A stretch of DNA of 64,000 nucleotides from Paragordius varius. Its lineage: Eukaryota; Animalia; Nematomorpha. Below, in pieces: positions 1-64,000 of the stretch. A model generated the notes under the pieces. The model searched no databases and was not told the DNA's origin. It saw only the letters and a program-made list of their open reading frames with translations. A program made the translations under genes and the position numbers. How positions within the stretch are numbered: the stretch's first letter is position 1; every line of letters begins with the position of its first letter. The DNA lies in the NCBI GenBank assembly GCA_964247055.1, contig OZ176052.1:1550001-1614000 (forward strand), read 5' to 3'.

Positions 1-1451
1 TATAGCAAATGTTTATGATAAATAACACTAACACTCTTGTTGTAAAAATGATATTCACAGAATTTTTAATGCGTGTTTTACATTGCATGCTGCTAGTTAC
101 ATGCTATAAAAAGTACAAAAAATGTAATGAGATGGAAAGGAGGAAAAGATAATATCATCTATTTTCTATAAAAAAAATGTGCTGCATAAAAAAAATATAA
201 AAACAATGCGAAGGACTGACTATTTTATCTATATGAGGATAAAAACAAACAAGAAATGAATGTATGAAAAATAATGTGTTTTGTGTATTTGCTTGAAAAA
301 TCATCATATAAAGTACAATTAATAAAATGTTTCTTAAACGGTGTTTATCTAAAATTAAAGGTGTAAATTATGTTTTCAATAGCTATTTTATAAAATCTAA
401 AAAATTTAATCAATCTTCTAATTAAATTATTTAGCTTAAAAGCTAAAATTTAAAACCTTGTACCTCGGACTTAAATAAAAAAAAGTTGCATGAAATGGCT
501 AAAAAATATCCGTATCTTCAAAATATTTTGACTATGAATTTTTGTATAAAAAATTAAATAAAAGAGTTATAAATTTTATGTATGAAAAATACAGAAATTT
601 ATATATGTCAAATTTTGGTGTGAGTTATACTTTGGGAAATTCTAGAAGGATGGACATTTACTATTTGGGGTTAAACGGCGTATCCATGTATGAATGGCAA
701 TAACATGCGCCAAACACCTTCATTATTATTTTTAGCTTAAAGCATAACACTTGAAATCTGAATTTAAATATATAATATACAAGCTGTGCCTGTCACATGT
801 CGCTATGAAGTATTAGACACCATTGTGGATTTTTCTATAATATATTTTCCAATTATTAAATGTTTTATATTAATTTTAACTTAGGTGTATTTTTCATTAT
901 ACACAATGGTTAATATAGAGGCTCTTGTATAAAAATTTTGCCTTAAACAAATTTTATTGCCATGATTTTATCCTGGTAGTATCAATATTCGGAAATGGTT
1001 AATAACCACTTTTATATATGGATCTGAATTTAACATATAGTATGGATAAGGTGACCAGACGTCCCGCTTTTTCACACTTTGTCCCGCGTCCCGCTACGTT
1101 TTTAAAATCGCTTTTTCACGATTATCTAAAAAATTTTTTTTATCCGTTTAAATTTTTTATCATAAAATATATTTTAAGTTATTCAATTTTAAATTAAGAT
1201 TTTTTATTTTTAAATTAAAAATATTTATTTTTTTCGTATTTATATCATATGATTATACACTTTGCTTCCTACTACTGTCATCATTATCAAAAAGCCAAGT
1301 TAATACCACAAATCTCTAGATTAAAAGACAAATTAATACCGCAAATCGGTAGCTTAAAGGACAAATTGTACCACAAATCCGTACCTTACATGTTTGTTCC
1401 AGAAAATTAAGGTAATATAATAGTTATTATACTAATAGTAGTTTATAATAT

Positions 1452-3295
1452 GAGCACAAAAAGAGGTTGTAAATTCAACGATAAATTAATGAAAGAATTT
1501 CCTTTTATCAAAACGAAGAATAAATCATTTATGTTTTTTATGCGAGGGGGAATTCACCCTAGAACATGGCGGCAAGCATGATATTACAAAGCAATTGTAA
1601 ACACAGAAACATAAAGAAATATTTGGATATAGCGGCATCATCTTACAAAATGAGTGATTTTTATCGAAAAACCGCTTTTGAAGAGGAAGAGAAGGATTTA
1701 CATTAGCCGAAGGCGTTTTATCTTTTCACGCCGTTTATCAAAATCATTCCTTTAGATCTATGGATTGTACCTCACAAGTTATTCGCACGTTATTCCATAA
1801 AAAATATACATGTGCCCGTACAAAGGCTGAAGCCATTGTGTGCAATGTCCTTTCGCCACAAATATTTTCTGAAATACAAAAAGATTTGCTGAAAATTAAT
1901 TTTTTATCTCTCTACTCTAATGCATCAAATCACCAAGAAACAAAATTATTTCCTACTTTAATAAGATATTTGGATTCAGAAACCGGAGTAAATAAAAATT
2001 TAAAATTAATTTCTCCACCCAGTGAAAATTCCGAAATAATATTTACTTCAATAATGCATATTCTAAAAAAAAATAATTTAAAAGTCAAAATTATCGCATA
2101 TTGCGCTGACAACATCAATACGAACTCTGGTGGAAAAGCAAGGAGGGGAACAAAAAATATTTTAAATTAACATATCTTAATCAAAACATTATTGGCGTCG
2201 GGTGTGCAGCGCATATAATACACAACGCTATTCAAACAGCTGCTGATTTGTTACCCCTAGATGTGGAAAATGTAGTTGTTAAAATATATCCCTATTTTTA
2301 TATATGCACGGTACGCGTTGCTCTTAAGAAATTATGTGAAATGCAGAAGTTCAATATTACAAAATGTTTGGATTTTGTAAAACTCGTTGGTTAGCTCCTC
2401 TGCCAGCTATCGAAAGAATTTTAAAAATGTATGTCCTTAAAAATCATTTTTTTATCACAGGACAAATGTCTTACAACTTTAAAAATTTTTGAAAGTGATT
2501 CTTCAAAAATATGGTTAGAATTCTTATAATCAAGCTTCTCCTTTCAAAATGTTATTAATTTTATAGAAGGTGACAAAATTTCGGCAATCGAAGTAGCCAA
2601 TAAAAATAATAACCTAAAATTATAATGTCAAGAACGGTTAGAAAATAATTTTCTACCATTAATCATCCGCAATATAATAAATAATTTAGAAAAACAAGGC
2701 TTAATAAATCGCCAAGCTATCCTGTACCATATTAAAATGTTTTATGCAAACTGTAAAGATTATTTGGAAGACTGGACGACACAATTCAATGAAATTGATC
2801 ATTTTCATTGGATAACATTAAAATCAGAATTTAATTGGTGCGATGTTCAAAAATCATTTAATTATATCTGTTCCCAAAAATTCTCAAAAAGTAATCTTTC
2901 AGAAAATTATCTTTTTTCTGAAGAATCATTAGTTAAAAGATATATTAATATGAAAAACTTAAATTATGGACAAAATAAAAATATACAGTAGAAAAGAAAT
3001 GGTTGGAAATATTTCATCATTTTGAAGCCAACTATATTACATACAATAATATTTTAAAAATTGTGGAATTCGCACTATCTTTACCTGAAACCAACGCTGC
3101 TACTGAGCACGTTTTTTCCACAGTAAATCCGGTGTGGACATAGGAAAAATCAAATTTAAATGTTGAAACTTTAAAGGCCGTTTTATCTGTCAAATATAAT
3201 TTGACAATTCTTGTGAAGACTTCTACAATATTTTAAAAAATGATGACAATCTGCTAAAACGCATTCACTCAAACAAAAAATATACCAAAGAATAA
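1452..3295 (+). pseudogene. hAT transposase pseudogene (frameshifts and stops)
   Basis: ATG at 1452 (MSTKRGCKF...); ORF pieces 1760-2170 (YCADNINTN) and 2737-2991; GVGCAAHIIHN, KTRWL-like and SLPETNAATEHVFS (hAT C-terminal dimerisation motif) segments lie in different frames. Confidence 0.85.
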
Positions 3296-3309
3296 AATAA
3301 TTTCTTTAT

Positions 3310-4165
3310 AGTTTTTGCGTTAAAAAATAAACAAAATTACTTAAAATATTGTATATGTCTTCTTAATTTGTCAAATTATATTTGAACACATAAAATGGCT
3401 TTTATTCAACAATTTGATTCCGTGTCCTTACTTAATTTACTGTGGAAAAACGCGTTCAATAGCAGTGGTTCAGGTAAAGATAATAATTCTACAATTAAAA
3501 TATTATTATATGGAACATAATTTTTTAAAAATGATTATTTTAACCATTTTTATCCTACATATTTTTTCCTGTTGTCCATAATATAAGTTTTCATTCAATA
3601 TATTTATTTAATAATGAGACTTCATAAAAAAGTGTCATTGTGCACCGTCCTGTCTTCCAAATAATCGTTTCTGTTTGTATAAAACATTTTTATATTCTGG
3701 CTATTCGTTGAGCCTTGTTTTTCTGGATGCTTTATAATATTGTGATTAGGTAATGGTATAAAATTATTTTCTAACCTTTTTTGACTTGGAATTTTAACCT
3801 TTGTCCTGTGATAAAAAATTGGATTCTAGGAGATCACATTTTTATAAATATTTCAATCGCTGGCAAAAGAGCTAACCAACAGTTCTACAATATCCAAGCA
3901 TTTTAACATCTATATTTTCCACATCCAGGGGTAACAAATCAGTAGCTGTTTGAATAGCGTTGTGTATCTGCCAATAATGTTTTGATTAAGATTATTCGCT
4001 AAATTGTTAAAAATATTTTTTGTGCCGCTTCTTGCATCACCCAGCGCACTTTGTGATGATTTCATCTTTATTATTTTTTTCTAGAATATTACAATCACTT
4101 CACCCTTTGTTCGTGCACATGTAAATTTATTGAATAAGGTATCAAACAACCTGTAAGGTACAAAT
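3310..4165 (-). repeat. Inverted, internally deleted copy of the transposase region ~1760-3240
   Basis: Reverse complement of ~3905-3965 matches ~2221-2286 closely (ACACAACGCTATTCAAACAGCT.CTGATTTGTTACCCCT.GATGTGGAAAAT); further colinear matches to ~1760-1830, 2130-2200, 2360-2470, 2630-2780 and 3050-3240. Confidence 0.85.
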
Positions 4166-5451
4166 TTTTTTATATTTATAATGTATTTGTGTTAAAAATA
4201 AATAAATTTTACAATAAATTTTTTGTATAAAAATTTTGGTTGTCCCCAATGACCCTCTCCCCTTCTCAGATTTGTCCCGCTTTTTCCTTCAAAAAATCTG
4301 GTCACCTTAAGTATGGCCTTACCCAAAGCTTTAAAAACAGGAAGCTAAATTTTTTGCTTTTACACCGGAAATACTAAAATTGATCAATGGTCTCATCTAT
4401 TTTATAAAGGCCATTAAACTTAATTTGGTGGCGCATTTTACAGAAAGTGGAGCTCAACGGCTAATTAAAGAAGACTGTGGAATTTTGATTTAATACGAGA
4501 AATCCTAATTATTATATACATCTTAAAGAGTTTCCGATTACTCAACACCTCGTTCTGTGTCTATAACAAGGTATTAACATAAGTCGAGATTAAAAACACC
4601 TAATCTAAAATTCTTTAAACGGGTAAATTCTACTTTAATTGAATCTATATGAATTAACTTAGACGAAAATTAGCATGAATCAGTTATTTTGATATGATGA
4701 GTATTTAACATAGGGTGTAGCTTCTAGTGGTTCAACAGAAGTGGCTTCGTCGGCCTCATTTGAAAATATATGCAATAATAATTTATTAACTTTTCAACAT
4801 ATGACTGTAAAATGCCGACACAATATAACATTTTTTTCTAGATTTTGTCAATTGGGCATAATTATTTAGAATTTTTATAAGAAATATCAATTTTACTAAG
4901 ATTTTGTGATTATAATATTGCAAATAGAGTTCCAAATTTTCGCGGGCTGCGCATTAAGTCACGAGTGCCACGTGTTGGCCTCCCCTGCTCTAGTGGCCTA
5001 TCATAAAAGGTGATTCACAATTCTTTTAAATTGGAAATGACTAAAACTACCGTTAAATATATTTGGTCTCTAAACTTGTAGGAAAATTAGATTCAAACCA
5101 CGTTATTTTATATGGCGGCGCATTTTCGAGAGATAACTCTGCCCAGAGTTTAGTTTAAAAAGCGATGGACTCATCTAAAACCACTAGTGAATAAAAATTT
5201 ATAATTCAGACGAATAATAAATTAAAAATGTATTTTTGGTCAATGTAATTCAAGGTGAGCCATACACTGGGTCTTATTCATGCATGTGATTTAATATTCT
5301 TACATCTTGATTAATGAATTAAATCAAAAATGTGTTTTCAACACAAAAACAAATAGAAATCATGTTTTATCTCTAACTCGTTATATTTTTGGAAAAATGT
5401 TGAATTTTGAAAAAGTGCTGATTTTTGTTCGAAAGTATTGAGTATAAATGA

Positions 5452-7400
5452 AATATAAAAATGGAAAATGCAGGCTTTGTGATCTGTTTCCGGAAAACCG
5501 GTAGAACCATAAATCTGAATTGTGAAAAAATATAATCTTTAATGAATGCCCTGACAATCGCTTCGCCCTTTTTTTGAATTAAGCCCCAGTTCGGGCCCAC
5601 CTCGTGTGAAAAACGGTTTTTTTGAAAACAAGTCCACAAAAATGGTGTTTGAGACAATTTTCCGGAAAATCTGTTGGACCATTCGATTTCAAATATAATT
5701 TTTTTTTACTTTCTTTGGATTGCGCCGAACATAGTCGGCTTGCTTTTTTAAGCCTTCTTTTTACCCGCGCCCCCCGTAAAATGCCATTTTTTCAAAAAAA
5801 TTAAGTCCACAAAAATAATTTTTTGAATTTATTTTTCGCACAAGGTATGAGACCGTCAAAGTTCAATGATAATTCCAGGTATTCCCTGTTAAAAGGCAAA
5901 ACTTTTAGTCGTGCGTTTTTTATATTGTCTGCTGGGTAAGAAAATACCCGCTAAAAACTGCCCCGTCATATCGAAACATGTGTTTAATAGCTGCTTAAAA
6001 TATTACCAGTAACAAGGCAAAAATTTAGGTCGTGTGGTTTATTAAATTAGCCGTTAATTAAGCCCTTCACGCCCTGAAAAATGCGCCAACATAGAATGAT
6101 TTTTTAGTTTTGAGGCAATTTTTTCAAAAACTAATAAGAGCATATGGAATCAATTATGATTTCAGGTATTTTCCGTAAAAGGCAAAAATTTTAATCATTG
6201 TGGTATCAGCCTTTGGGTAGGGTACCCGCCTAAAACTGCGAAATCATATTGCGTTGTTTATGAGTTAATTTTCAGAAAATTTATCAGGTCATATAAGTTT
6301 AATAAGGGCCTGAAATAATACCCGTAAAAAGGCAAAAATTAAAGTCGAGCGGTTAAATTAGCCATTAATTAGGCCCTTTACCCCCTAAAAAATGCGCTAT
6401 CATTGAACAATTTAGTTTTGAAGCCATTCTTTCAAACATTTTTAAAAACATATGGAATGAATGATGATTCCAGGTGTTACAAAGGCAAAAATTTCTATTG
6501 CACGTCTTTTTTATATTGGCCTCTGGGTAGGGAGCTATCCACCTACAACTGCGCTACCATATCGAAACAGCGTGACTTTGGAGGTAAATTTTAGAAAACT
6601 TATCAGGCCATGCTTGAAATATTACCCGTAAAAAGTAAAAAGTACAGCGGTTTTATTAAATTACCTCTTAATTAGGCCCTTGCCCTGAATAATGGCCCAC
6701 CATAGAATAACTTTTTGATTTTGAGGCAATTTTTTGAAAATCCCACGAGAGCATATGGAATCAATCATGATTCCAAGTACTACCCGAAATAAGGCCAAAA
6801 TTTTAATCGAGCGTTTTTTTTCTTTCGCCCCTGTTTAGTGGACTACCCGCATAAAACTGGGTCCCTATATCGATACAGCATGCCTTCGGAGCCAAATTTC
6901 AGAAAAAGCTTGAGACTATGCGAGTTCAATAAGGGCTTAAATTCATATTACTCCTTAAAAATAAATATTATATTATATTATAGGGGATTATCAATGAGTC
7001 GCTAAGTAAAGTTATACGCCATGAAAAATGCGCCGCCATGGAAGTTTTTTTAGTTCAAAAGCAATATCTCCAAGACTTTATAGGAACATATGGAATCCAT
7101 GATAATTCCAGATATTCCCCATATAAAAGTAAAAATTTTGCCCAACGCTTTTTTATGCCTCCCCCTGGGTAAGGTAAAAACTGCGCCACTATATATAAAT
7201 TGCGTTGTTTTGCAGCTAATTTTCAGAACATTTATGAAGCCATGTCAGCTCATTAAAAACTTGAAATATTATCCTTAACTACGTAAAAATCAAGGTAAGG
7301 CGTTTTTTATTAGCCGAGGCCTTTATGCCCTAAAAATACGCCATCATATAACGATAATTTAGTGTTGAGGTATTTTTTCGAATAACCCATGAGACGATGA
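5452..7400 (-). mobile_element. Helentron/DINE-1-like non-autonomous element with internal ~300-bp tandem array
   Basis: 5452-5900 is the reverse complement of the core shared with 9391-9955, 15585-16147 and 16365-17259; 5860-7400 holds about five degenerate ~300-bp units, with AAAGGCAAAA and TTAAATTAGCC motifs recurring about every 150 or 300 bp. Family assignment is inferred from architecture. Confidence 0.6.
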
Positions 7401-8287
7401 TATCATAAGGTATATAAATAGATACAAAAAATAAATATTTAAGTTTTACCTAATGGCTTCTATCTACGGTGATCTATTCATGAAAATTAAAAAACATATG
7501 GATATTAGTTCCAACCTTAAATGGAAGGTGTTGTAATAGGATGAAATGTGCCAGCATCGTAATTGCTTATTCTTTTATGTCCTCGCGACTGGGCAGGCAA
7601 GATTTGTTTATATCCTTATCATTTAATAAAAAAAAGGGGAATACACAATTTGACTAATGTGCCTTAATCTATCTTTTTGTAACTTTATGTTTGATTCTTT
7701 AAAACTAGTTGGTTGAATGACATGAATGAATTATATTAACTGTGTTTTTTAAATAAAATATATTTTACATATTATATATGTGTCTCTAAATTTGTCTACT
7801 TATATGATATGCGTTATTCTATTTATTGTCTATACCAGAATTTGATTGGAATCATATATATAGTAATAATAAAATCATTTTAATCACATAAGCTAGTGAT
7901 GAATTACATAAAGGATAGCATAAATGTTATAACTATTATTTTTAATAAATTATATTTCCCGAAGAATTTTTTTCATCCAAAACGTTTTTGATAAAATCTT
8001 CATAATGATGTACCAAATAATATGGTTGATAGTCCCGTCGACAAACAGTATCTTTTCTTAAAGCAAGTAACATACCATGACAAACTAAGGGCATTCCCAA
8101 ATCATTCTACATTACATAGGATTATTTAATTTTAGTAATAAATGTAAAAAAACTTAATAGCTATGTGTTGTGTTGTTTAAGATGATCATTCCTAATTTTT
8201 TTATATAACAGTAACGAAATCTATGCTTGGCCCCTTCATATTTTATATGGCTAAAAGGGTAGGTAATTAATTTATATGTCCTTAATA

Positions 8288-8660
8288 CTCCATTACCTTT
8301 GTGGTAGCTTTTATATCCCAGAGCGATTTGAAATTTGAATTTCTTAAAATATATCTAAGGTATTAGGCCGAATTAAAACATATGCTTTCTTTAAGCTCGT
8401 AAGCACATTATACAAAAAAACGATAAAACAATGTAAAATTGTTAAAAATATCCTCATACTTTATTGATGCGATATTTTTTCTAAAAAAACTTTATATCCC
8501 TAATGCAACAGACAAATAAATGTATATTATGGTTTGAAAATGTTAATTAAATTAATTAAGCTCTCATCAGGTTACATTTACTAGCAAAAACTTGATAATT
8601 GATTTCAAAATCAGCTGTTTAATTCAATCGTGTTGTTTTGGAGCTGTCCCATCAAGACTC
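8288..8660. repeat. Dispersed repeat family R2 (also ~14210-14520, ~24660-25010 and inverted at ~23520-23640, ~24250-24420)
   Basis: Shared core TTTTATATCCCA.AGCG...GGTATTAGGCCGAATT...ATCGCTAATACAACAG seen in several copies in both orientations; class not determined. Confidence 0.6.
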
Positions 8661-9390
8661 TAGACCGTAAGAAATATTAGTTTTTTATCTAATACAGGAG
8701 AACAATGTTGTTTAATAATTAAATTTTAACTAAAATAACCAAAAAGTAGTTTAATTACAAGATTCAACTACCTCCATAAGTCATCGTGGACAAAAAGTTG
8801 AAGGTAATGAAGGGTTAAGAATATTAAATTTTTCAATAAATTAAAATTGCAAAAAAAAACGTGGCGCACATAGTTTTTGGAATTCGTATGTTGGCAAATG
8901 GATTGCCGTAAAATAAATTAAAATTAAACTCATGAGATTTAATAAATAAATAGAAAAATATTTATAATTAAATTATTAAAATTTGTTTATAAATATAGAA
9001 TTTAACATTGTTAAAATTTAAAAAATTCATGCAAGTTCAAATGATTGCTATGTATTAATTACCGTTTAGTTTACATTTAGACTTTTAGAATTCAATGAAA
9101 TCAAAACTTAACATTTTACAAGAAGATGCAATCAATTTTAATAATTTAATACTTTTTGATAATTTTATAAAATAATAAGACATTGCCATTGGAATTAAAT
9201 TAAATAATTAATGCACGCAGAAGTTTGGAAATCTAAATAGTAACCGTTTCCAGAATATAAACATTTAAACAAATATGATGATTATATATTAAAAATCGTG
9301 ATAATTTAATATACAATCTTTGTTTAATATTTTATTATTTATATATATTTTTTATATTGATTTATTATTTGTCCTGATGTTTTATTGTTA

Positions 9391-9955
9391 ACTAGCGTAA
9401 ATCTCGTGTTGCTACGCAGCTTGAGGAAGTCCTTCCTCCGGGGGGGGGGGGGTCTTTTGAAAAAATGGACAATATCCACATATCCTTACCCAGCGGCTAT
9501 CATCAAAGAAACGCTTGACTAAAATTTTTGACTTTTAACAGGAAATACGTGGAATCCTTATTGAATTTTTACGGTCTCACACCTTGGGCGAAAAATAGAA
9601 TCAAAAAATTGACTTTGTTTTTTGAAAAAATGGCATTTTACGGGGGGAGCGGGTAAAAAGTGGCCTAAATTAAAAATGCGACCCGACTATGTTCGGCGCA
9701 ATCGAAAATAAGTAAACAAAAATTATATTTGAAATTGAATGGTCCAACACGTTTTCGGGATAATTTGTAGACTTGTGTTTTTTAAAAAAAACCATTTTTT
9801 ACACGGGGTGGGCCCGAACTGGGGCCTAATTTAAAAAAGGGCGAAGCTATTGCCGGGGCATTCAGTAATGATTATATTTTTTCGATATTTGGATTTGAAT
9901 GGGTTTACCGGAAACAAATCAAGCCAGCATTTTCCATTTTTATAAATATATAGAT
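9391..9955 (+). mobile_element. Short copy of the same Helentron/DINE-like element
   Basis: Starts ACTAGC...CTCGTGTTGCTACGC plus a poly-G tract, carries the conserved core, ends ...CATTTTTATAAATATATAGAT in T-rich flanks; no obvious TSD. Lies in intron 5 of pseudoprotease copy A. Confidence 0.65.
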
Positions 9956-12900
9956 TTTTTATTAATTTTTCTCCTGATTTATTATTAATTATTATTTTAA
10001 GCGATTCACCTTTTTTACTTACCAACCTAACATCTAAAAAAGAGGGTTATCTACTATTTCTTATAAGTCGTAATTATAAAAAAAAAATATAAAATGCTAA
10101 ATGACATGTAAATTAAAAGCCCCTTTTAGCCATCTCTAAAATAAAGATAGGGGACCAATATTAGCTATCGCTATCGTATAATTGTTCATATTTTTTAACG
10201 CTAGAAGTGTGATATCGATTGTAATAAATGATAATCCTGATAAGCAGACTAATATTGTTAGATATATATGTCCAGTGAAAACAAATATAAAATTATGATA
10301 TAAAACTTGATTTGATTACATAAAAAATGTAATTCCAAATAAATTATTTATCTAATAATAGTAATTTTAAGCTATTTTGTCATACTTTGTTTTTATTTAA
10401 TTTTAACAAATTGCTATTCGTTATCTCATTTAAGTGAGTAATTTGACAGTTTTAATTTTTTTTGATTATAAACACAACGACATCATAACAACAAAACACA
10501 TTATGGGTTGGGTTAAGGGTTTAAAACAAATGGCTTCTCAGGCCAAATTTTTGACTCAAAAGATCCGACGGGTTGCATTTAAAAAATATATAGGCATTAA
10601 TGAATATTTTATGAGCTCTTAAAAACATAAGACTGTAAAAATAAAAACATGATATATAACTACTATTTAGATCTTTTTAAGTACATAACCAATTGGAAAG
10701 GATTACAGAAATTTGTTTAAAAAATATCGATTTGTGAGATTATGCTTGCAAATAATGTAATTTCACATTATTTATTTAGTAATTTCAAAATTTTTCGCGA
10801 GCCGCATGTTTTGGATACCCTTGGGTTAAGACTCCTAGGAAATGATAAAAAATAATTTTTAAATTAATCAATACCTGGCATTCATAATCATAATCTTCAA
10901 TTTCCCTATTATCAACATCAACAATATCAGACCCGTTTTTAGATTTCAACTGGTCTCGGTGAATGGTGTGAAAAAAACGCTCCGAAGCTTAATTTATAAC
11001 TTTATCAGTTATGAAGAAAACTGCAAATGGATATATATATGTAAAAATGAATGAGATTTAACAACAATACATTTATAATTGCAAATTTTCGTTGTTTTAA
11101 TATAGAGATTACGAAAAATAATAATTAGTTATGAGATAGATATTAGAAATAATTTAAAATCAACAACAGGCATAAAAGTGTTTTTGAATGAATGTTATTT
11201 AAAAAAGCATTTTTTATATTCTACAAGGGTTCGCGATTAGATCTAAATCTAAATCATAAGTCATTAAACCCTTAGAGATTTATAATACAAATTTTTCATC
11301 TTACATGATGTTAGTTTATTGAAAATGCCTTGGTATACACCAAACCTATAAGCATGACACGGCGCACTAATATAGGCATTCATATTAAAAGGAAATTTTG
11401 ATTTGTATGTTGTCAAATCTGTAAAATCCGATGGAACTTCCAATGAAAAGGGTGGTACATCCTGCTCTTCGCTAAGTAGCAGTATGGATAAAGGATTGTT
11501 TTCAGGCCCATTAATAATACGTTCTACTTTAATGTTAAAATCTTTCAAAGTTGTTCCCCCTTGAATGGATATATCATCGGGACTAAAATAATATCAATAA
11601 TAATTATTGCTTTTATCCAACAATAAAATTGATAGAGAATGTAAATCGCTGGCTATGAAAAAAAATATTTAGAAAATATTATAATCGGTTATAAAATAAA
11701 TTAAGATTCTCATAGGAAATCATTTAATGAAGTTTTTGACATTTGGGATCATGGCATATCAATGAATGGCAATTAGGATTGTATAAATTTTTTTGGTAAA
11801 AGCCAGGTTTTAAATCAAAATAATATGTTATAATAAATAGAAACAATCATATTATGCACAAATATTTAGATGTAGGCTTGGAAAGTCTCACATTTTTAAA
11901 CTCAACTTGTTTTTTTGAATTCGCAAAAGTGTGAGATTCCGCCCTAAAAATTCACACATGTAAATTTATAAAAAATGCATAATTTAGATTAGCAAAATTG
12001 TTTGAAGTCTGGGGATGATAGTAAAAAATCATTATTGATAATATAAAACTTTATCTATATAACGATGATGTTCTTGAAGAATCCCACCTCAGGATTTAAA
12101 TATATTTCCAAAATAACAAAAATTTTTTTAAAACGAACAATTTTTTTTTAAGTTCTGAGGTGATAGAAATTTGCAGTAATTTACATTGAAAAAAATATAT
12201 TTCTCCACCATGCTTAAAAATCCATAAAATACGCTTTCAAATTTTGTTATAATTTAAAACTTTGAGGCATAGTATGCATTTTGTTAAAAAATAACTTTTT
12301 GAATATGTATTTTATAAATTTCAAACGTAAGCATATTAAAAGGCAAACGAAATCAAACAATCTAGTGCGTTGTCATTTCATTTTTTATCGGGCCAAACCT
12401 AATAAGCCAAGGGCCTCATACTAACTGCGATTCGCGTGTTAGACACCCCTGATATAGTATAATTAACTGTTTAATCAGAGAGATGTGTTAGTTTATTTAA
12501 TTATAATATTTTTCATACAATTCAAAGAATTAAAATAATATATAATACTTGGCGTCTTTCACGCACTCCTTTAGTGTTAAAATGTGTTTTCGGGAAACGT
12601 AACTCCCTTGACAGTTTTTTGATGGAAGCACTATTTTAACCTAATATAAATAGTCTGTTAATATAAACCCATTCTTAATGGTCGTAGAAATCAAATTTTT
12701 TGATAAATTTAATCACAATAACCTCAAAAAGAATAGAGATAGAATGTCATTTAGAGAAATAAACGTATTTTTGTTTATAATAGTTTCCTTTATCACAGTA
12801 ACAAACGTTACAAAAGAGGTAATATAACCTAAATCATTAATTTATGGGTAGCTTTAAAGCAGTTGTGTTTGATAAAAAAAAGTAACACATTACCGGGGTA

Positions 12901-13559
12901 GTTTATAGTTTTAAATATAAATGACTCAACAAGCATTTTAATGCCAAATTAAAATAAAAATATAGATTCCTTGTTGCTTTTTAAGCGTACGAAAAAATAT
13001 TATAAAAATAATCTAATGTAGAGATATTTTCTCCATCTCAAATTTTAAAACGCCAAGTTTTTCTGACTGCATCGTTTTGGCCAATACAAATATCTTATGG
13101 TTAAAAACCAAAATTTTACTTAAAAATAATTTTGATTGCATTTTTCAATAATTATTAATTTTAAAAGCAGCCGCTTGCAATTGCATTTGATACTATCTAA
13201 ATCTTGCCAAAAACTTACAAAACTATAAAAAATAAAAACTGTTTTATTAGCGGTTTATATAAATATTAAGTTTATCAATGAAAGTTTTTTTCAAATCAAA
13301 GTATATAAATATTAACGCAATATATAAAAAAATATAATTACATGGTTTGCTTGATTTTTATAATATTTGTCAAAACTAACAACATAGCTAGGAGTGTCCA
13401 TAAGAAAACCTAAAAAGAGAGGGTATTAAAAGGAGTTATTATGCGCATTAAACGTTAGCAATATAAAAGATTACCTCCTAAAGAATGACCAAAAAGCATG
13501 GAGATTGAAATTATTAGAAGAGTGAATTCCATCGTTAACTGCGAATTTATTAATGATTA

Positions 13560-13700
13560 TCAATCCCATTTAGAGCATCTTCTTATATAGTTTTTTTTAC
13601 AGGTATTTGATTATTTCGAAATCTTACGCAATCTTTAATACAATTTTAAATTTGGCCCTTTTCCAATAACGAATCTCGTGAAATGGGCTATCATTTTAAG
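13560..13700 (-). promoter_or_regulatory. Proximal promoter of pseudoprotease A (TATA-like box plus blocks conserved with copy B)
   Basis: Minus-strand TATATAAG about 50 bp upstream of ATG; blocks AATCTTACGCAATCTTTAAT and CAATAACGAATCTCGTGAAAT shared with 22820-22940. Confidence 0.55.
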
Positions 13701-15584
13701 GTTTCTAGGTTGATTGAATTATAGAGCCAGTTATACATTGATTGATTTTTAATGACAAATATTTAATTAAGCATGATCAAAATTAAAAAAAAACGATTTT
13801 AATACAGTTAAAAGCGTTAGCTTATTTAATTATGTATTATTTATAGGGCAGATTGTAAAATTTCACTATTTAAACGTTATAACATAATATAAACCAAATA
13901 TTGCATTGCATATCAAAATGCGTTTCCTAACTGGTTATAAACTAGATTATACCCCTAATAACCAGTTTCATTTATGAAATTGTCTATCTTTATATGTTCC
14001 CTTTTAAAAATTTTCAACCCAATCGAAGTATTGCTGTGATTTTCGTATTAGAGCTTTAGATCAGTCAAATCAAATTTTTTTGCCTATTTTCTCACACTCT
14101 CATAATAGTTTATTTTATTATTAAATGTTAGCAGTACATTTAATATATGAATCAATTAATAATTATTTTTCGAAAACTTAAATCTTGACATTCGCATTCC
14201 ATTTTATTAACTTTACCTTTTAAAGCAGTTTTATATCCCAAAGCGATTTCAAATTTGAATATCTCTACTCAAGGTATTAGGCCGAATTGAATATGCCTTT
14301 TTTAGCAGGCTCCAAATTTTTTTAAAAATGTAAAATTGCGAAAAAAGCTTCATCCCAAACTTTTTCGCTGACATTTTTTTCTCAAGATATTTTAAATCGC
14401 TAATACAACAGCCAAATTGATATTTAATAAATTTGGAAAACGTAAATGATTATAACCACAAACAGTTGAAACTTAAAATCAGCTGGTTATGCCAATCGTG
14501 TTTTGGAGCAAATTTTATTTGTATCCGGGCAATCATTCATTTTTAAAATATGGCCCACCTGATTTTTGGGGAAAATGCAGCCCCCAACAGTACTGTAGGG
14601 CATCTCCATATAGATAATTTTTGTTAATATATATCCTTAAATAATCTATTGCGCACAGTTTTTTTCAATATAATGGGAAAATGCGGTTATTTGATTTTAG
14701 CTATATGTTGAAAAAGTTATTTTATGCCAATGGTATATATTTCATAAATTCAATTATAAGGTAAAGGTATCCTTAAAGTGAGATAATCTGAATTAATCTG
14801 TGAGAAAAATATGCAATTAAATTTTTTACTAACGAGTTATATCACGACATGGTTTAACAGCCTCAGTATGGAATTTGAGCAACAAAAAATAAAACAGCAA
14901 TATCTGAATTGGGGCCAAAAATTTATAAGGGGCATATACTAAATACAATTAATATATAGTGGTTATTTGAAGTACAATCTAGTTTTCAAGAACAGTTAGG
15001 ATACGCTTTGTTCCAAAAATATTAGAATATGTTAAATAAGCCAGAGAGGCTCTTTTTCGCAGTACAGAACTGGATTTTCATAAAAAACTGCGACTGTATG
15101 CGCCCACTTTTGTACTGCTTTTTGCAATAAAAAAAATTTAATTTTTTATAAATATATATTAATTACCTTTAATTTATTCAAAAAATTTATTTTAGAATTT
15201 GATATAGTATCCACTGTAAATATAACCCCATATGTAAAGAAAGGGTTAATTTTCAGGAAAAAAACTAAGATTGGCCTATTTATAATCGGTTAATATTTAA
15301 TTTATGCTCGAATTATACATAAAATTGAATTTTGGATTGGTCACTGCTTATAATCAGCCTTTCGCACAGTGACGAAACTGTAAATTACGGACAGTAAGAT
15401 TCAGGCTCATGGCTCTTTCACCCAGGGCTTCGCAAAAAGAGGTGCCTCAAAATTTAAAATTAACAAAATAAATTTATGATATTTTAATAAATGTTTCAAG
15501 TTAGAAAAATTTTTGTTATAATTATCAAATGGAAAATTGTATAGATATTGTTATTCCCGTAACATATTATTTAAAATTTATTAA

Positions 15585-16147
15585 ATACTCGTGCTGCTAC
15601 GCAACCCGGGGGGGGGGGGTGCTATTTGAAAAAAGGGAGAATAAAATAAACCACATATGTGGAATTTTTCGAAACATTATTTAATATCTATCTCATAGGA
15701 ATTTTAAAACGGTGCATTCATACTAATTTATTGTTTACTTGGGAGAAAAATAGAGTCAAAAAATTATTTTTGTGGACTTTGTTTTTTTAAAAAATGGCAT
15801 TTTACGGGGAGAGCGGGTAAAAGGAGGGTCTAAATTAAAAATGCGAGCCAACTATGTTCGGCGCAATCGAAAATAAGTAAACAAAAATTATATTTGAAAT
15901 TGAATGGTCCAACACGTTCTCCGGAAAATTGTCTCAAAAACACGATTTTGTGGACTTCTGTTTTCAAAAAAAACCCGTTTTTCATACGGGGTGGGCCCGA
16001 ACTGGGAGCCTATTTCAAAAAAAGGGCGAAGCTATTGTCGGGGCATTCATTAATGATTTTTTTTCGATATTTGGATTTGAATGGGTTACCGGTTTTCCGG
16101 AAACAGATCACAAAGCCAGCATTTTCCATTTTTATAAATATATAGAT
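15585..16147 (+). mobile_element. Helentron/DINE-like element copy
   Basis: CTCGTGCTGCTACGC plus poly-G 5' end, conserved core, CCGGTTTTCCGG subterminal hairpin, TATAGAT end. Confidence 0.65.
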
Positions 16148-16364
16148 TACCATAAATAATGTTTTATTATCCATATATTTATAAACATCCTATACATATG
16201 ATAGATAAATAAATAATAAAACAACAAACTAATACGATTTTATGTTTAAAATCAATAAAGTCTGATTGATCATTTAATTGTCTCGTTTGAATATTGAGAT
16301 AGACAATTTTATTTGAAATGATCATAATATATTTTTGATTTTATAAGCAATTTTATGCGGCACA

Positions 16365-17259
16365 TAGTCTCATATTCTGAAATTTGGCTCCTAAGGCATG
16401 CTGTATCGATATGATGGCGCAGTTGTAGGCGGGTAGCCCACTACCCAGAGGCCAATATAAAAATGTAGTTAGATAAAAGAATTTGCCTTTGTACCTAGAA
16501 TCATCATTCATTCCTAATAGTTTATGGAAGAATGGATTCAAAACTAAATAATAGTTCAATGATAGCGCATTTTTAGGGAGTAAAGGGCCTTTTTAATGCT
16601 TATTTCAAAAAATCCGCTCGACTTAAATTTTTAACTTTTTACGGGTAATAATTTAAGCAGCTATTGAACGCATATGGCCTGATAGGTTTTCTGAAGTTTA
16701 GCCCCAAAAGCACGCTCTTTTGATATGACGGGTCAGTTTTTCGCGGGCTCCTTACCCAGCAGCTATCATGAAAGAAACGCTTGACTAAAAGTTTTGTCTT
16801 TTAACAGGGAATACGTGGAATCTTTATTTAATTTTTACGGTCTCATACCTTGGGCGAAAAATAGAATCAAAAAATTATTTTTGTGGACTTTGTTTTTTGA
16901 AAAAAATGGCATTTTACGGGGGAAGCGGGTAAAAAGAGGGCCTAAGTTAAAAAAGCGAGACGACTATGTTCGGCGCAATCGAAAATAAGTAAACAAAAAT
17001 CATATTTGCAATTGAATGGTCCAACACGTTTTCGGAAAATTGTCTCAAAGACACGATTTTTGTGGACTTCTGTTTTCAAAAAAAACCGTTTTTACACGGG
17101 GTGGGCCCGAACTGGGGGCCTAATTTAAAAAAAGGGCGAAGCTATTGTCGGGGCATTCATTAATGATTATTTTTTTTCGATATTTGGATTTGAATGGGTC
17201 TACCGGTTTTCCGGTACCAGATCACAAAGCCAGCATTTTTCATTTTTATAAATATAGAT
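16365..17259 (+). mobile_element. Helentron/DINE-like element copy with part of the tandem array, head-to-tail with the previous copy
   Basis: 16365-16800 matches the reverse complement of array units at ~5860-6920; core 16800-17230; TACCGG-TTTT-CCGGTA hairpin; ends AATATAGAT. Confidence 0.65.
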
Positions 17260-18856
17260 GACATGATTTCAAAAATAACAATTTTTCGTATTAAAAAATA
17301 AGAGTTTTTTACGTTTTCTACAATCATTAGGTGAAAGGTATGATATTTCTTAATTCTTTTCCTAAACTTTAATATTTATTAGTTTTCTTATTTTTTGCAT
17401 AAACAAATTTGAGATATTTTATTGAACTGTACAAACTATTTTGAAGCGGAAACGGTACAACGCCTTATAAAACAAAACCATTTTTCTAAATTCGATGATT
17501 GTGAACTATACTAGAGGTTTAGAATTTTAATTTAAAGGTTTGTTTGGTTGCAAATTTAGGTGAATTTTTGTAAAAAACACAATTTTTATTTAACATAAAT
17601 TTAAAAACGAACGAATATTTTAATCGAAATTCTAATAGAAAGGCTTATCGAATTATATATTTATAATATATAAATGTTATAACATCTCAACCGTTTACAT
17701 GGTTTCCATCATGCACAAAATAATATGAAGTATGCTTCAACAAAATTTTGCTAAAAATTAGATTTTTGAAAGTATGCATTTTTTAACTATTTAGTTGATA
17801 TCAAAATTTAGCACATATGTAAAATTATTGCACAATGTCGGAATTTTGCGTTTATTTCAAGAGAACAGTCCATTTTAAAAGAGCCAAAAAATTTAAGATT
17901 TTCAGAGCCCACATCAAAAAATTTTAAAAATATTGTTTTGCTTTTTATATGTAGTTTACGTAATATTTTAGTGATATTTTTTGAAATATAGCATTCAGCC
18001 TTTTCCAAAAAAAAATATTTGAAAAAGGGCACTTTTTGCAATTTTATACGGGGCACTTACCACAAAACTGTAAAAAACTTTCTTTAAAATTCGTAAAGGT
18101 ATAACCAAAAGCACCATGATAATCCTGTTATTTTCCTATCTGAATATGTATATGTATATATAATTCATCAGGATATTTTTTTGTGGAAACTGTGTAATAT
18201 ACCACATCGATGGTGTAAAAACAGACAAAGTATGTTTTAATTTTGTACTGCGTCCAAGTTTAAAATATCTGGTCACATGAATATATGACGACAGCGTTTG
18301 ATAACAATCGCATACGAGTTTCGTGTGCTTGGTATGTTTTAGGTGTTCAACACAAATGGATTGGCGGGCCGCATTTTTAACCCAAAAAATTAGAGAGTCG
18401 CTAACTTAAGACTGTAAAATGCAACATGATACTAAAAAAATTCTAGTTCTTGCCAATTATGTACACAGACTTAATAAAATTGCTCAGAAATATTAATTTT
18501 ACTAAGTTTTGTGGGCATATTTTTTCAAATTATTGAGTTCTAATAAGTGTCAGATGGCCGGGTGTTGAAAAGCCCTGTTTTAATCTACTTGTTGCATTGG
18601 TTATTTTTTAATTTAGTTTTCAGGGTTAATGAAGGCGAACGCGATATCCGCATTTGTAAATTTTAAAATTTGGGGTTTTCATAATACATGTCAATTAATT
18701 TCACAATTTAAAAAATGCGTTATTATATTTATTATCTATACCCATAATTTGATTGGAATCATCATATAATAAAAAATTTTAATCACATAAACTAGCGATA
18801 AATAAAAGATAAAGCTTTTAATTATATTTTTAATATATTTAATTTCCCGAATGTTT

Positions 18857-21800
18857 TTATTCTTCCATGGCGTTTTTGATAAAATCTTGATATTTATGAA
18901 CCAAATAATATGGTTGCTTGTCTCTTTGACATACAGTATCTTTTCTTAGAGCTAATAATCTATCATGGCACACCAAGGGCATTCCCAAGTCATTCTATAC
19001 CAAAGGAAATTACAATCATGCTTGAGGTGACAATTATAATTGTTAATATACAGTAGTGTATGGCATAAAACATTATTAGTCCATAAATTAAAAAGTTTTT
19101 TTAAAAAAAACAAGCCTAGTTGTATATAGACATGTCCATAAGATCCCCTTGTTTTTTAAAAGAAACATTTTTTATTCTTTTATGGACTAATATTGTTTTA
19201 TGCCATACGCAACTGTATTATCCCTGACTGTGATTGCTTATAATAAGAATAAGCAGGTTAATTTTTTCATATGTTTATGTAAAACAAATGTAAATTAGAG
19301 GTAGAAAACATAAATTATCTTTGATTTTCGAAATTTAACAATTATTTTGTCCCTCTAATTAATAATATTAGCAAGCTTAGAAACTATTTAAGTGACTCCG
19401 TTTTTTTATTTAGTTGTACCATATATTTTCAGTAATTATTTTAATTAATTTGATTTGATTGTCTTTATAATTTAACACCGATTCAAATTGGGGTATCTAA
19501 ATACCCCAGGCATTATTTAAATTGATATTTTTAGAAAACTACTGAAGGAAAAGGTTCCAATTTAAATTTATACTTTTAGACCAATAAAAATTATATAAAT
19601 AAGCCAAAATATCTAAATAAAATTTAGTTTTGAAAAAAAAGTTCCGTATCAAATTACTTGGACGCCATTTTTATTTTACAACATTTTTGCAAAATATCGT
19701 GCTTATTTGATTCTAAGACTAAAATTAAGTTTTGATACAAACCAAAAAAAAGTGGTATATTTTGCAGTATTTTGCTTATACACACATGGCTAAATTTTTA
19801 CCTTTTGGTTTCCCTGAATAAGTAATATCAAGTATTTTTAAATCAAAATTTTATTATATTTCCGTTCATTAATGTTGTGCAATTTGCCATCGTTTTAATT
19901 TATTCCATATCTGAATTATTTATATTTAAACAAGCCTTGGGTACTTAACTACTTTGATTTGAATCGAGGGACTGAAAAAAAGTCTTTGTATCCAAGTGTT
20001 AAACAAGTTATCAATATAAATATACAGCCATACCAACAAAAGACATTACAGGTTAATTCATAGCATACGAAAAAAATTAACCGTTTTAAATTATTTTTAG
20101 CATTATATTACTTGGCATTCATAATCATATTCTTCAATTTGTCTATTTTCAACTTCAACAATATTAGACCCGTTGTTGGAATGCAAATTACTTCGGTAAA
20201 GGGCGTGAAAATGTCGCTCGGACTCCTGATTTATCTCTTTATCACTTATGTGGAAAACTGTATAAGATGTTTAAAAAAATATATTTATATTATTGCATTA
20301 TAAAACATACATCACTTAACAAAGAAATTTTAAACATATTTATTAAACATGGTTTATTAAAAGTCAAAACCTATAATGTTTCTAACACCCATGTCCTTTG
20401 TTAATAATCCACCCTCTGGCAATTCTAAATTAATACTCTATGTCGTTAACGGGTTTGTTTATATATTATAAATATTCTATAGCTTTTTAGGCGTATAGGG
20501 AGTAAAAAGTTTCCTCATCTAAAACTGAGAAGCCGCCATATTTTTTAAACTTTTTTGGTAATATATATATGATAAAGAAATCAAAAAAATTGCATTTAAA
20601 ATGTTTTTGACGCATATTCACACTAGTTTTCAGTATTTATTAATTTATATCAGCTTGTTTCAGAGTGATTTGATTGCTATAATAAGTCAAAAACTGTACA
20701 AATTTAAAGTTTTATCTATTATAGTAATTTTCATTTTTTTATAATCACTGAAATACAAGGTTACAACTCTAGGATTGCGGATACCCTGATATGTAGATTA
20801 TATTATTATTTTAAATTGAAAAGCGATGAGTTAATTATGATATATATATTTAAGCATTTAAGCTACGACGATTTGTTTGAAGAATTTTTAACCATAGGCA
20901 TATAATTCTAAGAAATAACTGTTGTCATAAAGGAAAATGTCAAAAAAACTTACATGATGTCAATTTATTCAAAACTCCTTGATGCACACCAAATCTATAA
21001 ACATCGCATGGTGCAATGATATAGGCATTCATAAGAGGATATTTTACAGGAGTTGATAAATCCGAAAAATCGGTTGGAACTTCCAGAGAATAGGTTGGCA
21101 CGTCCTGCTCTTCGCTTAGGAGAAGTAGGGATAAAGGATTATTCTCAGGCCCATTAATGATACGTTTTACTTTGATGTTAAAATCTTTCAAAGGCTTTCC
21201 CCCTTGGATCGATATAGCATCGGAGCTAAAGTAATTATATACCACCATATTGTTATAATCAACAATAGATACCATTATTAATTAAAAAACAAGACTTTAG
21301 TAAAATGCAACATTTTTTATCAAGAGAATTTATAATTTTAAAAATATTTTTTGACAATTAGTTATTTTTGGGGGATTTTAGCGTTGAATGCGAAAATAGA
21401 ATAATATAATATGCTCAAAATATTTATTGTCTTAAAATGTGATATTTTTCATAGGAATTATACAATGTGTAAAAATTGGAAATATATAATGTAGTTTTTG
21501 TAGACGCGTTTTAATTATGAATGTAAATTGTATCAAAAATATTTTGGACTTTGATTCTTCAATTAAACAAGGAAGTACCTTGGGAATCATATTACATTTT
21601 CCAATCCAAATTTTTTGCAGTTATACAAATTATATTTTTTTTAATTTTTTTAAAAGCGTACGAAATACCAAAAATTAATTCTATAATTTTTTGATTGAAT
21701 ATTTAACCAAAATAATTAATGATTAGTAATACAACATCTTTTGATTTATATGCTATTTTTTGCACACATGATTGATACTGGAAAATGCAATTCTATTTAT

Positions 21801-22795
21801 TACTTTTAATATTTTAGAATGGAAAGGAAATATATCATTAAAAGTATGGGGAATATATAAAATTTAAATTAGACTTGACGCCTTCCACGCACTCCTTTAA
21901 GGTCAAGATGTGCTTTCGGGACACGTAACTTCCTTGACAATTTTTTGATGGTAGCACTATTTTAACCTAAAATATACGAAATTGGAAAAATAATTACTGG
22001 ATAAATTTTGTTTAATAAAATTAGTCATAAGAAATATATGAAATTTAAAAGTGTAATGGGGGTGAAATGTTAAGAGTTATAAATGCAATTATATAAAAAG
22101 TTTTCGTCGTATAGAAGTAGTACTTTAAAAATTATTAGTAATCAATAAGAAGGGCGTGTTGACAAATATATTTACATAAGTTTAGATATAATATCATAAA
22201 TTTATTTATTTATTGCATTCTCTTATAAATGCCCAAAATATAGTAAAAAATTAACCCAAAATGTATCTTACCATAAAAATCCACAAAATTCCGCATTTAA
22301 ATACGTATCAACAATAAATTCATCGAATGTTAACATAAAAATTGCTATAATATTCTCAAAATTTAGCATCACAACAAAATATCCATCAAATTAAGCCTAT
22401 GTTAATCTCTCAATCCTCTTTCATATATGGACTAAATTTTGGAGAGAAGTTTTTTTACATTTGTTAAACCATTTATTTCTTTTATATGACTAAAAATTAC
22501 TTAACATATATTAAAATGCATACTGTAAATTTAAAATCCATAAATAAACCAAAAATAAAACGAATATATTCAATAATTATACATGGTTTGGTTGATCTTT
22601 ATAGTATTTATCGTATTTAGAAATGTAGGTAGGAGTACCAACACTATAATATCCTAAAAGAGGTAAAACAATTTGATAATAAAAAATTGTAAAGCACACA
22701 TAAAATATATAAACTAGGTAAAAAATACTCCTACCTCCCAACGAATGTCCAAAAAGTAGAGATATGATGACAAGTATTAAAAGAGATGATTCCAT
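18857..22795 (-). CDS. Secreted trypsin-like serine protease homolog, copy B (S1 fold, triad lost), 259 aa
   Basis: GT-AG exons 22795-22735, 22653-22583, 21966-21875, 21225-20954, 20257-20112, 18994-18857 (780 nt, open). Signal peptide; CQGSYVSRKHILTLKEC (for CGG..HVLTAAHC), NNPLSLLLL (for NDIALL), CDVYRFG (for C..SGWG), CQNDLGMPLVC (for CQGDSGGPLVC). Confidence 0.85.
19472..20002. mobile_element. TTAA-flanked MITE, piggyBac-like (related copies ~25614-26145 and ~47180-47737)
   Basis: TTAA at 19472-19475 and 19999-20002; termini CAC...GTG; the right end reads TTAACACTTGGAT on the minus strand; internal homology among three copies. Confidence 0.55.
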
Positions 22796-22819
22796 AGTAA
22801 TAAATTTTAAGAATAAATA

Positions 22820-22940
22820 TTATTTCCATTTAGAGGCTTTCCTTTTATATGGTTTTTTTCGCTTCAAAATCTTACGCAATCTTTAATTTGGTGTCCTTTT
22901 AACAATAACGAATCTCGTGAAATCGGTTATCATTTGAGGT
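22820..22940 (-). promoter_or_regulatory. Proximal promoter of pseudoprotease B
   Basis: Minus-strand TATAAAAG at ~22842-22849; same conserved blocks as copy A, including a C/EBP-like TTACGCAAT. Confidence 0.55.
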
Positions 22941-25499
22941 TTTTAGGTCGATCTAATTTTAACACTTTAAAATGTGTCAATTAAATTATCTATGGCAAAT
23001 ATTTAATTAAGCATGATTAAATTAAAATTAACCATCCTACTACCATTAAACAGCTTTAAATTATTTGATCATATATTTATATAATTACATATAATTTTAT
23101 CCCTATTTGACAAGATATAATAACCTAACATTGCATTTTTTATGACAAAGCATGACCTAAGTGATGCCCTTAAACTGCAAATTATTTTTAAAGATTTCTT
23201 ATTACCCGGTTGAAAATATTTGTGTTCCAATTAAATATTGCTATTTTATCATCTATTGCTATATATTCCGTCACTTTAATGCATGTCATAATACCCATGA
23301 TTTAGCTCGAGTCAATTAAATTTTATTATATCAGATTTTAATAGTTTTATGTATTATATTTAAAAATTACATGATCATTACAATCAAATTATTATATATA
23401 TTAAATCATTTTATATGTAGAGCTAATCAAAAAACCACATTTTTTACATTCCATTAAATATATTAATAATTATTGGAGCAAACAGAACAAAAATTAATAT
23501 TTTTTATCGATCAGGATATTTTTTTATTGTGTTATATCACTTTGCCAGTTGTATTAGCGATTTAAAAAAATTCAAAGAAAAATATAGCGGCAAAAAAGTT
23601 TGATATGGGATTTTTTACAGTTTACCTTTTCAAATTTTTTTATTAATCATGCGGTTTAGAGTATACTAACTATTTTCATCCTACTTTTTTATTTATTTGG
23701 AGAAGATTACATTTCGTAAAAGTTTTGTCTGCAGAGCTTATACTCATTATATACTGCTTTGAAAGTTGCTTGGTTTCTATTTATAATCATCTTTATTATT
23801 AAAAAAGAAATTTTTTGGGGATTAGCTGGCTTTACAGTCCAGAATAGGGATGCAATACAACACTTAAAAACCCAGTAACTTTAAGATCAATAAAAAAAAA
23901 TTGCTGCTGAAAGGTACACTAAAAATTGAAATTATATGGACAAAGCGTAAATATGTAAAGACAAATATTTTTATCTAAAAGACAACCATAATTTTTAAAA
24001 CCTTAATTTTTCTCAGATAAGCTATTTAGTTACAATTATAAAATATAGGATTGATCATTGTAATATATATCCCTTCACATTTGCCATTTAAAACAATGAG
24101 TTATATTGAAATAAATTAGGATTTTAAAAGTATGGTTGTCTTTTAGAAAAAAATATTTGTCTTTTTATTTTTACGTTTTGTCCTTAAAATTTCAGTTTTT
24201 ACTGTATTTTAAAAGCATTCCAAGGTTAATTATTTACATTTTTTAACCATACACATCTATTTTGCCTGTTGTTATAGTGATTTACAAAAATGGCAGCGAA
24301 AAAGATTGAGATGAAGACATTTTTACAATTTTACAATTTTTAAACTTCTTTGGAATTACGCCAAGGCTAAAGGCATATATATGAATTTAGCTCAAAAATA
24401 CCTTTTAGATATTTAAATTTAATAATAATATGGGGTAAACTACCCCAACTAGTATTAAGTGTTGAATTTATTCTTAAAAAAATATTCGGCATTTTTTGAT
24501 TCAAAATCGCATAATTAATACCTAATTTATTTGTAATTATGAAAGTGTGAAAAACTAAGTTTTTTTATTCTATAAAGATTAATAATTAACACTCTTTTAC
24601 CTTTTCGGGTATTGATCAGAGCTATTATTAAAGCATATCACAATGTAATATAACATTCCATTACCTTTCGCGTATTTTATATCCCAGAGCGTGGAAATTA
24701 AACGTTTTAAAAAGTATTCAAGATATTAGCCAAATTTAGAAATATGCTTCCTTTAGCCTTTTAGGCTCATTATTCATTTTTTTAAGAAAAATGTAAAATT
24801 GTAAACAATCCTCTTCTCAAACTCCCCCTTCCCCATTTTCTCTATAATTTTTTTATATCGCTAATGCAACAGTCAAATAAATGTACATTATGATTACATC
24901 ATGTAAAAGTTCAACTTTAAAAACTTTTTGGTGACATTTTACCAGCAAAAGCTCGGTTTGTTTTTATTTTAATATCCGCTGTTCGTTTTCATCGCGTATC
25001 TAATACATGGCAGATTTTAAAATTAAAATTTAGCTAAAACAATTTCCATAAATGTAGTTTATGTAAAAAATTCAGCCCTGGGATATACTACCCCATTCTG
25101 TATTTTAGGGCAAAAAGTGAGGTAATGAAGTGATAACATTGAGCCAACATTATAATGACCATTTAAGCGCACTTTTCTAAAAAAAATAATTTGAACTGAA
25201 ATAATCTCCATCTTAAACTTTTTGAGATTTTAATTAGCACTAAAAAAGTTGGTACATAAACACATAATATGAACAAAGAAACTCAATTTACACTGCTTTT
25301 ATTTCACTGCGTCAATTGGGGGTATAAATTTCGATGAAATATATATATATATATATATATAAATTTTGATAGGAAAAATCAGGATTTCTGGCGCTGGCCC
25401 TTACATGTGATAAAAAGTTATTTACACTTTTGTGGTAACTGCTCCAGATCAGAAAACCAACGCACTTTTTTGCTGTATATTTTTTTATGAAAGCTAATT

Positions 25500-26800
25500 C
25501 TTTATTCCAAAAAATAGCAAAACATATCATAAACTACATAAAAGAACCAAAATAATATTATAAAATTTTAATTTCTAGATGTGAGCTCCGAAAGTTCCAA
25601 ACTTTTTGCCCCTTTAACACACTGATTCAAATTGGGGTATATAAATAGCCCAGAATTTGAGTTAGGATTTAGAAAAAACTACTAAAGGAAACGGTCCCAA
25701 TTTAAATTTATGCTTCTATCCTTATCAAAATTATATAAATATGCCAGAATATCTAAATAGAATTTTGTTGAAAAAAAAAGTTCCATGTCAAACTACTTCG
25801 ACGCCATTTTTATTTTGCAAAATTTTTGCAAAATATCGTCTTCATTTAATTTTGAGGGTAAAATTAAAGCTAATTTTTTATTCAAATACATTGATAGAAA
25901 TAGAAAAAGCGGTTCATTTTGTATTATTTTTTAATTTTACCATTTCACACATGTCACATTGACGAAATTTTTACCTTTCGTTTTTACCTTTAAATAAGTA
26001 ATATATATATAGTATTTTTGAATATAATAATTTATTTATTTCGGTTTAATAATGTTATATAAGTGCAAAGTCTTGCCAAGGTTTCGATTCCTTCCATATT
26101 TTTTAAAGAATTTAATTTTAAACAGACCTGGGGTATTCATGTTAAAAGAACTCCATTAAAAAAAGCGCAAAAACGTCGAGATTTTGCGATAAAAGTTTTA
26201 AATATATTCTAAATTGGCAAAATGTTTTTTTCGAAAAAATTTCTTTAAAAATTTAATTTTTCGCAAAATTTTGAAGTATATTTTGTACTATATTGAGCCA
26301 CAAAGAAAACGGTACAAAAATACTTAATTTATATAATCTGATGATGCAGAACATTTCCATCACTTCAGAACTTTGATTAAAATATTCGTTTCGTCTTCAT
26401 TTTTAGATTAATTTACACTTGTGTTGTTTAAGGAATTTTACCGAAATTAGAAAGCAAACAAAATTAAAATTCTGAGGCGATAGAAGTGTTCAGCATCATT
26501 TATATATAAAATTTTTATTTAAAACGTTTTTAAACCGTTTAAACATGCCAGAAAATAGAATAAAAAGTTTCAACTTTGCTTAAAATTAGGTTTTTAAAAA
26601 AATATATTTATTAAAAAATATTTATATTTATTATCAAAATTTAAACTTTCTTTCCGCCTTGAATTTTTTGCCTTTATTTTAAAAGAATTAGCCCATAAGA
26701 GCAAAAAAATTGGAACTTTCGGAGCCCACGTCTAAAAAAAATTTTAAATACTTTGTTTTGCCTTTAACGTGTTTTATAATATATATTAGTCATATTTTTT
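25500..26800. mobile_element. Degenerate long-inverted-repeat element enclosing a TTAA MITE
   Basis: CTAGATGTGAGCTCCGAAAGTTCCAA (~25575) is inverted relative to TTGGAACTTTCGGAGCCCACGTCTA (~26710); related sequence at ~17880-17960. Confidence 0.4.
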
Positions 26801-26880
26801 TAATAGACATTCAATCCCTCGTAAGCACCTAAAGCAAAATCCTCAAGATAACCCTGATACTTATTTCTATCACAATAAAT

Positions 26881-26886
<6 letters not shown>

Positions 26887-26931
<45 letters not shown>
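26887..26931. repeat. (AT)n microsatellite
   Basis: Perfect AT dinucleotide run. Confidence 0.95.
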
Positions 26932-26935
<4 letters not shown>

Positions 26936-27159
26936 CATCCGGATAATTTTTTATACCCCATCCAGGCATCCAGCATTAGAAAATATATACAAAAAACAAT
27001 AACCTTCCCAAATGCGGCTTTGTTATGTTGCATGCCCTATTTTAAAAACCGGCTGATATTTTACGTTTTATTATTGACAAATAATTTTAGGTTCTTAAAA
27101 ATTTTTATCGCAACATCAAAATGATTTCAATGGTATATATTTATAAATATATTTTATAG

Positions 27160-39715
<12,556 letters not shown>

Positions 39716-40313
39716 AAATATTTTTTTTACACTTTTATCTACCTTTATAAATACATAACTATTCAAAATTTTTTTAAAAACAGGTCAAAAAATGTTTTAT
39801 TGCAATGGATGATTTGTTAAAAATTTATGGCATTTTTTTCAAAAATTACATAGGCCCATCTCACATTTATTTGCAATAAATTATGATATGATTGCTAAAT
39901 ATATTACAGTAAAAATTGAAATTATACGAACAACACGTGAAAATATAAAGACAATATATTTATCAAAAAGACAACCATACTCTTTAAAACCGAAATGTTT
40001 CCCATATAAGCTACTTAGTTACAATTGTAAAAAATCGATTGTGTTAGTAATATTTATATCTATTTCACGCTTTTTAAACAATGAGTTATATTGAAATAAA
40101 TCAAGATTTAAAAAGTATGGTTGTTTTTTACAAAAAAATAATTGTCTTTATATTTTTACATTTTGTCCGTATAATTTCAGTTTTTACTCTACTGTGCAAA
40201 GAAAGATTATTTATCCCGTATAATGGTGTCAAAATGGGTTTTAATTTAAAATTATATATGAAAAGGGTAACGTGTTAAAACTTAAATTATTTTCTTCAAA
40301 TAAAAATTTAATT

Positions 40314-43300
40314 TTATTCACTGGATGGATTCAATATTTCTTTAGCATTTCTAAACATTCGATTTAAATATACCATTTTTTCATCCAAACGCAACACTTT
40401 TTTAAGCAAACGTAACATTTTTTTAGTTGTCTTGAATAATTTCATCTGGGTAAACAATGCTACTGCATTATTTATCTCGTCGGTACTTTATGGATAACAC
40501 AATTTTTTTTTGTAATCTTATTAATTAAAATAAATATTCGATACTAGAAAAAGAAAATAGTGTTTTAATAAACAACTCATCTCGAATAATTTTTATAACA
40601 TGTAGTATTTACTACGTCAATATAATTTACACGTTCATCTGCAATAAATGATTATTCCCACTTGTATATTGGCCATAATTCATTCTCATTAAATTTAAAC
40701 GTTATCTGAAATATTTAAAAATCAAACAAATTGGATATTCAATATAACTAATTTTAAATACATATAAGGAAATTTAGATAAACCCCTTGAATATTAATAA
40801 ACGAATCACTCATGATAAAAAAATAATAGATTTTGTCTTTTAATACTTAATTTATGTAATGAAAAAATATATATACAAATGGATATCAATAATAATCATA
40901 TTTACATAAAGCACAATATAATGTAAAATCGAGCCCATTCACATGATCAAAAAAATAGTTTATATGCATCAAAAACATTGCAAATTATAATATTAATGAC
41001 AAAAATAACTAACTGATATATATATATATATATATATATACCACTAAACATTTTTATATGAGTTGGATTTTTTGAAATTATAAATAAAACATACAGATAT
41101 CACTATTTTACATAAAATATAAAGAAAGAAATTGACTTGATATATATATACAGTAAAAATTGATCATACGGACAAACGTTAAAACCAAAACTAATATTTT
41201 TCTCAAAAAACAGCCATTTCCCCACCATAATTTTTCTTAAATTGTTTTACAATTTTATAGAATAATTATTTAAAAGCAAGATCTAAAAAGTATGTTTGTA
41301 GAGAAAATAATTTTTGCTTTACATATTGTCCGTATAATTTCAATTTTTACTGTATATATATATATATATATATATATACATAGGCGCAAAACCAAGGAAC
41401 CTTTTAAGTATATTAACCATTTTCCAAGTATTCATTTAACAAGGGTCTAAAAATAAAACTGTTTTTGACAGAACCGTAATGACAAAATGTATTTTGTAAT
41501 TCATCACAATTATCTGTCGCATTATTATTATTATTTTTTGATAAATTTTGGTCGATGGGCAAAGAATTATTTTCAGATTCGGAGTTTTGTGTGGAATTTT
41601 TATTTGATGTAGTTGGTATTTCATCTTTCATATGGACCCCGATAATATTCTATCCATAAAAGTAAATTTCTTGTAAAAATATATCATTTGTGTTTCAAGA
41701 GTGCCCTTGAACACTTCGAGTTGGTCCTTTGACTTTTTTGTTTTGTTTTTAACTATTAATCAAATCGATTTTATCGTTTTTAGCCTATTTTTCATTATTT
41801 AACATAAATTTCAAATTATCAACTTTTAATCATTGAAAATCCATATATCTATATCAATGCTTTAAGATCATTTTGAATATTTAAGATTTTAACATGTAAT
41901 TAAAAAATATAAAAGTTCTTGGGTTATTTTTTATTTTTCATATTAAAAACATAAAAATAATTTTGTTAAATTGGAAAAAAATTAGTTTGAAACAAAAAAG
42001 TTTTTTTTAATAAAAATATTTATTTTTTAATGTATATATATATATATATATATATATGATAAATAAAAAATTTAGATTAAAAAATAATAAAACACATGCA
42101 AAAATTATGGTTAAATCGAAAGTTAAAATTTTAAGAACCAACTTGAAGTTTTCAAGGACGCTCTTGAAAGGCAAATGGTATATCTTATTTTTACATTGTT
42201 CAAATAAACAAATCATTTATTACTCTAACATTCCTGCCTCTATATATAGAAGATACTAATGAATCTTTTTAAACCTATTATATTACGGTATTGAAATGCA
42301 GTATTTTTTTAAAAGACCGCTATACTATTTTAAACTTATTATTTTAATATCAATAAATTGTTAAAACTGGAAAGTATGAAATAGAGGTGCAAATTGGAAA
42401 CACAATCAATTATATATTTAACAATAGTTTAATTAATTTATATAAAAAAGGCAAGGTTTGAAGAGTTTTTTAGTTGACTTAAATATGTTTTGTCTGTATA
42501 ACTTTATATTTTACTGTAACTAGATGAGCAGGTATGATTAAATAAAAAACCCAAAATAAGCTATAATTTTTTTTGTAAAATTTAAACCAGAAAGCAATGT
42601 TTGACACAGGGATCGCCATCACAAATGGTTTCGTGGGCCGCATTCGAAATATGGATCATATAAAATTTATTAGATTTTAAATATAGGATAAACCGTGACA
42701 CAAAACATTTTTTTCAAGTTCTTGTCAATTAAATAGACAAATTTAGAAAAATTGTTTATGGTAAATTTATTAAGATTTTATGAGCATATATTTTTACAAT
42801 GGATATTTGCCACCCATGGTTTAATATATTTTTGATAAAAAAATCATAATATTACAAACTTGTAAAAAAGATGGTATTCCACAAGGTTCCAATTCAAACG
42901 TACAATCAGGATTAAATTTATCATTGATAATGCCATTATTTTTTGTCTGAATGTTAGATGAAAATTTATTTTTTGCAGGTGAACAATTTTTTGATTTTAG
43001 ACCAATTTTAGCTTCTTCTGAGTTAGTATTTTGTGATAACGTTGCTGAGCAATTTGATGGTGGATCCAAAACAAAATAAATGCGTTGATTATCCATAATT
43101 TTTAGTTTTCCTTCATCAAAAAATAATTATCATTAGTTAAGACAATATCGAATGTATTAAAAGTTCCCCATAAAAAAATTATAATTTTTATCATAAAAAT
43201 GATTAAGGATGATTGTTTTATTTTGTTTTAACTTATTTTGATGGTTAGAAAAAGCATAGTTTGTGGAAAACGTAGTTTTTAACAATTTTATCTAGACACC

Positions 43301-46068
43301 AAAAACTTTATTTAGAAACCTAAACCCTATTTGAAAACAAAAAATCTATGACGATCAGCATGTTAGTTTTGGTGCTATTAATTAAAAAAGGCTTATTAAA
43401 AGAATCAGCCCCTACTCTATTTAACAAAATGATATATATATTTTCGTATATTAATATTAATCATATGCAATGCAATGCTATTCCAATTTTTTGAATATGG
43501 GTATTAACAACCTCAAACATTAAACAAATATTCTAATTTTACAACCATGTGCGTATATAGAATAATCGTATATCAAACTTTAAACAAAGCAAGTACCTAA
43601 ATGTTGAAAAATGGGTTTATTATTATTATTGCTATTAAAATTGGGTTCAATATTCGTTTCTATAATCCCCATATCCTCCTCATCATCAAGATTAACATTG
43701 TACTTTAAAGTAAAATCCTTTTTTTCTGGCGTATAGTTTTCTGAAGAGTTTTTCATACAGTTTTTATTAATATTATGTGCAAGTTTAAAAGGAACATTTC
43801 TCGGGAATCGAAAATGATAAAAATTGGTTGATTGACCATTTTGAATGTCATGTGCTACATTATTATTGTTGGTTAATTTTTCTTCTAAAGAGCTCCCATT
43901 AAAATTGATATCATCCACATCTAAACTATTGTAAGTATTCAATAATGTGTCCATTTTAGTTAAATCTAAATTATATATATATAAAACAAAAATTAAAATT
44001 TGAAAGGAAAACATAAGGTAATATAGTTTTTCTTAAATACCACCTTTGTATGTTATAAATTTATATCTCTGTTCATCGATTCGCAACTCAAAACGATAGG
44101 AGGTATAAAAAAAATTAAAAATCTATAAATATTTTTAAGAGGATTTTTAAACATTTTACATTAGTAACTTTTTAACCAATTTCAATATTTTAAATTTTTT
44201 ATATAAAAAAATATAAAAATAACTAAAATATAAACCATTTTTTGCATTTTTTAAGTTGTTTTCATTCAAGAGAATATCAACAAAAGTTTGTGGTTTAGCA
44301 TCCAACTTTAAACGTTTTCCAGAGTGTGTAGTATTGATCCCCCCTAAAATGTTAGATTATATTTTTTATTTTGGATAATGGGTAAAATAAATTATAAAAA
44401 TAGAAATAAATATTAAAAAGCATCATATATTATATTATCTGCATATTATTAAAACCATATGCATAAATTATTATATATATCCAGGAGAAATGTCATATGA
44501 TAAATTTTTAAATTTTAATTAAACTGTTAAATTCATATTTAAAAACGCCACTAGAGAAATACTAAGAAGAATAAAACTAACCATGTGAGACCATTTTAGA
44601 TTTTTTAACGGGTGAAATGGGGAAACGCAAAGGTTTAGATTCTTGCGAAAGTGTTTCAAATGCCTTAAAAGTAGTTTCATTTTCCTCTGAAGCAAGTTCA
44701 TTAGCAATGTTCTATAGGAATTAAGAAAAATTTTATAATTTAATTTTATGTAGATAGCCAACTTTATATTATTTAATTATTTTAATATATAATTAATATA
44801 TGTTTACAGAATCGGGAAATAAAATCGAATGTCTATTAAGCCCATAAGAATTAAAATCTAAAAAAATGGGGATCAAAAAATATAGTTAATCTAATAAAAA
44901 ATATTTGGCAATCTTAAATTGTTTAATATTTCAGCTCTTTAAAAAAGCTTTTTTAGCTATATCCTTGTAATCAAACTTAACTTGTCTTTTTAAAATAAAT
45001 TTATGGATATATTTTCATAAAAAATTATTTTAAACAATAGTAAATATAGTTGTCACAAATATAAAGAGATAATTATTTTTTACAAGAGACCACTATACTT
45101 TTTAAATTAATTTTCAAAAATATATGTCATTATTTTAAACTAGTTATAAAATAAAGATGTAAATTGGTAATTTAATCCATTATATATTAATTTTAGTTCA
45201 ATAGGATATATAGAAATACTAAAAAAATTGGAAAATTATAATATACTAAAAAGGTTTACCTTAAATGATCTCTTTAACAATTGGTCAATGTAGGAATCGT
45301 TACTTTGACTATTCTGGCGATTATTTAAGCGCTCAGATTGATTTTCTTATTATATATATAGTGATAATTAAAATTAGAAAAATAAAAAGTAAAGACTTTT
45401 TATGAAGTCTCATAAACATATTTGCAAAATATAAAAAGTCAGGAACTAATTTCAAACTAGTTTGGAAAACCAAGAGAAATTTAATTTTCCTATAAAAACA
45501 TATTTGTCTTTTACAATGTATCTCAAATTTATAATAAAAAGTAAAATTAAACTTGAAGGTGAGATTTGGGAGCTTTCTTTGTAAGAAACAACAGTATCAT
45601 TGTTTAGGATATTGCCATTAAACTTTTTAGTTTTCTCTCCGCTGACACCAAATGCAAAAATGGAATTACATTCTTCAATAACCGTTTCTTTTGGCTTTTT
45701 ATTTCCTCCTCGTGTATTACGATCATTTAATTTTAAGGTTCGTTTGCCAAGTTGCGGTTGTTTGTTTTCTAGTGATTCATTTTGATCTCTATAAAAATAA
45801 AAAAGTATAAAAATGTACATTAAATATAAGAAAAATAAAAAAGTATATGTACATGAAATATATGGAAAAATGATAACAAATACTTTTTGGGTCTCAAAAG
45901 TGCTTGATTAACATTGGGTGTAAATACCTTTTTAGCTGTTACAAACTTTGACAATGTATAATCTTTATGAGATTTTAACGTGAGAAGTCTATTCCATAAA
46001 AATTTATAAATTTACCTTGAAGTTTTGTTTAAAGGAACTCCGGCTTTATCCAACAAAATATTTTCCAT
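40314..46068 (-). CDS. Unidentified multi-exon protein, long N/K/S-rich low-complexity N-terminal half
   Basis: Eight GT-AG exons splice in consistent phase from an ATG preceded by an in-frame stop: 46068-46016, 45788-45553, 45345-45260, 44711-44582, 44343-44236, 43965-43597, 43110-42860, 41649-41418 (1465 nt). Probable last exon 40485-40314; the link between 41418 and 40485 was not resolved. Confidence 0.75.
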
Positions 46069-48010
46069 GATTCACATGGTGGTTTAACTCAAAAATATAA
46101 AGTCATGTTTATTTGCTAATCCAATTATCGATACAAAATTGATATCAAATTTTCAAACCTTGATATAGTTAACAAATTTAAGTACCCCTGATTATATGCA
46201 AAATATACAAACATGAGTTTACAAAAATGTCTATCATTTAAACAGTTCTTGTATTGAAGTGCCGTAAGCCTTACTGCCATGCTATTTCGGCGTCGGATAA
46301 CAGATATAGTTAACACTGTAATATATACGACATAAAGATAAGTTTAAAATTTTTTTACTTTTTGCCACCGTGGTCTACCCGATAATTATTTTTAAAATCA
46401 ATGTAGATAAAATCATTTCCCAATCAATTGAAACGTTTTGCCACATCGAATCCAGTTAATCGAAATTCACATCAATCAAAACGATCTCTTAACAATGGGA
46501 TAGCAGCTATTTATTTGCTTCGATTCAAATTAAGGTAGTTAAATAACCCAGGCCTGTTAAAAATAAAGTACCTCAAAATCTAAAAGGAATCGAAGCCATG
46601 GCAAATGTTTGTTAAATAACATTAAACGAAATATTAAAAAATCACTCAAAAATATTTGATATCAAAAAGTAAATTTATAGTCAAGTTAATATGTGTCCCT
46701 TAGCAAATTTAAAAATAATACAAATTTAACTCCTTGTCTGTTTCTAACAATGATTTCAAAAATATAAACAGATATTTTGCAAAAATGTTGTAAAATAAAA
46801 ATGGCCTCGAAGTAGTTTGATATGTAACTTTTTTCAAAATACATTTTATTTATTTTCGGCTTCTTTATATAATATTTATCAAATAGCATAAATTTAAATT
46901 GAAGCCGTTTTTTCATATCATCTATCATTTAAGATTATATTACACCAAATTATCAAACCTTAATACTCCTATACGCTCATTAAAAAATTTCTTATTTTGC
47001 TGGCACTAAAACCAAAACTTGGGTTTTTTAGCGGTTGGCAGAAACAAAAATTTTAGCAAGGAAAATATTTTATTGGAGTACAATTGACGCTATTTAGAGA
47101 TCATGCATTATGAGACATTCAATGGACTGATATGAAATATTTTATTTTATATTTGTCAATTATGCGCTTATTAGAATTGATGGGACCCCTTTACTTCGAT
47201 TGAGGTATCTAAATAGGACAGATAATATTAAAATTCATAATTAAAAAAAACTATTGAAAGAAACGGTTAAAATTTAATGCTATCCTAATAAAATTTATAT
47301 ATATACCTATATATCTAAATAAAATTTAGTTATAAAAATAAGTTCCGTATCAAAATACTTGGACGTCATGTTTATTTAACAACATTTTCGCAAAATATCG
47401 TTGTCATTTTGTTTAGGACTAAAATTAAGTTTACCTTTTTATTAAAACCACATTTAACATTGATGTAAACAGAAAAAGTGGTATATTTTGCATTATTTTT
47501 ATATTTAGCTTATAAACATATGTCATAGTGGTTAAATTTTTAGCTTTGGGTTTAACCTCTGAATAAATAATATCGAGTAATTGAGGGAATTTTTTTTATA
47601 ATCGGTTGATTATAAGTCCAATCCTTTGCCATGGTTTAAGTTTATATAATATTTTTTAAAATGTGGGTATTTTGAATAAGCCTGGGCTATCTAACTACCC
47701 CAATAACTGAAATAAATGTGTTGTATTCAAGTGTTAACACAAAAGCTCAAACTTAGGGCCATGGACTGGCTCATTCACCAATTTTGATAATCCATGTGTT
47801 TAAGACTTCCTCATCCTGTTGGGATGGATGTATTTTTGAGCGCGGTTGTTTTGTAATTAAGGTTATTACACAAGCCAATATCTCGACAACTAGAAAGAAT
47901 TTTGGAATTTAAAAACTGTATTAGCCTATATAAAGTAAATTTAATATATGTAAATGGTAGGTTATGAAAAAATATTATTCGGGCAATGGAATTAATTACT
48001 TTGAAAGGGG

Positions 48011-48470
48011 TGTGTAACCTGAATCGGGATAGCCAAAGATTTCTTGCTCTCTCCATGTCATTTCGATCCTGGGGAAGTTGCATCCACTTTGTGCGCAGGT
48101 TAGAACACAGTGGAGCAACTTCCTGCATTATTTTGGTCACAGTACCCCGTTCTATACCGTAGTCCTGGGCTACTCCTGATTGGTAGCCATGATCCGATAG
48201 ATATCTTATAAAGATCTCCACCCGCTCTCTATAGGACATGGATCCGTTGCGCAATTTTCTTGTTCCAGGTGGGTATATTTCATTATTAATAAAATGTAAT
48301 GCATTTGTTGTATTGCGTAATAATATCGGCATATATATGTGGGAATTGTTTGGCGATTTCTTATTTTGCGTTTTCGGTTACCAAAGTATATTAACATACA
48401 TTTTATGCATAAAATAAAACATGTATTTCACATTTCTTAAGCAGCAACCAACATACGGCCCTTGCAACCA
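48011..48470 (-). pseudogene. Inverted 5' fragment of the same Harbinger transposase
   Basis: ORF 47811-48332 matches 50857-51177 up to ...WLSRFRL, then runs into unrelated sequence at ~48010. Confidence 0.9.
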
Positions 48471-48589
48471 TTTAAGTCGGACATCTCTGGCCTTGAGATA
48501 TAAGGACTAATTTGGAACACCAAAATTTTTTGTCATATATTTTTTAAAACTATATATATTGTTTGTCGTATATATTAAGGTGTTACGAC

Positions 48590-48803
48590 TAGGGTTGTGC
48601 ATTTGACTGCTTTTTTGAAAAAGTCCGGTCAGACCATGGTTATGACCACTTTTTAATTTATTTTAATCAAAACAATAGAAAAATTTAATTAGATTGATTA
48701 TATATATAAATATTTAAATGTATATATTTTTTAACGGATATATTAAAAAATAAAATCCTATTATGTCATCCAAAAAAAAAATTTAATGGTCAGCAAAACC
48801 CTA
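48590..48803. mobile_element. hAT-type MITE inside Harbinger IR1 (mirror copy 50380-50596)
   Basis: Termini TAGGGTT ... AACCCTA; TSD GTTACGAC / GTTACAAC (48582-48589, 48804-48811); mirror TSD GTTTTAAC / GTTGTAAC. Confidence 0.8.
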
Positions 48804-50665
48804 GTTACAACTATTACATATAATTATGTCCCATATCTATATAAAAATCGGAAATATATGGTACAGACTTTTTGTAACGAAAAATAAAAATCATTAAATC
48901 CCTGGATCCTAAAAAAGCTCTTATTATGGGGCGCATGACATTATAATTTGTATATGGAATATGTGGCAGAGCAGTACTCCCAAAACTTTCAACAGAGCTA
49001 AAAATATAAATTAATAAGAACAATACTTATTAGTACTTTTCATACTACCATTTATTATGGTTTTAAATGATGATGGAAAAAATTTATATGATGTCATATA
49101 TTGCAGATTTTGATAAAATATATCTTCAGATATTGTATTTAAGGATATTATACGTAGTTGAAAGACTGGCTTATAAAAGCACGAACACCCCGTTCAGAGC
49201 ATTTAATTCCAATATAATAATTATAGTAAGATAACTTATTTATCTTACTACTATTTCTTGCCTAACTATATAAAAATATAGCACTAAAACATTATATATA
49301 ACCTTTCGTAAGCATTTGCCTGAAAAATATTTTTTAATTTATGTCCAAAATTTCCAAAACCTACCTTATACATATATGAAATATACTTTATTTAGGCTAA
49401 TACAGTTTTCAGATTCCAAAAATTCTTCCTCGTTCTCGAGATATCGGCTTTTGTAACAACCTTAATCCTGAAAAAACAGGATTAAATGATCCAGGTGAAT
49501 GAGCCTCCCTCATCCTGTTGAGATGGATGAATTTTTAATCCTACTTTTTTCAGGATTAAGCTTGTTACAAAAGCCGATATCTCGAGAACTAGGAAGAATT
49601 TTTGGAATCTGCAAACTGTATTAGCCTAAATAAAGTATTTAATATATGTATGGTAGGTTTTGGAAATTTTGTACATGGATTAAAAAATATTTTTCGGGAA
49701 AATGCTTACGAAAGGTTATAATGTTTTAGTGCTATATTTTTATATATTTAGGCAAGAAATAGTAGTAAGATAAATAAGTTATCTTACTATAAATATTATA
49801 TTGGATTTAAATGCTCTGAAAGGGATGTTCGTGCTTATATAAGCCTGTCTTTTCACTGAATATTTATAATATTCCTAAATACAATATATTATCGCAATAT
49901 GACATCATATAAGTTCTTTCCATCATCATTTGATACTATTATAAATGGTAGTATGAGGAGTACTAATAAGTATTGTTTAATTTATATTTTTAGCTCTGTT
50001 GAAAGTTATGGGACTCTTCTGCCGCATGTTAATCCTTTGGGTGGGATTGTTCGGTAATATATCCTTAACCTCTATGTAACAAATTTTACGTTTCATTTAA
50101 TATTTTTAGCTCTGTTGATAGTTATGGGACTGCTCTGCCGCATGTTCCATATACAATTACCGGTAGAGAGCGCGGGTATTATATTGTTTATTTTCAGATA
50201 TAATATTTATATATGTGTGTGATTGTGTTTTATATCAAGGCAATTATAATATCGTGCGCCCCATAATAAGCTTTTTTAGGATCACGGATTTAATGATTTT
50301 TATTTTTCGTTACAAAAGGTCTGTAACCATATATTTCCGATTTTTATATTGGGACATAATTATATGTAATAGTTTTAACTAGGGTTTTGCTCACCATTAA
50401 ATTTTTTTGGGCTGAGATAGTAGGATTTTATTTATTAATATTTCCGTTAAAAAATATATAATTAAATATTTATATATATAATATAATCTAATTAAATTTT
50501 TCAATTGTTTTGATAAAAATAAATTACAAAGTGGTCATAACCATGGACTAGGTCTGACCGGACTTTTTCAACAAAGCAGTTAAATGCACAACCCTAGTTG
50601 TAACACCTTATAATATACGACAAACAATATAATTAGTTTTATAATATATATATATATATATATAT

Positions 50666-51896
50666 ATGACAAAATTTTTCTTATATCTCAAGGCCAGAGA
50701 TGTCCGACTTAAATGTTTGCAAGGGCCGCATGTTGGTTGCTGCTTAAGAAATGTGAAATACATGTTTTATTTTATGCATAAAATGTATGTTAATATACTT
50801 TTAAGAGGCAACCGAAAACGCAAAATAAGAAATCGCCGAACAATTCCCACATATGATATGCCGATATTATTACGCAATACAACAAATACATTAGATTTTA
50901 TTACTAATGAAATATACCCACCTGGAACAAGAAAATTGCGCAACGGATCCATGTCCTATAGAGAGCGGGTGGAGATATTTATAAGATATCTATCGGATCA
51001 TGGCTACCAATCAGGAGTAACCCAGGACTTTGGTATAGAACAGAGTAGTGTGACCAAAATAATGCAGGAAGTTGCTCCACTGTGTTCTAGCCTGCGCACA
51101 TAGTAAATGCAACTTCCCCAGGATCGAAATGACATGGAGAGAGCTAGAAATCTTTGGCTATCCCGATTCAGGCTACCTTATATTGTGGATGCAATTGATT
51201 GCACTCATATTGAAATAAATCAGCCTACACAATTTCCCCAAGATTATATAAACCGTAAAGGTTACTTCTCGTTGAACGTCCAGGTCACTGTTGACGCCTC
51301 AGAAAAATTTACCTCTATAGAGGTTAATTCACCGGGCGGCATACATGATGCCAGGATCTATAGCAACTCTCTTGTTAGATCGATCCTGGAAGATGTGGCA
51401 GAATATGGAAGTCTGTTGGGTGATAGTGGTTATGGTATTCAAAAAACCATAATCACACCAATAAAGACACCCACAGCAGCGCATGAGATAAGGTACAATT
51501 ATCTAGTGCAGAGCAAAGAACGCATGTTGGTAGAGCGTGTGCTCGGTCAATGGAAGAGGGTATTCCCCATCCTAGGGAACAAGATCCGTGTCAAGACGGA
51601 AATGGTACCTGACGTGATACAATCATGTGGGGTATTGTTCAATATAGGTATGTTTTTGATATGCCCATTTTACAACATTTTTACATATATCGATATGAAA
51701 TATGTTCATTTTTGTTTGTACTCCATATCAAATTATTTTTAATATTATGGGGAAGTACCTAAAAGCCATCGGTCATATTGAAGATAGCGAATTTGTAGGC
51801 CCATCAGAAGATGAGACAGGAACAATCTCAAGTAGTCGGCAGGCAGGAGTCGATAGAAATGAAATCATACGATATATTATTATAAATAATTTATGA
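50666..51896 (+). pseudogene. Harbinger (HARBI1-like) DDE transposase pseudogene
   Basis: RYLSDHGYQSG, IVDAIDCTHI, YINRKGYFSLNVQ, GGIHDARI, LLGDSGYG, ERMLVERVLGQWKRVF; TAG TAA at 51101-51106 where the inverted copy reads AAG TGG; the acceptor of the late intron is mutated here (ATGG) but intact (ATAG) in the inverted copy near 53515. Confidence 0.9.
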
Positions 51897-52339
51897 ATTA
51901 CCATATTTATTATATAAATGCTAATTTAATACATTTATAACATATATTTAGCTTGTAAAATATTTAAAATCATTTTGAGATATGAAAGAATCTCTTTGAA
52001 AAAATCTTCGCAGTTTGTGTGAGATTGTCTCGGCTCTCGCACACAGGACCCTGTTACATCTATAATTAATTATAAATATATAATAATTATAATATTTTTG
52101 CCAATATTACTTAAAATAGATTCGTCGGGGTATATTGGGCTTTCAGGATTAGCACCAGTGATTACTGGTGATTGATTAAACGCATTGTCATCTATTGAAT
52201 TAAAATTATCTATAAAATTAAAAATGAAATATACTGGCACTGGTGTTTACTGTACCTAAATATTGCAATTTATTAAAATTTTCATGATTTGAAAAAAAAT
52301 TATCTATAAAGGTAAAAATGTAATATACTGGTGCCAGTG

Positions 52340-52778
52340 AATATGGAATCCGCGTGGCTGTATGAGTTATTTCTGAATTTATATATTATGAATACTTTTT
52401 CTAACGGCAGATACTCTAGCCCCCTCCGGAAGACACCCGTTTTTGGGAGATTTATGGTAGTGAAGCAAATTGCTCAGGAGGACCATTTCATGCCTGAGCA
52501 ATTTATCAGGGACGCTTTATTACCCGTCCTCCGGGCCATATCATTTTTTCTTTTGATACAAGCCCGAATATTGTCAAACATTTTTCGAGCATTTCTCGCG
52601 CTCATATCATCATTTTCGTTAGCTAACGAATTGTAGGCCTTAAGCCTTTCTCCGTTAGTAAATTTATTAACGGTATTCTCAAATAAACAACACGGATAGC
52701 TATAAATAAATAAAACTTAACTTTTTAATGAGACCGACTAATAACTCGCGTGCAAAAGAGGAAGTATTTTCCATCATA
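52340..52778 (-). pseudogene. Harbinger Myb/SANT-like accessory protein, degenerate
   Basis: Minus strand MMENTSSFARELLVGLIK|NYPCCLFENTVNKFTNGERLKAYNSLANENDDMSARNARKMFDNIRACIKRKNDMARRTGNK, then a frameshift to DKLLRHEMVLLSNLLH; convergent with the transposase, as in PIF/Harbinger elements. Confidence 0.7.
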
Positions 52779-54354
52779 TGGATTTTTCAAAAATCTCGCC
52801 TCAAAAACTCAATCACCTCCCTCAAAAATATGTTATTTCATAATTCATGCCTTTATAGATAATTTTATTTCAGTAGATGACAATTCTTTTAATCAATATC
52901 CAGTCACTGGTACCAGTATATTACATTTTTACCTTTATAGATAATTTTATTTCAAATCATGAAAAATCTTTAAATAAATCTCAATATTTAAGTACAGTAT
53001 ACACCGGTGGCAGTATATTTTATTTTTAATTTTATGGATAATTTTATTTCAGTAGATGACAATACTTTTAATCAATATCCAGTAAACACCGGTGCTAGTC
53101 CTGAAAGCCCAATATACCCCGACGAATCTATTTTAAGTAATATTGGCAAAAATATTATAATTATTATATATTTATAATTTATTATAGATGTAACGGGCTC
53201 CTGTGTGGTAGGTCAGCTTAGAGAATCTTACACAAATTGCGAAGATTTTTTCAAAGGGATTCTATCATACCTCAAAATGATTTTAAATATTTTACAAGAT
53301 AAATAAATACATGTTATAAACATATTAAATTAAATTAGCATTTATATAATAAATATGGTAATTCATAAATTATTTATAATAATATATCGTATGATTTCAT
53401 TCCTTCTATCGACTCTCCTGCCTGCCGACTACTAGATATTGGTCCCGTCTCATCTTCTGATGGGCTTACAAATTCGTTCTCTTCAATATGACCGATGGCT
53501 TTTAGGTACTTGCCTATGATATTAAAAATATTTGATATGGAGTATAGAAACTAAAATGAACATATTTCTTATCGATATATGTAAAAATGCTGTAAAATGC
53601 GCATATCAAATATAAAACATACCTATATTGAACAACAATACCCCACATTGTATCAAGTCGTCAGGCACCATTTCCATCTTGACACGGATCTTGTTGCCTT
53701 TTGTGTTATTTACATTGTCTTAAATTGATTTTTATGTTTCTTGAGTTTTTTATAAATTTATGTTGGCATCGAATTAAATTTTTTAGTGATTCAATCATAT
53801 TTTTCCGAGATTAGAAGCACTACCGATTCTATATTTTTAATAAAAATTTAATTTTCATTAAAAATATTCTAAACTTTTTCCCTTTTCAAGAACGTGCCAA
53901 TATGCCGCAATGGTATAATATTTAATATATTTTTAACTATCATTTCCACGTGCGATTTCGCATTCATTTTTATTAATCTGATTTGGTATATGCATCCTAA
54001 ATTTTTTTTATATTATTTATTCCTTATAATTACAAATCCATTTATTTATACATAAACTGGAATTTAACTACAATTTTTTATTTTAAACTTGATATTAAAG
54101 GTATAGACGTAACAAAAAATGTTATAAATTATATTATAGTTACATCCGTGCCTCAACTACCTACAATCAAAAAATATATAAAGAAACAGATCAAGTTTCT
54201 CAAAACACGATAGCTAACATGCATTAAGTTTTGGAATTACATTATTAAGTGGTACTGCTTCAGAAAGAAGTTTTACTTCTAGAAAAACATAAACTTTAAT
54301 AATTTAACATAGTATCAATTTATTTTATATTTATAATCAGTGAGAATTTAAAAT

Positions 54355-55210
54355 AAATTATATGCGTATATATTTACTATACTATCTCGTTTTTGTCGCC
54401 CTAAGATTCTTTCGTGTCTCAGAACACTATCACTATCCGCATTGTCTTCATCATTAATATTATCTAGAATCGATATCACATCATCTAAATCAAAATCATC
54501 CTTTAAAAATTTGCCATGTTATATAAAACGGTGCAGCTTACAATAATATTAAATGTGGTATCCAAACGGACTCGCATTTTATTATGCAATATTGGACTCC
54601 GGCGGAGTTTACTAAATAGTCTTTCAATAACTATTCTCTCTTTGGCATGGAATGTATTCAACTTCGTTTGTAAAAGGTTGTTAGGGTTTTTAAATGGTGT
54701 TATTTAATGTAAACAAAATCCATACCCACTGTCACCCAATAGTGCGGCATTAGTATTGGTAAAAGAAGGTACTATAACGGAAAATTCGGCTATTATGTAC
54801 GCTTCACGGCATTTTAACGTTTAAACTTGTTATGAATTTATCACCGTCACAGGTAAATTGACAATTAAGGTTGCATATACTTTTTAATTTATGTATTCTC
54901 CGAATTGCTTAGGCCTCATACTGTCAATGTGACAGTCGATGGCACCTATGACTGTTGGCATTATCTTATGATTCTTCTGCCAACGTTGTTTAGCGTCTGC
55001 TAGTTGGAACTGGTCACATGGAAATCGGATCCATTTATGAGCCATGTTGCAGATTTTTTCCGCCACTTAAGAAACTGTTTTAGTTACGGTGGATCGTTCT
55101 ACACCAAAATCATTAGTGACCCACTCTGAAACCCGCGGTCGCTAATATAACGGAAGAAAATCTCTAGACATAAATTGGGTGAAAGTGCGCCAACACTTTT
55201 TACATTAATA
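54355..55210 (-). pseudogene. Second, divergent Harbinger transposase remnant
   Basis: RYISDRGFQSG, KWIRFP, VIGAIDCHI, ALLGDSGYG, ERVIIERLF, VLYNMA and C-terminal LGRQKRDSIV segments, broken by frameshifts. Confidence 0.85.
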
Positions 55211-55604
55211 TCATTAGGGAAAATTTGTAAAAATTATAAAATCGGTGCTTTATTATTAAATCTTAACAAACCTTTTATATGTTGCAGTATTATTTGCGCT
55301 CCGATTTGTTTCTAAAATTGTTCATGTACATTTGCTCACTGTAATCAGATAACATACATGATAAGGATATTTTTTTAAATCTATCTTAAAGATTAAATAT
55401 GTATTTTCATAATAAATTAACCTTAACTTATAAAATTACAGGATTAACGATAAAATTGTTCTGGATGCGTCCTATTAAAGTAGATACGTTTTTAAACGTG
55501 CAACTATCTATATATTTATACAAATATTTTTGTATAAATTATGTATATTGTTTTTTTAGATATCACCTTATTCCGTGATTAATGAGTTAAATTCAGTATT
55601 TTGG

Positions 55605-57112
55605 GTGGGGTGATAAAAAAATTTTTTTGACTTGACTTGCAAGTTTTTCAAGTCAAGCTTGCTTTCATGTGATAAAAAAAAATTAACATTACACGACTTA
55701 AGTCAAGCAAGAAAACTTGATAAGGAGGTGATAAAAAATCATATGATCAAGTAAAACTTAAAGATTTTGCAAGTGTGGTGTTGGGCACACTTGACAGATT
55801 TAAAAATATGGATAAAATTATTTTGGAAACTATTTTTGTATAAAATTTAGGTTTTATATGTAATTCAAACCTTTGTTAATGCTATAAGTTGTTATTTTAT
55901 AAACTTTGGCTAATTAATTTATTCATTGGCTGGATATAAAAGAGGATAAATTTTTAGAAAAACTCTGCTAATATTTAATAACATGGCATATAAAAATATG
56001 CTAAATATATCAATTTCGTGACCGCAAAAAATTGGATTTTCGAAAATTTCTTAAAATTAATAATTAAATATTAATCTTGTAAAATTTTATATCTTCGTTT
56101 ATAAGCAAAACAACTATTAAACAATGTAAAGAATTTATTTCATCATAAATTTATTTCGAATGTAATGTTTATAATAAATTAAAAATAATTAAGTTATATT
56201 TTAACATCTCATTATATTTGCAACTGGACTCCAAACAAAATAAGTAGTGTGGTGAAATAATGGAAAGTATTTTAAGGGCGAATGATTTCATCAATCTAAA
56301 AATTATTACTAGGATAAAATTTAGAAAACTCTATATATTAAATAAGATACGTGCCAGTGAGTTTGAAAAACTTCAATAAATGCATATTGTATTAATTATT
56401 TATCTTTTTGTGCCTTATTTCATAAAATTTGGTTGAAAATGATCAAAAAAGTTTCCATAAAATTCGAATTAAGGTGGCAAAAAACTGTTACATTCATAAG
56501 CAAAAGACTTGACTTAAGTGTTTTTTATCACCGATCTTCAAGTGTACACTTACTGGCTTAAGTATTGCTCAACTTGCCACGCTTGGCTTACAAGTCAAGT
56601 GCGACTTTTTTTATCACCCGACCCTTTATATCGCCTCTCAAATATCCTAAACCTTTGGTTGATTTTTTAATCACAATTTTGTGAGACTGGTATTGCTTAA
56701 AATATATAATTAAGATATATGCCAATATTATATATGGATAACTGTATAATGTTGAACTTATAGTAAAATATAACAGTTTTTGAAGGGCGAATTTCATCGT
56801 CTATAAAACTATAGGTACCGGGTTGAATATTTATAAAAATCTTAATATTTATAATCTTAACATATGTGTTGAGTTTTACTTCAATAAATGCATATTGTAT
56901 TGGGTGTTTATTTTTTTGTTACCTTAATCATTAAATTTTCGTTGTAAATTAAGTATGGTGTTAAAAAAGGTTACATTCATAAGCAAAAGACTTGATTTAA
57001 GTGTTTTTTTATCACCGATCTTCAAGTGTATACTTGCAGGCTTAAGTAAACTTGCTTATCTTTCCAGGCTTGGCTTAAGTCAAGTGCGACTTATTTTAAC
57101 CACCCCACCCTA
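55605..57112. mobile_element. Non-autonomous TIR element, probably Harbinger-related, with a duplicated right end
   Basis: Left end GGGTGGGGTGATAAAAAA; right ends TTTATCACCCGACCC (~56623) and TTTTAACCACCCCACCC (~57110); GACTTGACTT/AAGTCAAG subterminal motifs; ~56260-56625 repeated as ~56770-57112. Confidence 0.6.
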
Positions 57113-57959
57113 TATCCTCAATCACCAATCGCTTTTATGTGCTTCTAATAGATGTATAATAATGTTCTACAAATGCGGTGTTTAAGAAAGTTGCTTGTAA
57201 TGATTAAAGACAATATTATACCGAATTAACCTTAATCCATTCGGCTCATTCCCAAAGAGGAAGCTTTCTGATTTCAATATCACTAGAGCCAAAAGGGTTT
57301 TAGCTGTTGCCGGAAGTTAAAGGTTTTAGGAAACTGGGTTGATTATAGGCTTTAACAACAAATATGACTCAAAGCGGCCATTATTTACAATGAATTACAT
57401 AATTCTATTTAAAATTTAGGCAAATAGATAGTTAGCTGTTAAGTGCCTTTGGTTTTTTTAATTTATTTTTTATGATATCAGGAATCTAAAAACACATATT
57501 AAAAGGTCTTAATTATTGATGTAACTTATATTGAGTAAAAAATTAATTCAATATCTGATTCTACTATACAAATTAACACCAACAAATTAAAATATTAATT
57601 ACGAAAAATTTTTTGGCCAAGAAAGTAATTTTTGGAGTACAATTGACGCTATCCAGAGATTTTGCATCTGAAACAATCAATTACTGATATTGAAATTTTT
57701 TATCATTTTATTTGTTCATTATTGCACTTATTAAAATAAAGACGACCGCTTTAACATAAACGCTTAAACTCAATCTTTATGACGATGCCTAATCAATATA
57801 GTTTTTTATAAAAAAAATAAACTTTACACTCAGTTTCAAACGTTTAAAGTCATTCGATAATTTATTAATGGGCATTCAAAACTGATTTTACAATAAATGT
57901 AATTATAAAAAATCATAACAATTTATTTACATAACAAAATCATTAACTAATATATATAA

Positions 57960-59890
57960 CAAAACATTCTTATATAATAAAATGGTGGGTAAAAGCATTA
58001 TGTTTAAGGTGTGGGTAATGTAAGTTGTGGTAAAAATAATTGAGGAATGTGAGCAGTTGATGTGGATATAAGGTAAGGTATGATGATAAATGTTAGGAGA
58101 CATTGTATAGAGATGTAGTGTAGGGGAATATAATTGAATAAAATAATATGATATAAAAAGCATCATTCAAAAAGTAAGATCTTTTTAATGAGTTTAGGGT
58201 TATATGTTTGTTGAGGTATGATGTAAAATGTTAGGTGATTTGGTAGTATGGATAGGATCAAATGTAATGTAAGGGAATATGGGTAAAAATTTAAAAAAAT
58301 GCAAAAAATATATTTATATATATTTAATAAAATTTATCTAAAATGAATAGAGATTTGATGTGTTTCAGAATGTTAATGTAAAGTGAGGTGTGATAATAAA
58401 TGTTAGGGGATATCGTATGGATAGGGATTTAATGTAAATTAAGTGAATAAAATTTAAATAAAACAATATATTTATAAATATAAAAAAAATATCCAAAAGG
58501 AATGAGGTTTGTTTGAGGATGTTTTGTTAGGTGAAATGTAATGTTAAATGGTAGGTAATTTTGTAGGAAGCGAGTTTGGAGATGAGTTGATGTAAAGTAA
58601 GAGAATATGGGAATATCAATTAATAAAATAAAAAAATATTAAATATAGATAATTTTTCAAAAAAGTATATAGAATAGGTGACTTTAGGTGTGATGAGGTA
58701 AAATAGTGGGTAATTTTGTATAGGGATGTAATGTAAAGGATTGAATTTAGTGATATAATTTAATAAAATAAAAAATATATTAATATATAATTAAAAACAT
58801 TCAATAATGAAATTTAATGGTCAAGAGGATGTATAAGTAGGGTGAAATGTCGTGAGATGTTAAATGGTAGGTGATTTTGTAAGGATAGAGAATGGAAGAT
58901 ATGTATTGATGTAATGTATGGGGAGAATATAGGAATATAATTTTAAATAAAGTAAAAAATAATTATAGTCAAAATAAATTGGAGACAAGTGATTTGATAT
59001 GTGGGTGAGTTATGTAAGGTAAGGTGTGAGGGAATTCCGTAAGATGTGTTGATGTAATATAAGGTAATGTGGGAATAAAATTTAAATAAAATAAATTAAT
59101 CAATATAAGTATAAAATATAGAATCCAAAAAAGTATAGAAGATATGTGATGATGTGTAAATGAGTAAGATGTAAGGTTAGGTGTGGAAGAATGGTAAGGT
59201 AATTTCATAAGGTTGAATTGAGTATAAAAAGTATCCAAAAAATTAAAAATATGTGATGAATGGTGAGTTTGAAGGTGTTTATGTAATGTAGAGATATGTT
59301 ATGATGTAATATGTAAGGTAAGATGAGGTGGGATGGTGGAAAGAGATGTATGTTGATGCAATGTAAGGGAATATAAATCAAATAGTATAGAAAATAAAAG
59401 GTATCCAAAAAATAAAAAAATATGTGATGAATGGTGAGTTTGAACATGTATAAGTAATGTAGTGGGATGTGATGATAAATGTTAAGTGATTTTGTAAGGA
59501 TGGAGAATGGAGATGTTTAGATATAAATTAAGGGAATATAATTTAAATAAAATAAAAGTAACGTGTCCAAAAAATAATGATGTATGTAAGGTGGGTATAG
59601 TATGATAAAATAAATCTTGGGTGATTTTGTAAGGATAGAGAATGGAAGATATGTATGTTGATGTAATGTAAGGATGCGTAAAATATAAAAAAGTATGATG
59701 TCCAAAATGTAAATAGGACATGTGATGTGTGTGGGTGTGTATGTGTAAGGTGAGTTGAGTTGAGGTTTGATGTAAAGGAATGTATTTCGTAGAATAAGGA
59801 GAAAAAAAAATATGAATATATGGAATGTAAAAATAGAATATATTATATATATAAATGGATAATATAAATATATATAGTGTAAGTTTGATA
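57960..59890. repeat. Degenerate C-poor tandem array, roughly 150-170-bp period
   Basis: Recurrent AAATG.TAGGTGATTTTGTAAGGATAGAGAATGG..GATGTAATGTAAGG motif at ~58228, 58398, 58547, 58700, 58862, 59478, 59612; the plus strand is nearly devoid of C. Confidence 0.75.
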
Positions 59891-60001
59891 GATTTGGATT
59901 CATTGGACACACTCCAACCAATGTCATACACGGGTTTCCAAATAAAAGACCCCTAAACAAAAAAAATAAGTTCGATTATATTGTCAAAAAGTTTTTTTTA
60001 T

Positions 60002-62322
60002 TTAAAACTTACTGTATGTTTCTCGAATAACACAATCAGTCAACACAGGTTCATAATCGCATGTACAACCCTTGCATTCCAACAAAGCTATTCCTGGTAA
60101 ACCTGAGTCTGGAGACGGTTCCTCGCAAGGTGAAGGGGTCGATGTAAAATACTGAGGTTCGTCATTAAATCTTACTGTTTTTTTCGGAACAGTTTTTTCT
60201 ACATTTAATTAAATAAATTTTGTAGCAATATTGATAATAATGATTGCTTTTTGCATTGATCTCGATGTAAAAATGTTTGGAAATATTTATTTTACCGATT
60301 GATTCAGGCGAAGTACAATCTTCATCGAATGAATTATCACTTTCTATCGCATTTATTTCTGCCCAACTAGGTTCAGGATAAAACAGTTCCCCCACAGGGG
60401 AAATTGGAGTCCAACGGAAATATTGAACGTCTTCATTGAAAACCACTCTTTTTGGGATATTTGGTTCTAATAAAATATATACGTAATTTGATGTTGGTAC
60501 TAAAATTAATGGGCTCAAATAGTATCTATCTATTTTACATTTATTGTCACTATATTTACCAGAAATTTGTTTTATTTAAAAAAAATAAATACCATTATTG
60601 AATCCGTTTCGGCCCTTAATGTTGGATTTCTTTTGAATCGCATCAGGCTTACCAGTCGGACAAACAACTAATTTATGCATAGAAAAATTGGTTTTGTAAT
60701 CAAAATTACCACATCAAATCATTTTAAAAAATTTCCGAACTATATAGCTAAATATTGATCTTCAAGCCGAGAGTAACAATACTTTTAATTTGGTTAATGA
60801 TAGTGATATAATATACACATAAATATTGAAACAAAACGTTACTTTTACTAAAAATTATCACTATTTAAAAAGTTAAGTTATTGTTTGCCTACTCTTGCCC
60901 TTGAAAATGCTAAATGCAAATTCAACTTATTTCATATCAATTTGTAATATTATTCTTTGTACTTTTTAATTCTTGTAACTAAAATACTAATTTACTTACC
61001 AATCAAAGCGTCCTTCTCTTCCGTCTTTTCAAAACAAGGGAGTACACGATGCCACCACTTCTTCAAATCTATTAATAATTAAATTTTATTTAAAAAACTT
61101 TCCAAATGACAAGATGCTGTCTTAATACCCTTTTAAAATGGAAAATCAGTTACAGTAGCGTATGAAGTTATTATTAACCTTAAGACTAGTTAGTGCCATT
61201 AGAAAAGTTTCTCTTCTTAAACACAATAAATTTAAATCAATTATATATGTTGATTTTACTCACCGCTAAAAAATAAAATAACTAACTAATACATACAATT
61301 TGTCTAAAGGATTTTATTTAAAAACACCATCATATCCGTTAAATTTGATAAATTTTGTATTTTAAACTATGGAATATCTTATAAAAATTTGCAGTTTAAA
61401 ACATAATAACCTTGTCCAATAACTCTTCTTTCTTTATAATCGTTCTTTCGAATCCAATTAGCAAAAATATTTTTCATTAATGTGCGATGTTGATATAAAT
61501 TAAAATTTTTAATAAAAGTATAACCTATTTGATTGTTGCATTCTAAAATGTTTTACCATTAACCTAGTCCTTATAGTAATTAGCAGTAAAATATATTATG
61601 TTTTTTTAATAAACAGTTGAAAATTGGTATGCAGTTTTTTAGGAATAATTTCTAAATCATATATATAAATTTATTGACAAAGTTAATCACAATTCAATAC
61701 TTTAGTGATAAATCAATTTTAAAATATAAATTTTAGGTTTTGAAGGAATAAATAATTATTTCGTTCTCCCGTTTTTGCCTAGCAATTACTTTTTTAGACA
61801 ATGTTAAATAGTTTAACTAGTTATCATGTAATATCTCTAAGCTAAGATGTGTAAACAGCCATTTTGGGTTTATTATATCGTTTGTAGGGAAAAATTTAAG
61901 CAAGTAAAATGTTTCGTTTTTTTGCATAAATGAATCTAAAGATTCGTAATACGAATTATGCCATATGAGTTAATGAAAGTTGCCAGTTTTTTGTTGTCAG
62001 ACGAAACAGCAAAAAGCTTTATTATTGATTAATAGCTGTGAAAAGCGAATCACATTACCCAAATAATATTTCTTTACTATCGAAATATATGTTATTTGGC
62101 AATTAAGAAAAACTAGCAATGCATCTTTTACTCAAACTGTATACATCAAGGCTTTTTACTGTATTACGTTAAAAAATGATTAAATAGGTATATTACATAA
62201 CTATAATTTCAATCGTCAAATTAGAATAACTCTTTCTTTAGCTTTAAAATAACAAAAAATTTAAAACCTTTCCCGTTCGCTTTTCTTTCGCCATTTCTCT
62301 TCTTTCTAATCCAGAAAGTCAT
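60002..62322 (-). CDS. Small unidentified protein with KRVVF (RVxF-type) motif and two candidate first exons
   Basis: First exon 62322-62268 or 61477-61411 (both phase 1), then 61068-61000, 60667-60593, 60466-60296, 60174 onward; all GT-AG and phase-consistent. Stop at 60088-60090, or 60002-60004 if a 1-nt deletion is assumed. Confidence 0.65.
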
Positions 62323-63099
62323 GATGAAAGTAAATAGTAATATTAGAGATAGTAAAATAAATTTAGAATATGTAAGTTGAAAATGAATCATATAATATGA
62401 TTGTTGCTTAAATCTTATTCAATTATATTATTGATAATAATTTCATATATATAGGTTATGATATAGGAATATATTTAGTTAGATGGTTAATTTTTTTTAT
62501 AGAGTGTCCATAAAAAATGTCAAATTTCAAAATAATACATGATGAGCAACAACCTTTTTTTAAATAAAAAAAAATTGTAATTCGAATCGACAGAGATTTC
62601 TTTTACTCATAAATTGTGTTAGGTTAAGACTTAGTCTTAGCAAAATAATAGATCAGACAAGACACTAAAACCATTTAAAAAGATTTATTGGAGGCGTATA
62701 ATTGACACATGGTGGGTTTTAGCCATGGGATTGAAAACTAAAAATTTTTGCCTTTATATCGGAATAAATAAAATAATTTTTAATCCATATGGTCTTCCAG
62801 GAAGAAGCGTAAAAATTTGCCTTTAAAACATTTTTGTATCCATATAGTGTTATAGCTTATATAGCTTTAGCTTTATAGACCGTTATTTTCATATGGTGGC
62901 CTATTCGATATAGGGTGGGACTCCAACCAGAGCATAATGCTAAAAAGGCGCTGTGCTTAAAATTTTAGCTTCATATAAAGAATATCTAAAAACCGTAATC
63001 TATTAACCTGTGCAAAATTGCTTGGTATTTATATTAAGACTTTATTATATTGAAAAAAATGTTATTTTATGGAGCGGAATAAAAATACATAAAAGTGGG

Positions 63100-63480
63100 C
63101 CGATTATAGACACATTAATAAAAAGTTATAAAATAAATATTGATTGCACGTTTTTCAGAATATTGTCTAAAAGACATGATTTTTGGAGACTTTATTTTTA
63201 AAAAATGCCTTTTTTCAGACTGTGTGGGCTTGATATAAAACGTGGCCTGATTACAGTCTAATTATAAATAAAAAAATAAAAATTTTCCAAGATATGGGCT
63301 TACACGTGTTCCGGAAAATTGTCTCAAAGACATTATTTTCATAGACCTATCTTTTTCAACCTTATTTTCACAAGTGTAAGGCTTAATGCATGGTCCATTC
63401 AAAAAAGTTGATCGACTATAATCGGCGATTTAAAATGAAGTAATCTTCTATTTTACAGGGTTTACGTGTTTTCCAGAAAA
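63100..63480 (+). repeat. Highly degenerate relative of the Helentron/DINE-like core
   Basis: ACACGTGTTCCGGAAAATTGTCTCAAAGACA at ~63302 matches the core at ~15912 and ~17025. Confidence 0.5.
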
Positions 63481-64000
63481 TGTATAGCCAACATCCTATA
63501 TTCTTCGCGCCTAAAAAGCAGTTGACCCAATATCATGGCTATTTTTTGAGATATTTAATAAAAATGGCTAAGAGGGGAAAGCTATATCAAAAGTTATTAA
63601 AGTACCAAATTTGGTCCAAAAAGAAATTCACCATAAAATCCTGATGATTTTCTAAGACAATATAATTTATTATGTCATTTTTATGTCAATAGCAACTTTA
63701 TTCGCTTTTAGGCATTTTGTTCTATAATTTAAACTATCGGCTGGGTATATCAAAAAATATAACAATATAAGTCACGCTTGAAAAAAATATTATGATTACT
63801 ATTAGATTTTAACATCATCATAACATTTATCACTGCTTAAAATATTTATATTATAAATAGATTTTCGTGTAATCTTTACCTAAAATGTTTGATATATCAT
63901 TCAAAAATTTTCATATCTCCAGTTTTTTAACTTTTATAGCAGTGGTACTGGCACAGGCCCCGTACCGAATGTAACTCTGAAAATGCTTTTTATGGCCATA

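Follow-up and report, generated by a model that had tools for sequence, protein, structure and literature searches.

A divergent family of trypsin-fold homologues, predicted to be secreted and devoid of the catalytic triad, is probably maintained by purifying selection

Within a 64,000-nucleotide stretch of animal DNA (contig OZ176052.1, positions 1,550,001 to 1,614,000; hereafter the window), two six-exon paralogs lie on the minus strand, here termed copy A (7942-13532) and copy B (18857-22795). They belong to a family of twelve loci, plus one fragment, in the genome as a whole, and in the explanation that we consider clearly the most probable its products are S1 protease homologues that are secreted, stabilised by disulfides and unable to cut, and its members arose by duplication of trypsin genes and have been kept by purifying selection. 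Descent from S1 (trypsin-fold) proteases is supported by four kinds of comparison, namely profile-profile matches, matches to solved structures, the spacing of cysteines and the positions and phases of introns.

The coding sequence of copy B runs to 777 nt (259 codons) with no internal stops, and all of its introns are GT-AG (Table 1). Exon 1 of both copies is hydrophobic and signal-peptide-like, ending ...GHSLG/G, and at ten loci of the family a first exon of ~20 codons encodes a hydrophobic core and terminates in small residues (...SLG/G). Together with a conserved N-x-S sequon and six cysteines, this hydrophobic N-terminal exon suggests that the proteins are secreted. The mature product of copy B is predicted to be a slightly acidic, single-domain protein (27 Lys and Arg residues vs 31 Asp and Glu residues). 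Upstream of the two genes, the 5′ flanks share 73% identity over ~230 nt and were found nowhere else in the genome, making them candidates for a promoter or 5′ UTR. A search of the window against Rfam gave no match.

Table 1. Exons and conserved flanks of copies A and B, by position in the window.
Feature	Positions	Strand	Description
Copy B 5′ flank	22863..23077	-	Conserved; partner of 13615-13838 upstream of copy A
Copy B exon 1	22735..22795	-	ATG and signal-peptide-like hydrophobic segment; phase 1 end at GT donor
Copy B exon 2	22583..22653	-	N-terminal segment, ends ...QPNH; sits where IVGG...PWQ would be; IVGG absent
Copy B exon 3	21875..21966	-	C42...C58 segment; TLKEC, with Glu at the His57 position; tightest constraint of the exons
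Copy B exon 4	20954..21225	-	Strand NNPLSLLLL (Asp102 position is Pro, by inspection), variable loop, C136; RFG replaces GWG
Copy B exon 5	20112..20257	-	Weakest constraint of the exons; conserved N-x-S sequon; ends ...DYECQ (C191-Q192)
Copy B exon 6 and stop codon	18857..18994	-	NDLGMPLVC (Gly193 to Asn, Ser195 to Leu), C201, C220; C-terminal helix ...DFIK
Copy A 5′ flank	13615..13838	-	Conserved; partner of 22863-23077
Copy A exon 1	13475..13532	-	Signal-peptide-like
Copy A exon 2	13342..13409	-	
Copy A exon 3	12549..12640	-	First 27 codons give the same protein as copy B, with 9 synonymous differences
Copy A exon 4	11305..11582	-	
Copy A exon 5	10875..11020	-	Bounded by family-conserved acceptor; in-frame TAA inside
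Copy A exon 6 and stop codon	7942..8106	-	

At the sites of catalysis, both copies carry the motifs TLKEC, NNPLS and (C-Q-)NDLGMP. Glu takes the place of His57, Leu that of Ser195 (Arg in one copy of the family) and Asn that of Gly193 in the oxyanion hole, while inspection of NNPLS against NDIAL puts Pro at the position of Asp102. The substrate-binding strand 214-216 is also altered, and no IVGG activation N-terminus was found in exon 2. None of the features required of an active S1 serine peptidase (the triad, Gly193 and an IVGG N-terminus) is therefore present, and Lys56, Glu57, Asn193 and Asp194 are invariant throughout the family. A first-pass annotation of this DNA had already described two six-exon paralogs with a 259-aa copy B, the same three motifs, six cysteines and the absence of IVGG, all of which proved accurate, and its claim that His57, Asp102 and Ser195 have all been lost is supported here by their replacement with Glu, Pro and Leu.

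Across the genome, at least eight loci (copy B and at least seven others) retain open exons together with the conserved splice sites, and the cysteines and the residues that replace the triad are likewise conserved in at least eight. Outside the genome, a HMMER search of 1.84 billion representative proteins, using the family profile of exon 4, found no genuine relative. The sole match (E 3.7e-4), to a bacterial carboxypeptidase-regulatory/Ig-like/dockerin repeat protein, was judged spurious. A word-indexed protein search with the open frame of exon 4 found no match within a length window that leaves out 259-aa relatives, a language-model look-alike search with exon 4 returned nothing relevant (best score 0.80) and a metagenome scan for related loci found none. 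The family is so far known only from this genome.

Comparison of the copies bears out the purifying selection proposed in the first-pass annotation, as dN/dS is not near 1: it is 0.22 between copies A and B (dS 0.62-0.67) and 0.12-0.37 in all 28 pairs compared within the family, with dS ranging from 0.5 to above 2. Constraint varies along the gene, with dN/dS of 0.05 in exon 3, 0.21 in exon 4, 0.50 in exon 5 and 0.24 in exon 6. In exon 3, pS is 0.62 and pN 0.06; the earlier count of nine synonymous and no replacement differences over its first 27 codons was correct, all nine nucleotide differences between copies A and B being silent. Glu57, Pro102, Asn193 and Leu195 are retained across synonymous codon changes. 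That selection has held the triad-replacing residues across old paralogs suggests that the cleft was put to a new use and did not simply decay, and, judged from these sequence comparisons, the view of the family as a selected pseudoenzyme and not a pseudogene is supported, copy A with its TAA codon excepted.

In this most probable explanation, the family originated in the duplication of trypsin genes and catalysis was lost before it expanded, with purifying selection acting ever since. The protein would most probably be exported and act as a non-catalytic binder, a function suggested by the pattern of conservation. The remodelled former active-site region (exon 3, NNP, CQNDLGMP and RKD..CQR) would then serve as a conserved contact surface, the loops that vary among paralogs (110-135, 145-180 and 202-208) may tune specificity, and a partner, whether protease, inhibitor or host factor, would be held rather than cleaved.

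The family might more specifically, in line with the effector role suggested as a possibility in the first-pass annotation, consist of host-directed parasite effectors, that is, secreted decoys that block protease-driven immune cascades of arthropods such as prophenoloxidase activation or complement-like factors. This proposal is a special case of the explanation given above. A multi-copy, lineage-restricted family of dead S1 homologues with variable loops and predicted secretion, for which relatives were not detected elsewhere, is what it would lead one to expect. Two points count against it: dN/dS is close to 0.2, and diversifying selection was not apparent at the level examined (28 pairs), a pattern unlike that of many host-facing effectors; and animals commonly possess dead S1 homologues whose roles are purely internal. 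On balance we regard a host-directed role as unlikely. Should the genome be that of an insect-parasitic horsehair worm, the genes may encode lineage-specific secreted decoys whose remodelled and strongly conserved face at the former active site binds and silences the protease-driven immune cascades of the host, with variable loops that track different host targets, a version to which we give slightly less credence again.

Decay offers a different account, under which the genes would be functionless trypsin duplicates and the likeness between copies would reflect recent duplication only. Damaged copies do occur: copy A has its in-frame TAA, exon 4 of the copy at 10.333 Mb on chromosome 3 contains a stop, only part of a copy is present on chromosome 5 and a frameshifted remnant of exon 6 lies on chromosome 8. 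Yet dS is large while dN/dS stays low in every pair compared, replacement changes in exon 3 are scarce beside synonymous ones (pN 0.06, pS 0.62), and splice sites, cysteines and replaced triad residues persist in the eight or more loci already mentioned, all of which makes wholesale decay very improbable for the family, even if it could fit copy A alone. In that copy, codon 176 is an in-frame TAA (10989-10991) when the exon is read with the 3′ splice site common to all other members. The first-pass annotation, which did not mention this stop, had taken the pair to belong to a functional family. That reading is thrown into doubt for copy A, which carries a premature stop under the splicing conserved in the family; the pair may thus combine a working gene with a gene disabled only recently. 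The intact copy B looks functional, and copy A would seem either to have been recently disabled or to rely on non-standard splicing; the TAA might be avoided if an AG further downstream (10987-10988) served as acceptor, the exon then resuming at 10986, or, as a side possibility, if a 21-nt GT...AG segment (10980-11000) is spliced out, introns of 21-26 nt being reported for this genome. Whether copy A alone is a decaying, functionless duplicate we consider about evenly balanced.

A more radical doubt concerns the fold itself, since likeness to S1 proteases could be a chance match of short motifs in proteins of some other fold. Pfam gave no family for any of the six exon pieces searched singly at E values up to 10, and a six-frame genome scan with PF00089 yielded 134 exon matches, none of them at family loci. 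Alignment of exons 4 and 5 to trypsin exons with hhalign gave no significant similarity (P=0.078 and 0.31, respectively), and the profile of exon 4 found no match among solved structures, just as the look-alike search with this exon had returned nothing relevant.

Against this, exons 3 and 6 each independently match their proper counterparts, in collinear order, among the real trypsin genes of the same genome at P values around 1e-6. Family exon 3 aligned with the His57 exons of nine such genes (P=4.5e-7, probability 92.6%) and exon 6 with their last (Ser195) exons (P=2.5e-6, probability 88.7%), while control alignments of mismatched exon pairs were clean (P=0.5 and 0.7). Searched against solved structures, the exon 6 profile had plasma kallikrein protease domains as its best 15 matches (E 0.019 to 0.15), with an alignment running through DSGGPLVC...C220...WI (kallikrein residues 187-238), and the exon 3 profile matched residues 30-49 of Hypoderma collagenase (CGGSLI..ILTAAHC; E 1.3). 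When the exon 3 profile was run against the whole genome in six frames, its best two matches outside the family lay at, or overlapped, real trypsin exons matched by PF00089. Four intron positions are held in common with real trypsin genes of the same genome: immediately 5′ of V31; four codons past C58, in phase 2; past the C136..GWG strand, in phase 1; and immediately 5′ of G193, in phase 0.

The cysteines tell equally against coincidence. In canonical S1 proteases, C42 and C58 are 16 residues apart, C58 and C136 are 78 apart and C191 and C201 are 10 apart; the cysteines of copy B, at residues 54, 70, 148, 213, 223 and 236, are spaced by 16, 78, 65, 10 and 13, reproducing those three values exactly, and all six are invariant among the paralogs. 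The first-pass annotation had assigned them to the pairs 42-58, 136-201 and 191-220, and their positions indeed fit these three core S1 disulfides, although the pairing itself stays inferred.

A bridging gene lies within the family's own main cluster. This dead trypsin gene (L038; chromosome 3, 10.430 Mb), on the same strand as the family, resembles it in having ILTL..C near position 57 (reading LTLADC) and N-[DE]-L-G-x-P at 193-198 (reading CENELGSPLL), and it matches family exon 3 with P=1e-5. Unlike the family, it still passes PF00089 (23.1 bits) and retains both ASWG and the C168-C182 pair; its residue 57 is Asp where the family has Glu, and no intron precedes residue 193. With these several lines of evidence, the S1 ancestry claimed in the first-pass annotation is upheld, and a chance resemblance appears extremely improbable.

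Equally hard to credit is the idea that the remodelled site (Lys56, Glu57, Asn193 and Asp194) supports a new catalytic activity beyond binding: selection, and not drift, governs the replaced positions and the lowest dN/dS falls in the exon that holds replaced positions, but position 195 offers no nucleophile (Leu, or Arg in one copy) and changes affect both the oxyanion hole and strand 214-216. No catalytic site remodelled in this way is known to us from the S1 fold.

The preferred reading, of a secreted and non-catalytic S1 family, has parallels in several known systems. Dead S1 homologues are common in animals. The scabies-mite inactivated protease paralogues (SMIPP-S) have been described as acting by binding, not cutting, and the parasitoid-wasp venom protease homologue Vn50 as blocking host immune protease cascades by binding. 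Like SMIPP-S, the present family is multi-copy and consists of S1 homologues whose catalytic residues are mutated and whose origin lies in active trypsin-like genes of the genome that carries them; its products are predicted to be secreted. Unlike SMIPP-S, to which we found no sequence relationship beyond the common S1 fold, they have the whole triad and Gly193 replaced by a fixed set of residues (Glu, Pro, Leu with one Arg, and Asn) and are too divergent for Pfam at the level of exons.

Arthropod serine protease homologues (SPHs) are secreted S1-fold proteins that lack the catalytic Ser and serve protease cascades as cofactors or competitors, for example as clip-domain cofactors of prophenoloxidase activation. 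A single genome can contain many of them: in Tenebrio, SPHs are given as 125 of the 269 S1 genes (PMC11172050). Unlike arthropod SPHs, the family described here has neither a conserved site for activation cleavage nor any additional domain, clip or otherwise, and it has lost the whole triad where typical SPHs mainly lose Ser195. As in haptoglobin, HGF/MSP, azurocidin and protein Z, the S1 fold would here have become a binding module after loss of the triad; no orthology to such vertebrate non-catalytic S1 homologues was found, and these mostly have extra domains or are strongly cationic, whereas the present proteins are single-domain and slightly acidic.

In kind, therefore, the secreted S1 pseudoenzyme is already known, and it is the form encountered here that is unusually divergent. 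Because Pfam does not detect these genes from their single exons and their splice donors are weak, they may be overlooked or mislabelled by automatic annotation. The remodelled former active-site face provides a clear surface on which pseudoenzyme function can be tested. To our knowledge, host-interaction factors have not been characterised in this phylum, and if the animal parasitises arthropods, the family would constitute a concrete list of candidates for such factors.

Two six-exon genes were recovered from the AT-rich, eukaryotic window (G+C ~27%) by minus-strand translation of BLAST blocks and reading of exon junctions, the half of the region holding copy A having given six collinear blocks against the half holding copy B, five of them on exons. 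Copy B comprises exons of 61, 71, 92, 272, 146 and 135 nt (exons 1 to 6), adding up to 259 codons with no stops; its five introns are all GT-AG and range from 81 to 1117 nt in length. In structure and intron phases, copy A matches copy B. Donors at family introns are weak (GT-plus-A/T). Both genes are preceded by a ~230-nt block, 73% identical between them and without a further match in the genome, which is a possible shared promoter. Locations are collected in the table.

Features of the window and of related loci (window coordinates unless a contig is named)
Feature	Position	Strand	Remarks
Copy A	7942-13532	-	
Stop in copy A	10989-10991	-	TAA, codon 176
GT...AG segment in copy A	10980-11000	-	21 nt
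Dispersed ~400-nt repeat	9483-9879; 15758-16064; 16749-17217		62-92% identical, short or MITE-like; one in copy A intron 5, two between the genes
Copy B	18857-22795	-	
L16-like gene (L048)	~1672-1674 of locus L048 (contig 1, 2480603-2481016)	-	Mitochondrial ribosomal protein; profile match spans TAA between two open frames
Glycyl-tRNA synthetase-like exons	28850-35450	+	e.g. 31873-32030, 33246-33410
Partial transposase copy	47814-48332	-	Inverted, upstream of the next
Harbinger/PIF-type DDE transposase frame	51107-51739	+	PF13359, E 1.1e-28
Nearly C-free stretch	~58000-60000	+	GC skew 0.75 over 58001-60000; degenerate A/G/T-rich units, no clean tandem array
Seven family loci	contig 3, 10.33-10.55 Mb		
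Real trypsin genes	contig 3, 10.19, 10.59, 10.76 Mb		Around the family cluster
Dead trypsin (L038)	contig 3, 10427000-10433500	-	Within the family's main cluster
Exon 6 remnant	contig 8, 2350061-2350208		Frameshifted; ~18 kb downstream of intact contig-8 copy

The first-pass annotation had described a tandem pair of functional, secreted trypsin-like genes lacking the catalytic residues. Its motifs (TLKEC, NNPLS and NDLGMP) occur in both copies, the IVGG site is absent and six cysteines are present. The pair itself stands only in part: copy B is intact, but copy A, when spliced at the family exon 5 acceptor, is interrupted by an in-frame TAA in exon 5. That acceptor (...CAG or ...TAG, then TTTTC, TTTTA or TTTTT) is the one that all other family members use. 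The stop could be bypassed through a downstream AG created beside the TAA, or by removal of the 21-nt segment, both with poor acceptor context, and we give roughly equal weight to a disabled and to a non-standard copy A. The repeat in intron 5 of copy A helps to account for the length of that intron (2768 nt).

Pfam searches with the six exons singly (E up to 10) matched no family, and a trypsin profile matched 134 exons across the genome, none of them at family loci; a language-model search with exon 4 returned nothing informative. Because direct scans were silent, family exons were aligned with those of thirteen loci carrying trypsin-profile matches, namely twelve genuine trypsin genes and the dead trypsin L038. 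Family exon 3 matched the His57 exons of the genome’s trypsins (P=4.5e-7, C42 to C58 aligned, Glu opposite His57), and exon 6 matched the trypsin last exons (P=2.5e-6), with NDLGMPLVC opposite GDSGGPLVC and with C220 and the C-terminal helix also aligned, whereas deliberately mismatched exon pairs gave P=0.5 and 0.7. Against all solved structures, the best 15 matches of the exon 6 profile were protease domains of plasma kallikrein (lowest E 0.019, correct domain position), an alignment in which Ser214 is replaced by Lys, Trp215 is missing and Gly216 is replaced by Asp; the exon 3 profile found insect collagenase at CGGSLI..ILTAAHC (E 1.3). Genome-wide, the best non-family matches of the exon 3 profile coincided or overlapped with exons that PF00089 matches in two real trypsin genes. 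Exons 4 and 5 showed no significant similarity to trypsin exons, yet the exon 4 alignment was collinear, pairing the VKRII..GP strand, the LSLLLL strand and C..RFG with trypsin counterparts.

Cysteine spacings of 16 (42-58), 78 (58-136) and 10 (191-201) residues equal the canonical numbering. Family introns directly before V31, in phase 2 three to four codons past C58 (common to eight of nine real trypsin genes), in phase 1 after the C136..GWG strand and in phase 0 exactly before residue 193 (also in ten real trypsin genes) all coincide with introns of the genome’s trypsins. As independent structural bookkeeping, these spacings and positions agree with the S1 homology proposed at first pass, and a two-barrel fold is predicted. 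L038, with LTLADC at His57 and CENELGSPLL at Ser195, is more canonical than the family: it passes the Pfam trypsin threshold while matching family exon 3 (P=1e-5). It forms a bridge between ordinary trypsins and the family and is likely an evolutionary intermediate.

Six-frame searches of the assembly (110.56 Mb, 44 contigs) with exons 3, 4 and 6 returned the same 12 loci, with one further exon 6 remnant: two are in the window, contigs 4, 5 and 8 have a single locus apiece, and the remaining seven lie on contig 3 among real trypsin genes. Exon 4 of one copy carries a stop, another copy is only partial, and two copies are almost identical to each other; a signal-peptide-like first exon is recognisable at ten loci. 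Contigs 3, 4 and 8 bear (TTAGGG)n at their ends (loci L022-L026), followed at the 3′ end by a G-rich repeat on contig 3 and an AAAGT-type repeat on contig 8, and contigs 3 and 8 appear to span telomere to telomere.

Purifying selection, also claimed at first pass, was upheld by Nei-Gojobori estimates: dN/dS was 0.22 to 0.23 for A against B (dS 0.62 to 0.67), far from 1, and 0.12 to 0.37 in all 28 pairs of eight copies (dS 0.5 to saturation). By exon, values were 0.05 (exon 3), 0.21 (exon 4), 0.50 (exon 5) and 0.24 (exon 6), and all nine nucleotide differences between A and B in the first 27 codons of exon 3 are synonymous. Gene conversion as the cause of exon 3 conservation is ruled out by a pS of 0.62, which leaves selection. 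Glu57 (GAG/GAA), Pro102 (CCT/CCC), Asn193 (AAT/AAC) and Leu195 (TTG/TTA/CTG) are kept across synonymous codons, which argues that catalysis was lost before the family expanded and that the replacement residues were themselves selected. Polarised with two outgroups, A-B differences comprise 18 changes on A and 10 on B, a mild, non-significant excess that fits a recent stop in A.

Among 1.84 billion representative proteins, a full HMMER search with the exon 4 profile matched only a bacterial repeat protein, rejected as spurious; a word-indexed protein search with the exon 4 frame, whose length window excluded 259-aa relatives, and a metagenome scan for related loci were blank. A close, well-characterised orthologue was thus not found; since exon 4 resembles trypsin less than any other part does and short profiles miss remote relatives, the conclusion is limited to such orthologues.

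On contig 1, the TAA stretch of the L16-like gene could be a very short intron. In the window, the exons resembling a glycyl-tRNA synthetase gene, as we take them to be, gave nothing in a Pfam search with one of them.

The family protein is an S1 homologue that has lost its nucleophile, base and acid as well as the oxyanion hole; it is disulfide-rich, secretory-looking and constrained, and copy B is slightly acidic, unlike cationic antimicrobial homologues. Judged from sequence, it would act outside the cell by binding. Constraint is strongest on the former cleft lining (exon 3, NNP, CQNDLGMP, RKD..CQR) and paralog differences lie in loops 110-135, 145-180 and 202-208, which suggests that the proteins share one contact face and vary around it. 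Candidate partners would be the worm’s own protease or inhibitor, or a host factor. S1 pseudoproteases are a well-known kind, of which this real, well-delimited, selected and very divergent set is a new one; parasitic-stage secretion or host binding, if true, would raise its importance.
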